Shown piece by piece: positions 1-64,000 of a stretch of DNA of 64,000 nucleotides. Each line of letters begins with the position of its first letter. Positions within the stretch are counted from its first letter, which is position 1. The stretch spans positions 416,001 through 480,000 of the forward strand of contig CAVSPA010000007.1 of assembly GCA_963729715.1 (NCBI GenBank), in the 5' to 3' direction. Made by a program: the position numbers and the translations under genes. The DNA comes from an uncultured delta proteobacterium. Lineage in GTDB: Bacteria; Desulfobacterota; Syntrophia; Syntrophales; UBA2185. The notes under the pieces were generated by a model, which was given only the letters and a program-made list of their open reading frames with translations, was not told the DNA's origin and searched no databases.

Positions 1-1598
1 GACTCCATGTTAAACTCAGCGCGCATCCCCTCGATCTTAGCCTCCAGGACTTTGCGTTTGCGTTCGTGCTCGCGCATCATCCGGTCCGCCTCATGCTGGT
101 AATACCTTGCCTCTCCATGCTCCTTCGCTTCCTGCGCCGCACGGGCGCTCCCTGTGAGTACACCTCCCGGACCGAGATAAACATCGACAAGCTCGATGCC
201 ACGGTCGCTGAGTAGGACTTCGCGGATCTGGTTGGAGTGGGCCATGCCACGGGATTTCAGGATGTACAGGCCGCGGTTCCGCTCCCCGTTGATTTCGATA
301 TCGCGCAGCAGGATCCAGGTGTCGATGAGCGATGAAATCTCTTCATTTGTGCTCTCCAAGTTGTTTCCAAAATGGACCAAGTCCGTAAGAAGCGTGGTGA
401 CATGGCTCGCCTTCAGGTAATCGAAGAGCCGGGTGAGCACCGATTTAACCTCGACGGAACTACCCACGGCAGTCAGGTTGCTTACCGGATCCACGATGAC
501 GATCTGGGGTTTAAACTCGGCGATCAGGTTATGGATCGTGACTAAGTGCATCTCCAAGCCGTAAAGGGAAGGACGGCTCGCGTGAAACTTGAGTTTCCCC
601 TTTTTCACCCAGGGGGCGAGGTCCGTGCCGATGGACTTCATGTTACGTATGATCTGGTCGGCCGATTCCTCGAAGGCAAAGTAGAGGCAGCGTTCACCGC
701 GCCTGCAGGCGGACTCGGTAAACTTCGCCGCAAAGCTGGTCTTTCCTGTGCCTGCCGTGCCGGAGATGAGGATGGTGCTTCCGCGGTAGAAGCCTTTCCC
801 GGCAAGCATGTTGTCCAGGCGCGTGATGCCGGAGGCGATGCGTTCGTTGGAAACGGTATGTTCGAGGCCGAGCGATGTCACCGGCAGGATGGAAATGCCG
901 GTATTCTCGATGAGAAAGGGATACTCGTCTGCGCCGTGGGAAGAGCCTCGGTACTTGATGATGCGCAAACGCCGGGTGGAGATCTGCTCTCTGACCCGGA
1001 AGTCGAGGAGGATCACGCAATCGGCAACGTATTCCTCAAGGCCATAGCGTGTGAGGGTCTTTTCCCCGCTTTCTCCCGTGACGATGGCCGTGATTCCTCG
1101 GTCTTTCAGCCGGTGGAAGAGCCTGCGAAACTCCGCCCGCAGAATGCCGACATTGGAAAACCCGGAAAACAGGGATTCGATGGTATCGAGAACGATCCGT
1201 TTCGCCTTGATCGAATCGATGGCATGGGCGAGGCGGATGAAAAGACCTTCAAGGTCGTATTCGCCCGTCTCCTCAATCTCGCTCCTCTTGATATAGACAT
1301 GGTCCATGGCGATGAGCTTGCGGGCGATCATGTCGTTCAGGTCGTAACCGAGGGAGGCGAAGTTCTGGGCCAGGTCTTTGGGCGTTTCCTCGAAGGAAAC
1401 GAAGACACCTGGCTCCTTGAACTGGATCGCGCCCCGGAGGAGAAACTCCATGGCAAGCACGGTCTTCCCGCAGCCGGCGCTCCCGCAGATCAAGGTGGAA
1501 CGGCCCTTCGGCAGCCCGCCGCTGCTGACTTCGTCAAAACCCCTGATACCGGTCGGGCACTTCTCCAAGACAACGGCCCGCTGATGCTTTGCCATCAT
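1..1598 (-). CDS. kaiC: Circadian clock ATPase KaiC, KaiC2-type; 3' end runs off the window
   Basis: Absent from the ORF track because there is no stop in the window. Manual translation: MMAKHQRAVVLEKCPTGIRGFDEVSSGGLPKGRSTLICGSAGCGKT; second Walker A GTAGTGKT; EEISSLIDTWILLRD; KSRGMAHSNQIRE; GVLTGSAR followed by a coiled-coil-like tail. GGAGG RBS upstream. Confidence 0.95.
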   Translation of the reverse strand, partial: MMAKHQRAVVLEKCPTGIRGFDEVSSGGLPKGRSTLICGSAGCGKTVLAMEFLLRGAIQFKEPGVFVSFEETPKDLAQNFASLGYDLNDMIARKLIAMDHVYIKRSEIEETGEYDLEGLFIRLAHAIDSIKAKRIVLDTIESLFSGFSNVGILRAEFRRLFHRLKDRGITAIVTGESGEKTLTRYGLEEYVADCVILLDFRVREQISTRRLRIIKYRGSSHGADEYPFLIENTGISILPVTSLGLEHTVSNERIASGITRLDNMLAGKGFYRGSTILISGTAGTGKTSFAAKFTESACRRGERCLYFAFEESADQIIRNMKSIGTDLAPWVKKGKLKFHASRPSLYGLEMHLVTIHNLIAEFKPQIVIVDPVSNLTAVGSSVEVKSVLTRLFDYLKASHVTTLLTDLVHFGNNLESTNEEISSLIDTWILLRDIEINGERNRGLYILKSRGMAHSNQIREVLLSDRGIELVDVYLGPGGVLTGSARAAQEAKEHGEARYYQHEADRMMREHERKRKVLEAKIEGMRAEFNME

Positions 1599-2080
1599 GC
1601 GCCTCCATTATGGCTGAGAGGTTTATAGGGGGACCATATGGAACATCCATTGGATGGAAGATGTCGGGATAATGAGAGCATCCTGTCTGGACAGCTGACC
1701 ATTTCTTGTATCTATAATTTAAGAGAAACGCAAGAGAAAAGGCTGGCTTAAGATGCCGGAAAATCTTAGAAAATGCTGCAACTGCTTATCAATCTTATCA
1801 ATGCATCACATTGCGATTAAAACTTAACGATTGATTGGAGGGAGAAATATTTGATGGGAAAGCGGCCGACATTTCGTTTAGCAAAAAGATTTATATTTTG
1901 CGATATATCTTCTCTTATTGAGAACGGCCAATAAATCTTACTGCATGTAAGAAAGGATGCACGTCAAAATTGCCTGACGCTTGCTTTAAGGAACAAAAAA
2001 TCCAATGGCTGCTTTTTCAAGATCGCCCATCCGCCCAATCGCTCTTTGCGACTGTAAAACGCGAGCGGAGATGTCCCTTT

Positions 2081-2737
2081 TCATAGCGAATGCTGGAGGA
2101 CAATGATCTCCGGTTCTTTGGGGAGGGCCGCAGCCGTAACCTTCACTTCCGATTTCGGCAGAACCTGAACGTTCTTTTTGCCCCGCGTAAATTCGGCGAC
2201 GGTAGTAATCGGAAAGCTGCATTTTTCCGTCTTGTAGTGCATGGGTATGGTGATAGACGGTCTGATGTTGTTCATGACTTTCGTGGCCGCCTGTGCATCA
2301 ATGGTGTAGAAACCACCCACGGGCAAAAACAGTACATCCACTTTGCCGATTTTCTTCAGCGTCTGTGGGTCGAGGTCATGCCCGAGGTCTCCCATGTGTA
2401 ACAGCTTTATGCCGTCTGCGGAAATAAGCGTAAGCAGGTTATTTCCCCTTTCCTTCCCCGAGGCAGCATCATGGAAGGTCGGAAGTGTCTCAAGCTTCAC
2501 GTCTTTGATCTCGTAGCTCCCTTGTTGCTTTATGTGATCATATTTACCCCGAATGCTTTTTGTGTAGTTGTGGTCTCCGTGATCGTGGCTTGTAATGACG
2601 ATGTCGGCTTCGTCATCGATTGTACGATAGGATAAGGCACCGTTTGAAAATCCGTGTTCATAAGGGTCGATGATGATCCTTGTCCCATTCTCAGTCGTTA
2701 TCTTAAAAGCTGCATGACCATACCATTCTATATTCAT
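2081..2737 (-). CDS. MBL-fold metallo-hydrolase
   Basis: WYGHAAF, TSHDHGDHN, HMGDLGH and PMHY motifs; GGAGG RBS. Confidence 0.9.
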   Translation of the reverse strand: MNIEWYGHAAFKITTENGTRIIIDPYEHGFSNGALSYRTIDDEADIVITSHDHGDHNYTKSIRGKYDHIKQQGSYEIKDVKLETLPTFHDAASGKERGNNLLTLISADGIKLLHMGDLGHDLDPQTLKKIGKVDVLFLPVGGFYTIDAQAATKVMNNIRPSITIPMHYKTEKCSFPITTVAEFTRGKKNVQVLPKSEVKVTAAALPKEPEIIVLQHSL

Positions 2738-2819
2738 GGCGATACCTCCTTATGCTGGGAATGTTTATTTCTCTTATCCAGAAGAATAAGTCCACCGACA
2801 TGTATGGAGCAAGATGTGC

Positions 2820-3509
2820 CTATCGACCGCGCTTGGGATATCCGACCGACTGCGCCAGAATGATTTTCTGATCCGCCCTCAATTTCATGGCCTTTGCGAG
2901 CGCCGGTTTGTCTATATACGCGCGCACGACCGTCGCCAACCCGGTGGAGGCGCAATAGAGATACACATTTTCACTTATGAAACCCGTGTCTGCCGCAGCA
3001 TACAGTTCTCGATCTGGAGACGAACTCATTCGAGAAAGATCGGCCACATATATAAGATTAACTGCAGCCTCTTTGACATAGTCCTGCTTGCCGGCAAGCG
3101 CTCTCAGGTCTCCTGCAGCGATCATCTTCAACGAGTGTGATTTTGCCTCGTAGAGGTAAATACCGCTTTCAGTGGCAACATAAACGTCAATTTCCTGTTT
3201 ATTCATTGCAGTAGGCGCTGTCCGTCTGCCCGAATCAGGACGATTGATTCCTGCAGCAGCCCAGAGCATATTTGAAAGAATATTCTCCGGTAATGCCTCC
3301 GAGCCGAATTCGCGGGAAGAGCTTCTCTTTGCCAGAACCTCCATCAGCGGATTGCCGGCGATCTGCGGCTTTGTAAGCTGAATCGATTTCTGTTTCTGCG
3401 CCATGGTAATATCCTGACCCATAGCCGGGATGATGATGACAGAAGTTAGAATAACGGCTGCAATTACGGGCGTGATGTTAAAACCCCTGCTTCTTGATTT
3501 CGTCTTCAT
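2820..3509 (-). CDS. Nitroreductase-family (SagB/ThcOx-like) protein with N-terminal signal/TM segment
   Basis: RSSSREF, LWAAAGINR, RTAPTAMN, DTGFISENVYL, QSVGYP. Start placed at ATG 3509 behind GAGGAG. Confidence 0.85.
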   Translation of the reverse strand: MKTKSRSRGFNITPVIAAVILTSVIIIPAMGQDITMAQKQKSIQLTKPQIAGNPLMEVLAKRSSSREFGSEALPENILSNMLWAAAGINRPDSGRRTAPTAMNKQEIDVYVATESGIYLYEAKSHSLKMIAAGDLRALAGKQDYVKEAAVNLIYVADLSRMSSSPDRELYAAADTGFISENVYLYCASTGLATVVRAYIDKPALAKAMKLRADQKIILAQSVGYPKRGR

Positions 3510-3567
3510 ATGTGTAAACTCCTCTTGGTTTGTAAGTGCCACGGTGTAAATCATCTCATTGTTAGGG

Positions 3568-3642
3568 TGTCGTATCGACCGCAGAGAGATATCTTTTAGT
3601 ATTACCTTCCACGACTAAGATTTCTCGCTTCTCGAAATGACA
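3568..3642. repeat. Degenerate REP-like intergenic palindrome
   Basis: TGTCGTATCGACCGCAGAGAGATATCT ... AGATTTCTCGCTTCTCGAAATGACA; the arms are imperfect inverted repeats. A related half-site GCTTCGCTCGCAGTGAC lies at 56531-56547. Confidence 0.55.
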
Positions 3643-3707
3643 ATAGCATATGGGAATTCCCGAAGTGTCGCATAAAATGCGTAAACCGAATTTATGAACT
3701 AGTGCAC

Positions 3708-4109
3708 TTAGCTGGTTCCGTCCCGATTGTTTTCGCTGCCGTCATCGGACATTGAGTGTGACGGCAGGTGCCTGGCAGTAAAGAAACCGGCAAAAGATAC
3801 AAAGATGGTAATCACAGCTACCGTGAATGCGAGTGATTTACCGTGCCATAACCCGTTAAACCAACGCCGGAAGTCATCTGCAAGCACGGCTGCCTTTCCG
3901 CCGTAGACTTCCAGATCATGTCTATAGATCTTCGTATTTTCCGGCATGATCGGATAAATAGTACCGCCGATTATCTGGTAACCGAGAGCACCGCTCGCAT
4001 CCATATCGGCTGTCTGATAAATGAAGATGGCCGTACCCAGACCAACCAGCAGGATAATCGTGCTTAAGAGATTAATGCAGATGAGCAAGCCTGCGCCTTT
4101 CCATTTCAT
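3708..4109 (-). CDS. Hypothetical membrane protein with two TM segments
   Basis: 133-aa ORF with two hydrophobic stretches. Confidence 0.7.
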   Translation of the reverse strand: MKWKGAGLLICINLLSTIILLVGLGTAIFIYQTADMDASGALGYQIIGGTIYPIMPENTKIYRHDLEVYGGKAAVLADDFRRWFNGLWHGKSLAFTVAVITIFVSFAGFFTARHLPSHSMSDDGSENNRDGTS

Positions 4110-4244
4110 GTTGTACCTGTTTTCGCTGTTGTGTCTCTACAACTTTGGAAACGCTAGGACATGAGCGCTGTCCGAAAGTTTGACTCCTCTGGAGACAGTA
4201 TAAGAAGAAATGCATCGTGTGTCAATGAGTCATTGAAGAGCGAA

Positions 4245-5571
4245 TTGCCTCACATTAAATGTTACCCAAGGGGGTGAATAAAAGAGATCGTTGACTCATA
4301 ATTCGATGTTACCGAACATCGACTTCCAAAAGGGAGGGATAATCATGAGTCCACGGTCCAAAAGAGAGTATTGGGAGGCAGTACATTTACGGTATAAAAA
4401 TGCCACCCGTCGTGAGAAAACCGCCATTCTGGATGAATTCTGTGCCACCTGCGGATGTCACCGCAAACATGCCATCAGGGTCCTCAAGAGATTCAAACGC
4501 TTTACCAAACCAAAGGCAAAGAAAAGAGGGAAACCGTCGGTTTATCAGAATGAAGCAGTCCGTAAACCACTTAAAGAAATCTGGCTTAAAGCTAATCTCC
4601 CCTGCTCAAAGCGCCTTAAAGCCATCCTGCCGATCTGGCTGCCCGGATATGTTCAACTCTTCGGCCAACTCTCTGTGGATGTTACCAATGCCTTACTGAA
4701 AATCTCCCCTCCAACAATAGACAGGATTCTAAAGCCTATCCGAATCCATTACACAAAACGGGGACGGAGTACCACAAAGCCAGGCACCCTCTTACGAAAA
4801 CAAGTACCCATCAAAACCAACCAGTGGGACGAATCACGTCCAGGATTCCTCGAAGCCGATACGGTTGCTCATTGCGGCGATTCCATCTCCGGAATGTACG
4901 CCAATACCATTGGCTTCGTAGATATTGCCACCGGCTGGACTGAACAGCGTGCCGTATGGGGAAAGGGTGAAACAGGTGTCCTGGAACAAATTAAAAACAT
5001 AGAAATAACACTCCCGTTCCCTATGCTCGGCTTCGATTGTGATAATGGGGGTGAGTTCCTCAACTATCACCTCCAGAGACACTTTACAGAAAGAAAACAA
5101 CCCGTCCAGTTCACCAGGAGCAGAGCCTATCACAAGGATGACAATGCCCATATAGAACAGAAAAACTGGACTCACATAAGACAGTGGCTCGGATATGAAC
5201 GTTTAGACAATCCCAGGGTCGTGCCCCTGCTGAACAACCTCTATGGTAAAGAATGGAGACTCTTCCACAACTTCTTCTGCCCCTCAGTAAAACTCATCGC
5301 CAAAGAAAGGATCGGATCTAAAACCATCAAACGCCATGACTCTCCTAAAACACCTTACCGGAGAATCATGGATTCTCCTCATATCCAGGAATCCGTCAAA
5401 CTCTCCCTCTCCAAACAACTTGAAAACCTGAACCCTTTTCTGCTAAGAAATACCATGGATAAGAAATTGAAAATAATCTTCTCCATAAACAACAAACCCG
5501 GGTAACATTCTTTATGAGGCAACGTTACCTTCCAACACTCTCCCTTCGGTAACATTTATTTATGAGGCAAC
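4245..5571 (+). mobile_element. Insertion sequence (integrase-core DDE, ISNCY-like) with two copies of a ~24-bp motif at each end
   Basis: Left copies at 4245-4267 and 4290-4314, right copies at 5500-5523 and 5547-5571, consensus GGTAACAT-N6/7-TGAG(G/T)CAA, inverted between ends and flanking the transposase. Confidence 0.85.
4345..5505 (+). CDS. DDE-type transposase (integrase core domain)
   Basis: N-terminal HTH (ILDEFCATCGCHRKHAIR); catalytic motifs EADTVAHCG, DCDNGGEFLN, SRAYHKDDNAHIEQKN. ATG 4345 follows GGAGG. Confidence 0.9.
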   Translation: MSPRSKREYWEAVHLRYKNATRREKTAILDEFCATCGCHRKHAIRVLKRFKRFTKPKAKKRGKPSVYQNEAVRKPLKEIWLKANLPCSKRLKAILPIWLPGYVQLFGQLSVDVTNALLKISPPTIDRILKPIRIHYTKRGRSTTKPGTLLRKQVPIKTNQWDESRPGFLEADTVAHCGDSISGMYANTIGFVDIATGWTEQRAVWGKGETGVLEQIKNIEITLPFPMLGFDCDNGGEFLNYHLQRHFTERKQPVQFTRSRAYHKDDNAHIEQKNWTHIRQWLGYERLDNPRVVPLLNNLYGKEWRLFHNFFCPSVKLIAKERIGSKTIKRHDSPKTPYRRIMDSPHIQESVKLSLSKQLENLNPFLLRNTMDKKLKIIFSINNKPG

Positions 5572-5699
5572 TGGAGAGAGGTGCATAGAATCTCCATGTT
5601 TGTAGAAGTTACATGGTGACGGCAACAGTCCCGATCCGCTCAAATCAAAGAGCGGATAATAAAGAATATCAAAACACCTATTCTCTTATCTCCTGACCT

Positions 5700-6344
5700 G
5701 TGCTAAAATTCGTAGGGGTTGTATCCGGCCCTGCAGGCTCAAGCTGCGGAAAGCGAATAACCGAAGGGAATCCTCTCAACGTGACATTTCTCTCTTTCGA
5801 CAGCATCGAAAAAATAGAGTGCGAGACAGAAATAAGGGCGGCGACCTCAGATACTGTCCATGATTTCAAGGTCACTTGGGAACCATACGTGGACGACAAA
5901 ATTATATGGCAAAAGGACAGAGATTTTGACTACCGCTGTTTCGAATGGGATAGAATAATCAATATGTCGCTCAGTTCTGTGTTCATTGATAAGTGCTTTG
6001 CAGCGTATACCGGCACGCGGCTGGATGGTTTATTGTCTTTCAGGCATCACCGCTTATTGTATCTGGATTTTTTTGCCACGGCTCCCTGGAATTATTACGG
6101 CACCGCCGGCAGAGTGCAGCGCATAGGATCGGGTCTCGTTTATTTCACTATTAAGACGAGCCTCTCTCTATCACTGAATGGAGAATTTGTCCTTTATGCA
6201 TTGGGCGGATCCGAGCAATACTGTGAAAGAATCGGGATGGTCCCTACAGGTGACTACAAGTTCGGCCTGAAAAAGTATCACATGGCGAAAGACAAGGCGG
6301 CGGCTTTTGGAAGAAGTTTCCGGAAGTACGTGATTAACGAATAG
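5700..6344 (+). CDS. Putative GNAT-like acetyltransferase; start uncertain
   Basis: LYLDFFATAPWN...QRIGSGLV...LYALGGSEQYCERIGM resembles GNAT acetyl-CoA-binding (R-x-x-G-x-G) and C-terminal motifs. Confidence 0.55.
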   Translation: MLKFVGVVSGPAGSSCGKRITEGNPLNVTFLSFDSIEKIECETEIRAATSDTVHDFKVTWEPYVDDKIIWQKDRDFDYRCFEWDRIINMSLSSVFIDKCFAAYTGTRLDGLLSFRHHRLLYLDFFATAPWNYYGTAGRVQRIGSGLVYFTIKTSLSLSLNGEFVLYALGGSEQYCERIGMVPTGDYKFGLKKYHMAKDKAAAFGRSFRKYVINE

Positions 6345-6485
6345 ATGGCGGCCGCTCACTTGAAGATTTGGTTGAGGGCCAATATACCGCCCAAGATTAT
6401 GTCTGGAAATGTTTAACCATATGGTGTAAGATTTTACAGAGTAGAATATTTTTCTTCATCATGAAGGCATAAGGATCTTTCAGAT

Positions 6486-8459
6486 ATGAGAGATAAAGAC
6501 AAGTCGAAAGAGCAATCGACGAAGAGATCAAAAAATATACGTAGGCCTGAATCGAAATCGGGAGCGGGCAAGTCACAGCGGACCCAGCCTGAGAGATTGC
6601 AGACAGAAACTGCACCCTACATTCTGATTGTTGAAGACTCAGCAAAGATTCTTAAGCCTCTGACGGATATTCTTGTCAATCGCGGCTATCGGGTATGCCA
6701 TGCCGCAAGCGGACAAGCGGCGCTAACATCAGTTACGGGAGAAACCCCCGATCTGATCCTGCTCAATACGCAATTGCCGGACATGGAGGGCCATGAGGTC
6801 TGTCGTCGTTTGAAATCCAACAAGAAGAGCCGCATGATCCCCGTCATCTTCATCGGCCTTCTTGAAGAAGTATCCATCAAGATCAAGGGCTTCGATGCCG
6901 GGGCCGTCGATTACATCACTAGGCCGTTCCGACAGGCGGAGGTCCTGGCCAAAGTCAAAACACATCTGAATCTGCGGCGCCTGCAAGATCAACTGGATGC
7001 GCAAACGCTCGAACTCCAGCGGGAGATGAACATTCGCAAAGAGACGGAAGCGGCCCTGCGTGTGGCTGAGCGACTGGCGTCCGATACCCTTGATTTTATG
7101 CCTGATGCGACATTTGCCATTGATCGGGAAGGGATAGTCATTGCATGGAACCGGGCCATGGAAGAGATGACCGGGATCCGGGCGGAGGATATGCTTGGGA
7201 AAGGGGATCATGAATATTCACTGCCGTTTTACGGAACAAGGAGACCGAAACTGATTGATTTCGTATTCCAGGCGGATGAGGCAATCGAGAAGCAATATCT
7301 CTTTGTCCGGAAACAGGGCACCGCCCTTCTCGCCGAAGCAATGGTGACACTAAATGAGGAAAATATTAAGGTCTGGGAAAAGGCAAGCCCATTATATAAT
7401 GAGACGGGCGATATCATCGGCGCCATTGAGTCGATTCGCGACATTTCGGAGCACACGCTGACCGAGGAATCCCTGCGCCAGGCCGAGGCCGAATATCGAG
7501 GCCTTTTCGAAAACGCCCAGGAAGGCATCTTCCGGTCAACCGTCGAAGGACGGTTCATTATAGCAAATCAAGCTCTGGCATCCATGCTCTCCTACAGCTC
7601 TCCCAGAGAACTCCTTAACGCCATCACCGATATCCCTCAGCAGCTCTATGTCAATCCGGACGAGCATGAAGTACTAAAGCAGATGATTAGAGACTACGGT
7701 CCCACGAAGGGATTTGAGACTCAGTATTACCGCAAGGACGGCACCAAGATATGGGTTTCCGTCAACATGCAAGCCGTTCGCGATACAGCCGGTCAGACGC
7801 TATACTACGAAGGCATTCTCGAAGATATTACAGTGAGTAGGAAAGCTGAAGAGGAACGCAAATGGAATCTTCAGCGGTTGCGTCAGACGGTGCGGGCGAC
7901 CATCCAGGCCATGGCCATGGTCGTGGAAGCGAGGGATCCATATACGGCCGGCCACCAGAGGCGAGTTTCGAACCTTGCCCGTACCATTGCCACGGAAATG
8001 GGCCTTTCACGCGACAGGATAGACGGAATTCGCATGATGGGCGCCATCCACGATATCGGCAAGATATCCATTCCCGCCGAGATCCTCAGCAAGCCCACGA
8101 AACTTAATGACATGGAATTCGGTCTGATAAAAGCACACGCGCAGGCCGGTTACGACATATTGAAGGAGATAGAGTTTCCCTGGCCTGTCGCGGAAATCAT
8201 ACTTCAACATCATGAAAAGCTAAACGGTTCAGGATATCCCCAGGGGCTGAAGGGTGATGAGATTCTTCTCGAGGCAAGAATCGTAGGCGTTGCCGATAAG
8301 GTGGAAGCCATGGCATCGCACCGTCCATACAGGCCGTCCCTCGGTTTAGAAGAAACCCTGGCAGACCTCTATGAGAACAGAGGCACCCTTTACGATGCTG
8401 ACGCTGTGGATGTCTGCATGAAACTCTTCCATGAGAAGCATTATCAGATGAATGGATAA
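6486..8459 (+). CDS. REC-PAS-PAS-HD-GYP c-di-GMP phosphodiesterase
   Basis: Receiver domain (ILIVEDS...GAVDYITRP), two PAS domains, RDPYTAGHQRRV, HDIGK, HHEKLNGSGYP, HRPYRP. Confidence 0.92.
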   Translation: MRDKDKSKEQSTKRSKNIRRPESKSGAGKSQRTQPERLQTETAPYILIVEDSAKILKPLTDILVNRGYRVCHAASGQAALTSVTGETPDLILLNTQLPDMEGHEVCRRLKSNKKSRMIPVIFIGLLEEVSIKIKGFDAGAVDYITRPFRQAEVLAKVKTHLNLRRLQDQLDAQTLELQREMNIRKETEAALRVAERLASDTLDFMPDATFAIDREGIVIAWNRAMEEMTGIRAEDMLGKGDHEYSLPFYGTRRPKLIDFVFQADEAIEKQYLFVRKQGTALLAEAMVTLNEENIKVWEKASPLYNETGDIIGAIESIRDISEHTLTEESLRQAEAEYRGLFENAQEGIFRSTVEGRFIIANQALASMLSYSSPRELLNAITDIPQQLYVNPDEHEVLKQMIRDYGPTKGFETQYYRKDGTKIWVSVNMQAVRDTAGQTLYYEGILEDITVSRKAEEERKWNLQRLRQTVRATIQAMAMVVEARDPYTAGHQRRVSNLARTIATEMGLSRDRIDGIRMMGAIHDIGKISIPAEILSKPTKLNDMEFGLIKAHAQAGYDILKEIEFPWPVAEIILQHHEKLNGSGYPQGLKGDEILLEARIVGVADKVEAMASHRPYRPSLGLEETLADLYENRGTLYDADAVDVCMKLFHEKHYQMNG

Positions 8460-8569
8460 TGGCTCGTTGCGATCTCGAGCTTGCTATGAGGTAGGCCGTT
8501 GTCTGACTATTAGCAGCAGTCAATATTAATTTCGACCATCCAATCATGATCTTGGTGGTGCAGTTATCT

Positions 8570-9295
8570 CTAATCTTCTTCCATTTTATATTTTTTCTGA
8601 CTAAAAAGCCCCAAACAGGTATCAACAACTTCCGGGTCATAGAGTATGCCCCTGTTTCCTCTAATGTCATACAATGCTGCATCAATTCCCAGGGCCGGCC
8701 TGTAGGGCCGGTGGTAAGAAATACCATTCACCACATCGGAGACAGCCAGTATCCGTGACTCCAGAAGAAGTTGATCTCCATTCGTCCCATGCGGATATCC
8801 TGAACCATTTATCCTCTCATGATGCTCAAGAACCATCCTTGGGATGGGCCACGGAAATGCAATGTCCTTCAGCATTTCATACCCCGACTGCGCATGAATT
8901 TTCACCAGCTCGAATTCAGACTCCGTCAATCTCCTCGGTTTATTGAGGATGTCTGCGGAAACTGATATTTTGCCGATATCGTGAATCAGGCCTGCTATGC
9001 GGATGCCCTCATTCTGATCACTCTTAAGATTCATTTCTATTCCAATCGCATTGGCAAGGCCGGCCACCCTCCGATGGTGATCCGCCTTGTATGGATCTCT
9101 CGTTTCAATAATCTCAGCTATGGACTGAGCGGCTTCCATGAGCTGTCTGTACGCGGTTTCCGTTATGGCAGATGCAGATAAGCCAAGCTTCATTTCAGGC
9201 CCTGATCTTTTCGCTTCGATGAGGAGCAAACGCATTTCTTCCAATTTATAAAAAATCCTTTGTTTCGTCTTGTCCTCGTCGTTCATTTGCGTCAT
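8570..9295 (-). CDS. Stand-alone HD-GYP domain protein
   Basis: HDIGK, HHERINGSGYP, HRPYRP. Confidence 0.9.
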   Translation of the reverse strand: MTQMNDEDKTKQRIFYKLEEMRLLLIEAKRSGPEMKLGLSASAITETAYRQLMEAAQSIAEIIETRDPYKADHHRRVAGLANAIGIEMNLKSDQNEGIRIAGLIHDIGKISVSADILNKPRRLTESEFELVKIHAQSGYEMLKDIAFPWPIPRMVLEHHERINGSGYPHGTNGDQLLLESRILAVSDVVNGISYHRPYRPALGIDAALYDIRGNRGILYDPEVVDTCLGLFSQKKYKMEED

Positions 9296-9400
9296 CTTAA
9301 TTCACATAAATCAAAAAACTGCCTTGATGTACAGAATTTGGTTCCCGATTTCTTGGCATTCTGTCGGCGAAAAATTTGAAATATCATCGAGGCCGATTGA

Positions 9401-10339
9401 TCAAGTCACATTAGCTGAATCGTATTTTGCTTCAATCTTTTTGATCAAATCGAATAGTCTCTGATTTACCGGTGTGGGAACGTTGTACTGTCTCCCCAGC
9501 GCGATAACCTTGCCGGCAAACATCTCCACCTCTGTTTTCCTGCCGGCCTCCACATCTTGAAGCATGGAGGTCTTTCCCTGCGGATTCAAATCGAGGAGAA
9601 TTTCATTAAACCTTTTGATGTCCTCATGGGTGAGATTCACCTGCGCCTTCCCAGAAAGCTTTATGACCTCCCGCATGGCGGATTCCATCAGGTCTCTGGC
9701 CTCCGCAGAGGTTTGAAATACTGAGAATGGCGCACGTAGTACGGCTGATGCCTGATTGATCCCGACGTTGATCATGAACTTCCACCACATGATGCGCATC
9801 ATATCAGGCGGCGTTTCATAGATGATCCCCGCCTTATCGAAGAGGGCCTGAATGCGTTTAACCCGGTTTGTAGGAGATGCATTTTTTGCTTCTCCAAAGA
9901 ATATTTTCCCCTGGTTGCTGTAATTGATCCGGTTCCCTTCTCTGAGCGCATCGATGCCTACGGAAACTGCGAAGAGAACCTTTTCCATCCCGTAGACGGC
10001 TCCAATCCGATCCTCGCTCTCTATGCCATTCATAACGGATATGATGGCGGTTTCCGTCCCCACCCTGTTCTTCATGTCCCGTATGGCGTCATCGAGATGA
10101 TGGTATTTTACAGCGACGATAATGAGGTCGGCAGGCGCCGACAGATCTTCCGGCGGGATAACAGGAATGAAGTAACGCTTGCCGTTGACAATCAGTCCCT
10201 CTTTACGGAGCCGCTCCAGACGCTCACCTCCGGCAACAAATGAGGCTGCACGCGTATCCATGTCATAGAGGAGACAGCCGTAGGCGGCCCCCAATGCCCC
10301 TGCCCCGATAATGGATATTGTTTCAATCGCTGGTTTCAT
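9401..10339 (-). CDS. Ketopantoate reductase (PanE/ApbA) family protein
   Basis: GAGALG, VK, MNG, WWKFMINVGIN, KTSMLQD, KTEVE. Confidence 0.9.
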   Translation of the reverse strand: MKPAIETISIIGAGALGAAYGCLLYDMDTRAASFVAGGERLERLRKEGLIVNGKRYFIPVIPPEDLSAPADLIIVAVKYHHLDDAIRDMKNRVGTETAIISVMNGIESEDRIGAVYGMEKVLFAVSVGIDALREGNRINYSNQGKIFFGEAKNASPTNRVKRIQALFDKAGIIYETPPDMMRIMWWKFMINVGINQASAVLRAPFSVFQTSAEARDLMESAMREVIKLSGKAQVNLTHEDIKRFNEILLDLNPQGKTSMLQDVEAGRKTEVEMFAGKVIALGRQYNVPTPVNQRLFDLIKKIEAKYDSANVT

Positions 10340-10463
10340 GTTCTCTCCTATATAATGCGGCAGCAGTTATAATGATGTGATTCGTATCACGCTCAGCGCT
10401 TAGACCGCCTGCACATCATATTCCGTTTATGAGGCTAAAACACCGGAGAAAAAATTTATCGCG

Positions 10464-11240
10464 CTAATCCTCAATAATGGCGATGGGGCGGCACCATCCC
10501 GCCGAGGCGCGTTTTATCTTTACGGGAAAACAGCAGACGCTGAACCCGTGGAATCGGCCTATGGCGCTGAAGTTGGCCATCTTCTCCATGTGGCAATATC
10601 CCATGTCGATGCCGGCGAAGTGGGCCTCCCAGATGACCTTGGGATTACCCGTCTCTTTGAATTCTTTCGCCAGATAAGGCAGAGGACGATCCCAGCTCCA
10701 GGCATCGATCCCCACAACACGCACGCCTTTTTCAATCAGGAACAGGGTGCTTTCACGGTCCATGCCCGCTCCCCGGGTAAGATACTCCGGCTTTCCCCAG
10801 GCCGCGTCTGCACCCGTCCAGATGAGGACGATGTCGAGAGGCTTGATCTCATACCGGATGCGCTCCAGTTCCTTTTTGACATCTGCTACGGTGATCCTCT
10901 CACCATCGCCCTTGAGGCGGAGGTCGAGGAGGACGCCGCTGCTGAAACACCACTCGAGAGGCACCTCGTCGATAGTCGTGGATGGCTTTCCCCGATCCAT
11001 CGTGGGGTGGTAGTGATAGGGGGCATCCATGTGAGTCCCGCTGTGCGTCGTAAGATTGATGAACTCCAGGGCCCAGCCCACACCGCCGGGGAGCTGGTCC
11101 TTTCGGATGCCTGGAAAGAAGTCGAGCATCTGGTCGGCGCCCATGCCGTGATCGACATAGTCAATCTTCGGCATCATCATCGGCGGATCCGATGGCAGGC
11201 CGGATTCGATACTGATACTCAGGTCAACGAAGCGTTTCAT
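10464..11240 (-). CDS. Cyclase / kynurenine formamidase-like metal hydrolase
   Basis: HSGTHMDAPYH, GIDAWSWD, HMEK. Confidence 0.9.
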   Translation of the reverse strand: MKRFVDLSISIESGLPSDPPMMMPKIDYVDHGMGADQMLDFFPGIRKDQLPGGVGWALEFINLTTHSGTHMDAPYHYHPTMDRGKPSTTIDEVPLEWCFSSGVLLDLRLKGDGERITVADVKKELERIRYEIKPLDIVLIWTGADAAWGKPEYLTRGAGMDRESTLFLIEKGVRVVGIDAWSWDRPLPYLAKEFKETGNPKVIWEAHFAGIDMGYCHMEKMANFSAIGRFHGFSVCCFPVKIKRASAGWCRPIAIIED

Positions 11241-11325
11241 AGGAACTTCTCCTTTGATGATAGTCGCTCGTCCCGGTATTTTTCATCACCCTGAAAATTT
11301 TCCGCAGTCGTTACTTACGCGAACG

Positions 11326-11592
11326 CTACGGCTTCTGCGCCGGCGCTGGTGCTTGCGGGACTGCCCGTTTTTCCATTGTCTCCCGCTGTTTGTCGGAATA
11401 TTTCATCACCTTTTCTATCCCCATCTCATCCGGGGACAGCCATTCACATTTCCCTGTATAATGGTCACAGGCAAGCCCGGTAAGACTATTGGTAATATGA
11501 AAGAACTGGTATCTATTCGCCATCCCGTAAATGAAAATAGCGAGCGCAAACAAAACAAGAACCGCTACTCTGAAAAACTTTTCAAAATTCAT
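11326..11592 (-). CDS. Small hypothetical membrane-anchored protein
   Basis: 88 aa, N-terminal TM segment, AAGGAG RBS. Confidence 0.6.
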   Translation of the reverse strand: MNFEKFFRVAVLVLFALAIFIYGMANRYQFFHITNSLTGLACDHYTGKCEWLSPDEMGIEKVMKYSDKQRETMEKRAVPQAPAPAQKP

Positions 11593-11662
11593 GTAAACTC
11601 CTTTCCTGGATGTTAAAGTATTTGTAATGCATCTTCAGCATGCTTCTTTGCCATTATTTTTT

Positions 11663-14600
11663 TTACGTGCGCGACAAAAGCTCTTTTCTGATCGCCGTTC
11701 CAATCTTCTCAAGTATGTACGGTTTCCTGACATAGGCGCCCGCCCCGAGCTCCAGGGCCTTCTTTACACGCTCCGTCTCCGAAAAACCGCTCACTATTAT
11801 TGCCTTCTGCTTCGGGTTGATGGCGAGAATCCGCCGGTACGTCTCCAGTCCGTCCATCCCGGGGTCCATGATCATGTCCAGTACAATGAGATCAGCCTTA
11901 TGCGAACTGAGGTAGGCAACCGCCTCCTCTCCGCTCGAAACAGCCTCTACCCTGTAGCACAGCCTCGTCAACATGCTACCTGCCACCTCACGCTGCTCCT
12001 TCACATCATCCACCACCAGAATCGTTTCACCCTTGCCCATGTAATGCTCAGGAGATGTCTTCTGCTCTTCCCCGGTCAGCTCCTCCCTCGTGGCCGGCAG
12101 GTAGATCGTGAAAGTGCTCCCTCTCCCATCCTCGCTTTGCACATCTATGTACCCGTCATGATCCTTCACCGTTCCCCACACAACTGCAAGTCCCAAGCCT
12201 GTCCCGCTTCTCCCCATGACCTTCTTCGTATAGAAGGGTTCGAATATCTTCTTGATGTCAGAAGCGGAGATACCCCTGCCGTTGTCCGATACCGTCAGAA
12301 CCACATAATCCCCTTCCCGCACATCATCATAGCCCCCGATGGGTTTATCGATGTAGCAGTTCTTCGTCCGAATTATCACTTCCCCCTCGTCGGATATGGC
12401 CTCTGACGCATTCGAGACAAGATTCATTATGGTCTTCCCCAAGTGAACCTGAGACCCTTTGATATTCAATAGACCCTTCTCAAGATCGGCCTTGAGACTC
12501 ACAGATGGATGATGCGCCTTAAGCTTCTCAAATTCCGGGGTCTCCAAAAAGTCCTCAATCACGCGATTGAGATTTACAACCTCCGAAACAGCCACACCCC
12601 GTCTGGCCAGTGTCAAGAGGTCCTGAATGATCGCAGCCGCCCTCTGGCTGGACAGCATGATATTGGAAATGTGCCTCCTCCACGGATTCCCTTCCGGGAT
12701 CTCCATAAGAAGCAGCTCGGAGTACCCCACAAGAACCCCCAGGACATTATTGAGGTCATGAGCTACACCGCCTGCGAGGGTTCCCAATGCCTCCATCTTC
12801 TCCGAACGATGCAAACGCTCCTCCAGCTTCTTTCGCTCCGTGTTGTCACGTATACACTCTATAGCGGCAATAATATCGCCCCTCGAATCCCTCAAGACAG
12901 AGGCGGTTGCGGAAAGATGGACATTGCCGGGAGGCAAATTCGGCGTAAATGATTCACCAAAGAGTATGTCTCCCATCCTCTGGATTGATGTGTAATGCTT
13001 TTCCATCTCCCGATTGGGATGGAGCGCAAGATCAATAAGAATAGGCCTTCTGTCCCCGTAGAAGGGCAGGGCGTATTCATAATTCCCCTTGCCGAGCATC
13101 TTCTCGGCCCTGATTCCCGTCATTGATTCTATGGCCCGATTCCAGGCCATCACCTTCCCATCCTTATCAATGACAAGTGTGGCGTCGGGCAGGAACTCTA
13201 TGATCTCCGAGAGTCTCATCTGGGATTCCCTTAACCGCTCATCCATCCGCGCGCGTTCCGTTACATCACGGAAGCTCCAGACCCTTCCCACAACTTCATC
13301 TCCCATCTTCTGCGGTTGTGAGTATCGTTCAAATATCCGGCCATCTTTAAATTCCAGTACGTCAAAGCTCTGGGCTTCGGGTCGAGAATACAGAAATTTC
13401 ACTTTTTCGATAAAACCCTTGTAATCTTTCAGTTGATCCAGCACGAAGGCTAATATTTTATCGTCATTTCCCGAGGCGCCGAGCGACCGGGGAATACGCC
13501 ACATGGAGAGAAATTTATTATTAACGCTGGATACTCTGCCGTCTTTATCAACGACAAGAATGCCGTCGGCAGTAGATTCTAATGTTGCCGTCAAAAGGGA
13601 AATGGACTGTCGCAGCTTCTCGTCAGTATGTTTGCGCTCGGTAATGTCGCTTATGAAATTCAGAAGCGCCGGTTTATCTCTCCAGGAAATTGGAGTTGCA
13701 TGGGCCTCCACCCACTTGACGGTTCCATCCTCAGCAACAACCCTGAAGGAGAAGCTGAGGGGGTCTTTTTCGCCCTTTATCCTCTCCGCATAGAATCCTA
13801 GTACTGCCTCACGGTCATCGGGGTATATGAACTCGATAAAAGGCCTCGATGTTAATATCTCTTCAGAATAACCTATAATATCCACTGCCTCACGGTTGAC
13901 AAATTTCAGCATGCCATCCCGGGCAATACAAATTGCCTCCCCTGCGTTCTCCACCACCAGACGATACTTTTCCTCGCTCTCTATCAGGGCTTTCTCGGTT
14001 CGTTTGCGGTCTGTGATGTCTTGGAGGGTTTCCACGGCGCCAATCAGATTGCCTTGCGTGTCCCGGATAGTCGCTGCCGTGAAGCGAAGCCAGCTGCCGC
14101 CATTACTCAAGTCCGGAAAGAAATCTGACGCCTCATAAGCTTCTTCGAGGAGGTTCGATTTTTCGTATCTCCCGGCGTACAATTCAGGAATTTCGTCGAA
14201 ATCCTCCTCTACCAGCAGATCCGCCATACATGGCCGTTCGTCGTTGTAAAAAGCCCTGCAGTGACCAGAGGTACCTATCACTTCATCGGCCCTGATCCGG
14301 CTCAATTCTTCAAGAGCCCTGTTCCAGTAGACGACCTTGTGTTCTTTGTCGATAACGAAAGTGGAAATGGGGGAACCCTGGACGATGCTGTGCAATCTGT
14401 CCTCGCTTTCCCGGAGCGCCGATTCCGTTCGTTTGCGTTCTGTAAGATCGCGGCCGATTCCATAGCGGCCGATGGGCTCTTCATTTGCGTCACGCAATGT
14501 GGTTACATTGAATTCCACGGGAATCCTCCTCCCGCTTTTATGGATAATGTCGACTTCATAGGGAGCGCTTTTCTCACCCCTGATTCCCCTTTTGAATTGG

Positions 14601-14908
14601 GCAGCGGCTATCTTCTTGGCTTCATGGGCCAGTATATCTGTGAAGGGCCGGCCGACGAGTTCAGAAGACGTACGCCCTGTGACCATTTCAAACCTCGGGT
14701 TAACATAGGTGTAGAGGCCCTTTCGGTCTACTGTAAAGACAAAGTCCAGCGTCGATTCAATCAGTGTCCGATATTTTTCTTCACTTTCTCTAAGTGCTGT
14801 TTCCGTCTTTTTGCTCTCAGTACCCAATCTCTCCAGTTCTGTAATCCTCTGCTGCAATTTTCCCAGTTCATCAATAAGCTGCTGCTTCGTCCTTTTGTCT
14901 TCTGTCAT
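11663..14908 (-). CDS. Multi-PAS hybrid sensor histidine kinase / response regulator
   Basis: About five PAS domains; AHDLNN H-box; NLVSNA; FEPFYTKK; GTGLGL; receiver with VVDD, LDMIM, KP. Confidence 0.95.
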   Translation of the reverse strand: MTEDKRTKQQLIDELGKLQQRITELERLGTESKKTETALRESEEKYRTLIESTLDFVFTVDRKGLYTYVNPRFEMVTGRTSSELVGRPFTDILAHEAKKIAAAQFKRGIRGEKSAPYEVDIIHKSGRRIPVEFNVTTLRDANEEPIGRYGIGRDLTERKRTESALRESEDRLHSIVQGSPISTFVIDKEHKVVYWNRALEELSRIRADEVIGTSGHCRAFYNDERPCMADLLVEEDFDEIPELYAGRYEKSNLLEEAYEASDFFPDLSNGGSWLRFTAATIRDTQGNLIGAVETLQDITDRKRTEKALIESEEKYRLVVENAGEAICIARDGMLKFVNREAVDIIGYSEEILTSRPFIEFIYPDDREAVLGFYAERIKGEKDPLSFSFRVVAEDGTVKWVEAHATPISWRDKPALLNFISDITERKHTDEKLRQSISLLTATLESTADGILVVDKDGRVSSVNNKFLSMWRIPRSLGASGNDDKILAFVLDQLKDYKGFIEKVKFLYSRPEAQSFDVLEFKDGRIFERYSQPQKMGDEVVGRVWSFRDVTERARMDERLRESQMRLSEIIEFLPDATLVIDKDGKVMAWNRAIESMTGIRAEKMLGKGNYEYALPFYGDRRPILIDLALHPNREMEKHYTSIQRMGDILFGESFTPNLPPGNVHLSATASVLRDSRGDIIAAIECIRDNTERKKLEERLHRSEKMEALGTLAGGVAHDLNNVLGVLVGYSELLLMEIPEGNPWRRHISNIMLSSQRAAAIIQDLLTLARRGVAVSEVVNLNRVIEDFLETPEFEKLKAHHPSVSLKADLEKGLLNIKGSQVHLGKTIMNLVSNASEAISDEGEVIIRTKNCYIDKPIGGYDDVREGDYVVLTVSDNGRGISASDIKKIFEPFYTKKVMGRSGTGLGLAVVWGTVKDHDGYIDVQSEDGRGSTFTIYLPATREELTGEEQKTSPEHYMGKGETILVVDDVKEQREVAGSMLTRLCYRVEAVSSGEEAVAYLSSHKADLIVLDMIMDPGMDGLETYRRILAINPKQKAIIVSGFSETERVKKALELGAGAYVRKPYILEKIGTAIRKELLSRT

Positions 14909-15055
14909 GGCAATGCCCCACTCGGCTAAACGGTTTCTTACTTACATGTTCATTCGCTGATGGACTTTGATTGCCTTTCTGTAACAGGGGATTAGCGCGG
15001 ATATCGCCAGGCGTGCTTTGGGGGGTTCGGGAAGATTCTTTGATCTTTCGTTCCG

Positions 15056-16756
15056 TCAATCACCGATCCTGAATATCCTCAAGCCGCAGGGTTCAATGTC
15101 AATCTCAATGTCACCACCCTGCGCTTCATGCCGGTCTCCGCCAATTCTGTCCTCCATCCAAATCTGCTTTGCACCCTTTAGAAACGGCGAAAGGTCAATC
15201 TGCAAATGGTAGCCATTATGTACATCGAGATTTGCAAAGATCAGATACCCATTGTCCGTTTCTTTATTAAGGCGGCGCAAGGCGCCCAGCACTGCACCGT
15301 GGCCGTTGTCGATAAATTCGAGATTCCCGTCCTGATGAAACACGGGTGACTCTGTGAGCACACGGTTTATATTTCTTATGCCTTCGGCAATATATAAATT
15401 GTCCTTGAATTTATATTTCTCTTTCCTGCCGATAAAATCTATTTTTTCAGGATGCCCATATTCAACCCCCTGGACTATGCCGGTCTGCCCCGTACCCATG
15501 AGAGTTGTAATCGCATACCGCGGCACGGCGGCCTCGGCCTTGCCAAAAAGCTGGGCTGGAGCGCCTGTATCATGCGTGGTGATTGGTATATGGAAACGCA
15601 CCTTCCGCGCGATGTAATGAATGTAATTGAGGTAGCTGCGAAGATTATAGGCATAAGGGTATTCCCACTGGTTGGCAAGAAAGAGGTTGATCTGCCCTTC
15701 GGCCGCTCTTTTCATGATAGTGTTAGAATCTGTAAAGTACTCGGCCATAATAACGAGGTTAGGGTAGGCTCCGCGCAACTCTTCAAGGAGACTCGCAACA
15801 AACCCTTCGTGGCTTGAATGCAGGTTGTCGAGACGGATTATGCCGCCCGTAAGCTCAGCGAAATACGACCAGAACAGGGAATATTTTTTCATATAATCCC
15901 AGATGTCGTTGCGGATGTCAGAATGCGGATGGTCATAATATATTTTTACAAGGTCCCCCCATTTCAGCCAGGAGTTCATATGCCAGCAGCCCGCACGCTT
16001 CAGTCCATCTTTCTCACTCTTGTCAGGAACTATCCACTCCGGACACATCTGCACCATCTTACTCCTGACCCCTATGTGATTGAACACGAGGTCAAAACAA
16101 AGCCGGATCCCCAGCTCTTTCGCTTTTTCAACAAATTTTTCAAAGTCGGCAAAATCGTATCCGTTCTCTTTTCCACCGTAGGCCTTATCAATAGAAAATA
16201 GATCGTGAGCTGAATAGGGGCTTTCAGAAATATCAAGGCTGGTAATGGGCAGGAGATGAACGGCGTTAAAACCAAGCCCTGCGATGTGAGGCAGAAGCTC
16301 AATCCAGTCGCTGATGGTACCTGAGACCGGTACTATCATGGTGTACATCCTTATATCCTTCGAAGCCTCCGGATCTACGATCACGTGGCTGAAAGGGACT
16401 CTGTCCCAGTACCAGGTCTTGCCATCATCGAGAGAATATTTTAATTTGAATTTGTAGCTGCCGCAGAGCTTTGCTTTATATGACAGGCTGTAGATATTGT
16501 CCTTTTCCCGTTTAAATTCAAGCTCCCGCCATTCATCCTCCGGGCAGTCGATATTCGTATATAGAAAAACCTTGGCGCGGGTATTTTCCTGCTGGAATTC
16601 TACCTCCAAATAGAAGTCGTCATTCTGATAGATTCTGAAAAATTCATTGGGAACTACGGGGAAGGAACGGTGCAAAAGGCCTTCTTTGCCTATCCTCATA
16701 TTTCGGGATTTGAGCTCGGGAATTTCAAAAGGAAGGAAAGATGGCTTTGCATCCAT
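15056..16756 (-). CDS. GH13 alpha-amylase-family protein resembling the glucanotransferase domain of eukaryotic-type glycogen debranching enzyme
   Basis: GFNAVHLLP, SPYS, DLVFNH, WGDLVK, RLDNLHS, AEYFT, TTHDT. Confidence 0.8.
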   Translation of the reverse strand: MDAKPSFLPFEIPELKSRNMRIGKEGLLHRSFPVVPNEFFRIYQNDDFYLEVEFQQENTRAKVFLYTNIDCPEDEWRELEFKREKDNIYSLSYKAKLCGSYKFKLKYSLDDGKTWYWDRVPFSHVIVDPEASKDIRMYTMIVPVSGTISDWIELLPHIAGLGFNAVHLLPITSLDISESPYSAHDLFSIDKAYGGKENGYDFADFEKFVEKAKELGIRLCFDLVFNHIGVRSKMVQMCPEWIVPDKSEKDGLKRAGCWHMNSWLKWGDLVKIYYDHPHSDIRNDIWDYMKKYSLFWSYFAELTGGIIRLDNLHSSHEGFVASLLEELRGAYPNLVIMAEYFTDSNTIMKRAAEGQINLFLANQWEYPYAYNLRSYLNYIHYIARKVRFHIPITTHDTGAPAQLFGKAEAAVPRYAITTLMGTGQTGIVQGVEYGHPEKIDFIGRKEKYKFKDNLYIAEGIRNINRVLTESPVFHQDGNLEFIDNGHGAVLGALRRLNKETDNGYLIFANLDVHNGYHLQIDLSPFLKGAKQIWMEDRIGGDRHEAQGGDIEIDIEPCGLRIFRIGD

Positions 16757-16853
16757 AGTTCAGATCCTGACCTGGATATCCGTATTTGTCGAGAACGTAA
16801 TTACTAACATATAAAGCCCTTCATATCAACAGTGTTGCAGATATTGTTGGCTC

Positions 16854-16882
16854 TTGACATACAATCACCTTTCTTCTATATT
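16854..16882 (+). promoter_or_regulatory. Sigma70-type promoter for the FmdB-family gene
   Basis: TTGACA-N17-TATATT. Confidence 0.7.
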
Positions 16883-17015
16883 TCATCCGCGAAACGACGA
16901 GTCTCCCTCGAATGAGATTAAACTTAATGAACCGATAAGATGGACGTGATATGAGGTATTAGTAGGCTGGCCGCCAAGCCTGATATCATCAGTTGCCGCA
17001 TCAAGGAATTTCCAA

Positions 17016-17219
17016 ATGCCCATTTATGAATTCGAGTGCTGTAAATGTAAGACCGTGTATGAACAATTGATGAAGGTCGACGAAAGATACGATATCCTGG
17101 AGTGCCCTTCATGCGGGGCAAAAAACCCCAAAAAGTTGGCTACCGCATTCCGGACCCACGCGTGGTCGACTTTTCTCGATAACATGGAAAAGAAGATCAG
17201 CCCCCATAAATTCAAGTGA
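17016..17219 (+). CDS. FmdB-family zinc-ribbon protein
   Basis: MPIYEFECCKC...CPSCG. Confidence 0.9.
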   Translation: MPIYEFECCKCKTVYEQLMKVDERYDILECPSCGAKNPKKLATAFRTHAWSTFLDNMEKKISPHKFK

Positions 17220-17237
17220 CAGGTATCTTTACGGCGC

Positions 17238-18029
17238 CTACATGACCCCTTTATACCAGCCGCCATCGATCTGAATGGCAGCGCCCGTGATATAGCCGGC
17301 GATCTCTGAGGCTAAGAATGCGACCAAGCCGGCTAATTCTTCCGGCTTGCCCAGGCGCCCCATAGGAATTTCAGACTCCCATCTCTTGACAATCGCTGCC
17401 GGTGTAGAGCCCTCTCTTGCAGCTATTGCTTCGGAGACACTGCGAACCCGCTCCGTCATGGTATAGCCGGGACACACGTTGTTCACGGTGATGTTGAACT
17501 GCGCCAGCTCGTTGGACAGGCTCTTGGCAAAACCGATGACGCCTGCGCGAATTGTATTGGACAAGATAAGGCCGTCGATTGGCTGCTTGACGGAGATGGA
17601 AGTCATATTGACGATGCGCCCCCAGCGCTTGGCTTTCATCACCGGAACCGCTTCACGGGTCATGACAATAGTAGAAAGGAGGTTGAGGTGGAAACCAAAT
17701 TCCCAGAGTTTGTCATCAATATCGAAAAACTCTTTCGATGGCGGCCCTCCGGCATTATTGACTAAAATATCCAGCGTCCCGTAATGATTGATAGCGCTGC
17801 GGACAAACTTCTTTGCCTGTTCTGCGTCGCTTACGTCGGCAGCGATGGCAACGACATCTCCCCCGGTTTCTTTTATGATCTCCTCTTTTGCCTGCGGGAG
17901 ATAGGGGTCATCCAGGGCGCATATGGCAACACGGGCGCCTTCTTTCGATAGCCTCTTTGCTACAGACAGCCCCAAGCCTGTGCTTCCTCCAGCCACCAGG
18001 GCCACTTTATTCTTTAATCCCAAATCCAT
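17238..18029 (-). CDS. SDR-family oxidoreductase
   Basis: GGSTGLG, NNAGGPP, SNTIR, ITG..IQIDGG. Confidence 0.92.
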   Translation of the reverse strand: MDLGLKNKVALVAGGSTGLGLSVAKRLSKEGARVAICALDDPYLPQAKEEIIKETGGDVVAIAADVSDAEQAKKFVRSAINHYGTLDILVNNAGGPPSKEFFDIDDKLWEFGFHLNLLSTIVMTREAVPVMKAKRWGRIVNMTSISVKQPIDGLILSNTIRAGVIGFAKSLSNELAQFNITVNNVCPGYTMTERVRSVSEAIAAREGSTPAAIVKRWESEIPMGRLGKPEELAGLVAFLASEIAGYITGAAIQIDGGWYKGVM

Positions 18030-18231
18030 GTCTTCCTCCTTGATTGGTGTTGGCCGTATTTTTTCATCACGTTAGCCAGTGGTTTTTCTCATCCTTAACC
18101 TCTACCACATTTTAGGTTGGAGTTCTGCCATTTTCCATCCTAATGCACAAACGGCAATGCCTAAAGGAGCTGCATCTCTTATCCTGAATTGCGTTTACTT
18201 CTCCCCTTTATGGCTTTGCGGTTGCCATAAC

Positions 18232-18969
18232 CTATTTTACTTTTTCCTGAAATGCTTGCGATGCTTTCTTCAGAAGAAATTCCTGGAAGGCCTTGTCATG
18301 TTCGACTGAGAATGCCTCCTCGAAACCGCGATTCGCGTGATCCAGCATGTATGTCTTGATAAAGCGAAGGGCCGACAGGGGAGCCTCCAGGATCGTTGCG
18401 GCCATCTCTCTTGCCCGCTCCAGCAATTTATTGCCGTCGATAACCTCGCTGACCAGACCTGCGCGATGCGCCTCCGCGGCGTCGATCCTTCTGCCCGTGA
18501 GACAGAGGTCGCGGGCCAGTCCTTCACCTATAATCCAGCGAAGAGGTGTTAGGAGCGGAGGAATTCCGAATTTTATCTCTGGATGACCGAAGAGGGCGGT
18601 CTTTGAGCATAACCTGATGTCGCAAAGTTTTGCGAGATCAAACCCTCCCGCGAGAGCCGGGCCGTTCACCGCGGCTATCGTCGGCTTGGGAAAATACCAG
18701 ATGTCACGGTGATACCTTGCCGATGTTTCGTAAATTTCATTATACAGGGCCGGTTGTTTGAATTCGCCGAGATCAAAGCCGGCGCTGAATGCCTCGCCGT
18801 TGCCGGTCAAGATTACGGCGCCCACTGTTTCGGATTCCCGCCAATCTTTCAGACATATGGATATCTCTCTACGCATCTCAATAGAGATTGCATTCCGTCT
18901 CTCGGGGCGATTCAGAGAGATCATGCCGATTCTGCCCTGCACATCGGCATTTATGGTACTGAACTCCAT
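18232..18969 (-). CDS. Enoyl-CoA hydratase/isomerase family protein
   Basis: LNRPERRNA, FSAGFDL, AVNGPALAGG, PEIKFG. Confidence 0.9.
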   Translation of the reverse strand: MEFSTINADVQGRIGMISLNRPERRNAISIEMRREISICLKDWRESETVGAVILTGNGEAFSAGFDLGEFKQPALYNEIYETSARYHRDIWYFPKPTIAAVNGPALAGGFDLAKLCDIRLCSKTALFGHPEIKFGIPPLLTPLRWIIGEGLARDLCLTGRRIDAAEAHRAGLVSEVIDGNKLLERAREMAATILEAPLSALRFIKTYMLDHANRGFEEAFSVEHDKAFQEFLLKKASQAFQEKVK

Positions 18970-19188
18970 GGTGTTCCTCCTTTAAAAATCATCGTTGACA
19001 TGTAAAACCATTCCCGGGAAAAAAGAACTTATATCTGCAGCAAGAATGCAGGAAACGAACCATCTGTCGACTTTTTCTTGTTACGCTTTTATAATCGGGC
19101 GCAAGCTGATAATAAAAATGCGCATGGTCGCAATCGCATCCATTACACTATTCATATTTCCGGAATACGTGCCAGGCCTTGCAAGTCT

Positions 19189-20082
19189 TCACTTACGAGG
19201 GTGCCGATCGTCTCTGGGGTCTTTGACTCTCTTGACTATCAGGCGACAGCAACCGAGAATATTCTCCGCCGAATAAAGAGTGAGCTCATCGCGATAATAT
19301 TCTCTGAATATGTCCTCCACGACAGCTTCGTCATCCCGCCCGTCGTGGAGGATGCGAGTCATGATACCCTGAGCGGCTGCGCGTGCCTCCTGAAGCGTCT
19401 TCTTTACATCCGGCCCTTGTGCGATGCAGTTATGGGCCAGTCCAAGGATTTCCGGCTTGAGGCCTTCTATGATGTCTATTGTCGTCATGTAGTCGGCATA
19501 TCCGGTAAAAAAAATTGGGAAGAACCCCGGCCCTGATAACCGGTATCCCAGGCTGTCAGAGGCCAATACGGCGCTTAAGGCTGGGATATGCATGATAATA
19601 TTGCCGGGTGAATGCCCTCGCGCATCCAAGAAATTGATCTTTATATCTCCAAGATCGAGCTCATCCCCCTCGTTGACGACTTTGGAGCCGGATAGCGAAG
19701 GGGAATGCAGGATAGCGGGCCGGCTGGAAACGAGACCGCGATCCAGCATATAAGAAGACATATGCCGGTCTTCCTGGATCAGCGATTCGACCGTCTTCGG
19801 ATGGTCAAGAAACGCCGCCGCATCCTGTCCTGCCATGACAATAGCATGAGGGAAGGCCTGTCTTAAGGCATCGAGACCCCCAATGTGATCACTGTGGGGA
19901 TGGGTGACAATCAGATAATCAGGAATTACGCCTAATGATGATAGTTGCATAATCACCGTATCAGCCATAGCTGAAATACCCATTTCAACCAGGGCTGATG
20001 CCTTCTTCCCTCTTATCAAATAGATGTGAAAATAGGGATGACCCAGAATAAATAGACGTTTAGTCACGGATTGGGGATACAT
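19189..20082 (-). CDS. MBL-fold metallo-hydrolase
   Basis: THPHSDHIGG, GHSPG. Confidence 0.88.
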   Translation of the reverse strand: MYPQSVTKRLFILGHPYFHIYLIRGKKASALVEMGISAMADTVIMQLSSLGVIPDYLIVTHPHSDHIGGLDALRQAFPHAIVMAGQDAAAFLDHPKTVESLIQEDRHMSSYMLDRGLVSSRPAILHSPSLSGSKVVNEGDELDLGDIKINFLDARGHSPGNIIMHIPALSAVLASDSLGYRLSGPGFFPIFFTGYADYMTTIDIIEGLKPEILGLAHNCIAQGPDVKKTLQEARAAAQGIMTRILHDGRDDEAVVEDIFREYYRDELTLYSAENILGCCRLIVKRVKDPRDDRHPRK

Positions 20083-20200
20083 ATCTCACAACGTATCTTT
20101 GTCATTTTGTCGGTCTCTGTTGTCATGTGCCTTGTAGCACATTTTAGAGAAGAGTTCCGCCATTTTTTAGCTATGGTTTGCTCAGCATACACATCGATGC

Positions 20201-20237
20201 AAAAAAAGAGCCGCCCCACCGGAAGGCGAGGCGGCTC
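20201..20237 (-). terminator. Rho-independent terminator after the Cache-domain gene
   Basis: GAGCCGCC/GGCGGCTC stem followed by a T7 tract on the minus strand. Confidence 0.8.
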
Positions 20238-20294
20238 GGAGACTGTCTCTCGATAGTTTTTACATTCTACATTATTTTGGAGGAACGCAGAACG

Positions 20295-20705
20295 CTACAA
20301 TAGATCCTGCCACATTTCTGCGTAGACGCCGCTGCAGATGATCACGTCATCAACTTTCTCAAAATACACATGCTTCACCAGATCTTCTTTGGTAAGCGGG
20401 TTGTACCATTTGTAATCGACAAAGCCGCTGCCCTTGGTGTTGGCGACTTCAACGATCTCTCTGATAAAGCTCCTACCATCGGAATCTTTAACATCACAGA
20501 AGTCCATGCCTATATATTTTTCGTTGACTCCATGCGCCAGCATTGTCCCTTTGAGATTCAGCACGAAAACATACTGTTCGCCTTCTACAAAGGGTCCCTT
20601 CGGATTTGTAAACTCCGCCATAGCAACCGCTTTACCCGCTTTCTTATAAAATGCTATTGCCTTCTTCACGAACTGTCTTGCCTCTTCCCCTGCTGCTCCG
20701 TACAT
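20295..20705 (-). CDS. Stand-alone single Cache-domain protein
   Basis: YVFV...G.MLAH, KDSDG..FIRE, GFVDYKWYNP, ICSGVY. Confidence 0.88.
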   Translation of the reverse strand: MYGAAGEEARQFVKKAIAFYKKAGKAVAMAEFTNPKGPFVEGEQYVFVLNLKGTMLAHGVNEKYIGMDFCDVKDSDGRSFIREIVEVANTKGSGFVDYKWYNPLTKEDLVKHVYFEKVDDVIICSGVYAEMWQDLL

Positions 20706-20875
20706 AAGCCCCTCCTCCTTCAGTTAGTTATTGCCCGGTCAACTTCAAATGTCAGCCGGTTATGGATTTAAGCCTAATTAACTGTTACGCAGGATACTAA
20801 TATAGTATGACTTTTGACAATTGCAATTGCGAAAAACCGGGAAGAGTATGAGGGAAAATCTTATTTTATTCTAAG

Positions 20876-21556
20876 TCAAAGGAGTAGATTTAATTCCGTA
20901 ATGATCCTGTCACTCGTGGTCCTTATGATCCATGAACGCATAACTTCAAGCGCCTGTTTATGCAGGTCCGGACTCCATGATCCCACCGCGTCCTCCGGCA
21001 CGATCACACGATAACCTGCATCGGCCGCGCCGATACAGGTGGAGATCACGCAGTGGTTCGTGTACATCCCCGCCGCAACGATTGTATCAATTCCCTTCTG
21101 CGTTAAGACATGATCAATTACGGAGGAATTAAATGCCCCTTGGGCCGTCTTGCTGATAACAGGCTCATTGGGCAAGGGAGAGATAGCCGGCATGATCATA
21201 TACCCGGGATCTTTGACGGAGACAATTGCGGGAACACCGAGTTTCTCCCTGCACTTCCTGTTCCATAAGCGGACATACGGAACGAGGTCTGATCCGTCTT
21301 CCGTGAGAGAACCGAAGGCCGTAAATGCAACACATGCTCCGGCCTTCCGGAATGATGAAAGCAATCTCCCGATAACCGGAAGGAGTTCCTTCCCCCGGCG
21401 GACGGCACCCTCTTTCGCCTCTGGCCCGTTGACGACGCCGAAGTAGCGAGGCAGATTTCCCCCCTCGCCTGCTTGATATACCTGCATGTCGATTATCAGA
21501 AGGGCCGTTTCCTTTTTGCTCTTTATCAGTACATTCCCGATAGCGTTCTTGGCCAT
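20876..21556 (-). CDS. Cysteine hydrolase (isochorismatase family)
   Basis: ALLIIDMQ, K...AF, GMYTNHCV. Start moved to ATG 21556 to avoid overlap with the upstream gene. Confidence 0.85.
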   Translation of the reverse strand: MAKNAIGNVLIKSKKETALLIIDMQVYQAGEGGNLPRYFGVVNGPEAKEGAVRRGKELLPVIGRLLSSFRKAGACVAFTAFGSLTEDGSDLVPYVRLWNRKCREKLGVPAIVSVKDPGYMIMPAISPLPNEPVISKTAQGAFNSSVIDHVLTQKGIDTIVAAGMYTNHCVISTCIGAADAGYRVIVPEDAVGSWSPDLHKQALEVMRSWIIRTTSDRIITELNLLL

Positions 21557-21593
21557 GTGTATATCCGTGTTCCTTGACACCCACGATGGGGCC

Positions 21594-21986
21594 TCATTTA
21601 ATGGGCCATTCTCCCCGTTCTTTGAGAACATCCCGATAAACTTCAAGGGCCTCATTGACGGCGGGCATGCCCGCGTAGGTCGCAACCTGGAAAAAAATCT
21701 CCGCCAGCTTCTTGGGATCACAACCTACATTCAGCGCCGCGTTCACGTGAAGCTTAAGTTCGCCTGTTGCCCTCAGAGCCGCGAGCATGGCGCAAGCAGC
21801 CATCTGCCTTTCGGGGAGGGTTAAAACAGTCCGGGAATAAAGGTTGCCCGTTATGAACCGGGAGAAGTCATTGGCAAGGTCCTTGTCAAACTCCCTCCAC
21901 ATTAGATAAGGCGGAGCTATCTTGATCCCTTTGCCGAAGAGGGTATTCGCGGTTTCCTGAGTTCTTTTCTTGATTTCGTCGCTCAT
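21594..21986 (-). CDS. Carboxymuconolactone decarboxylase family protein
   Basis: LYSR..L...ER, ELKLHVNAALNVG, YAGMP. Confidence 0.9.
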   Translation of the reverse strand: MSDEIKKRTQETANTLFGKGIKIAPPYLMWREFDKDLANDFSRFITGNLYSRTVLTLPERQMAACAMLAALRATGELKLHVNAALNVGCDPKKLAEIFFQVATYAGMPAVNEALEVYRDVLKERGEWPIK

Positions 21987-22006
21987 GATCTCATTCCTTA
22001 AATTTT

Positions 22007-22231
22007 TCATTCATGGTCATCGTTAAGCTTGCCGCCGTAAGGGTTTACCTTAATGTCATCAAAGCAGGTATGGCAGAATACTTTTGTATCCACGTGGCCG
22101 CATCCATAGCCCCAAAGGTCAAATTTACGGCACTCTATGCAGAGAGGAACCTGGCAACCGTCACAGAAGATGACAGCAGGGATTTTCCCGCAACGCATGC
22201 AGGCTAGACCTGTTTCTGTTACGATGATCAT
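22007..22231 (-). CDS. Small Cys-rich zinc-finger (B-box-like) protein
   Basis: CMRC-x8-CDGC-x4-CIEC...CGH...CHTC. Confidence 0.7.
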   Translation of the reverse strand: MIIVTETGLACMRCGKIPAVIFCDGCQVPLCIECRKFDLWGYGCGHVDTKVFCHTCFDDIKVNPYGGKLNDDHE

Positions 22232-22308
22232 GGAATATCAGGCTAACACAAGCAATAAAAATGGACAAGATGAAACGGGAGGGCATTTCATCAGCTTATC
22301 CGGAAAAT

Positions 22309-22989
22309 TTATTTCTTTTCTGCTCTCGCTTCTTTTTCGAAATCATGAGCTCTCACATTATCATGATGTTGAAAAAATGCGGGGTAGCATTCCCGGAAGT
22401 AGGCGACAATCCTTTCATAGGGTACGTCGGTAAAAGGACCGTGATCCCTAACGTATTCCATATGCTTCTTTCCTTCCCCGTCATATGGATGAAAGAGGCT
22501 GTCATTTCTGCCATCGAAGTTGAGAGGATTTACGCCAAACTTGTCACACAGGGATAGGTTGAACGTTGGTGTAGCCTTGACCCAGCGGTCGCCGAGGAAG
22601 AGTTCCGTATAACCGTGAAAGATGAAGGTATCCGTTTTCATCAACTGCCGGAGCCTTTCCGTGGTAAGGTGGTTGCGCACATCGGCAAAGCCGAGCCGGG
22701 CGGGAATACCGGAGGCACGGGCAACAGCAACAAGCACAATTGCTTTGGCCACGCAATAACCATAGCCCTTTCCTATGATGACGCTCGCTTTGAAAGCCTC
22801 TCTTTTTTCCAAATCGATCCGGTACGGGTCATACCTGATCTTGTCTCGAACTGCATAAAAGAGGGCTATGCCTTTCTCCATTGAGGTCTTGATGCCGCCC
22901 GCGGCATCTCCGGCGAAGGCTGTGACCTCCGATGCATCACTGTCAATATAGTACGTGGGCCGGAGGTATTGTTCGTGATCATTTGCCAT
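22309..22989 (-). CDS. Transglutaminase-like family protein
   Basis: YAVRD.IRYDPY, GYCVAKA, FHGYTE, WVKATP. Confidence 0.92.
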   Translation of the reverse strand: MANDHEQYLRPTYYIDSDASEVTAFAGDAAGGIKTSMEKGIALFYAVRDKIRYDPYRIDLEKREAFKASVIIGKGYGYCVAKAIVLVAVARASGIPARLGFADVRNHLTTERLRQLMKTDTFIFHGYTELFLGDRWVKATPTFNLSLCDKFGVNPLNFDGRNDSLFHPYDGEGKKHMEYVRDHGPFTDVPYERIVAYFRECYPAFFQHHDNVRAHDFEKEARAEKK

Positions 22990-23239
22990 ATTAGTCTGAT
23001 AGGAATTTTCCGTTGTCCGTCTGGAGTATATGAGAAAGGAAATGGCTTATCAATTGCAAGTGAGTAGAAAACAATACGGATACCGGCAAACAATATCAAT
23101 CGACGGATGAAAGTGATTTTCTGTATCTCTCGCCGACTCAATTATTTATTTCCGGCCGCGCTCTAAGCGCCAAGAGCGCCACGAGTGCTGAAAAGATTTC
23201 ACGCAGTTAAGCAAATATTACTTGTCAAAAAATATGTTC

Positions 23240-23719
23240 TTAATCTTCAGACCGAAGCAGGACAGAAACATGGCTGACGTCTTCCAGATCATCCCTCCAA
23301 CTCTTGTTTTCGAGGATTCTTTTCTTCTTGACAAATGTCCATAACTCATCAAGCTGGGCCTCAGTCATTTTCAGTGAATAGAGAAGATTTGACAATACGG
23401 ACTCACAATGTTCTCCCGCACGGAGGATTACGCGCTGCACAATGCCTTTATCGATTTTCAATGATCGCGCGGTCGATTGAACTCCATCACCTTCTGCCGC
23501 ATGGTGAAGAATCTGTCTGATAATATCTTCGGACAAATGCATCCTGTAAAAAGCTGTTGACGTCGATGCGGCGAAACGTTTTCCGCAGGTTCTGCAATAT
23601 AATAGTTTTCTGTTCTTATTTTTGCCGTAGTTACCGCGTACGCCAACATTACCGTTGTCCCTCAGACCGTAATCTTTACAGCCTCTGTTGGGGCAGTATA
23701 TATATTCAATTTCCAACAC
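23240..23719 (-). CDS. IS1-family InsA-like Zn-ribbon plus HTH protein lacking the DDE catalytic domain
   Basis: CPNRGC...YCRTCGKRF; HTH EGDGVQSTARSLKIDKGIV; ends shortly after QLDELWTFVKKK. GTG 23719 has GGAGG 9 nt upstream. Confidence 0.8.
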   Translation of the reverse strand: MLEIEYIYCPNRGCKDYGLRDNGNVGVRGNYGKNKNRKLLYCRTCGKRFAASTSTAFYRMHLSEDIIRQILHHAAEGDGVQSTARSLKIDKGIVQRVILRAGEHCESVLSNLLYSLKMTEAQLDELWTFVKKKRILENKSWRDDLEDVSHVSVLLRSED

Positions 23720-23772
23720 GTTGAAATACCTCCGATCAGTAGTTCTTAGTTTGTCAATTAGAAAGTTTGTCA

Positions 23773-23830
23773 ATTCTATTCGAACTCAATTATCAAAACA
23801 ATATTAAAAGATTAATAAATAATATTAAGA
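23773..23830 (-). promoter_or_regulatory. Promoter (TTGTTT-N17-TAGAAT) fused to copy 1 of the 32-bp AT-rich motif
   Basis: 23799-23830 CAATATTAAAAGATTAATAAATAATATTAAGA is 29/32 identical to 34401-34432. Confidence 0.7.
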
Positions 23831-24049
23831 ATTAATTAATTAGAAATTTGCCGCAAAATTGTATTCCGGAAATAGTGGTTTTATTGTGAGCTTTAACTTG
23901 CATCCACTATGCTATCGGTGTATATTAATTGCGCTTTTGAAGAAAATGATTAAGTCGATAATTTGTCTCATAATATCCTTCCTCGATGAATTTTCGATCT
24001 GAATCTATCTGATGGCATGATATAAATAGAAAGAAGTTAACTCAAAGGG

Positions 24050-26143
24050 ATGTATAACCATATGGAAGATAACATTCGCTGGACGAAGACACATTGCGCC
24101 AGGATGGACCATGGGGGCTGTAGCCTTCTGGTCGGCGTGAAAGATAATCAGATTGTCAGGGTGAAGGGGGATCCGGAGGGCTACCTGAGTAAGGGTTATA
24201 TATGCCCTAAGGGCGTAGCATCGCCGGATAGACTGACACACCCGGACCGTCTCAGGCATCCCCTCAAGCGGGCAGGAATGCGCGGCGAAGGCAAATGGCA
24301 GCGCATAACCTGGGAAGAGGCCTTGCAGGAGGTCGCCGGAAATCTCCTTGAGATCAAGGAAAAGCACGGTGCGAGGGCAGTTGCATTTGGCGTCGGCATG
24401 CCCAAAGGCCTTGAGCATTTTGTCCTCATTCGTCTGGCCAATCTTTTCGGATCTCCGAATGTGGTCGCTTCTCAGGATGTCTGCCACGCACCCCGTGAGA
24501 TCACGGGCATCCACACATGCGGCTTTTACCCGGTCGCAGATTTTCACCATCCGAGCAAGCTCGCCGTCCTGTGGGGAAGCAACATTACCTCCACGAATGA
24601 AGAGGGTGAAATCAACAGCATGTTCCTCGAACAGATGAAGAACGGGATGGAGTTGATCGTAATCGATCCGCGCCGGATCGACACAGTTAAGAAAGCGCGG
24701 ATGTGGCTGCAGATCAGGCCCGGCACGGACAATGCCTTGGCCCTGGGATTCCTGAATGTCATTATTTCCGAGGGTCTGTACGACAAAGAATTTGTGGAAA
24801 AATGGACTGCGGGTTTTCCCGATCTGGTGGAACATGTAAGACAATTCACGCCGGAGCAGGTCTCCACAATCACCTGGGTCGCACCCGAACTCATAAGAGA
24901 CGCCGCCCGCTGCTATGCCACGGCAAAGCCGGCAGTCATCCAATGGGGAAATCCCATAGAACACAATATTTTCACCTTCGACACCGCAAGAGCTCTTATC
25001 TGCCTCATGGCCATAACGGGAAATCTCGATGTGCCCGGTGGCAACGTAGAGGCGAAAGACCCACAGATCGTGGGGCTGGGTCCCTTTGTCCGGGCCGATC
25101 TCATGCCTGATAAGTACAAGAACATGATCAGCGCCCACCACAGCGTAATCCCGCGCCTGATGACAATTGCGCCCGCGTATTTCCGGAAGGCAGTTTTGGA
25201 AGGAATTCCCTACCCGGTGAAGGGATTTTACGCCATGTGCTGCAATCCCCTATTGACCTACGCAGACAGCCGTCAGACTTATGAGGCCCTCATGAAACTG
25301 GACTTCCTCGCCATAGCTGATATCTTCATGACCCCGACTGCGGCCCTGGCGGATATCGTTCTGCCCGCAGCCACACAGTTCGAATTTGATGATATCGGCC
25401 ATCTCGGAATCGGTCACGGTTACCTCCTGGCAAGGCCCAAGGTCGTGGAACCGCCGGAGGAGTGCTGGCCGGATATGAAGATTATGAATGAGCTGGGTAA
25501 ACGCATAAGTCCGCCGGAACTCTGGCACGACGATTACCGTATGTTCCTCGAAGACGTCGTCAAACCGGCAGGACTTACGTATGCCGAGTTTGCGGAGAGG
25601 GGATACCTGAAAGGACCGGACCGTTTCAAATCCTACGAGAAGAAAGGATTTAGGACCCCATCTGGAAAGGCCGAACTCGCCCTTAGCACAGCGGAGAAGT
25701 TTAAATTAACTTCCCTGCCGCAATACAAGGGTCTGCCGGAAGACGACGACCCCGATTATCCCCTGCTCCTCACCAGCGCCAAGAGCCGCTTCTTCCTCCA
25801 TTCGTCCTACCAATGGCTGGAAAAGCTCAGGAAACTGAGACCTCATCCGCGGCTGGAGATCCACCCGGAGACGGCACAGAAATACGGCATCAAGGAAGGT
25901 GATGAGGTTGTTATCGAAACGAAATACGGCAGGATCACCCAGATGGCCAACCTGACAGACGGCATTGATCCCCGCGTGCTATGCGCTACCCATGGATGGT
26001 GGTTCCCGGAAGGTAGGCCGGACACGCAGTACGATTGGGAAAGATCCAATTTCAACATGCTTACCTCTACGGGCAAGCTCGGCAGGGAGTACGGCACGCC
26101 CAATCTGAAGGGCCTGCCCTGCAGGATCAGCAGGAAGACCTGA
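24050..26143 (+). CDS. DMSO-reductase-family molybdo/tungsto-bisPGD oxidoreductase (acetylene hydratase-like)
   Basis: CARMDHGGC...CPKG, RLRHPLKR, WQRITWEEAL, IRPGTD, ADIVLPA, C-terminal IHPETA. No Tat signal. Confidence 0.9.
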   Translation: MYNHMEDNIRWTKTHCARMDHGGCSLLVGVKDNQIVRVKGDPEGYLSKGYICPKGVASPDRLTHPDRLRHPLKRAGMRGEGKWQRITWEEALQEVAGNLLEIKEKHGARAVAFGVGMPKGLEHFVLIRLANLFGSPNVVASQDVCHAPREITGIHTCGFYPVADFHHPSKLAVLWGSNITSTNEEGEINSMFLEQMKNGMELIVIDPRRIDTVKKARMWLQIRPGTDNALALGFLNVIISEGLYDKEFVEKWTAGFPDLVEHVRQFTPEQVSTITWVAPELIRDAARCYATAKPAVIQWGNPIEHNIFTFDTARALICLMAITGNLDVPGGNVEAKDPQIVGLGPFVRADLMPDKYKNMISAHHSVIPRLMTIAPAYFRKAVLEGIPYPVKGFYAMCCNPLLTYADSRQTYEALMKLDFLAIADIFMTPTAALADIVLPAATQFEFDDIGHLGIGHGYLLARPKVVEPPEECWPDMKIMNELGKRISPPELWHDDYRMFLEDVVKPAGLTYAEFAERGYLKGPDRFKSYEKKGFRTPSGKAELALSTAEKFKLTSLPQYKGLPEDDDPDYPLLLTSAKSRFFLHSSYQWLEKLRKLRPHPRLEIHPETAQKYGIKEGDEVVIETKYGRITQMANLTDGIDPRVLCATHGWWFPEGRPDTQYDWERSNFNMLTSTGKLGREYGTPNLKGLPCRISRKT

Positions 26144-26217
26144 GCCTCTGTTTTGCTGTGAGATGGAAAGAGAAATAGCAGTTACTTAAATCAACCTACG
26201 CAGAAAGGAGCAACGCA

Positions 26218-26508
26218 ATGATCAAGCATATAGTCTTCATGAAATTCAAGGCAGGTGTTACAGAAAAAAATATCGAGGATCTGGAGAAGGCCATGGCAAA
26301 GCTACCTGGAAGAATTCCGGAAATAAAAGAGTATCAATTCGGCCGCGATATCGTTCATTCCTCAAGGTCATACGATTTCGCTCTGATTTCCGCCTTTGAA
26401 GACCTGGAGGCACTGAAGCGTTATCAACCGCATCCCGACCACCTTCCCGTTCTCACAAAGGTGAAGGAAATATGTGAAAACATTCTGGCAGTGGATTTCA
26501 AGGTGTAA
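26218..26508 (+). CDS. Dabb-family (stress-responsive alpha/beta barrel) protein
   Basis: MIKHIVFMKFK...YQPHPDH...VDF. Confidence 0.92.
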   Translation: MIKHIVFMKFKAGVTEKNIEDLEKAMAKLPGRIPEIKEYQFGRDIVHSSRSYDFALISAFEDLEALKRYQPHPDHLPVLTKVKEICENILAVDFKV

Positions 26509-26664
26509 CTTCATCCGTAAAGTGCCAACAGCTTTTCTCGGAGGAATCACCAAATCTTCCGAATCCTTGATGTTCATGCATTATCCTCTTGTGCTGCAGT
26601 GCACATGGAAACAGATAGAAACGCATCTGCATATAAGAATCCTATCCAATCATCGGTGATTGCT

Positions 26665-27450
26665 ATGAAGGCGGCCTTTGTACAGTTCAACCCTCAATTT
26701 GGGGAAATAGAAGCAAATGTCAAGAAAGCCGTAAAGCACATCAAGAGAACTGAGGCTGAAATTATCGTTCTTCCGGAACTGTTTAATACAGGTTATCTCA
26801 TAACATCAAAGGACGAGGCATTTGACCTCGCGGAGCCGCTACCTGACGGCAAGACAACAGAAGCGTTATGTGCGGCGGCGCAGGAAAGAAAAGTTCACAT
26901 CATCGCCGGTCTGATCGAAAGGGAGGATGAGAATCTTTTCAATGCGGCCGTTGTTATATCTCCCTCGGGTTATCTGGGAAGGTACAGGAAGGTTCATCTG
27001 TTCAACGAAGAAAAACTCTGGTTTCAGCGTGGAGACCTCGGGCTTAATGTCTTTGACATAGGGATATGCAAGATAGGGGTGATGATCTGTTTTGACTGGT
27101 TCTTCCCTGAATCCATGCGCACCCTCGCACTCAAGGGAGCCGATTTGATCTGCCACAGTGCAAATCTGGTTCTCCCTTTCTGTCAGGATGCGATGAAGAC
27201 CAGATGCTTGGAAAACCGTGTTTTCGCCGTTACGGCCAACAGGACAGGCGAGGAGAACAGAAACGGAAAGAGTTGCCGCTATACAGGCAGAAGCCAGATA
27301 ACGGGACCGGATGCAAGAATTCTGTACCAGGCAGGCGCTGAAACCGAAGAGATCGGTATAGCCGAGATTGACATTGATTTGGCGCGGAACAAGAATCTGA
27401 ATCCTTACAACCATGCCCTTCTGGATAGAAGGGAAGAATTCTACAGTTGA
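26665..27450 (+). CDS. Carbon-nitrogen hydrolase (nitrilase superfamily)
   Basis: E-K-C triad in LPELFNTGY, YRKVHL, ICFDWFFPE. Confidence 0.92.
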   Translation: MKAAFVQFNPQFGEIEANVKKAVKHIKRTEAEIIVLPELFNTGYLITSKDEAFDLAEPLPDGKTTEALCAAAQERKVHIIAGLIEREDENLFNAAVVISPSGYLGRYRKVHLFNEEKLWFQRGDLGLNVFDIGICKIGVMICFDWFFPESMRTLALKGADLICHSANLVLPFCQDAMKTRCLENRVFAVTANRTGEENRNGKSCRYTGRSQITGPDARILYQAGAETEEIGIAEIDIDLARNKNLNPYNHALLDRREEFYS

Positions 27451-27528
27451 TCTGTTCCAAAGGCGAAGTTCAGTATTTCAATATTCTTGCAATACCAGCT
27501 AATGCTCTGTTCCTGAAGATGGAGAGGA

Positions 27529-28428
27529 TTAGCGTGCAAGGTGGGATACCATGGAAGGAAATTTCTGTCCCATGTAGCGTTCAAACTGCAAGCTCGCTTC
27601 GATGAGCATGTCCAGGCTTATGCCGGTCTCTATACCTGTCTCATGGAGCATATTGACGGTGTCTTCCGTGGCGATGTTTCCTCTGGCGCCAATGCTAAAA
27701 GGGCAACCACCCAGCCCTCCGAGAGACGCATCGAAGATGGAGACCCCCTCGTTGATTGCCGCCCAGACATTAGCCAGTCCCAAACCACGCGTATTGTGAA
27801 GATGAAGGGAAAGAGGCACCTTCTCCGCGACATCCTGCACACGTTTCACAAGCTTTCCAACTTGCGCTGGATTAGCCATGCCCGATGTATCGGCAAGACA
27901 GATTTCGTCCGGTTCTTTTTTCAGGAGACCCTTCACCAGCTTTATGACTTTATCTTGAGGAACATTTCCCTCGTAGGCACATCCGAAGGCGTTCATCACT
28001 CCCGCTCGCACTTCCATGCCCGCACCGTGCGCCTTCCCCATGAGCAGCCCCGCTTCCCTCATCGCCTCCGCAATGGACGCATTGCTATTTTTCCTGCTGT
28101 GCGTTTCGCTTGCGGACACATAAATACCTACCTGCTGCACCCCGCACCGCATAGCTCTCCCCAGACCCCTCTCATTTAATACAAGGGCCGCATATACGGC
28201 GCCTTTCCTTTGACTGACCATGCTCCAGAGTTTCTCTGCATCCGCCATCTGCGGCACCAGGCGCGGATTGACAAAGGATGACACCTCGATGCGCCGTACT
28301 CCGCAACCGGTCAATGCATTGACGAGCTTTACCTTGTGCTCGGTGGATACGAGCTTCTTCTCGTTCTGGATGCCATCCCTAAGGACGACTTCGTGGATTT
28401 CAATCTTTCGCGGGAGGCGGCTTTGCAT
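27529..28428 (-). CDS. Hydroxymethylglutaryl-CoA lyase, canonical
   Basis: EVVLRDGIQNE, LADTSG, HLHNTRG, GLGGCPF, GNIATED. Confidence 0.9.
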   Translation of the reverse strand: MQSRLPRKIEIHEVVLRDGIQNEKKLVSTEHKVKLVNALTGCGVRRIEVSSFVNPRLVPQMADAEKLWSMVSQRKGAVYAALVLNERGLGRAMRCGVQQVGIYVSASETHSRKNSNASIAEAMREAGLLMGKAHGAGMEVRAGVMNAFGCAYEGNVPQDKVIKLVKGLLKKEPDEICLADTSGMANPAQVGKLVKRVQDVAEKVPLSLHLHNTRGLGLANVWAAINEGVSIFDASLGGLGGCPFSIGARGNIATEDTVNMLHETGIETGISLDMLIEASLQFERYMGQKFPSMVSHLAR

Positions 28429-28445
28429 AGGCTTGTTCGGTATGC

Positions 28446-28480
28446 AAAAAGAAACAGGGGGAGAATAACTCCTCCCCCTG
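28446..28480 (-). terminator. Terminator between the two HMGL-family genes
   Basis: CAGGGGGAG/CTCCCCCTG stem followed by TTTCTTTTT on the minus strand. Confidence 0.7.
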
Positions 28481-28495
28481 CGCGAGACAATGATT

Positions 28496-29674
28496 CTATT
28501 TCTTCCAGGCTGTGGGTCCCCATTTTTCACCTAGAACAGCTTTGGGGGACCATTCGGGCGGCACCAACTGGCCGGGTTTTTCACCCACTTTCTGGATGAG
28601 TTTGGCAAGACCGGGACGGGCGTGTTCCGGATGCCCTTCTTTCAATGTCCGGCCGTTGATGACGGCCTCGGAACGGAGCCTCCGGCCGATCGTCTTCTCC
28701 ATCTTTTTTCCGAGCGACAGGACACGGTCCACATTGTACCCGTGCTCGATACCCAGCTCATCGATCATCACCAGGAGATCCTCCATGGTAATGAGACCCA
28801 CAAACCGAGGATCGTAATAGTAATCGCCCGTTCCTCTTACGGGACAGTCATCGAGGAAATTTGCCGGCTGTCCGCCCAGACCACCCAAGGTTCCTTCAAA
28901 GCGGGTGATTCCGGCCTGAAGGGCCGCAAGGATCGAGGCGGAAGCGACACGCTTCGTTTCATGGAGATGGCAGAGATGAGCATCAGGATTCGGCATGGCG
29001 TCGAGCACCATGGAGAAATAACGGTAGACCTGGGCCGCGGACGCGGAGCCATCATGGTCAGCATGCTCGATGTCATGGGCGCCGATAGATAAGAAGCGCT
29101 TCGTAAACTCCACGGCATCCTCCAGCTTCGTGGCGCCGGTAATGGGGCTCCCCCAAATGGTGCTCACGGTGCCGCACATTTTCATGCCATGGTCGGCGGC
29201 TTTCTTGATACAGCGCTCTGCCTCTTTCCAGTACTGGGTCAGCGTCGTTCCTGAATTGGCAAAATGGTGTTCCGGATCGGTGGAAACCATCATCAGTATG
29301 CGGTCCGGACCTATCCCTTTTTTCCTGAGCTCGATGGCCGTATCGACAGCGGGTTCGCGGATCGTCACAGCAGTCATGACAAGCTCATCGTATTTGACCC
29401 CCGCCCTCTCGCAGCGTTTCTTGAACGCATCACCCCTGAGGGCTGTAAGGACCTGCTCTGCATCCCTGAACTGAGGAATGCCAGCCGGGTTTCCCAGGTT
29501 GGTAACCTCAATCTCCTTTGCACCCGCCAAGATCATTTCCTGGGCGTAAAAGATCTTGGCATTAGTAGATATGAATTTTTCTTCGTGCTGGAAACCATCG
29601 CGCACGGTTATGTCTCCGATGGTTACCTTCTTTGGCATTTTGGGAAAGATTTTCCAATAATCATATTCCGTCAT
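28496..29674 (-). CDS. HMGL-like (DRE-TIM metallolyase; often annotated pyruvate carboxyltransferase) protein
   Basis: DITVRDGFQHEE, HLHET, GLGGQP. Confidence 0.85.
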   Translation of the reverse strand: MTEYDYWKIFPKMPKKVTIGDITVRDGFQHEEKFISTNAKIFYAQEMILAGAKEIEVTNLGNPAGIPQFRDAEQVLTALRGDAFKKRCERAGVKYDELVMTAVTIREPAVDTAIELRKKGIGPDRILMMVSTDPEHHFANSGTTLTQYWKEAERCIKKAADHGMKMCGTVSTIWGSPITGATKLEDAVEFTKRFLSIGAHDIEHADHDGSASAAQVYRYFSMVLDAMPNPDAHLCHLHETKRVASASILAALQAGITRFEGTLGGLGGQPANFLDDCPVRGTGDYYYDPRFVGLITMEDLLVMIDELGIEHGYNVDRVLSLGKKMEKTIGRRLRSEAVINGRTLKEGHPEHARPGLAKLIQKVGEKPGQLVPPEWSPKAVLGEKWGPTAWKK

Positions 29675-29740
29675 AGAACAGTAATGACCTCCTCAATTTT
29701 ATTATTTATTAAGTTCAACGTATCGCCGGGTGAAAGAGTG

Positions 29741-30541
29741 TTATTCCCCTTTGAATACGGGTTTACGTTTCTCGGCAAAGGCCGCCAGTGCCTCCAGTCG
29801 ATCCTTCGTCGGGATGGTAACCTCATAAGCCTTGGACTCAAGCGGGAGCGCCACTCCGAGGCTCGCCTCGGAGCCGTAGTTGATGGCGAACTTCGCCTGG
29901 GCAACGCCGATGGGGCCGTTCTTGGCGATCTCTCTTGCCAGTTCGAGCGCCGCTTCCATGAGCTTATCGGGTTCCACAACCCTGCTGACAAGACCGATCT
30001 GTAGAGCCGTCTCCGCATTTATTCTTCTCGCCGTAAAGACCAACTCCTTGGCTTTTGCCACACCAACAATCCTAGTCAGTCTTTGAGTTCCGCCTGCGCC
30101 GGGGATAATCGCCAGAGAGGTTTCGGTTAATCCCATGAGGACGTTGGACGAACAGATACGGATGTCCGAGGCAAGGGCGAGTTCCGTGCCGCCGCCAAAG
30201 GCAAATCCGTTTATGGCTGCAATCACGGGGACACGGACCTGCTCTACGGCCGTGAAAGTGTTGCGTATCGTGAAAATGAAGCGGCGAACCTGGTCGTCTG
30301 ACAGCGTCCGTCTTTCCTTCAGGTCTGCGCCTGTAGAGAAGGACCACTTCTTGGGATCGTCTCCCGCCTTTGCGCCGGTAATGATGATGCAGCGGAGACC
30401 CATGTCAAAATTTGCTTCCCTTACGGTGTCGGCCAGTACGGCCAATAGATCAAAGTTAAAACAGTTCATAGCCTCAGGACGATTCAGCGTGAGAATAACG
30501 ATGCCCTCATCAGTCCTTTCTTTTAAAAGTATATCTGCCAT
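29741..30541 (-). CDS. Enoyl-CoA hydratase, probable methylglutaconyl-CoA hydratase (LiuC-like)
   Basis: LNRPEAMN, GADLKER, GGGTELAL, ETSLAIIPGAGGTQRL; operon context. Confidence 0.85.
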   Translation of the reverse strand: MADILLKERTDEGIVILTLNRPEAMNCFNFDLLAVLADTVREANFDMGLRCIIITGAKAGDDPKKWSFSTGADLKERRTLSDDQVRRFIFTIRNTFTAVEQVRVPVIAAINGFAFGGGTELALASDIRICSSNVLMGLTETSLAIIPGAGGTQRLTRIVGVAKAKELVFTARRINAETALQIGLVSRVVEPDKLMEAALELAREIAKNGPIGVAQAKFAINYGSEASLGVALPLESKAYEVTIPTKDRLEALAAFAEKRKPVFKGE

Positions 30542-30577
30542 AGGAATACTCCTCCTTATTTCACTCTTCAAGCGGGA

Positions 30578-32233
30578 TTAGACCTTCAGATCACCCCAGT
30601 CTGACTTGTCTATAGGTACGCGATAGCAAAGTTCCAATGACCTGCCTAGCTTTTCTCGCGCTTCGCTGTAAGTGATTACACCGTCGTGGAACAAGAGCGA
30701 ACCTGTCAGGAAGGGATGCCCTTCGTTATCATAACGATCTATCATCATCTGGCGGAATTTGGCCATTTCTTCCTCGTTAACCGTTTGTCCTCTGTCGACG
30801 ATATTCTTCCTGCGGACGCTCTCCACGATGAAACCCGCTGTGCGGCCGGACATAACCGTAGTGCGGCCTCTCATATTTGTAAAGCAGAAGACCGGCCTGA
30901 AGGCCCTCCCGCACATACCATAGTTTGCCGCTCCGTGATCTGGACCAATGACGTACTGGATTTTCGGAACGTTCAGCACGCTGCACGTACGGACCATGTC
31001 GGACCCGTATTTCCCGATGCCTCCCCATTCCTCGGCCTTTCCGACCATGTAGCCAGGAGAGCCCTGGAGAAAGATAACCGGCAGCTTCGAGTTTCCGCAA
31101 CGGATCATCCACTCCGTCGCTTTTCTTGCCGCTTCAATATATATGACGCCTGTCCCATTGGAAGCGATGACGCCTACGGGCATGCCTTTCAGCCACATCT
31201 TACCGGCAACGACACTTTCACCACGGTTGAGGCCGTATGTCGGTTTGTATTCATGGAAATAGCTGTCATCAGCAATACACTTTAGGGTGTCCCTGATGTT
31301 GATTGCGTTATAGGTATTCATGGGGGCGGAGCGCATCATGTCCCTGTAGTCATATCTTGGTTCCAGGGTTTGTACGCGGTCGCAGTGAATCGACTGGCTT
31401 GGTTCAAACTCAATGATGTCCCGCAGCTTCTGGATACCCTCTGCCTGGGATGTCACGAAATGGTCGCAACCGCCGGAGTGCTGGGTGTGAACATAGGCAC
31501 CTCCCAGGTCTTCCATGGACACGGTCTCGCCAATGGCGGACTTCACCATGGGGGGGCCTGCCAGAAAGGCAAACGCCAGCTTTTCTATCATGATTGACTC
31601 GGAAGCGAGATAAACGATGTAGGCGCCGCCCGCCGTGTTTCCGCCGGTTGACAGAGTGTATTGTTTGATTCCCATGGCGGACATGCGGCACATGTTGTAG
31701 AACATGCTGCCAAAGTGCCCGTCGTCAGCGAAACAGCCCAACTGCAGGGGAAGGTTGATGCCACCTGAGTCGGCAATGTATACGCAGGGTAATCGGAGGC
31801 GTTCGGCAATCGCTTGGGCCCTCATATGCTTCTTTAGGGTGATCGGGAAATAGGTTCCCGCCGCATAGCGGTTTTCATTGGCAAAGATCATGCAATCCTT
31901 TCCATGAATGACGCCTACGCCGGTGACCAGTCCGCCGCCGGGGATATTACCCCTTTTCTCTGATTCGTAGATCTCTCCCCCGTAGAGTTTTATCTGTCCG
32001 ATGTTGTAGCCGGCATCGAGGCCAAGCTCAAAGAACTCCGTACTAGGATCGATCAACATCGAAATGAGTTCTCTCATCGGCTTCTTGCCCTGTTTGGCAA
32101 GACGCTTGAGCTGCTCCTCACCGCCGATGTTGTATGCCTCTTCACGGTGAGTCAAGAGGATAGCGTCCTGTTCCTCCCAATGTTTCAGATTGTTGTCGTC
32201 TCCTGCCATACCTTGTTTCATTTCTTCCGCCAT
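30578..32233 (-). CDS. Acyl-CoA carboxylase carboxyltransferase subunit (methylcrotonyl-CoA carboxylase beta-like)
   Basis: KKHMRAQ, DSGGINLP, TAGGAY, GPPMVK, DLGGA, GAANYGMCGRAF. Confidence 0.9.
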   Translation of the reverse strand: MAEEMKQGMAGDDNNLKHWEEQDAILLTHREEAYNIGGEEQLKRLAKQGKKPMRELISMLIDPSTEFFELGLDAGYNIGQIKLYGGEIYESEKRGNIPGGGLVTGVGVIHGKDCMIFANENRYAAGTYFPITLKKHMRAQAIAERLRLPCVYIADSGGINLPLQLGCFADDGHFGSMFYNMCRMSAMGIKQYTLSTGGNTAGGAYIVYLASESIMIEKLAFAFLAGPPMVKSAIGETVSMEDLGGAYVHTQHSGGCDHFVTSQAEGIQKLRDIIEFEPSQSIHCDRVQTLEPRYDYRDMMRSAPMNTYNAINIRDTLKCIADDSYFHEYKPTYGLNRGESVVAGKMWLKGMPVGVIASNGTGVIYIEAARKATEWMIRCGNSKLPVIFLQGSPGYMVGKAEEWGGIGKYGSDMVRTCSVLNVPKIQYVIGPDHGAANYGMCGRAFRPVFCFTNMRGRTTVMSGRTAGFIVESVRRKNIVDRGQTVNEEEMAKFRQMMIDRYDNEGHPFLTGSLLFHDGVITYSEAREKLGRSLELCYRVPIDKSDWGDLKV

Positions 32234-32298
32234 TTATAATCCTCCTAGATACTCCCGGATTGAATGTCACCTTGGGAGCTTTAATACTTAAAAGAAAA

Positions 32299-33069
32299 CT
32301 ACCTTCCGATAACGTAGCGATACGGGTCTATCTGATCCCTCAGGATGGACAGTTCGCCTGCTGTTGGAGGTTTGTTCTCCACGATCTTTTTCGCCTTCAA
32401 AAGTTCGAACCCACAATTGGCCTGAACATCCTTTTCGGAATAACCCGGATTGACCCCTATAATCCGCATCCTCTTTGATTCCGGTTCAAAATCCATAACC
32501 GCCATATTGGTAATAATCTTGTATGGACCAGCCCCCCGCGGAAGGCCTGATTTCTCCCTCGAATCGCCGCCCGTTAGCCAGCCCGGCGTTGTAATAAATT
32601 GACATTTCTCGGCAAATCTCTTGGAATCCTGGGGCGTCATAACGAGCATTCTCCAACAAAATGAAGCGAGGTCATTGGCACCGCCACTCCCCGGGAATCG
32701 AACCTTCGGTTTCTGATGGTCAGGACCGATTCTCGTGGAATTCAAATTTCCGTACATATCAATCTGTGCACCACCGAGGAAGGTGTAATCGATCATGCCA
32801 CGACAACACGTTTCCATAATTTCACACATGCCGCTTGCCATCAAGGCCTTCCAAGTAGTTCTGGAATCTCCCACGGATATGGGCATTTCAGGGATCAAGG
32901 GTGCCGCCCCGCCGGCCTCAAAAAGGATTACCAGGTTGGGTGAGTGGGCCTTCTGCGCAAGCATTGCCGCCGCATTGGGAGCTCCAGTTCCGACTACAAT
33001 AGAAGCCCCGTCTTCCAGTTCTCTTGCAGCGGTGCATATCATTAGTTCCATGGTATTATAATCAGCCAT
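32299..33069 (-). CDS. Family I CoA-transferase subunit B (GctB-like)
   Basis: VGTG, LFEAG (catalytic Glu region), FLGGAQIDMYGNLNST, GSGGAND. Confidence 0.9.
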   Translation of the reverse strand: MADYNTMELMICTAARELEDGASIVVGTGAPNAAAMLAQKAHSPNLVILFEAGGAAPLIPEMPISVGDSRTTWKALMASGMCEIMETCCRGMIDYTFLGGAQIDMYGNLNSTRIGPDHQKPKVRFPGSGGANDLASFCWRMLVMTPQDSKRFAEKCQFITTPGWLTGGDSREKSGLPRGAGPYKIITNMAVMDFEPESKRMRIIGVNPGYSEKDVQANCGFELLKAKKIVENKPPTAGELSILRDQIDPYRYVIGR

Positions 33070-33086
33070 ACCGTTTAGCCTCCTCT

Positions 33087-34079
33087 CTAATCTCTCGCTT
33101 TGACAAACATGAATTCTTTGTCCCTGAGTTTCAGCAGTTTGTGTATGCCGCCGTTCTTCTCGACATATTCAAAGTGATCCTTGCAGCTGTAAATATTCTT
33201 TTCGATGAATTTCTTGAACTCGACCGGATCCTCTTCCGTTTTCATCCATTCTCTTATATGTTCCTCATCGGAGAAATATTCTGCATACATATTTCCGGGA
33301 TAACTGCCATAAGGGACCTCACATACGGCATCTACGCACCAGTAAGGAATTACTGTATAACTCGGATCTCTGCGTATCTCATCATTGGAAATCAGCCTTT
33401 CACAGGTAATAATCAGACGCTTGGACGCCCTTGCCACATCGAAATCGGAAACGGTGATGCCTCTCGCACGGCAATTGCCATAGATATCCGCCTCATGAAC
33501 ATGAATCGCCGACACATCCGGATAGAGGGCTGGCATGGCTGCATACTTTGTTCCCGTAAATGGGCACTCGATGATTTTGGCGCCGCTGTATTTGAATGTG
33601 TCCGTTCCCATAATATTTCTCGATGGGTAGAAGGAAACACCTGCAGCTGCAGCCTTGAAGCGTACGGAGAGTGAATAGTTGGTCCATTCACTCACCTGGA
33701 CCTTGCCGCTTTCCATATAACGCCTCGCGTTGGGGGACAGACCGCGGGCCTCAAGACCGACAATATAGGCAACATCCAGCTTGTCGAAAACCTCACCGGC
33801 GCACAGAATCTGAAAATCATGGGTGGATGTATGGCCTGCAAAACCCATATTCTTCCTGCCTTGCCTCACGATTTCATGTGCAACTGCTATAGGCACCCTG
33901 TTTGCCCCGAAGCCGCCGAGCGTCAGATAATCGCCGTCATGGACGAATTTTTCCACGGCTTCTTTTACAGACATCACCTTGGACTCCAGCTTACGGTTCT
34001 TCGTGCGGAAGAATGCACGCGCCTTGTCCGCATCAGGGTCCGTAAAGATTTTGCCAATTCCTTGATCGATCACTTCCAC
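33087..34079 (-). CDS. Family I CoA-transferase subunit A (GctA-like)
   Basis: EAVEKFVHDGD, AAAAGVSF, IHVHEADIYGN, PYGSYP. GTG start behind AAGGAGG. Confidence 0.9.
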   Translation of the reverse strand: MEVIDQGIGKIFTDPDADKARAFFRTKNRKLESKVMSVKEAVEKFVHDGDYLTLGGFGANRVPIAVAHEIVRQGRKNMGFAGHTSTHDFQILCAGEVFDKLDVAYIVGLEARGLSPNARRYMESGKVQVSEWTNYSLSVRFKAAAAGVSFYPSRNIMGTDTFKYSGAKIIECPFTGTKYAAMPALYPDVSAIHVHEADIYGNCRARGITVSDFDVARASKRLIITCERLISNDEIRRDPSYTVIPYWCVDAVCEVPYGSYPGNMYAEYFSDEEHIREWMKTEEDPVEFKKFIEKNIYSCKDHFEYVEKNGGIHKLLKLRDKEFMFVKARD

Positions 34080-34399
34080 CGGACTATACCTCCTTTTCAT
34101 TATTCGCAGCGCCCACCCATATGAATAGTTAGGGAGGATCGCCCTGTTAAAGATGTATGAACTGCATCCGCCGAAATCAGGCCGATTAGACTACCGCACT
34201 GTCAGCGTTACTTAATTAATCAAGCAATAACCTTTGCTTAAGGTCACACTGGTTTCTTTTATTCTACTGATCAACGAGATAAAGGTGCTGAAAAAATGGA
34301 TATATTTCAAATGAGACGCTCTATCAGTTTTCTTCCTTCTCTTATAAGAGCAATCAGTAAATTTTTATCTGCCTGTATTGTACCAAACAGAGAGGGAAA

Positions 34400-34746
34400 G
34401 CAATATTAAAAGGTTTATAAATAATATTTAGATAAAATTAATTTTAGATAAGTGACAATCAAGGCAAAAGATCCCCATTGCGCTGATTCAATTTTCGCAA
34501 GAAAGTCAACGGTATTATCTCTAAAGCCGGTCACGAAAGTTTGGTCCGATTGAAATCTGACTCTGTTGAGGTAAAAGTTTTTTCTTATTGCGTAAATAAA
34601 ATTTGCTTTCTTCGAGGAATAACAGTTGTAATAGATAAAGTCTCTTTTCCCCTTTAATAATGGAGGCGTTATTTGAGACAGCGAATCCATTTGATTTTTA
34701 ATTATTAGTTTTTTCTAAATATTATTTATAAACCTTTTAATATTGC
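34400..34746. repeat. Perfect 33-bp inverted repeat (281-bp spacer), each arm abutting an outward-facing promoter-like sequence
   Basis: 34400-34432 GCAATATTAAAAGGTTTATAAATAATATTTAGA is the reverse complement of 34714-34746. Minus strand: TTGCTT-N15-TACAAT with TG extension. Plus strand: TTGCCT-N17-TACAAG. Confidence 0.9.
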
Positions 34747-35230
34747 CTTTCGTAATTTTTTTCCATACAAGATTGTGCATGATACTTCCCTCCACAGGGA
34801 TGCGTGTGGCATGCGCCCGTCAGCAGCATATAGGACGCAGTCTTGTCGTTTCATGCTAAGATTCTTTATCGCTTATGCTTGCAAAGTCAGCAACTATATG
34901 AGATATGCCTTGATGTCGGCAATAGACGGAAATTGAGAACATCTCAAAGGGTTCATATTGGTGACAAATAGAAAATCCTGTTTCTGCTTATTATCAAATC
35001 ACTTACGCCTTAACGTTTCTGCTATGAACAAACGTTCTATGGGCTGTGCCAAATACGGAGCAGGCCCGCGGCATATCTTCTACCCGCTGCAAGATTAGGC
35101 TACACCTGGTAAGTTTTTTTTAGATAAATTTATATGGATAAGTAATATTATAAATCTGTATACCGCTTAAGAGGGGCTGAATTAATTCGGCTGAATGTCA
35201 AAACTTAATTACCTTAAGGAGGGAGTCAAG

Positions 35231-36745
35231 ATGACAACACCGGTTCAACAAAAGATTCGTGACAAGAAGAGAACAGCACAGCAGATTTTGGATATGGTCA
35301 AGTCCGGAAACTGGATTCAGCCAGGTTCGGTCGGAGGTGATTCAACGGAATGTATGATGGAGCTGGCAAAAAGGATCGGCCCAAAATTGAAGGACATTGA
35401 GCTTTGGAATTATGCTAATTTTTTCCCTCATCCCGAATTTCAGGCGACTGACCCCATGCAGCAATATCACTGCTTCCACGAGTATTTCTTCTTTCCATGG
35501 AACCGCAAGGCAAGAGATACCAACAACGTAACGGACTGGGCGCACTGGGGATGGGCAATGGGCATGTGGTTCGCCCATTATCGTTTCACTAATGCAATAA
35601 AGGAAAAGCGCGGGTTTGACTGGTGGTGGAATGCGGCTACGGCCTTTGATGAGCACGGCTTTGCCAACTTCTCTTATGGCACGAACAACGCCAATATCTT
35701 CAGCCAGTGCGCAAAGAAGACCGTAATAGAAGTTCGTTCAGACTATCCCTGGGCCGAAGGCGGCCGCTTTAACACCATTAATATTGATGACATCGACTTC
35801 TGGGTCGAAGTGGACTGCGAGAAATACAAGTGGCCACAGATCAATGAAAAGGCCATCAAGGCAAAACCAGAGGAAGAGGCGATCGCAAAACATGTCATGA
35901 CCATTATGAAGGATAGAGATATAATCCAGCTCGGTATCGGTTCTCTTCCCTCCGCGTGTGTAAGCGCTATGACCGACGCGGGACTCAAGGACCTCGGCAT
36001 CCACACGGAGATGCTCAATGCCGGTCTTATCAAGCTGATCGAATCCGGTCAGGTGACAAACAAATACAAGACCCTCCCCGCCGACCGCGGCAAGAGCGTG
36101 TGGACATTCGCATTCCCCGTTGATGTGAAGTGGTACTATGACACTATCCACAGGAACCAAGAGCTTGCGGCTTATGACATCAGTTACACGAATAACCTGC
36201 ATAATCTCACAAGGCTCGACAACATGATCGCTATTGACAACTGCGTGGCTGTCGACCTTCTCGGACAGCAGTGTTCCGGCTTTTATGAAAAACGGCCGAT
36301 CTCTAGCTCCGGCGGCTACTTCCATTTTGTCTCCTTCTGCGCCCAGTCTAGAGGCGGACGCGGCGTCGCCTCCATGACGGCACGAAGCAAGCACGGCACC
36401 TCGAGGATTGTTCCCTTCCTGCCTGAAGGATCATCAGTGGATGTCCCGGCTCAGTTAACAAATTACGTTTGTACTGAGTACGGCATCGTGAACCTGCGCG
36501 GTCTGTCCGGTTATGAAAGGGCCGCAGCGCTGATCTCCATTGCCCACCCCGATGACCGTGAGATGCTGGAAAAAGCGGCGAAAGAGAACGGCCTCCTTGC
36601 CCCGAAATTCCCCGTATCCATGATGCCGGTTGAGGGTAAGACCAGACGGTATCCGTCCTACTCAGACAGACGGAACTACAAAATGGCCTTACACGGTGAG
36701 ACATCAGGATTCGATTGGGAGCAGGGTTATCAATCAGCAAAATAA
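35231..36745 (+). CDS. Acetyl-CoA hydrolase/transferase family CoA-transferase (4-hydroxybutyrate/butyrate CoA-transferase-like)
   Basis: QLGIGSLP, LGIHTEM, SGG..HF, TEYGIVNLRG, ALISIAHPDDRE. Confidence 0.9.
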   Translation: MTTPVQQKIRDKKRTAQQILDMVKSGNWIQPGSVGGDSTECMMELAKRIGPKLKDIELWNYANFFPHPEFQATDPMQQYHCFHEYFFFPWNRKARDTNNVTDWAHWGWAMGMWFAHYRFTNAIKEKRGFDWWWNAATAFDEHGFANFSYGTNNANIFSQCAKKTVIEVRSDYPWAEGGRFNTINIDDIDFWVEVDCEKYKWPQINEKAIKAKPEEEAIAKHVMTIMKDRDIIQLGIGSLPSACVSAMTDAGLKDLGIHTEMLNAGLIKLIESGQVTNKYKTLPADRGKSVWTFAFPVDVKWYYDTIHRNQELAAYDISYTNNLHNLTRLDNMIAIDNCVAVDLLGQQCSGFYEKRPISSSGGYFHFVSFCAQSRGGRGVASMTARSKHGTSRIVPFLPEGSSVDVPAQLTNYVCTEYGIVNLRGLSGYERAAALISIAHPDDREMLEKAAKENGLLAPKFPVSMMPVEGKTRRYPSYSDRRNYKMALHGETSGFDWEQGYQSAK

Positions 36746-36764
36746 GTTGTTTCGCGTTATACGA

Positions 36765-36797
36765 CTTGAGAAGCCCGGATTATCCGGGCTTTTCGAG
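36765..36797 (+). terminator. Hairpin or terminator after the CoA-transferase gene
   Basis: AAGCCCGGAT/ATCCGGGCTT followed by TT. Confidence 0.65.
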
Positions 36798-36887
36798 TTA
36801 AGTTGCCAAAGCCAGTCAGTTTAAACTTCCATGCGCGGCTTCGACAGCTGATTAAATAAATCTCAATTTATCAGGAGGTATTTGTGT

Positions 36888-38078
36888 ATGGCGTTAGATT
36901 TTAATTTTACAGATGAACAAAAGATGTTGGAGGACAGCGTTTACAAGTGGGGACTTAGCTGGCTGGACCCACAGATGGAGCATCTATATGAAGTCGATGA
37001 GATGCCACCGACTCTTTTCAAGGAGCTGGGGAACCTGGGTGTGAACGGAATCGTCTTTGAGGAAAAGTATGGCGGTACGGCTCTGGGATATGTGGAAACG
37101 CTCCTCGTTTATGAGACGATCGCGCGTGTGAGTAACGCCCTGTCCATGACTGTCGGCGCAAGCCAGACCCTCTGCTTCGACAACTTCCGGCGCAACGCAT
37201 CGGAAAAACAGAAGATGTATGTCCTTCCCAAGTCCTGCACCGGCGAGTGGGTCGGATGCCTTGGAATCACCGAACCAAACGCCGGCTCCGACGCGATGAG
37301 CATGGCGACAAAGGCGGAGAAAAAGGGAGACAAGTACATCATCAACGGCAGCAAAATCTTCATCACCAACGGTCCGGTAGCGGACTTCATGACATTTTAC
37401 GCGAAGACAGATCCGGCCGCGGGCCCGAAGGGTATTTCCGCGTTCTTCTTCGAGTTCGACAAGGTCAAGGGTGTTACGAGGGAGAAGATTAAGAAATGGG
37501 GTATGAGGACATCCCCCACGGCTTTGATCACCTTTGAAGATGTCGAACTGCCGGCAGAGAACCTCATCGGCGGTTTGAACAAAGGCGTCTCCGTTCTCAC
37601 GAGCGGCCTCTGCACGGAAAGAATCACCCTCTCCGGCTGCACTCTCGGCAGCCAGAGAAGCTGTCTTGAGCTTAGCTTGAAGTATGCGAAGGAAAGGGTA
37701 CAGTTCGGAAAGCCCATCATCAGCTATCAGGCCATACAGGAAAAGCTCGCAAATATGTACACGGGTTACCTGGCCTCCAAGTGGATGGCATACAGCGCGG
37801 CCGCATATTGCGACACCTTGGCAAATAAGGTTGGCGGAAAGGGCACGGACCTCGACCGTATGGCAGCCGCGGCTCTTCTGTTCTGCGGCGAGATGGGAAC
37901 AAAGATCGGCCTCGACGCCATCCAGGTCTTCGGCGGTTACGGCTACTGCACGGAATACGCCGTTACGAGGCATTTCCTGGATCAGAAACTCTGGGAGATC
38001 GGCGCTGGTACGTCCGAGATCAGAAGGATGATCATTGCAAGAGAGCTCATGAGGGACGACTTCAAGAGCGGCAAATAA
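36888..38078 (+). CDS. Acyl-CoA dehydrogenase, isovaleryl-CoA dehydrogenase-like
   Basis: ITEPNAGSDA, NGSKIFITNGP, KWGMRTSPT, GL..ER, QVFGGYGY, LWEIGAGTSEIRR (IVD-type C-terminus). Confidence 0.9.
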   Translation: MALDFNFTDEQKMLEDSVYKWGLSWLDPQMEHLYEVDEMPPTLFKELGNLGVNGIVFEEKYGGTALGYVETLLVYETIARVSNALSMTVGASQTLCFDNFRRNASEKQKMYVLPKSCTGEWVGCLGITEPNAGSDAMSMATKAEKKGDKYIINGSKIFITNGPVADFMTFYAKTDPAAGPKGISAFFFEFDKVKGVTREKIKKWGMRTSPTALITFEDVELPAENLIGGLNKGVSVLTSGLCTERITLSGCTLGSQRSCLELSLKYAKERVQFGKPIISYQAIQEKLANMYTGYLASKWMAYSAAAYCDTLANKVGGKGTDLDRMAAAALLFCGEMGTKIGLDAIQVFGGYGYCTEYAVTRHFLDQKLWEIGAGTSEIRRMIIARELMRDDFKSGK

Positions 38079-38114
38079 ACCAAACCCGAATTTTCATTTA
38101 ATATATCGGTTCAT

Positions 38115-38156
38115 AACAAGAAGGGCGCTGCCATGAAAGCAGCGCCCTTCTTTGTT
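38115..38156. terminator. Likely bidirectional terminator between convergent genes
   Basis: AAGAAGGGCGCTGC/GCAGCGCCCTTCTT stem. Confidence 0.8.
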
Positions 38157-38187
38157 AATCACAGCCCTCGCTTCAACCGCTGTCCCG

Positions 38188-39606
38188 TCACTTCATCGGG
38201 GGGACGAAGGGAATCCATTGCGCAAAGAGCCAGCAGAGGAAGAAGACGAGCGGTATGTGTACAAACATCTGGAGCACTGAATAGCCCACAAGGTCGCGGG
38301 CCTTCATATGGAGCAGCCCCAAAAGCGGCAGCATCCAGAACGGGTTCAGTAGGTTCGGCAGGGCCTCGGCTGCATTGTAGATCACCACCACCCATCCAAG
38401 ATTCACCTGGTGCTGTATTGCGGCCTGCAGGACATAAGGCGCCTCGATGACCCACTTGCTTCCCCCTGAGGGAATAAAAACACCCAGGATGGACGAATAA
38501 GCGGCCACCAGAAGCGGGTAGGTTCCCTGGGTCGTGATACTGTAAAAGAGGTCGGCCAACCACTTGTTGATCCCCGTACCGACGATCATCCCGAAGATCA
38601 CGGCGTAGAAGGGGAACTGGATCAGAACGCCGCCTGTTGCGGGAACCGACTGCGCCACGGCCTTGAGGAACCGTTTCGGGCGCCAGTGCAGAATCATGCC
38701 GACAGTGATGAAAATCAAGTTATAGTTATTGAGGTCCAGAGCCGCGATGGGTCCCCTGGGATCACTGGCGAAGAGGTGTATCAGATACCAACAAAGAAGA
38801 CCTGCCACGAGGATGATCATCAGAGGGCTGTATTCAAGCCACTCTCCCGGTTTCTGGCGCGTCTCGATGCTCGTATCGATCTCGTCAAATTTCAGGTTGA
38901 AGTAATCTACTGTCTTGGCTCGCTCGGGTTTCGGAGCCGAGAAGTAGGCAATGGGTACCGAAACCGCAATGAGAGCGACTATCATCCAGAAATTCTGCCA
39001 GATGAAAAGTGTCTGAGTCAGGGGGATTAGACCGCTGATCTCAAAGAGTTTAGGCGGAATGGCCCCCTTTGTGGCCATCATGAGGGGCGCCGAGGAGGAA
39101 AGACCGAGGGCCCAGATGGCGCCCAGTCCCAGGTAGGCTGCGGCCCCTGCCGCCCGGTAGTCCATTCCCTTAACCCTTCTCGTCAATTCGCGGACCAAAA
39201 GGCCGCTGAAGATGAGGCTTAACCCCCAGGAGATCAGGGAAGTCACCAGAGACAAGAAGGCAACAAAGGCGACGGCTCCCCTTCCCGTCTTGGGGATTCC
39301 GGCCACCTTCTGGATCACCCAGTAAACGGCGGGAGTAGAGGCAAGCACATATCCGCCGATAATAATGAACGCCATCTGCATGGTAAAGGGTATCAGGACC
39401 CAGAATGCCTTGCCGCCCTCGGTCGCGAGCTTTCCGGGACTCTCACCGATGAGAAGACCAAAGACAAAAACGATAACAATGCCCACAAGGGCAAATACCC
39501 ACGCGTCGGGAAACCATTTTTCACTCCACGCCGCCAGCCCCAGGCCGAAGCGCTCAAGAACCCCTTCTTGCGGCTTGCCAGCGTCCGAATTCTTCTTTTC
39601 TGCCAT
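38188..39606 (-). CDS. AtoE-family short-chain fatty acid transporter
   Basis: KWFPDAWVFA, FTMQMA, GLSSSAPL, QFPFYA, FIPSGGSKW, PFWMLP; many TM helices. Confidence 0.9.
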   Translation of the reverse strand: MAEKKNSDAGKPQEGVLERFGLGLAAWSEKWFPDAWVFALVGIVIVFVFGLLIGESPGKLATEGGKAFWVLIPFTMQMAFIIIGGYVLASTPAVYWVIQKVAGIPKTGRGAVAFVAFLSLVTSLISWGLSLIFSGLLVRELTRRVKGMDYRAAGAAAYLGLGAIWALGLSSSAPLMMATKGAIPPKLFEISGLIPLTQTLFIWQNFWMIVALIAVSVPIAYFSAPKPERAKTVDYFNLKFDEIDTSIETRQKPGEWLEYSPLMIILVAGLLCWYLIHLFASDPRGPIAALDLNNYNLIFITVGMILHWRPKRFLKAVAQSVPATGGVLIQFPFYAVIFGMIVGTGINKWLADLFYSITTQGTYPLLVAAYSSILGVFIPSGGSKWVIEAPYVLQAAIQHQVNLGWVVVIYNAAEALPNLLNPFWMLPLLGLLHMKARDLVGYSVLQMFVHIPLVFFLCWLFAQWIPFVPPMK

Positions 39607-39762
39607 TTTTCATTCTCCTTTCATAAGGCATATTCTTAAAATATCACCGATAGAAGCACTCATTTATGTGAGACGCCAACAGCAAAATAATAAGAAATAA
39701 TAAACCCGAAATTAAACTGTATTACAGCATCACCTCACTTTATATAATCACTTATCACTCTT

Positions 39763-39885
39763 AAAAAAATAAAAAACCCCGTCCTCTAAAAAAACGGGGT
39801 ATCCAAAGACGATCCGCTCATAGTTCTTTCCCCGCGGCTCTCATAGAACCGCCAACACGGTAAGTGCTTTTGTAAGAGAACTCAT
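39763..39885 (-). promoter_or_regulatory. Candidate leader-peptide transcription attenuator (leader MSSLTKALTVLAVL, alternative hairpins, terminator)
   Basis: uORF 39885-39841; hairpin 39834-39852; possible antiterminator 39825-39834 with 39795-39809; terminator ACCCCGT/ACGGGGT followed by a long T tract. Confidence 0.55.
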
Positions 39886-39988
39886 AACAAAATAAACATC
39901 AAACTTCAACCTTTTTTGTCGCTTCTGCGAATCAGGCAGCGACCAGTTCCTCAACTGTCATATCCCTTGAAGATCGAAGACGCTCAGC

Positions 39989-40327
39989 CTACAGAATGGG
40001 GTTCTTCTCCGGAGGCCGCCTTTCCGGCACATACACGTGCGGAATCTTATCTTCGTACCATTCCTTCGAGACATAGAGATTGCAGTAGCAGCTTCCGTAT
40101 TCTTCCACATCCGGCGCGCGATAGACACAGGGACAGATAATGTCTTTATCTTTTTCCCGATCTCCTGATGCCAGCCGGCAGGGACATGACGTGTATCCGT
40201 AACGCTCCTTGTTCGTAAGAAGTCCTCTCAGGATATCAAGCACCCAATCCTTATCCCTGCTAAAAAAATAGCCTTTGGGTTCTTGCATTTTCCTCAACAT
40301 CTCATAAAGCTCGTTGACTTCCATCAC
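39989..40327 (-). CDS. Ferredoxin:thioredoxin reductase catalytic-subunit-like protein
   Basis: CPCR...CPC...CYC. Confidence 0.92.
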   Translation of the reverse strand: MMEVNELYEMLRKMQEPKGYFFSRDKDWVLDILRGLLTNKERYGYTSCPCRLASGDREKDKDIICPCVYRAPDVEEYGSCYCNLYVSKEWYEDKIPHVYVPERRPPEKNPIL

Positions 40328-40575
40328 AGTCCCAGTGCGTTTCTGATCTTCGTCTCTTCAAATCCCACAATGATTCTGTCTCCGATGACAATCGTGGGAA
40401 ATGTGCATTGCGGATTTAATTTCTTTACATCCTCTATAATGATCTTCTTCTCCTCATTGGAAAGCAAATCCACATCCGTGAATTCGTACTTCACGTGACA
40501 TTCGTCGAGCAATCTCTTCGTTGACTTGCAGTGGCTGCACGTACTTAACGTATATATTTTGACAGGCGGCTGCAT
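40324..40575 (-). CDS. Glutaredoxin-like protein
   Basis: CSHC, TFPTIVIGD..IVGF; 4-bp overlap with the FTR gene. Confidence 0.92.
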   Translation of the reverse strand: MQPPVKIYTLSTCSHCKSTKRLLDECHVKYEFTDVDLLSNEEKKIIIEDVKKLNPQCTFPTIVIGDRIIVGFEETKIRNALGL

Positions 40576-40651
40576 ATATGATCTCCTTTCTTTTTTTCTG
40601 TCATCATATTAAACCATCACGCATTACTTTTCAATCCCGTTCCGTGAGAAC

Positions 40652-41077
40652 CTATTGTGCTTGAGATACGTCCATAGTAATAGCCTCAACAGGACATTCC
40701 CGGGCACAGAAGCCGCATCCGATGCAGGCCTTCTCATTCGCCATATAAGGGCGTCCATGAGGATCACCGTGAGTTGATGCGCCAGACAGGTCAAGACAAT
40801 GAACCGGACAGGCATCGATGCAGATCCTGCAGGACATGCAGGTCATTTTATCAAATTGCGGTTTTTCCCACAGAGATTTCTTTACCACTATATAGGAAAT
40901 GCCGAAGGGGTCATTTACTGCTTTTGCCGGACAGATGCGCCCGCAGGCGCCACATTCAATGCATCGATCTTTCGCAATGACGTGAAGCGCATTCTTATTT
41001 CCCGTAATGGCTTCAGCCGGACACAACCTCTTGCATGCGCCACAGCCATTACACTTATCCGTAATCCTATACGCCAT
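40652..41077 (-). CDS. Polyferredoxin with four [4Fe-4S] motifs
   Basis: Four CxxCxxCxxxCP motifs. Confidence 0.92.
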   Translation of the reverse strand: MAYRITDKCNGCGACKRLCPAEAITGNKNALHVIAKDRCIECGACGRICPAKAVNDPFGISYIVVKKSLWEKPQFDKMTCMSCRICIDACPVHCLDLSGASTHGDPHGRPYMANEKACIGCGFCARECPVEAITMDVSQAQ

Positions 41078-43034
41078 ATTCCTCGCCACGGATTCTCAAA
41101 TGGTCAATATCCTCTTCCGTTGGTCTCCCCGTCTTGGAATCCCAACCGAACTGCCCATAGTAATCGCTTATCAATTTTTCCATGTCCACCGTTCTTCCCC
41201 GGTTTGCGCCTTCGGTCTGCGCCGGTTTCCCAATTACCCTATCGCCCGGCCGAAACGTCCTGGGATCTATGCCATGTTTGATATTAAAGGCCTGCTTCAG
41301 TGTCTGGATTTGCGCCCCGATATCAAGATATTCCTCAGGAGTCTTTTTCCATCCTGTCGCCGCATTCAACCAGGAAAATGTCGGCGTCCTAGTTGCGCCC
41401 AGAAAGACGCCGAATAGGCATAGACCGGCACAATTGACGATATTCATGAACTTGCTGCAGGCAGCGGCCGTCACCGCTTTCTCTTCATCTGCCATATATT
41501 TTCTGCCCTTGAAATAGAGAGGCTTCACGCGCGGTAGCCTTTTTGCCACCTTCCAGAGCTGGAACATCTCATAATACATCTGTGCACCTACGGTGTGCCT
41601 GCCTGGTGCGGCCTCCACAGAGTAATGAACGTTATACCCGGGGTCGTTCCGGCCGTCGTGCATGGGGAGATCCTGGCCGCCCGCATGGATTGCGGACGCT
41701 GCTGCTTTCTTGCCGATCTTCCGCGCCGCCACCCTTGAACCATCTGCCAGCACATCGCCGATGCCCTCCCGCCTGATCATTTTTTCAATCAGCGCAACGA
41801 TTGCGTCCGCATTCCCCCAGGTCAGTTCGAGTCCATCCGTATCTTTTTTTGTGAGGATGCCTGCCTCATAGCACTCAATGGCAAAAGCCGCCGTGCTGCC
41901 CGCAGATATTGTATCCATGCCGGCCCTGTTCAATATCTCATTCAGATGAAAGATGCTGTCCACGTCCGCATTCATGCACAGACCGCCTAAGGAAAGAACT
42001 GTCTCATACTCCGGCTTGTGTGTCTCGCCGTATTTCCCCTTCGTTACACATATGCCGCCGCAGCCCAAAGGACAGGCATAGCAGTGATACTTAACCTTTT
42101 CATGCTTTCCGATTGCGTCAGGGTTTACGGCCAGAGACTTCATAATTCCCCAGTCCACGTTGCTGCCCCGCCAGTTCTTTACCGGCGCATCCCCCATCTC
42201 AACAGACATCTGGTTCATGCCGCCTGTGCCCCACTTCTTTAGCAGCATCTTATAGACCATCCCGTCCATGGCCATCTGCACTGGCAGGATCCTCATGAGG
42301 GCTCCGACATACGCAGCCACCGGACCGGCAAAAATAGGCGGTTGAAACTGCACCCACCGGTTGCATATCTGGCTCAATCTCTTTATCTCAGCCCTGTTAT
42401 GGACATCGATTCTTTTTTTGCCATCGAGGACAATGGCCTTTAGCCTCTTTGCGCCCATGACAGCGCCGAGACCCGACCGCGCCGCCATTCTCCCTTTGTC
42501 GTTGCAAATTCCTGCAATTAGAGAAAGCCTCTCTCCTGCGGGACCGATGACGGCAACCCGCGAATTGGCATTTGTTTCGGCGACCAGCATCGCCTCTGAT
42601 TCTACGGCATCCCTGCCCCACAGGTGTGACGCATCGCGAAGCTCTGCGCCGTCGTCATTCACATAAAGATAGACAGGCTTCTCGCTTATTCCTGTGAAAA
42701 AAATGCCGTCAAAGCCGCAACGCTTGATCGCCGGTGAAAGACTGCCGCCGCAGTTTGCCTCCCCCCATCCGCCAGTGAGGGGTGATTTGCCCACTACCAT
42801 CCATCTTCCAGCAAAAAGACTCCCCGTCCCCGTCAGAAGGCCAGAGATAAAGCCAATGATATTTTCAGGACCGAGGGGATCGGCGCCGGCAGGAATTCTG
42901 TCATAGAGAATACAAGCAGCCAAACCCATGCCGGAGAGGTATTGTTCGTAAACACGGTCGGAAACGACCTCCTCACGTGTAACATGCGTGGAAAGGTCTA
43001 CCGTTAAGATTTTGCCCATATATCCGAAATGCAC
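41067..43034 (-). CDS. Aldehyde:ferredoxin oxidoreductase (AOR family)
   Basis: GYMGKILTVDLS, KSPLTGG, IGPAGE, GLGAVMGAKRLKAI, CYACPLGC, PEYET, GMDTIS. Confidence 0.95.
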   Translation of the reverse strand: MHFGYMGKILTVDLSTHVTREEVVSDRVYEQYLSGMGLAACILYDRIPAGADPLGPENIIGFISGLLTGTGSLFAGRWMVVGKSPLTGGWGEANCGGSLSPAIKRCGFDGIFFTGISEKPVYLYVNDDGAELRDASHLWGRDAVESEAMLVAETNANSRVAVIGPAGERLSLIAGICNDKGRMAARSGLGAVMGAKRLKAIVLDGKKRIDVHNRAEIKRLSQICNRWVQFQPPIFAGPVAAYVGALMRILPVQMAMDGMVYKMLLKKWGTGGMNQMSVEMGDAPVKNWRGSNVDWGIMKSLAVNPDAIGKHEKVKYHCYACPLGCGGICVTKGKYGETHKPEYETVLSLGGLCMNADVDSIFHLNEILNRAGMDTISAGSTAAFAIECYEAGILTKKDTDGLELTWGNADAIVALIEKMIRREGIGDVLADGSRVAARKIGKKAAASAIHAGGQDLPMHDGRNDPGYNVHYSVEAAPGRHTVGAQMYYEMFQLWKVAKRLPRVKPLYFKGRKYMADEEKAVTAAACSKFMNIVNCAGLCLFGVFLGATRTPTFSWLNAATGWKKTPEEYLDIGAQIQTLKQAFNIKHGIDPRTFRPGDRVIGKPAQTEGANRGRTVDMEKLISDYYGQFGWDSKTGRPTEEDIDHLRIRGEEYGV

Positions 43035-43123
43035 CCTGATCTCCTTGGTAAGTCACTCGTTGGTTCAAATAAGAGACTTGAACCGGCAAATGATCTTCTG
43101 TATCTGGGATAACTAATTTTTCA

Positions 43124-44371
43124 TTATCCTTTTTTTATCAGGCCTGTGTCGAGCGGCCTTCCTTCCCAGGCCGCCTCCAGCACCATGAGAAAATCGTCGT
43201 AATCCAGGTCTTCAGGATTGTAAGAGATGGACCCGTCTCTTAAGGCCGTTTCAGCAATATCCGGCAGCTTCTCTCTTGGTACCATTTCTCTTCCATCTCT
43301 GTAGAGAGCCTCCTTAAAGAAGCGCGCATGCCTTCCGCCCGTTGCTTCATAAAGTCCCTGGTTCATCCGGCGGATGAGGGCGATAACGCTTTGGGCTCTC
43401 TCTTCCTTTAGGGTTGCGGCATACGCTTCAGCACCCGCCATGGGGAGCAGCAGCTCCGCCGTGAGTTGGCCGTTTTTGTGCATATTATACTCCAACCCAT
43501 AGGGAAGGAGAATCGCCATGCATGCTCCGTGGGGAACACCGCAGACAGAGCCAACAGAATGGCCAAGGGTATGCACCATGCCGACCATGGAGTTCCCGAA
43601 GGCAATGCCTGCCAGGGTCGCGGCACTGGCCATGCCGAGACGTCCCTTTTTATCACCGGGATTCACCGTCACCTTAAGGAGATTCTCGCTGATTAGTCTG
43701 ATGGCTGCTAAGGCATGGGCGTCGCTCAGAGGATTTTTTGCGAGACACGTGTACGCCTCCACAGCATGCGAAAGCGCATCCATGCCAGTAGCCGCAGTGA
43801 TGGTCGGCGGCAGGGTGAGGGTCATCCGGGAATCTACGATGGAAGCATCGGGTAAAAGAAAATTGCTGACGAAGGCCATTTTCAGATGTTTTTCATGATC
43901 CTTGATCACTGCCACCAGGGTGACTTCGGAGCCCGTTCCCGCGGTCGTTGGTATCGCTATCAGGGGCCTCAATGCCCGCCTCAAGGCGTTGGCACCGCTG
44001 AACCTCATCAGGTCATCAGCATTCTCAGAAACGATTATATTAATTCCCTTGGCCGTATCCATGACAGAGCCGCCGCCTATGGCAAGGAGAGAATCGCAAC
44101 CTTTCTCACGATACACCCGTGCCAGGCGGTTCACAATCCTCAAGTCCGAATCGGGAGGAACATCGTCGGCGATCGCGGCGATGTTAACGCTGTCGCTGAT
44201 GGCATCAACCACAATGTCAATCAACCCGGCGCCGACTACGCCCTTATCTGTGACGATCATAGGCCTTTGAGCAGTCAGTTCGGCAAGAGTGGCCGGGATC
44301 CGCTCCAGGGCATCATGGCCGGAGATGATTTTAACCCTGCAGCAGAATTCATAGTACCCCGGCATGTCCAT
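43124..44371 (-). CDS. Iron-containing alcohol dehydrogenase with intact metal ligands
   Basis: GGGSVMDTAK, PTTAGTGSE, GMDALSHAVE, VHTLGH, PHG. Confidence 0.93.
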   Translation of the reverse strand: MDMPGYYEFCCRVKIISGHDALERIPATLAELTAQRPMIVTDKGVVGAGLIDIVVDAISDSVNIAAIADDVPPDSDLRIVNRLARVYREKGCDSLLAIGGGSVMDTAKGINIIVSENADDLMRFSGANALRRALRPLIAIPTTAGTGSEVTLVAVIKDHEKHLKMAFVSNFLLPDASIVDSRMTLTLPPTITAATGMDALSHAVEAYTCLAKNPLSDAHALAAIRLISENLLKVTVNPGDKKGRLGMASAATLAGIAFGNSMVGMVHTLGHSVGSVCGVPHGACMAILLPYGLEYNMHKNGQLTAELLLPMAGAEAYAATLKEERAQSVIALIRRMNQGLYEATGGRHARFFKEALYRDGREMVPREKLPDIAETALRDGSISYNPEDLDYDDFLMVLEAAWEGRPLDTGLIKKG

Positions 44372-44383
44372 CGCGTGCTCCTT

Positions 44384-45559
44384 CTATTTTCCTTCTCTCG
44401 CTTCTCTTAGAATTTTCATACAACCGTTCATGTCGAAGCTCGCTTCATTTACGCCCGCTCTCTGTGCTATGTCCTGCAATGTATCTTCCGATACTTGTGC
44501 ATCTTTCCATATCCGGGAAATGATGCCACCGTTCGCTTCCGATATATTTTTCAGCAAATCATGGAGCGTCTCGATTGCTCTTTGGGCCCTCAGATCTTCC
44601 GCCGTACTTGCATAGGCGTCGAATCCCGCCAGCGGCAGCAGGAGGTCCGATATGTGATAACCGCCTTCCGACATCTCCCTCTCCAGAACGCGAGGAAGCA
44701 GCATCCCCATGCACAACCCCGGAAGCATGTGACACACGTCGCCCATGACCTTTCCGAGTTTATGTGCAACACCCAAAGCTACGTTAGACAGAGCGCAGCC
44801 TGCCGTGGCATGGGCATTGGCAAGGGACAGACCTCCGTTCCCGTCCCGTTGATCTTTAATGACATTCACCAGATGTTCCATAATTAATTGAATCGCGGCA
44901 TAAGCGTAGGCGTCAGCCAAAGGATTCTTGCCGGAGCCGGTATAGGCCTCCACCGCGTGTGTCAGGGCAATAAGCGCAGTGGCGGCAGTCGCTACTGCGT
45001 CCTCCGGGATAGTCATGCGGGGATCGATGACTGCAAGATGGGGCATCAAGAAATGAGAGGAGTAATCCCTCCCAGCGAAGAAAGCATATTTGGACACCTC
45101 ATAGCCGGTGCCGGCTAAGGTTGGCACGAGGATTAGAGGCTTTAGAGGTTTCTTGATCAGATTCTCTCCGGCGCATCCCTCAATATCTTCCGGTTTGCCG
45201 GAGACGGCGATATTCAGCATCTTTGCCGTATCCACCACGGAGCCGCCGCCAACGGCAATGACCGCATCATGGCCCCTGTCACGATAAATGTTGAAAAGCT
45301 CCCTGATCAATTTCAGATCAGGGGCAGATGGCACACCGTCGAAGATGCCGATGGCGAGTCCCGAATCCTTGAAGGCATCGATGATGACTTCAACCAGGCC
45401 CCTTTCACTGTCATCTTTTCCTGCGATCACAAGGGGCTTTCTCGCATCCAAGGCATCCAGTTCGAAAGGGATCTGTTCCAGTGCTCTGTTCCCCGAGTTT
45501 ATTTTCACGGGGCAGAAAAATTCATAGTGCTCCGGCAAATACATCGGCGACCTCATCAA
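44384..45559 (-). CDS. Iron-containing alcohol dehydrogenase paralog with degenerate metal site
   Basis: GGGSVVDTAK kept; ALIALTHAVE lacks the Asp; AHKLGK; no PHG. Confidence 0.88.
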   Translation of the reverse strand: MMRSPMYLPEHYEFFCPVKINSGNRALEQIPFELDALDARKPLVIAGKDDSERGLVEVIIDAFKDSGLAIGIFDGVPSAPDLKLIRELFNIYRDRGHDAVIAVGGGSVVDTAKMLNIAVSGKPEDIEGCAGENLIKKPLKPLILVPTLAGTGYEVSKYAFFAGRDYSSHFLMPHLAVIDPRMTIPEDAVATAATALIALTHAVEAYTGSGKNPLADAYAYAAIQLIMEHLVNVIKDQRDGNGGLSLANAHATAGCALSNVALGVAHKLGKVMGDVCHMLPGLCMGMLLPRVLEREMSEGGYHISDLLLPLAGFDAYASTAEDLRAQRAIETLHDLLKNISEANGGIISRIWKDAQVSEDTLQDIAQRAGVNEASFDMNGCMKILREAREGK

Positions 45560-46086
45560 AATCCAAATATGCTTCGGATATAGATCAGCACCCGGCCAAG
45601 ATATTTTCTGCGGAAAGACCAGCCCGGATACCTCTTCACAGCTAACTTTGCGATGATCTTCGGAAGGAGATACACCTCGACAATATCAAGGATGCGAACG
45701 ATTGCACATGCATGTGCCACTTCACCGTCGACAACCAATCGGTTCCTTGCTGTCGCAAGGGTGGTACTCTCCTGAAAGGTAAAAATCAGCATGGCGGCTT
45801 CGATATTTTTGATCTTCATATCCAGGTCTATTTTCCAGCCTTCAGGGTCCCATCCCCTGTATCTCACAAACCCCTTCTGGTCCTTTCCTATAACCATATG
45901 CGGCCCGTTCGGCATAACAGAGAGAGCAAAGTTAAAACCATCCGGCATGCCTGCGAATTCCTTTTTTACTGCCCTGTCTACCGCGGCCGCGGCCTGAATG
46001 GCCCTCCCCATAAACCACATCATGACAGCCACATAATCTTTTTTCAGCGATTTTTTTTTCGCTGCAACTTCCCTGAAATTCTTCAT
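45556..46086 (-). CDS. Hypothetical protein, possibly SCP2-like lipid-binding fold
   Basis: DLDMKIKNIEAAMLIFT...RLVVDGE pattern; 4-bp overlap with the ADH gene. Confidence 0.6.
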   Translation of the reverse strand: MKNFREVAAKKKSLKKDYVAVMMWFMGRAIQAAAAVDRAVKKEFAGMPDGFNFALSVMPNGPHMVIGKDQKGFVRYRGWDPEGWKIDLDMKIKNIEAAMLIFTFQESTTLATARNRLVVDGEVAHACAIVRILDIVEVYLLPKIIAKLAVKRYPGWSFRRKYLGRVLIYIRSIFGF

Positions 46087-46156
46087 TGATGTCATCCGTG
46101 ATAATACATTCAGTCGAACGGACAGCGCAAAAATATTTTGTGATGTTCTCGTCTCG

Positions 46157-47185
46157 TCAATCCATGCGGAGCACTTTCGCCCCGTGGATCCGCGCCTCCT
46201 TGAGTTCGACGAGGGCTTCATTTGCCTCTTCCAATGCGAATTCCTGCACTTCCGGTCTGATCGGAATCTCTGACGCCAGTTGGAGGAATTCGCTGATGTC
46301 TCTCCGCGCCACGTTAGCGACACTCTTGATTTCCTTCTCGAGCCAGAGATGTGTCGGGTAATTAAGATTGAGAAGGTTGTCCTTGTCGGTCTCTTCTTTC
46401 CTGATGGCGTTGATGACCAGCCTTCCGCCGCTCTCCAGGTTTTTCATGGCCTCGACGACGGGTTTCCACGCCGGTGTGGTGTCGATTATGACGTGGAGTT
46501 TTTCCGGCGGTTTGTCTTCCGCATTCCCCGCCCACACAGCCCCCAGCTCCCGGGCGAACGCCTGCTCCTTCTCGCTCCGGGCAAAAACAGAAATCCTGGA
46601 ATTCGGATATTTATGGCGTGCCATCTTGAGGACCAGATGTGCCGACGCCCCGAAGCCCGTAAGGCCAAGGTTCTGCCCATTTTTTAGGTTGGCCAGCCGC
46701 AGGGACCGGTAGCCGACGGCGCCTGCGCACAGAAGGGGCGCTGCTTCCACATCAGAAAAGATACCGGGGATAGGGTATGCAAAATCCTCCGACACTCTCA
46801 TGAAGCGGGCATACCCCCCGTTGGCATCCCTGCCCGTGGCCCTGAATTCTTGACAGACATTCTCATTCCCTTCGAGACAGGCGCTGCAACGGCCGCAGGT
46901 GGAAAATATCCAGCCCACGCCGACCCGAGCGCCCGTATAGAACTTTGTCACCTTTTTCCCGATTCCCGCCACTCTGCCAGCCACCTGGTGGCCCAAAATG
47001 ATGGGGAATGCAGGCGGCGGCGTCCTGCCTTCGATTTCATCCAGCTCCGTATGGCAGACACCGCAGGCGGAAACCTCAATGAGGATTTCCTTCTCACCCG
47101 GCACGGGTTCCGGCATATCGACCAGCGTGAGGGGGGTCTTGTTCTCCCGGAGATTGAAAATGCTCTTCAAGACCATTGCTTTCAT
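46157..47185 (-). CDS. Zinc-dependent alcohol dehydrogenase family protein
   Basis: CGVCHTE, ILGHQ, CGRCSAC...C, APLLCAG, GFGASAH. Confidence 0.93.
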   Translation of the reverse strand: MKAMVLKSIFNLRENKTPLTLVDMPEPVPGEKEILIEVSACGVCHTELDEIEGRTPPPAFPIILGHQVAGRVAGIGKKVTKFYTGARVGVGWIFSTCGRCSACLEGNENVCQEFRATGRDANGGYARFMRVSEDFAYPIPGIFSDVEAAPLLCAGAVGYRSLRLANLKNGQNLGLTGFGASAHLVLKMARHKYPNSRISVFARSEKEQAFARELGAVWAGNAEDKPPEKLHVIIDTTPAWKPVVEAMKNLESGGRLVINAIRKEETDKDNLLNLNYPTHLWLEKEIKSVANVARRDISEFLQLASEIPIRPEVQEFALEEANEALVELKEARIHGAKVLRMD

Positions 47186-47527
47186 TTTTTCCTACTCTCC
47201 TCGTTGGCCATTATGCCTCCACATCCTGCTTTAAATCAATATGAAATAATGCGCTCGGCTTTTTTAGTTTCAATAATTTTAATTAGTTGACAATAGAAAC
47301 GACATTCTGCATAGTTGCACTCATGCTTCAATAGAAGCAGTAATATAAAGCTATAAATCATCCGTCCACTTCATATTGGTAATCTGTAACTTACACCAGT
47401 TCTCTCGGGAGGCGCTTACATATACGAGGCAAATCTTTTGCCGAGGAAAACAGGGGGAGTGCATCATTAAATGGGGAACAAAATAAGGTTGCGCCGCTGA
47501 CGTCATGCTCGAGACCCGGAGGATACT

Positions 47528-47851
47528 ATGAAACCATGCAGAGAACGTAGAAATGAGATTTCCGAACAGGCCATTACATGCCCGCATTGCGGGGCGCCGT
47601 ACCCTGCCAGAGAAAAATGGTACGGATGGGGATTTGAATACAAGTCAAAACTTATCTTTTGGTGACTGCCATTCCTTCATATATCATTCAAGTACCGCCC
47701 GAATAGAATGCCCGTAGTGGCTAAAGGCATCATTGCCGTTGGGCAGTTTGCGGCTGCGTATTCTCTTATTGCCCAAATCGGCATCTACCTACACGAAGGT
47801 CGCGGACAGCTCGTAAAAAGTGTTGCTGAAATTATAGGAATGCTCTGGTAA
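47528..47851 (+). pseudogene. Zinc-ribbon domain protein interrupted by an in-frame TGA at 47663
   Basis: Absent from the ORF track. GGAGGA RBS; MKPCRERRNEISEQAITCPHCGAPYP...FEYKSKLIFW*LPFLHISFKYRPNRMPVVAKGIIAVGQF... Confidence 0.7.
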
Positions 47852-47894
47852 ATGCGGCGAATTAAAGCGCCATAACTATATATAAGGAGAGCAA

Positions 47895-48446
47895 ATGAAA
47901 AGAGGATTAATCTTAATCGACATCCAGAATGATTACTTTCCCGGCGGGAACATGGAACTTGTCGGAATGGAGCAGGCGGCCCAGAATGCAGAATCCTTGC
48001 TGAAAGAGTGGAGGAAAAGGGAATTTCCTGTCTTTCATATCCAACACCTTTCCAAGCGCCCGGGAGCGACATTCTTTCTGCCCGACACAAAGGGCGCTGA
48101 GATTCACAAATCCGTAGCTCCTCAGCCAGGTGAAGCGATCATTGAAAAATACTTTCCCAATGCATTCAGAGGCACTGATCTACTTAATATCCTCAAGAGA
48201 TCAGAGGTGGATGAGGCGGCAATTTGCGGAGCCATGACTCACATGTGCGTTGACGCGACGACGCGCGCGGCATTTGATTTCGGATTCAGGTGCACGGTAA
48301 TTGAAGATGCGTGTGCCACCCGTAATCTCGAATATAAAGGCACAATAGTAGAGGCAGCCAAAGTTCAGGCAGCATTCATGGCTGCATTGGCTGTCCCTTA
48401 TGCAAGAGTCATATCCACGAAAGACCTTATCGATAAATTGGCATGA
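47895..48446 (+). CDS. Cysteine hydrolase (isochorismatase family)
   Basis: LIDIQNDYFPGG, KYFPNAF, GAMTHMCVDAT. Confidence 0.93.
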   Translation: MKRGLILIDIQNDYFPGGNMELVGMEQAAQNAESLLKEWRKREFPVFHIQHLSKRPGATFFLPDTKGAEIHKSVAPQPGEAIIEKYFPNAFRGTDLLNILKRSEVDEAAICGAMTHMCVDATTRAAFDFGFRCTVIEDACATRNLEYKGTIVEAAKVQAAFMAALAVPYARVISTKDLIDKLA

Positions 48447-48463
48447 TATAAGAGTGCTGACTT

Positions 48464-48715
48464 ATGAACCGGGCATACCATATTTTGGTTCTCTCGGCAG
48501 TCGTCGCAAGTATTATCATCGTTCCTGCTGTCTCTTGGCATTCAGTGGCAGAGATCCATTATTTAAAGTCCTTCTATCCACAGCAATTCAGCGTGCAGGA
48601 AGCATTCTGGGCCAGTGCGGTGGAGCTCATCAAAGTCTTAGTCGTTAGCATTCCGTTCTTCTTCATCATTGTCACGGGGTGCTGTTTACTTCATTATTGG
48701 AAACACAAATCTTAA
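48464..48715 (+). CDS. Small hypothetical membrane protein
   Basis: 83 aa with two hydrophobic segments. Confidence 0.55.
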   Translation: MNRAYHILVLSAVVASIIIVPAVSWHSVAEIHYLKSFYPQQFSVQEAFWASAVELIKVLVVSIPFFFIIVTGCCLLHYWKHKS

Positions 48716-48765
48716 CCGGCGTCACTATAAAGCTAAAACCGAAAAGATTAAGCGAACGATTGAGC

Positions 48766-49416
48766 ATGAAAGAAATATTGGATGCTCAGGGGCGCCAGTG
48801 ACAGGAGACGTTTGTCCGAAATCCCGACATGTTTGGCGCTCTGCCAAGCGATCCTGCCAGGATGGCCGCGGAGATGTTTAAGGAGGAATGGAGGACCGCG
48901 ATTCTTGAACTGGGCAGCGGACAGGGGAGGGACACAATCTTCTTTGCCAGGAATGGCCTCCGCGTGACGGTGCTTGATTACTCCGCGAGCGCCGTCATGA
49001 CGATTACGGAGAAGGCGCGTAAACTTGGTTTAGACGGTTATGTCGCAGCGATTCAGCACGATGTGCGCGTCGCCCTGCCGTTTGAGGATGAATCCATGGA
49101 TGGCTGCTACTCACACATGTTGTATTGCATGGCGCTGACAAGTCCTGAGCTTCAGTTTCTTTCCCAGGAGGTGAGAAGGGTTCTCCGCCCTGAAGGACTT
49201 CACGTTTACACAGTGAGACACACGAAAGACCCCCACTTTGGAAAAGGGATTCACCGGGGCAAGGATATGTATGAAGTCGACGGCTTCGTCGTCCATTTCT
49301 TCAGCCGGGAGAATGTGGAGAGCCTTGCAGAAGGCTTTGAGATAGTGAGTATAGATGAATTCGAAGAGGGAGAACTTCCGCGGAAACTGTTTCTCGTGAC
49401 ACTCAGAAAGAATTAG
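48766..49416 (+). pseudogene. Class I SAM-dependent methyltransferase; N-terminus interrupted by TGA at 48799 (restart at ATG 48829 possible)
   Basis: MKEILDAQGRQ*QETFVRNPDMFG is in frame with LELGSGQGRD...YSHML...VLRPEG. Confidence 0.7.
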
Positions 49417-49477
49417 ATATGCATGCAAATCCGAACGGGAACGCTGGTTATCTAAAATTTCCCGGCACGGCGCACAG

Positions 49478-49711
49478 GTGAAGAATATGAATCTCAAATT
49501 GATATTGGTCCTTATTCTCGCGAGCCTCGCCGTTATCTTCATAATCCAAAATGCCACAGTAGTTGATGTCAGGTTTCTATTCTGGAATGTCTCCATGTCC
49601 CGTGCCCTGCTGATATTTTTTCTCTTGATTATCGGCATTGCCCTTGGGTGGTTCTTACATAGCTATTTGTCCTACCGGAAACCGAAGGATGAATCAGGCG
49701 GAGATGTCTGA
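49478..49711 (+). CDS. LapA-like small membrane protein
   Basis: IFIIQN..VVDVRFLFW pattern; two TM segments. Confidence 0.8.
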   Translation: MKNMNLKLILVLILASLAVIFIIQNATVVDVRFLFWNVSMSRALLIFFLLIIGIALGWFLHSYLSYRKPKDESGGDV

Positions 49712-49850
49712 GTCTCAACTTTCACAAACGGCATATTTTCTCATTTTATCTTCTTGATTTTTATGGTAGTTAAAGCAGCAAAGTGTTTTGTCTTTTTCTG
49801 AAACTGCTCAGATACGTTCCATTAATTAATTACAATAAGGAGTCTCGCCA

Positions 49851-51989
49851 ATGAAAGGAACGAAAATAAATCTCCATGACCGTCTTCGCGCCCTGGCTCA
49901 GAATCTCTGGTGGACATGGCATCCGGAGGTTATCAGCCTCTTCACCGACCTGGACCCACATCTTTGGCGGCAGGTTGACCATAACCCGATAGCATTTCTC
50001 AATCAGATCACACCGGAGGAAATTGAGGAGAGGGCCTCTGAGCTGGTGCTTCACAGCCGGATAAACTACGCCTTCCGGCGTTTGAATGAATATATCGAAA
50101 AGGATAAGACATGGGGAATGACGCACTGTGGAAATTTGAACCGTAGGCCGGTTGCGTATTTCTCCGCAGAGTTCGGGATGCATGAATCGCTGCCAATTTA
50201 CTCCGGCGGCTTAGGCATCCTTTCAGGTGACCACCTGAAAAGCGCCTCCGACCTGGGAGTCCCTTTAATTGGAATCGGGCTCCTTTACCAGCAGGGTTAT
50301 TTCAATCAGAGTCTGAATAAAGATGGCTGGCAGCAAGAAAACTACGTGAACCTCAATACAAGCAATTTGCCGCTGCAACCTCTCCTGGCTGCGAATGGAG
50401 AGCCACTGCTCATACGCATTGACACCCGGAGCGGCCTCCTCAGTGCACGTGTCTGGCTGGCACAGGTAGGCAGGATTCGTCTGCTGCTCCTCGATTCGAA
50501 TGTCGAGTGCAATACAGCCCAGGACTGCGAACTGACATCACGCCTCTACGGCGGCGACGACAGACTGCGTATTCGACAGGAGCTCTTGCTGGGAATTGGT
50601 GGTGCGCGCGTCCTGCAAGCTTTGAATATTATCCCCGGGGTGCTGCACTTAAATGAGGGACACAGCGCCTTTGCCATCCTCGAAGAGGCCCGCTGGGTTA
50701 TGGAGTATGACCAGATTCCATTTCACCGCGCTCTCCGGCGCGTAACTCTGCGCACGGTTTTTACCACGCATACCCCCGTAGCCGCAGGCCATGACCGATT
50801 CCACCCGGATCTCGTAGAAGACAGTCTCGGCATCTTCAGAGAAAGCCTGGGACTTTCGCATGACGATTTTATGGCCTTAGGGCGCATCAATCCGTATGAC
50901 AGGTCGGAGCCGTTTTGCATGACGGTCCTCGCTCTAAAATCTTCCTCCTGGGCGAACGGCGTCTCCGCTATCCATGGGACTGTGAGCCGTCTGATGTGGC
51001 ACCCCCTCTGGCCGCAGCGTCCCGAGGCTGAAGTGCCTATTGGCCACATTACCAACGGGGTGCATGTATTATCATGGCTGGCGCCCCCGATGTACCAGTT
51101 ATTTGAGACGCGCCTTGGCCAAGACTGGCCCACGCGCATGGTGCACCCGGACATCTGGGAAAAAATAACCGAGATTGACGACGGGGAGATGTGGGAGACG
51201 CACCAGAGTCTGAAGATGCGCCTCATCCGCTTCGTCCGTAGGCGCCTGCAATCGCAGGCTGAGCGACTGGGTCATCGGGATACATTGAAACAGATCGATC
51301 AGTTTCTTGATCCGGATGTGCTGACGATCGGTTGCGCCCGTAGGTTTGCGACCTATAAGCGAGGAGACCTGATATTATCCCAGGCAGAGCGTTTGGCCAA
51401 ACTGGTTGAAGATACCAAGAGGCCGATCCAGATCATTTTTGCGGGGAAGGCCCACCCGCGCGATGACGAAGGCAAGCGGCTATTACAGAGAATTGCCCAG
51501 TACAGTTATAGCTCGGCCAGCAGGAACAGGGTCGTCTTTGTGGAAAACTATGATTACAACTTAGCACGCCACCTCGTCCAAGGGGTTGATGTGTGGCTCA
51601 ACAATCCGCGGCGGCCTTTGGAAGCGTGCGGCACCAGCGGTCAGAAGGTGGTCCTAAACGGGGGACTGAACCTTTCCGTCCTCGATGGATGGTGGAATGA
51701 GGCATATGACGGCAGGAATGGTTTTGCCATCGGTTATGGCGGCATGCATAATGACCCGAATGTACAGTACCAAAGAGATGCAGACTATCTTTATGAGACA
51801 TTAGAGAATGAGGTTATTCCGCTCTATTACGAAAGGGACGCAAGCGGGATCCCGCATCTCTGGGTGCAGAGAATGAAGCATGCGATGCAAAGCATCGGTT
51901 GGCGTTTTAGCGCAGACCGCATGGTCATAGACTATGTCCAACGGTTCTATCTGCCTGCAGCAAGCGCTGTCTCGACAATAGCCGGGTAA
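49851..51989 (+). CDS. glgP: Alpha-glucan (glycogen) phosphorylase
   Basis: YFSAEFG, YSGGLGILSGDHLK, HLNEGH, FTTHTP, ARRFATYKR, EACGTSGQK, LDGWW. Confidence 0.95.
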   Translation: MKGTKINLHDRLRALAQNLWWTWHPEVISLFTDLDPHLWRQVDHNPIAFLNQITPEEIEERASELVLHSRINYAFRRLNEYIEKDKTWGMTHCGNLNRRPVAYFSAEFGMHESLPIYSGGLGILSGDHLKSASDLGVPLIGIGLLYQQGYFNQSLNKDGWQQENYVNLNTSNLPLQPLLAANGEPLLIRIDTRSGLLSARVWLAQVGRIRLLLLDSNVECNTAQDCELTSRLYGGDDRLRIRQELLLGIGGARVLQALNIIPGVLHLNEGHSAFAILEEARWVMEYDQIPFHRALRRVTLRTVFTTHTPVAAGHDRFHPDLVEDSLGIFRESLGLSHDDFMALGRINPYDRSEPFCMTVLALKSSSWANGVSAIHGTVSRLMWHPLWPQRPEAEVPIGHITNGVHVLSWLAPPMYQLFETRLGQDWPTRMVHPDIWEKITEIDDGEMWETHQSLKMRLIRFVRRRLQSQAERLGHRDTLKQIDQFLDPDVLTIGCARRFATYKRGDLILSQAERLAKLVEDTKRPIQIIFAGKAHPRDDEGKRLLQRIAQYSYSSASRNRVVFVENYDYNLARHLVQGVDVWLNNPRRPLEACGTSGQKVVLNGGLNLSVLDGWWNEAYDGRNGFAIGYGGMHNDPNVQYQRDADYLYETLENEVIPLYYERDASGIPHLWVQRMKHAMQSIGWRFSADRMVIDYVQRFYLPAASAVSTIAG

Positions 51990-52032
51990 TGTGATTGCAC
52001 GACCCTCGGTCACAGTTAGTAAAAAACAGAAC

Positions 52033-52686
52033 ATGGATACGTTCATCGCGCAGTACTGGCGGGAGAGGCTGAATAATTGCAGAGAGTCTCTCCAAGAAAA
52101 CGCATTTGAAGCATTTGTTGCCGAAGATAGAGTTCAGGCAAGAAAAATAGTGCTTGAAGAAATCTTCCCTAAGACCTGCGCAAAAAGCGCATCTTGGGGA
52201 GATTCAATGACTCTCCACGCGACGGGAATTCTAAACGCGTTACTGACCTATCCCGACCTTTCCATCGTGAAGACCTTTGAAGGCGGCGTTCCCCGCGCGG
52301 AAATCATCGAACGTAGGCGCCAGGCCTTGCTCGTCGATTTCTTTATCACCGGCACTAACGCCGTAACCGAATGCGGTAAGCTTGTAAACCTGGACATGGT
52401 GGGAAACCGGGTCGCGGCGATAGCTTTCGGTCCGAAAACCGTGGTCATACTCGTCGGGCGAAATAAAATAATCCCCGACATTACCGGCGCGATGTCGCGC
52501 ATCAGCGACTATGCGGCACCCATCAATGCAATACGCCACGAATTCAAAACTCCGTGCGTTGCAACCTCCCGATGCGCAGACTGCAAAAGCCCCCAAAGAC
52601 TCTGCAACACGTGGACGATCACCGAAAGGTCTTTTCCGAGAGGGCGGATCAAGGTCGTCCTCATCAACGAAGAACTCGGTCTTTAG
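52033..52686 (+). CDS. LUD-domain (lactate utilization LutC/YkgG-like) protein
   Basis: GDSMTL, GTNAVTE.G.LVNLD..GNRVA, VGRNKI, C-terminal Cys cluster. Confidence 0.88.
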   Translation: MDTFIAQYWRERLNNCRESLQENAFEAFVAEDRVQARKIVLEEIFPKTCAKSASWGDSMTLHATGILNALLTYPDLSIVKTFEGGVPRAEIIERRRQALLVDFFITGTNAVTECGKLVNLDMVGNRVAAIAFGPKTVVILVGRNKIIPDITGAMSRISDYAAPINAIRHEFKTPCVATSRCADCKSPQRLCNTWTITERSFPRGRIKVVLINEELGL

Positions 52687-52693
52687 AAATCAC

Positions 52694-53065
52694 ATGGCAA
52701 CTAAGGCAAAGAAACGGAACATCGTGCCTACCTCCTACGAACGGATACACGTTGAATGCTACAGCGGCCATAAGGCCAACGAGAGGCCCGTTGCCTTTAT
52801 CTATGAAGGACGCCGCAGAGAAGTGGAAGAAATCGTTGACCGCTGGTATGAAGGAGGTGTCGATCCGGGCTGGACGGCGATATTTTTATACTCCGGTATC
52901 TTTCCCTGTTCGACGCCTGGTCCATCCGCACCTAACGCTCGCCGGCCTTACAGGCACCCCAAGTCGAAAACGCTTTCATTTTTTTCTTTTACTTTCACTA
53001 TTCGTTTGCTATTTTGTGGGATAAAGACAAGAAATACTATGCGGACAAATGAGAAAGAAACATGA
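52694..53065 (+). pseudogene. Small conserved-hypothetical gene fragment; C-terminus apparently replaced by non-coding sequence
   Basis: VECYSGHKANERPVAF...VEEIVDRWYEGG followed by non-protein-like sequence. Confidence 0.5.
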
Positions 53066-53517
53066 AACAAGTCTATCCAGCGAAGCGGGACGGCTGGATC
53101 GTCATCCTGCTATGGGTGGGGGTGGCAGTCATCCTTTTCGCTGCCGGTAATCTCTGGAGGGTGCCGGCGCCATTCGCGTTTCGCCTGCTGATCTCCGTTC
53201 TCTTGATTCTTGTTGCCGCCTTCATACTGTGGACGCTCTATGGAACGCGTTACACGCTCACGGAAAGGACCCTCATTATTCGGTCGGGTCCATTGCGCTG
53301 GGTCATTGACATGGAGGCAATCACGGAGGGTTTCCCCACACGCAACCCGCTTTCAAGCCCTGCATGTTCGCTCGACCGGCTTCACATCCGCTATGGCAAG
53401 AGCCGTCTTTGAATGGTGATATCGCCGAAAGACAAGGCGGGATTTCTTCGAGACCTCGTTGCGCGGTCTCCCGGTCGTAAGTTGAATGAAAACCGGCTCT
53501 TGCGTGACAAACCATAA
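53062..53517 (+). pseudogene. Bacterial PH-domain membrane protein interrupted by TGA at 53410
   Basis: Two TM segments, TRY.L...L.IRSG, SPACSLDRL; the frame continues after the stop as MVISPKDKAGFLRDL... Confidence 0.75.
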
Positions 53518-53581
53518 ATGGCCGTAGTATTGCCGCGGGCGAAATCTAAATCGCGACCATAATAAAGGGAGGAACCGGATA

Positions 53582-54712
53582 TTGTCTCGCCATTCCGATA
53601 TGCAGGTACACAAAATCAAGGCCGCCGTACTGCGCAAGAGGGGCGGCCCCTTGAAGATAGAGTCACTCGATATGGAAGGTCCACGGGATGACGAGGTGCT
53701 CGTGCGCATCGTCGCCTCCGGTATCTGCCACACCGACATAGGCTTCTGCGACTACTGGGACAAGGCGGACGGACCTCTCGTGCTGGGTCATGAAGGGGCA
53801 GGCGTGGTGGAGCAGGTGGGTAACATGGTGAAGAGCATCAGGAGGGGCGATCATGTTGTGCTCTCCTACCAGTCCTGCGGTCGCTGCGGCCAGTGCAGGA
53901 GCGGTCACCCCACGGATTGTGAGCGCTTCTACGAGGCCAACTTCGGCTTCGCACGTCTCGACGGCAGCAATGCCTTCTATCGCAGCGGAGTCCGGGGGCA
54001 CTTCTTCGGTCAGTCTTCGTTCGCCACGTATGCGCTTGCGACCGAGCGCAACATTGTCAAGGTCTCCAAAAGATTAAATCTCGAGATCCTGTCTCCGCTC
54101 GGCTGTGGTCTACAGACGGGAGCCGGCACGGTGATGAACTCCCTCAAGGTGGCGAAAGGAGCAAGCATCGCCGTCTTCGGTACAGGTGCGGTTGGCCTGT
54201 CGGCGATGATGGCGGCTCGCATCGTCGGGGCTAACCCCATCATAGGCGTCGATATTATCCCGAAGAGGCTCAAACTCGCACTAACGCTGGGAGCAACCCA
54301 CGTGATCAACAATCGTCGTAATAAAATCGCTTCTCTCATCGCCGATATAAGCGGGAGCGGCGTCGACTACGTGGTGGAAACAACCGCCAGCCAAGAAATG
54401 CACAGGCTTGCCGTAGACGTGTTGAATCCCCATGGCACCGTAGCGCTCCTCAGCGGCGAGAGTGGCACTACCCTGCCGGGAGGGCGGAGAACTATCGGCA
54501 TAATACAGGGCGATGCCGTGCCGCAAATCTTCATCCCCAAGCTGATCGCGCTCTACAAGGCAGGACGGTTTCCCTTTGACCGCCTCGTGAGGTTCTATGA
54601 CTTCAGCAAGATAAATGCCGCCATAGCCGATGCGAAATCAGGCGACACCATCAAGCCGATACTGCGCATCAGCAAGGAGAAAGCCCGTCAAAGTAAGGGA
54701 GTCGCTAATTAG
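53582..54712 (+). CDS. Zinc-dependent aryl-alcohol-type dehydrogenase
   Basis: GICHTD, LGHEGAG, CGRCGQC, HFFGQSSFA, PLGCGLQTGAG, GRFPFDRL. Confidence 0.93.
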   Translation: MSRHSDMQVHKIKAAVLRKRGGPLKIESLDMEGPRDDEVLVRIVASGICHTDIGFCDYWDKADGPLVLGHEGAGVVEQVGNMVKSIRRGDHVVLSYQSCGRCGQCRSGHPTDCERFYEANFGFARLDGSNAFYRSGVRGHFFGQSSFATYALATERNIVKVSKRLNLEILSPLGCGLQTGAGTVMNSLKVAKGASIAVFGTGAVGLSAMMAARIVGANPIIGVDIIPKRLKLALTLGATHVINNRRNKIASLIADISGSGVDYVVETTASQEMHRLAVDVLNPHGTVALLSGESGTTLPGGRRTIGIIQGDAVPQIFIPKLIALYKAGRFPFDRLVRFYDFSKINAAIADAKSGDTIKPILRISKEKARQSKGVAN

Positions 54713-54713
54713 T

Positions 54714-54923
54714 ATGAAGCTATTCTTTGAGGCAGCTCTTGAAAGAGGCACTGTAGCCGCGTCGGCAAAGGTAGCTCTCTTCGTCGGATCAATCCTCGCG
54801 CTGATCAATTATGGTGACCGCATCGTCCTCTATGGGGACATGCGCGCACTGGACTGGTTCAAACTCGCAGTTACATATTGCGTCCCATATTGCGACGCGG
54901 CATGCGAGGGACAAGAGAAATAA
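54714..54923 (+). pseudogene. NrtS-like small membrane protein, apparently 3'-truncated
   Basis: VALFVGSILALINYGD...KLAVTYCVPYC, then an abrupt end. Confidence 0.6.
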
Positions 54924-54947
54924 CGCACCAAGAGATTCGGGTTCTTC

Positions 54948-55745
54948 TTAGCGGTTGAGAAAAAGAAGGGGGGGGAATAACCCGCCCAGTTTCGCCCTTT
55001 TCTCCGCATCGCCTTCGTAAAAAACATGCTCGAGAAAAAGGCCGGAAGGGGGAGCCGTGCACTTTGCCGGCAGGTCGGATGTCTGTTCGAGCATAGCCTC
55101 AACATCTTGCGGAGTCAGGTTTCCTCTCCCCACTTCCACCAGAATCCCTGCCATTCTCCGTACCATTTTCCAGAGGAAGTGGGAACCTACAAATCGTAGG
55201 ATGATCAAGTCATCCACCTCTTTTACCTCTACTGTGTCAAGTTTCACCTTCGTCGATGCGTCCTTATCCATCCTCTTGTCAGCAAAAGACACGAAGTCAT
55301 GGAAGCCCTGAAAGATACGACCGGCGGTCTGCATTTTTTTGACATCCAGCCTGTCTCGAACCCACCATACATACCTTTTCCCGAAGGCAGTGCGCTGTTT
55401 CGAAATTATATAGATATAGCTTCTGCCTACGGCATAATGGCGGGCGTGAAAGCTGACGGGGACTTCTTCAACATCGAGGATATTGATATTGGAAGGAAGC
55501 AGATCATTCAAGCCTTCCCGTATCTTTCGCACGGGCATTGTCTTTGTTGTTCCCACATGGGCAACCTGGGCAAGGGCATGCACTCCCGCATCAGTGCGGC
55601 CTGCACCCTGAATTTCGACCTCTTCTCCGAATAGTTTTCCTGCCGCATGCATCAGCGTTTCCTGAACGCTCCTGGCATTCTTCTGCGACTGCCAGCCTCT
55701 GTAGCTGGTTCCGTCGTATTCGAGGGTGATTTTATACTTATGCAT
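54948..55745 (-). CDS. truA: tRNA pseudouridine(38-40) synthase
   Basis: YDGTSYRGWQ, AGRTDAGVHA, FHAR, FLWKMVR, TAPPSGL. Confidence 0.95.
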   Translation of the reverse strand: MHKYKITLEYDGTSYRGWQSQKNARSVQETLMHAAGKLFGEEVEIQGAGRTDAGVHALAQVAHVGTTKTMPVRKIREGLNDLLPSNINILDVEEVPVSFHARHYAVGRSYIYIISKQRTAFGKRYVWWVRDRLDVKKMQTAGRIFQGFHDFVSFADKRMDKDASTKVKLDTVEVKEVDDLIILRFVGSHFLWKMVRRMAGILVEVGRGNLTPQDVEAMLEQTSDLPAKCTAPPSGLFLEHVFYEGDAEKRAKLGGLFPPLLFLNR

Positions 55746-55835
55746 TATAGGGAGAATACCTGTGGTGGCTGCTCGTGTAGCCTTTCATAATTACAAAGCA
55801 TTTCATGGCGGCAAGCAAGGTAATGCGGCAATCTA

Positions 55836-56492
55836 TCAGGCTGCCATCTTTAAAACTTCTTTGATTAACTTCTCAATACCCAGGGCCACCTTAGAGATTG
55901 ATGGACCCAACATATACGCGGGAGTGGTCACGATCTTATTTTTCCGGTCAACCACGACACTGTCCACAGGAGACGCGACATGTTTGCCACCCATCTTCTC
56001 AATAGCCTCCGCAGTATCTTTGTCGCTGCCTATTGTCAGCTGCGGATGGAATGATCCCAGCACCCTTGCTGCAATGACCGGGGCGATACAGATAAATCCG
56101 ATGGGTTTCTTCGCCGAATGCATTTCTTTTACCAGTTTCTGGTCATCCGCATTGACGGTGCAGTCCGCCCCCTTCACGGCAAAGCTGCACAAATTTTTTG
56201 CGGCTCCGAATCCACCGGGGAAAACCAGCGCATCGAGATCGGTAGCCTTCACATCTTTGATGTCCTTGATATCCCCTCTCGCGATGCGGGATGACTCGAT
56301 AAGGGTATTCCTCTTCTCGCCGACAGCTTCACCCTTCATATGGTTTATGACATCCACCTGATCCGCATCAGGGGCCATACAGATTATCTGCTACCCCGCC
56401 TTGTCAAGGTAAAGCAGCGTCAGGGCTGCCTCATGAATTTCGGCGCCATCGTATACCCCGCAGCCAGATAGCACTATCCCTACTCTCGCCAT
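55836..56492 (-). pseudogene. elbB: Glyoxalase ElbB (DJ-1/PfpI family) with an in-frame TAG at 56391-56393
   Basis: [40 protein letters not shown], then ESSRIARG, PGGFGAAKNL, ICIAP, TPAYM. Confidence 0.85.
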
Positions 56493-56590
56493 CTCCTACC
56501 TCCTTATTCTTCTATTAGAGATTAATCCGCGCTTCGCTCGCAGTGACCGGCCGGATATTTTCTGAGGGATTTAGCCCGCCATAAATGTCG

Positions 56591-58750
56591 TTATTTCTTG
56601 GCATCACCGACTGCCTCAAGGATGATCCTGCAGTCGGCAACTGTCGCCCCCTTCCCTTCTCCGTGAACTATGAGCGGGTTTATATCCATTTCCTTGATTT
56701 CCGGATGATTAACGACCATATTCGACAGACTTATGATTGCTTTCTCGATTGCCTCGATGTCAGCCCGCGGCCGACCTCTGAAACCTGTGAGAAGCTTGTA
56801 TCCCTTGATCTCTTGAACCATCCTGTAGGTCTCATTTCTATATATCGGCGCAAGACGAAATACGACATCCTGAAATATCTCGACGAAAACTCCCCCGAGG
56901 CCGAACATAAGCAAAGGCCCTAAAGAGGTGCGGTTGACGCCCAGTATCAGTTCTTCTCCCTGCATGGCCATCTTTTGCACCATAACCCCGTCGATCACGG
57001 CATCAGGCTTAAACTTCTTTGCATTCTCGATGATTTCACGGAAGGCTTTTCTTGCTTCATCTTTATCCCTGATTCCCACGACCACACCTTTTGCATCCGT
57101 TTTGTGGAGAATCTGCGCAGAAGCGATCTTCATGACTACCGGGAAGGCCATGCCTTCTCCGATATCGGCAGCCTCGTCCGCATTTTTCGCAAGACCGGAA
57201 GGCAGAAGGCCGAATCCGTAATACTTCAAGAGCTCGATACTGTCCATTTCGCCAAGCTGTACTTTTCCCTGAGCAAGACATCTGGCAATCGCATCGGCCG
57301 CCTTATCCTTTTCGTAGGTCAGGGCAAACTGCGGAAGGTGTTCCCTGTTCATCCACCGGGAGTATCGGTAAAGTATACCGAACGCCTTCGCTGCGTTTTC
57401 CGGGAACCTGTAAACAGGATAGCCGTTCTCCTGCAGATACTTAACGCCGGGAGAAACATCGACAATGCCCATGAAGCAGCATATGATTGGTTTCCGGGCC
57501 CCTCTCGCAACGCGGACAATGGCCTGGGCAGTGCCGAGGGCATCTGTCATGGATTGGGGGGTCAGGATGACGAGGGCACCATCGACTCCTTTATCTCTTA
57601 TTACCGCTCTTAAGGCATGCTCGTAACGTTCGGAAGGCGCATCCCCGATGATATCAACAGGGTTGTGGATGTTCGCTGTCAAGGGAAGATGGCTTGCCAG
57701 ATCATCGATCGTTGCCTGCTCAAACGTGGCAAGCAAGAGGTCAGACGAAACCGTCACGTCCGTTGCCAGGATACCCGGCCCGCCGGCATTGGTGACAATG
57801 GCGACGTGGTTTCCCTTCGGCAGGATCCTTGCCCGTTTCCCCAGCTTGCTCTCCTGTTTGTAGGCGAAGACATTTGCATAGTCAAAGAGCTCGTCAATGG
57901 AATCCGCACGGATGAGACCTGACTGCTTGAAGATGGCATCGTATACGGCCTCCGTCCCTGCCAGAGCGCCTGTATGAGAAGCCGCTGCCGCCGCGCCTGC
58001 CGTTGTCCTCCCCGACTTTATGGCAAGAACCGGAGTGGGTCTCGCCCCTGAGGTAATCTCCTTTACGGTTGAAATGAATTCTACACCCTTCCTCAGCTCC
58101 TCCACGTACATCATGACAACAGCAGTGTCCGGGTCCTCGTGAAAGAACTGCAAGAGGTCCAGCTCATCCACGTCGGCCTTGTTGCCTATGGAGATGAACT
58201 TTGAAAAACCGATGTCCCTGTCTGCGGCAAAATCGAGAACCGCCGTACACAGCGCTCCACTCTGAGAAATAAAAGATATATTGCCCGGTGAGGGCATGCG
58301 GGCAGAGAAACTGGCGTTCAGGCTGACGGTGGGTATAGGATTGATCACCCCGAGACAGTTGGGCCCGACGAGTCTAACTTTCGCCTCTTTGCACATGGCG
58401 ACGATCCTGTTTTCGATTTCAAGCCCTTCACCGCCGACTTCTCTAAAACCGGCGGAAACGATTACAAACCCTTTTATCCCTTTCTTGACGCCTTCTTCTA
58501 TGGCAGCAAGGGACGCAGTAGGCGGAAGAATGATTATCCCGAGATCTATATTATCGGGTATTTCCGTAACGGAATGGTAGGCCTTGACACTGAGAATCGA
58601 CTTGGCCTTGGGATTAACAGGATACAGAGTGCCCTGGTAGTGGCCGCTCAGGATGTTGGCAAAGATATCATGCCCCACTTTTCCCGGTGTGTTTGATGCT
58701 CCTATGATAGCAACAGATTCCGGCGAGAATATAGCATTTAGCCCGTTCAT
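56591..58750 (-). CDS. ADP-forming acetate/acyl-CoA ligase (fused alpha-beta)
   Basis: PESVAIIGAS, GPNCLG, SQSGAL, SHTGALAG, NAGGPG, NPVD, HKTD, FGLGG, DINPL. Confidence 0.93.
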   Translation of the reverse strand: MNGLNAIFSPESVAIIGASNTPGKVGHDIFANILSGHYQGTLYPVNPKAKSILSVKAYHSVTEIPDNIDLGIIILPPTASLAAIEEGVKKGIKGFVIVSAGFREVGGEGLEIENRIVAMCKEAKVRLVGPNCLGVINPIPTVSLNASFSARMPSPGNISFISQSGALCTAVLDFAADRDIGFSKFISIGNKADVDELDLLQFFHEDPDTAVVMMYVEELRKGVEFISTVKEITSGARPTPVLAIKSGRTTAGAAAAASHTGALAGTEAVYDAIFKQSGLIRADSIDELFDYANVFAYKQESKLGKRARILPKGNHVAIVTNAGGPGILATDVTVSSDLLLATFEQATIDDLASHLPLTANIHNPVDIIGDAPSERYEHALRAVIRDKGVDGALVILTPQSMTDALGTAQAIVRVARGARKPIICCFMGIVDVSPGVKYLQENGYPVYRFPENAAKAFGILYRYSRWMNREHLPQFALTYEKDKAADAIARCLAQGKVQLGEMDSIELLKYYGFGLLPSGLAKNADEAADIGEGMAFPVVMKIASAQILHKTDAKGVVVGIRDKDEARKAFREIIENAKKFKPDAVIDGVMVQKMAMQGEELILGVNRTSLGPLLMFGLGGVFVEIFQDVVFRLAPIYRNETYRMVQEIKGYKLLTGFRGRPRADIEAIEKAIISLSNMVVNHPEIKEMDINPLIVHGEGKGATVADCRIILEAVGDAKK

Positions 58751-58761
58751 ATTATTTCCTC

Positions 58762-60114
58762 TCATTGTTTAGATATTTCTGAATTTCCGGGGTTTATCAA
58801 TAGAGTCATGCCCAGGATGCCATTTAGATAGCCCATCTCGTGATTATCACCATCTTGAAATTCTATTCCCGGATGAAGCGTTGTAATTGCCGCATGACCG
58901 ACTATCCTTCTCGTTTCTCTGCCTAAAAGATCCTTTGTTCTCACTCCCCACATATTATGGAAAACGAGGATATTGCCCTTATAGCTTCCAATATACAGCA
59001 TAATATGTCCCCTGCGCCATATCAATGTCAGATAAGGGATGCCCTGCTTCAGGATCATCGCTTCCTTTTCCTTCGGAGAAAGTTTCTCAAGGTTTATGAA
59101 CCTCCCGCCCTCTTTTGCCTGATCGGCCGAATGCCTCGGCAGCCAAAGCCCGAATGGTGCAAACAGATCCTTTGTCATAGCTGAACAGTCCCTGTTTTGA
59201 TACAAGCCGCCCCAGCCGTAAGGTTCGTTTATCAATTCGTTGGCAAGTTTAGCTATATTGGAATTGGTCAGTCTTAAGGGTTTTGAAGCCGCTCTATCTT
59301 TAGAAACGACGGCGCTTTTCGTAAATGCCTTGCCGTCTTGATCCGTCACGGCCACAAGCAGCTTGATATTTTTTGTATCGTCCCCAAGTTTGGGAAACAC
59401 CGAGCCTAAGGGGACCTTGAACAGAAACCGCCCTTCTTCGTCGTACACAGGAATTTTATCCTTTATGATAACTGCGTACCTGCCCGTCTCCCAAGCTTTC
59501 ACGAAATTGCCATCCACACGGGCTATATTTCTTGCCGATATCCAACCCACCGCATACGGCGTTTCCGCCAAAACCCAGGCCTTGTCCTTCGTCATGTGGG
59601 ATATGAAAACGGGCGTATTCGCCGCGACAGAAGACTCCTGGAGGCTATCAAAGGGAAATCCGCGATCTATATCGGCGTCATAGAAGCGGGGCTTATGCGT
59701 GGGCAAAACCCTCAAATCAGAATTATCAATGGTAATGGCCGCGAAGCATGCATTCGGATAATTCTCCAGTTGGGCATTGGCAGCGAGATCTCTCATCCAT
59801 GACATATCATGTTTTCTTCTATTTTCACCATAGCCCGGATTATCTCCGTATTTTTTGAATGCCGCTTCGACGGTCTCCCTGGAATAGGATGCCGTAACCC
59901 GATGCCAGGGGGAAAAAAATATGGAGTCATAATTGGCATCCATTTTTTTTTGATCATCAGCGGTTAAGAGCCCGCGATCAGAAGCGGTCTTATCTATATA
60001 GAACAGGTTGTCCTGCTTGAGGTCCCGGACTTCCCCGATCGTCGCAGGAGTTCCGGCACACGCAGATGTAAGTAAGATCAGGGCGAGCAAAATGGGGATA
60101 TTATTCAATCTCAT
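58762..60114 (-). CDS. NlpC/P60 plus SH3-domain cell-wall peptidase lipoprotein
   Basis: Lipobox LTSAC, PYGWGG...RDCSA, LPRHS, GHIMLYIG. Confidence 0.9.
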   Translation of the reverse strand: MRLNNIPILLALILLTSACAGTPATIGEVRDLKQDNLFYIDKTASDRGLLTADDQKKMDANYDSIFFSPWHRVTASYSRETVEAAFKKYGDNPGYGENRRKHDMSWMRDLAANAQLENYPNACFAAITIDNSDLRVLPTHKPRFYDADIDRGFPFDSLQESSVAANTPVFISHMTKDKAWVLAETPYAVGWISARNIARVDGNFVKAWETGRYAVIIKDKIPVYDEEGRFLFKVPLGSVFPKLGDDTKNIKLLVAVTDQDGKAFTKSAVVSKDRAASKPLRLTNSNIAKLANELINEPYGWGGLYQNRDCSAMTKDLFAPFGLWLPRHSADQAKEGGRFINLEKLSPKEKEAMILKQGIPYLTLIWRRGHIMLYIGSYKGNILVFHNMWGVRTKDLLGRETRRIVGHAAITTLHPGIEFQDGDNHEMGYLNGILGMTLLINPGNSEISKQ

Positions 60115-60312
60115 GTAACCAATGGACTCCAATTCTTATATTAGGTATTTTTTCTAAGGTATGCAATAGTTTTGTATGTCCCTCATATGTCAGTGTTCCG
60201 ACAAAAGAGTTTCTTATGGAATTTAGAAGAAAAGATTGGTATAAAAACAAAAGGGGTTGGAAAAAACAACTGCATAGCTTCATCCCGTTTAAAATGAAAG
60301 GAGGTAACGCGC

Positions 60313-60798
60313 GTGGTACCAACAGATCTACTCAAGAATTACAGCTTTTTCAAAGGCTTCACTGGTGAAGAGTTAAAGAAATTTGCAGATATTGCGACCG
60401 AGGCATCTTATAAGGCCGGTGTCCAGATATGGAAGAAGGGAGAATCCGCAGAAAATCTGTCCCTTTTGAAAGAGGGCAAGGTTCTCATGACAATGGATAC
60501 CTATGCGGGACCTACCAGACCGCCTATGCAGGTGACTGTAGATATTGTCACGAAGGGTGACGCCATGGGGTGGTCGGCAGTCGTTGAGCCTTACATCTAT
60601 ACCTTGGGAGCCCGATGCATCGATGATTCGCAAGTGATTAATTTTAATTCGGCGAAAGTGAAAGAGGTGTTAAACAGCGATAAGGCCTTAGGATTAAAAT
60701 TTATGCATGCAATTGCAAAAATAGTAGCTGCCCGTCTGACCCACACGGAGATCATACTGGTCGGTGAACGAGGCCTTTCTGTTTTGTCGGATGCTTGA
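60313..60798 (+). CDS. Stand-alone cyclic-nucleotide-binding domain protein
   Basis: FFKGFT.EEL, G..IWKKGE, GDAMGWSA, YTLGARC; GGAGG RBS; no HTH. Confidence 0.88.
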   Translation: MVPTDLLKNYSFFKGFTGEELKKFADIATEASYKAGVQIWKKGESAENLSLLKEGKVLMTMDTYAGPTRPPMQVTVDIVTKGDAMGWSAVVEPYIYTLGARCIDDSQVINFNSAKVKEVLNSDKALGLKFMHAIAKIVAARLTHTEIILVGERGLSVLSDA

Positions 60799-60814
60799 TG
60801 AGGGAGGAAACCTC

Positions 60815-61030
60815 ATGGCGGAGGAGATCATCATTTACGGCAAGGGGGGCTGACCGTTCACAGACCAGGCCCGGTTGGCCTATGGAGATAAGGCAAAGTA
60901 CGTAGATGTGAAATCTGATAATACACAATTGCAGGAGATGCTCAAACTTTCCGGCGGCCTCAGGCAAGTTCCCGTCATTCTGGAAAGTGGCAAGGTAAGA
61001 ATTGGCTACGGAGGCACCTGAGGCGTGTAA
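60815..61030 (+). CDS. Glutaredoxin-like UXX-star-type selenoprotein with two Sec codons (60851 and 61019)
   Basis: Absent from the ORF track. GGAGG RBS; MAEEIIIYGKGGUPFT...RQVPVILESGKVRIGYGGTUGV*; a hairpin starts 11 nt after each TGA. Confidence 0.88.
60865..60885 (+). promoter_or_regulatory. Candidate SECIS hairpin 1
   Basis: CCAGGCC-CGGTT-GGCCTATGG starting 11 nt after TGA 60851. Confidence 0.65.
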
Positions 61031-61032
61031 AA

Positions 61033-61049
61033 GCCGATCGGTGATCGGC
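61033..61049 (+). promoter_or_regulatory. Candidate SECIS hairpin 2, in the 3' UTR
   Basis: GCCGATC-GGT-GATCGGC starting 11 nt after TGA 61019. Confidence 0.7.
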
Positions 61050-61138
61050 CGCACCCAATATCGGGAATATCTCTTCGGCACAATTTGTTTTTCATTCTGA
61101 ATGTTCATTTCTTGTAAGAGGGAGGTTCAAGAGTAAAT

Positions 61139-62605
61139 ATGGTGAGTAAGTTACAGAGGCTCTTTATCTTCATTCCTTTTCTGATTTTGCTGCCCTTCAT
61201 GCTCATTGCAGACTTTCATTGCCTGCCCGCAGAACTGTGCGTCCATAAGGCCTTTGCCGTCCCGGCAGAAAGGGTCGTCAGGGAGCCGGTGTCTTTTGCC
61301 GATCTGGCGGAGAAATGGAGCCCTACGGTGGTAAATATCAGCACAACAACTATTGTCAAAGGCCGCGCGGGATCGCCTTTTGGAGACGATATGCCTTTCC
61401 AGAGGTTTTTCGGCGAGGACGACCACTTCAGAAGATTCTTTGAAGAGGCACCGCAAAGGGAATTTAAACAGAGAAGTCTTGGTTCAGGATTCATCATATC
61501 CAGCGACGGCTACATATTTACGAATAATCATGTTATCGAGAAAGCCGATAAGATAAAGGTGAAGCTTGCAGGCGGCAAGGAATATGACGCGGAAGTTAAA
61601 GGCAAAGATCCCACTACCGATATAGCCCTGATAAAGATAAAACCCGAGGGCAGCCTGCCTGTCGTTGAGTTCGGCGATTCTGATAAACTGAGGGTGGGTG
61701 ACTGGGTATTGGCCATCGGCAACCCTTTCGGTCTGGAACACACGGTCACAGCAGGAATTGTAAGCGCCAAGGGACGCGTCATAGGTTCGGGGCCGTATGA
61801 TAATTTTATACAAACTGACGCTTCCATAAATCCGGGCAACAGCGGCGGCCCTCTCTTCAATATGGGGGGCAAGGTCATCGGCATTAATACGGCCATCGTT
61901 GCTCAGGGGCACGGGATCGGATTTGCCATACCGATTAATACTGCAAAAAGTATTCTCGCCGACCTTAAAACGAAGGGCAGCGTTACCCGTGGCTGGTTGG
62001 GAATTTCCATACAGGATATCACGGAAGGCATTGCCGAAAATTTGAAGCTTAAGGACATGAAAGGCGCCCTCGTGGGCCATGTCTTCGAGGGCGATCCTGC
62101 TGACAAGGCCGGCATAAAAACAGGTGATATAATCATCGAAATAGCGGGGAAGAAGATTCAGAATTCTCACGAACTGATGATAATCGTTGCGGCCCTCACG
62201 GTCGGAGAGAAAATAACGGTGAAGATTTTGCGGGATGGGAAGGAAAAGACACTCTCCGCCGTAGTCGGTGAAAGGAAAGAGGAAAAAGAGATAGCCCGCA
62301 AAGGCAAGGCCCGTGAGTACTACGGCATGGCGGTCCAAGAAATCACCCCTGATATGGCAAAATATCTCGGTCTTTCCGGAAAGGGCGGGGTCATAATCTC
62401 GCAGATACGCGAAGGGAGCCCGGCCGATGACGCCGGGCTGAAGGTCCAGGATATAATTCTGCAGATCGACAGAGTGAAAATCTCCTCCATGAAAGATTTT
62501 CAGAGCGAGATCAAGAAGGAATCCCAGGAGGGGACCATTTTGCTTCTCATTAAGAGGGGCGAAATGAGCGTCTTTGTGACGCTGAGAAAGGGGGCAGCGA
62601 AGTAA
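61139..62605 (+). CDS. Do/DegQ-family serine endoprotease with two PDZ domains
   Basis: SLGSGFII, TNNHV, DIAL, QTDASINPGNSGGPL, RGWLG. Confidence 0.95.
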   Translation: MVSKLQRLFIFIPFLILLPFMLIADFHCLPAELCVHKAFAVPAERVVREPVSFADLAEKWSPTVVNISTTTIVKGRAGSPFGDDMPFQRFFGEDDHFRRFFEEAPQREFKQRSLGSGFIISSDGYIFTNNHVIEKADKIKVKLAGGKEYDAEVKGKDPTTDIALIKIKPEGSLPVVEFGDSDKLRVGDWVLAIGNPFGLEHTVTAGIVSAKGRVIGSGPYDNFIQTDASINPGNSGGPLFNMGGKVIGINTAIVAQGHGIGFAIPINTAKSILADLKTKGSVTRGWLGISIQDITEGIAENLKLKDMKGALVGHVFEGDPADKAGIKTGDIIIEIAGKKIQNSHELMIIVAALTVGEKITVKILRDGKEKTLSAVVGERKEEKEIARKGKAREYYGMAVQEITPDMAKYLGLSGKGGVIISQIREGSPADDAGLKVQDIILQIDRVKISSMKDFQSEIKKESQEGTILLLIKRGEMSVFVTLRKGAAK

Positions 62606-62728
62606 TCATCCTTATTATTGACATATCATTCACAAGCTGATAAATGAGCCTACCAATACCCGTTATCGTAATGATAATGCCATGGCTCGACCCGCGCATA
62701 GGGGACAATGAATTTTAGGAGGGGTGAA

Positions 62729-63277
62729 ATGAAATATCTTGTTCCCAAAAAGATTTTTTTTACAAAGGGTGTCGGCACACATAAGGATGAACTCCACTCG
62801 TTTGAGCGGGCCCTGAGGGAAGCAGACATAGAAAAATTCAACCTTGTTCAGGTATCGAGCATATTCCCGCCGCACTGCAAGATGGTATCAAAGACCCAGG
62901 GCCTGAAGGAAATGGTTCCCGGCGCTATGACTTTCTGTGTCATGAGCCGCTGCTGTAGCAATGAACCGAAGAGACTCCTCGCTGCGTCCGTTGGCTGCGC
63001 CGTCCCGGCCGACGTATCGTCTTACGGGTATATCAGCGAACACCATGCATTCGGTCAGACGGAGAAGCAGGCCGGTGATTATGCGGAAGACCTCGCCGCC
63101 GCCATGCTGGCATCCACGTTGGGCATTGACTTTGATGTCGATGAAAGCTGGGATGAGAAGAAGGAAATTTTCAAGATCAGCGGCAAGATAGTAAGGACGC
63201 GCAACGTGACCCAGTCTGCGATTGTAAAGAACTCCGGGTATACCACGGTCGTTGCCGCTGCTGTATTTGTTTTCTGA
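62729..63277 (+). CDS. pdaD: Pyruvoyl-dependent arginine decarboxylase
   Basis: [17 protein letters not shown] (Ser-Ser cleavage site), [17 protein letters not shown]. Confidence 0.92.
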
Positions 63278-63389
63278 ATCCTATTGCTAGCGCATCTGTT
63301 GTCGTAACCGTTTGAGCATCGCCTTTTTTACACCCTGTTGAGGTCAGATTTCCTGTTCGTCTTTTTTTGTAGCAATAGTTAGAACATCT

Positions 63390-64000
63390 ATGAAGAACAG
63401 GCCCACCAGTATTCTATTCAGCCCTTTTTTTATTTTCATCGTCGTCACTGCTTTGTCAATCCCATCAGCATGTCCCCCTGCCTCTGCCGCCAAATTCACT
63501 GATGATGACTTCCGGAAACAGCGTCTCTCCATGGTAAAAGAGCAGATTCTGGAAAGGGGCGTCAAAGACCGCAGTGTGCTGGAGGCGATTATGGCGGTGC
63601 CGCGCCATAAGTTCGTTTCGGAGAATTACTTAAACAGGGCCTATGACGACAGCCACGTGCCCATTGGATATGGACAGACCATCTCCCAGCCGTATATTGT
63701 GGCGTACATGACTGAAATTCTGAACCTGACTAAGAACAGCAGGGTTCTGGAAGTGGGCACGGGATAGGGCTACCAGGCCGCGATCCTTTCCCCCATCGTC
63801 AAGCATGTTTACACAATCGAAATTATCGCTGAACTGGCAAAGTCTGCTGCCGTCCTTCTGAAAGATTTGGGCTTCCATAATGTTGAAACGGCAATCGGCG
63901 ACGGCTACTACGGCTGGAATAAGTACGCACCGTTTGATGCCATCATCGTCACCGCAGCGGCAGGTCATATTCCACCGCCCCTCGTAGAACCGCTGAGGAA
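63390..64000 (+). pseudogene. pcm: Protein-L-isoaspartate O-methyltransferase with an in-frame TAG at 63765; runs off the window
   Basis: VPRHKFV, GQTISQPYIVA, LEVGTG*GYQAAIL, GDGYYGW, APFDAIIVTAA. Confidence 0.88.

Follow-up and report, generated by a model that had tools for sequence, protein, structure and literature searches.

A putative PAS-LuxR regulon for acyl-CoA catabolism in Syntrophales, with a domesticated IS1 orfA gene as its possible second tier

Introduction

Eukaryotes offer well-known cases of transcription factors that derive from transposases. For bacteria, our literature search, which reached few subscription papers and no supplements, returned no description of a free-standing domesticated InsA of IS1; 10.64898/2026.08.24.746577, in its accessible part, deals with plant transposases. 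In Escherichia coli, InsA binds the IS1 ends and represses its own promoter, and InsA supplied in trans nearly abolishes IS1 transposition (accessible text of PMC12428005).

The locus studied here raises the question whether such a protein can become a host regulator. The window, a stretch of 64,000 nucleotides from an uncultured delta proteobacterium of the Syntrophales (GTDB UBA2185; contig CAVSPA010000007.1, positions 416,001 to 480,000), carries a gene for an InsA-like protein and two catabolic operons, and one and the same site precedes all three. A first-pass annotation had proposed that the InsA-like protein binds this site, autoregulates and controls the operons, with an unrelated regulator encoded elsewhere as the alternative. 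Which protein binds the site, and what has become of the transposase gene?

Results

A repeated 46-bp site precedes five presumed weak promoters

The 32-bp motif reported for the window was confirmed to the base at 23799-23830 (+), 34401-34432 (+) and 34714-34745 (-), and 100 shuffles of the window yielded no copy. The 29/32 identity given for the copies also holds, as copies 2 and 3 are identical and copy 1 differs from them at three of the 32 bases. Within the source genome (G000, 3.76 Mb) five copies with at most four mismatches were found, including two outside the window at C5:329033 and C10:80835, while the next best match has nine mismatches. Comparison of 74 distinct site contexts revealed that the site is larger than 32 bp: the conserved stretch measures about 46 bp and reaches about 18 bp past the AATATT pair on the promoter-distal side. 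At its other end stands an invariant TTG that points towards the gene; behind it come a spacer rich in pyrimidines and a -10 region rich in A. A genome scan with a 46-bp position weight matrix, a check that the first-pass annotation had called for, gave the five sites 55-60 bits, whereas the best score anywhere else was -3, some 58 bits lower.

Copy 1 of the putative operator (23799..23844, minus strand) ends on the TTG of a -35 box, 79 bp before the InsA-like start. Copy 2 (34401..34446, minus strand) faces the leftward operon and copy 3 (34700..34745, plus strand) the rightward one. The sequence shows all that had been named for the three copies: a pair of AATATT boxes at a distance of 21 bp, the TTG at the end, the spacers and the -10 words. 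The promoters built from these fared differently, with none of the three called by a strict sigma-70 scan, and they are therefore weak, non-consensus promoters. Among them is the presumed sigma-70 promoter of the InsA-like gene, TTGTTT-17-TAGAAT (23773..23801, minus strand), which is recognized by sequence and lies below the scan threshold.

The possibility that copies 2 and 3 are the terminal repeats of a MITE or bound an invertible segment was rejected, with the span between them varying from 162 to 393 bp at a locus that is always the same, and with no flanking duplication in any of the 13 pairs examined. An Rfam search of the window gave no match.

The site faces catabolic operons

The leftward operon (27529..34100, minus strand) encodes two CoA-transferase subunits, a carboxyltransferase, an enoyl-CoA hydratase and two HMGL-like proteins. 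In the genomes examined, the two HMGL-like genes stand in tandem at its end (27529-29674 in the window), and either one is a candidate HMG-CoA lyase. The rightward operon (35195..38078, plus strand) comprises genes for an acetyl-CoA hydrolase/transferase and an acyl-CoA dehydrogenase, and a short-chain fatty acid transporter gene (38188..39606, minus strand) is convergent on it. The Pfam families suggest an isovalerate-type pathway, and we label both operons accordingly. Outside the window, the C5 site precedes an acetyl-CoA synthetase-ETF-Fe/S operon and the C10 site an operon for a membrane protein, a CoA-transferase, an acyl-CoA dehydrogenase and a thiolase. Contigs of relatives from one RNA run (word share 0.07), which are no measure of transcription, its start sites or its level, cover parts of the InsA-like gene and of the operons.

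Apart from the regulon, the source genome holds four copies of a leader-like element of about 190 bp (C4:693600-693800, C7:295600-295800, C2:5100-5300 and C10:109600-109800) just before unrelated genes. Each copy ends in a GC hairpin, in three cases with a T run. An Rfam search gave no match; the copies may represent a small mobile unit or an RNA element that has yet to be described.

The site is more widespread than the InsA-like gene

We compared 22 genomes of the family, 11 of them from the genus of the source genome (g1) and 11 from outside it; kin genomes of this sort are not independent samples. The motif was found in 19 of the 22, compared with zero for a reversed-pattern control. All 11 genomes of g1 contain the InsA-like gene (87-95% identity), and it was found in none of the other 11; a search of 301 genomes of the order brought matches in just three more, at 40-46%. 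Eight of the 11 family genomes in which the gene was not found nevertheless carry the motif, often with 0-1 mismatches. The first-pass annotation had itself named a motif conserved in genomes lacking the gene as evidence against its model, and within the family this is what we found; binding of the InsA-like protein to the 32-bp site is left unsupported, and the distribution already largely refutes it. The three motif-free genomes are weak controls, because in two of them (G001, G015) the LuxR gene described below runs off the contig before the helix-turn-helix (HTH) and the third (G018) is 82% complete.

The second part of that model, an IS-derived site co-opted for the operons, found no support either. 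The parent IS is represented by L101 and L102, two IS-type relatives whose -1 frame encodes InsB (in one of them interrupted by a stop); their ends begin with GGT and end in TTGACA, which is carried at both ends. The motif bears no likeness to these ends and tracks a different gene instead.

A PAS-LuxR regulator tracks the site

About 20 bp before the C10 site ends a gene (G000:C10:77908-80814) for a protein of 968 aa with about six PAS domains and a GerE/LuxR HTH. Its orthologue (at least 86% identity over the last 133 aa) occurs in the same 19 family genomes that bear the motif and lies upstream of a site in each of them, mostly directly; the exceptions are a TetR gene between gene and site in G020 and G021 and an inserted element in G009. 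This insertion (L151:3904-4668 on G009:C77) is transposase-like, lies on the opposite strand and parts the PAS-LuxR gene from the site by about 900 bp. The TetR gene, which adjoins the site in G019, G020 and G021, was dismissed as a candidate, its best match in the source genome being 38%. Profile searches for AraC (PF12833) and LytTR (PF04397) gave zero matches in the source genome, and operators of the AraC/XylS or LytTR kind with a 21-bp period were set aside.

The association extends beyond the family. Four motif matches were detected in 279 genomes of other families, three of which sit 15-16 bp behind the stop codon of a PAS-LuxR gene; the fourth (G292) lies across coding sequence, misses the terminal G and was treated as chance. 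A search with the HTH returned 19 matches in 15 genomes from eight other Syntrophales families. Scored within 300 bp of the stop with a matrix built from family sites only, 13 of these 19 relatives reach at least 0, with the site ending at +42/+43 behind ten and at +37 behind three, compared with a background of 2 in 2755 ORFs of the source genome. The remaining six score below 0, yet keep the ATTG end. The closest HTHs outside the family (82-85%) have the best sites, at 42-44 bits, and the score drops with HTH identity across families. A paralogue at 48% scores -61. Taken together, the site tracks this regulator across at least nine families of Syntrophales, and the alternative offered by the first-pass annotation, an unrelated regulator encoded elsewhere, is now the better supported one, with G000:C10:77908-80814 as the candidate. 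Judged by sequence comparison, this PAS-LuxR protein very probably binds the 46-bp site. The weak -35 boxes and the abutting site suggest that it acts there by activation, which we hold to be distinctly more probable than repression.

In several of these other families (L156-L176) the first bases of the operator often coincide with the PAS-LuxR stop codon, and gene and site both lie upstream of one gene, which, from its N-terminus, we take to encode an acetyl-CoA hydrolase/transferase. Directly behind the stop of a distant PAS-LuxR paralogue in the source genome (46% in the HTH region) stands an AT-rich stretch ending in CAATATTG (G000:C9:91293-91345), which resembles a decayed operator.

Fifteen family genomes encode a second LuxR paralogue whose recognition helix is almost identical (75-83% identity); it was not found in four motif-bearing ones; in the three genomes examined no site lies behind it. 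Its representative in the source genome (287 aa, locus C3:228137-231984) has no putative operator behind it, and the genes directly downstream are presumably for phosphate acyltransferases and a butyrate kinase. This paralogue could be a binder or co-binder of the 46-bp site.

The InsA-like gene is a complete orfA that has lost its mobility

The InsA-like gene (23240..23719, minus strand) encodes a 159-aa IS1-family orfA product with a C4 zinc ribbon and an HTH, and without InsB. Its start is most likely GTG 23719 rather than TTG 23773, because the GGAGG ribosome-binding site noted before (23729..23733, minus strand) indeed lies 9 nt upstream of that GTG and all 11 genus copies begin there. 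A transglutaminase-like gene (22309..22989, minus strand) follows 250 bp downstream and therefore leaves no room for InsB; on the other side, a molybdopterin oxidoreductase gene (24050..26143, plus strand) is divergent and is a conserved neighbour in the genus. The nearest relatives outside the clade, some of them named IS1 family transposase, have 140-168 aa and 58-69% identity, and 159 aa is therefore a natural orfA length and no truncation. The NCBIfam model for IS1 transposase matches residues 31-141 (E 5e-11, below the full-length cut-off), and a Pfam search of the protein gave no match. All four invariant zinc cysteines are kept, and the predicted structure (pLDDT 80.8) retains the strands, an HTH-like helix set and the long helix; Foldseek returned nothing for this model at E<=0.001 and weak HTH matches only.

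The origin from an IS1-family transposase stood up to closer analysis, as an orfA without InsB kept by selection across g1. At the KKK end the A run is only 4 nt long, and a stop ends the -1 frame after no more than about 15 codons, in line with the earlier observation that no slippery run remains. Across all 11 genus copies the A run measures 2-5 nt, broken by differing synonymous codons, and the -1 frame stops, whereas L101 and L102 have an A7 run followed by InsB. An InsB query against the 22 family genomes found no close match, with a single match of 29-32% in one genome; G000:C16:16404-17237 holds a remote IS1-family ORF that encodes 277 aa in a single frame and matches the queries at 25-32%. 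The IS end pattern (up to five mismatches) was found near none of the 11 InsA-like loci, while the controls L101 and L102 were positive. In all 11 genomes of g1 the gene occupies one syntenic locus with the putative operator, and insertions are not scattered. One extra InsA-only copy each is present in G011 (L098 on C11) and G012 (L104/L100 on C81 and C22); these copies are intact, lie in new neighbourhoods and keep the leader without the putative operator.

The gene does not evolve neutrally, which settles another check proposed earlier. Nei-Gojobori counts over 45 pairs of ten syntenic copies (G012, split over contigs, was left out) gave dN 0.042, dS 0.617 and a ratio of 0.067, with the lowest dN/dS, 0.042, in the HTH region; two neighbour genes gave 0.068 (eight genomes) and 0.172 (nine genomes). 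By these sequence criteria the InsA-like gene is domesticated: the mobility parts are lost and an orthologous locus is fixed under purifying selection.

The recognition helix has been altered as well. The 18 InsA-like sequences form one clade (FastTree support 1.0, stem 0.58). Ninety-five positions are at least 90% conserved in 113 IS-type relatives, which were taken as IS orfA products from their sequence, with the DNA context seen for L101 and L102. Fourteen of these positions are switched in the InsA-like clade, seven of 16 inside the HTH compared with seven of 79 elsewhere (Fisher p=0.002). The seven HTH switches, V78D, R81Q, A82S, L86S, D92G, T93I and N95Q, are themselves fixed in the clade.

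If the protein has a new target, its own leader offers a candidate: two AATTGACA direct repeats (23752..23775, minus strand) lie over the presumed transcription start as a possible autoregulatory site, and one or two TTGAC words occur there in 13 of 13 InsA-like copies. Given the TTGACA in the parent IS ends, autorepression at these words is our guess. A comparative search for a second conserved site found none, and a 7-mer footprint search for genus-specific words common to the promoters yielded AT-rich noise only.

Sister genera have an XRE gene where g1 has the InsA-like gene

Five genomes, those of g3 and g5 and one of g6, have a gene for a 104-aa HTH_3 (XRE) protein behind the fifth site. 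The carboxyltransferase orthologue of the isovalerate-type operon (at least 89% identity) is present in 16 of the 22 family genomes, and these are the 11 with the InsA-like gene and the five with the XRE gene, never both; the remaining six have neither. Between the putative operator and the InsA start there are 77-89 bp in the ten other genomes of g1, compared with 79 bp in the window. A quick RpoB tree, read without the G025 row because that sequence was translated in the wrong frame, recovered g1 as one clade and places the site and the LuxR gene at the base of the family; the branching order of g1, g3, g5 and g6 is not resolved in it, so that the gene contents may reflect a replacement of XRE by InsA, which we consider likely, or a separate gain.

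Discussion

Taken together, these results favour, with some reserve, a PAS-LuxR-activated regulon for acyl-CoA catabolism in which an IS1 orfA serves as a second-tier DNA-binding protein. Sequence comparison provides the site, the synteny, the co-occurrence, the selection, the loss of mobility and the helix change, and from these we infer binding and activation by the LuxR protein. In this model, a signal read by the PAS domains would switch the LuxR protein on, which would bind the 46 bp, probably with two or more dimers, overlap the weak -35 box and recruit polymerase at five weak promoters. The predicted targets are the C10 transporter/CoA-transferase/acyl-CoA dehydrogenase/thiolase operon, the C5 acetyl-CoA synthetase-ETF operon, the two isovalerate-type operons and the gene of a small DNA-binding protein. 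By analogy with an isovalerate cluster (accessible text of PMC5109826), the output would serve the use of short or branched fatty acids, from uptake and CoA activation to oxidation and electron transfer. The fifth transcript would deliver the small DNA-binding protein, which is the IS1 orfA product in g1 and an XRE protein in three sister genera. For the former, an IS1-family element lost InsB, its ends and the slip site, and the recognition residues of its HTH were altered. The ancestral role of orfA is repression from a site at its own promoter, as the available part of PMC12428005 describes for InsA. In the second tier the InsA-like protein most likely acts as a regulator, probably by repression from a new site, and may autoregulate through the AATTGACA repeats. 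That it is a DNA-binding regulator at all appears somewhat more likely than not. In the complete scenario, a free-standing IS1 orfA was captured behind an existing host operator, changed its recognition helix and took the second-tier place of an unrelated XRE regulator in a feed-forward circuit that is headed by the PAS-LuxR protein and serves branched-chain fatty-acid catabolism. This scenario is tentative, and we place it slightly below even.

Who binds the site is the point on which the original model and ours part. Two points speak for control of gene and operons by the InsA-like protein: all 11 syntenic copies have the site at 77-89 bp from the gene, and E. coli InsA represses its own promoter (PMC12428005, accessible part). 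The presence of the site in eight of the 11 family genomes that gave no match to the gene, related sites behind PAS-LuxR genes in other families and the missing likeness to the parent IS ends leave this model hardly any credence. Another protein, either the second LuxR paralogue or a nucleoid protein, for instance IHF, might bind instead, in which case the adjacency of the PAS-LuxR gene would reflect shared locus ancestry. The paralogue shares the recognition helix, the site is long and AT-rich, and we take its proximal half to resemble the IHF consensus. We nevertheless regard this as improbable, since the paralogue was not found in four motif-bearing genomes, the best scores lie behind the closest HTH relatives and fall with HTH identity across families, and there are only five sites per genome, with the next best place about 58 bits lower; furthermore, the C of the IHF consensus falls on the most variable position of the site.

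Within the LuxR regulon, the role of the InsA-like protein allows for more than one reading. Instead of giving it a new specificity, the helix changes could have cost the protein its DNA binding, and it could be retained because it acts non-specifically in the nucleoid, binds zinc or serves a protein partner: the switches fall on classic contact positions, including the loss of Arg81, Asp92 and Thr93, the zinc cysteines and the long helix are kept, and the search for a second target site found none. However, the new helix residues are fixed in the clade, the HTH has the lowest dN/dS (0.042) and the alternating gene encodes a plain XRE HTH, which makes such a role unlikely. It might also persist as a trans-acting repressor of the parent IS1-family elements, with the operator as a captured promoter. 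This would agree with the near abolition of IS1 transposition by InsA in trans in E. coli (accessible part of PMC12428005), with the TTGACA at both ends of the related IS and in the leader of the gene, and with a search in the genus that found no close InsB. Its chances seem slim, as the recognition helix departs from the IS-type relatives at near-invariant positions, sister genera without the InsA-like gene are also without the IS, and the exact alternation with the XRE gene is left unexplained. The second-tier regulator stays our preferred reading.

If it is correct, this would be a stand-alone bacterial transcription factor born from the repressor of an insertion sequence, with a before-and-after comparison in sister genera. 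Controls for such a comparison are at hand in the IS-type relatives at 58-69% identity, the seven defined helix changes and the sister genera with XRE behind the same operator. In addition, a PAS-LuxR subfamily spread through the Syntrophales gains a putative operator and a five-promoter regulon, and the analysis marks which operons of uncultured syntrophs are putatively co-regulated for acyl-CoA catabolism. A search by titles, with the reach given above, found no description of a Syntrophales LuxR regulon, of this operator or of the subfamily. The regulon as such belongs to the known PAS-LuxR type, whereas a helix-switched, free-standing InsA that alternates with XRE would be a new form of transposase domestication.

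In comparison with known systems, the isovalerate cluster of Desulfococcus multivorans comprises the same steps, acyl-CoA activation, dehydrogenase, carboxylase, hydratase and HMG-CoA lyase, together with a transcriptional regulator (accessible part of PMC5109826). In contrast to that cluster, CoA transferases replace the synthetase here, the candidate regulator lies on another contig and the substrate is deduced from the gene families. With InsA of IS1 and the IS1-family orfA products, the InsA-like protein shares the zinc ribbon and the HTH, is 58-69% identical to products of 149-168 aa and ends where a natural orfA ends. It differs from them in having no InsB, no IS ends and no A7 slip run, and in occupying a single syntenic locus under host selection, with a switched recognition helix and a putative host operator in its promoter. 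The PAS-LuxR activators PimM, PteF and CfaR of Streptomyces resemble the candidate regulator in PAS sensing and in the C-terminal GerE/LuxR HTH, and their 16-bp site lies, like the one found here, in the -35 region of the promoters that they control (accessible text of PMC9774167). While the PimM-type site is a GC-rich palindrome of 16 bp, the one described here is AT-rich, 46 bp long and has a partly asymmetric core. Finally, the regulators predicted here have about six PAS domains and 700-1090 aa, and unlike those of PimM, PteF and CfaR their putative targets are catabolic acyl-CoA operons in a syntroph.
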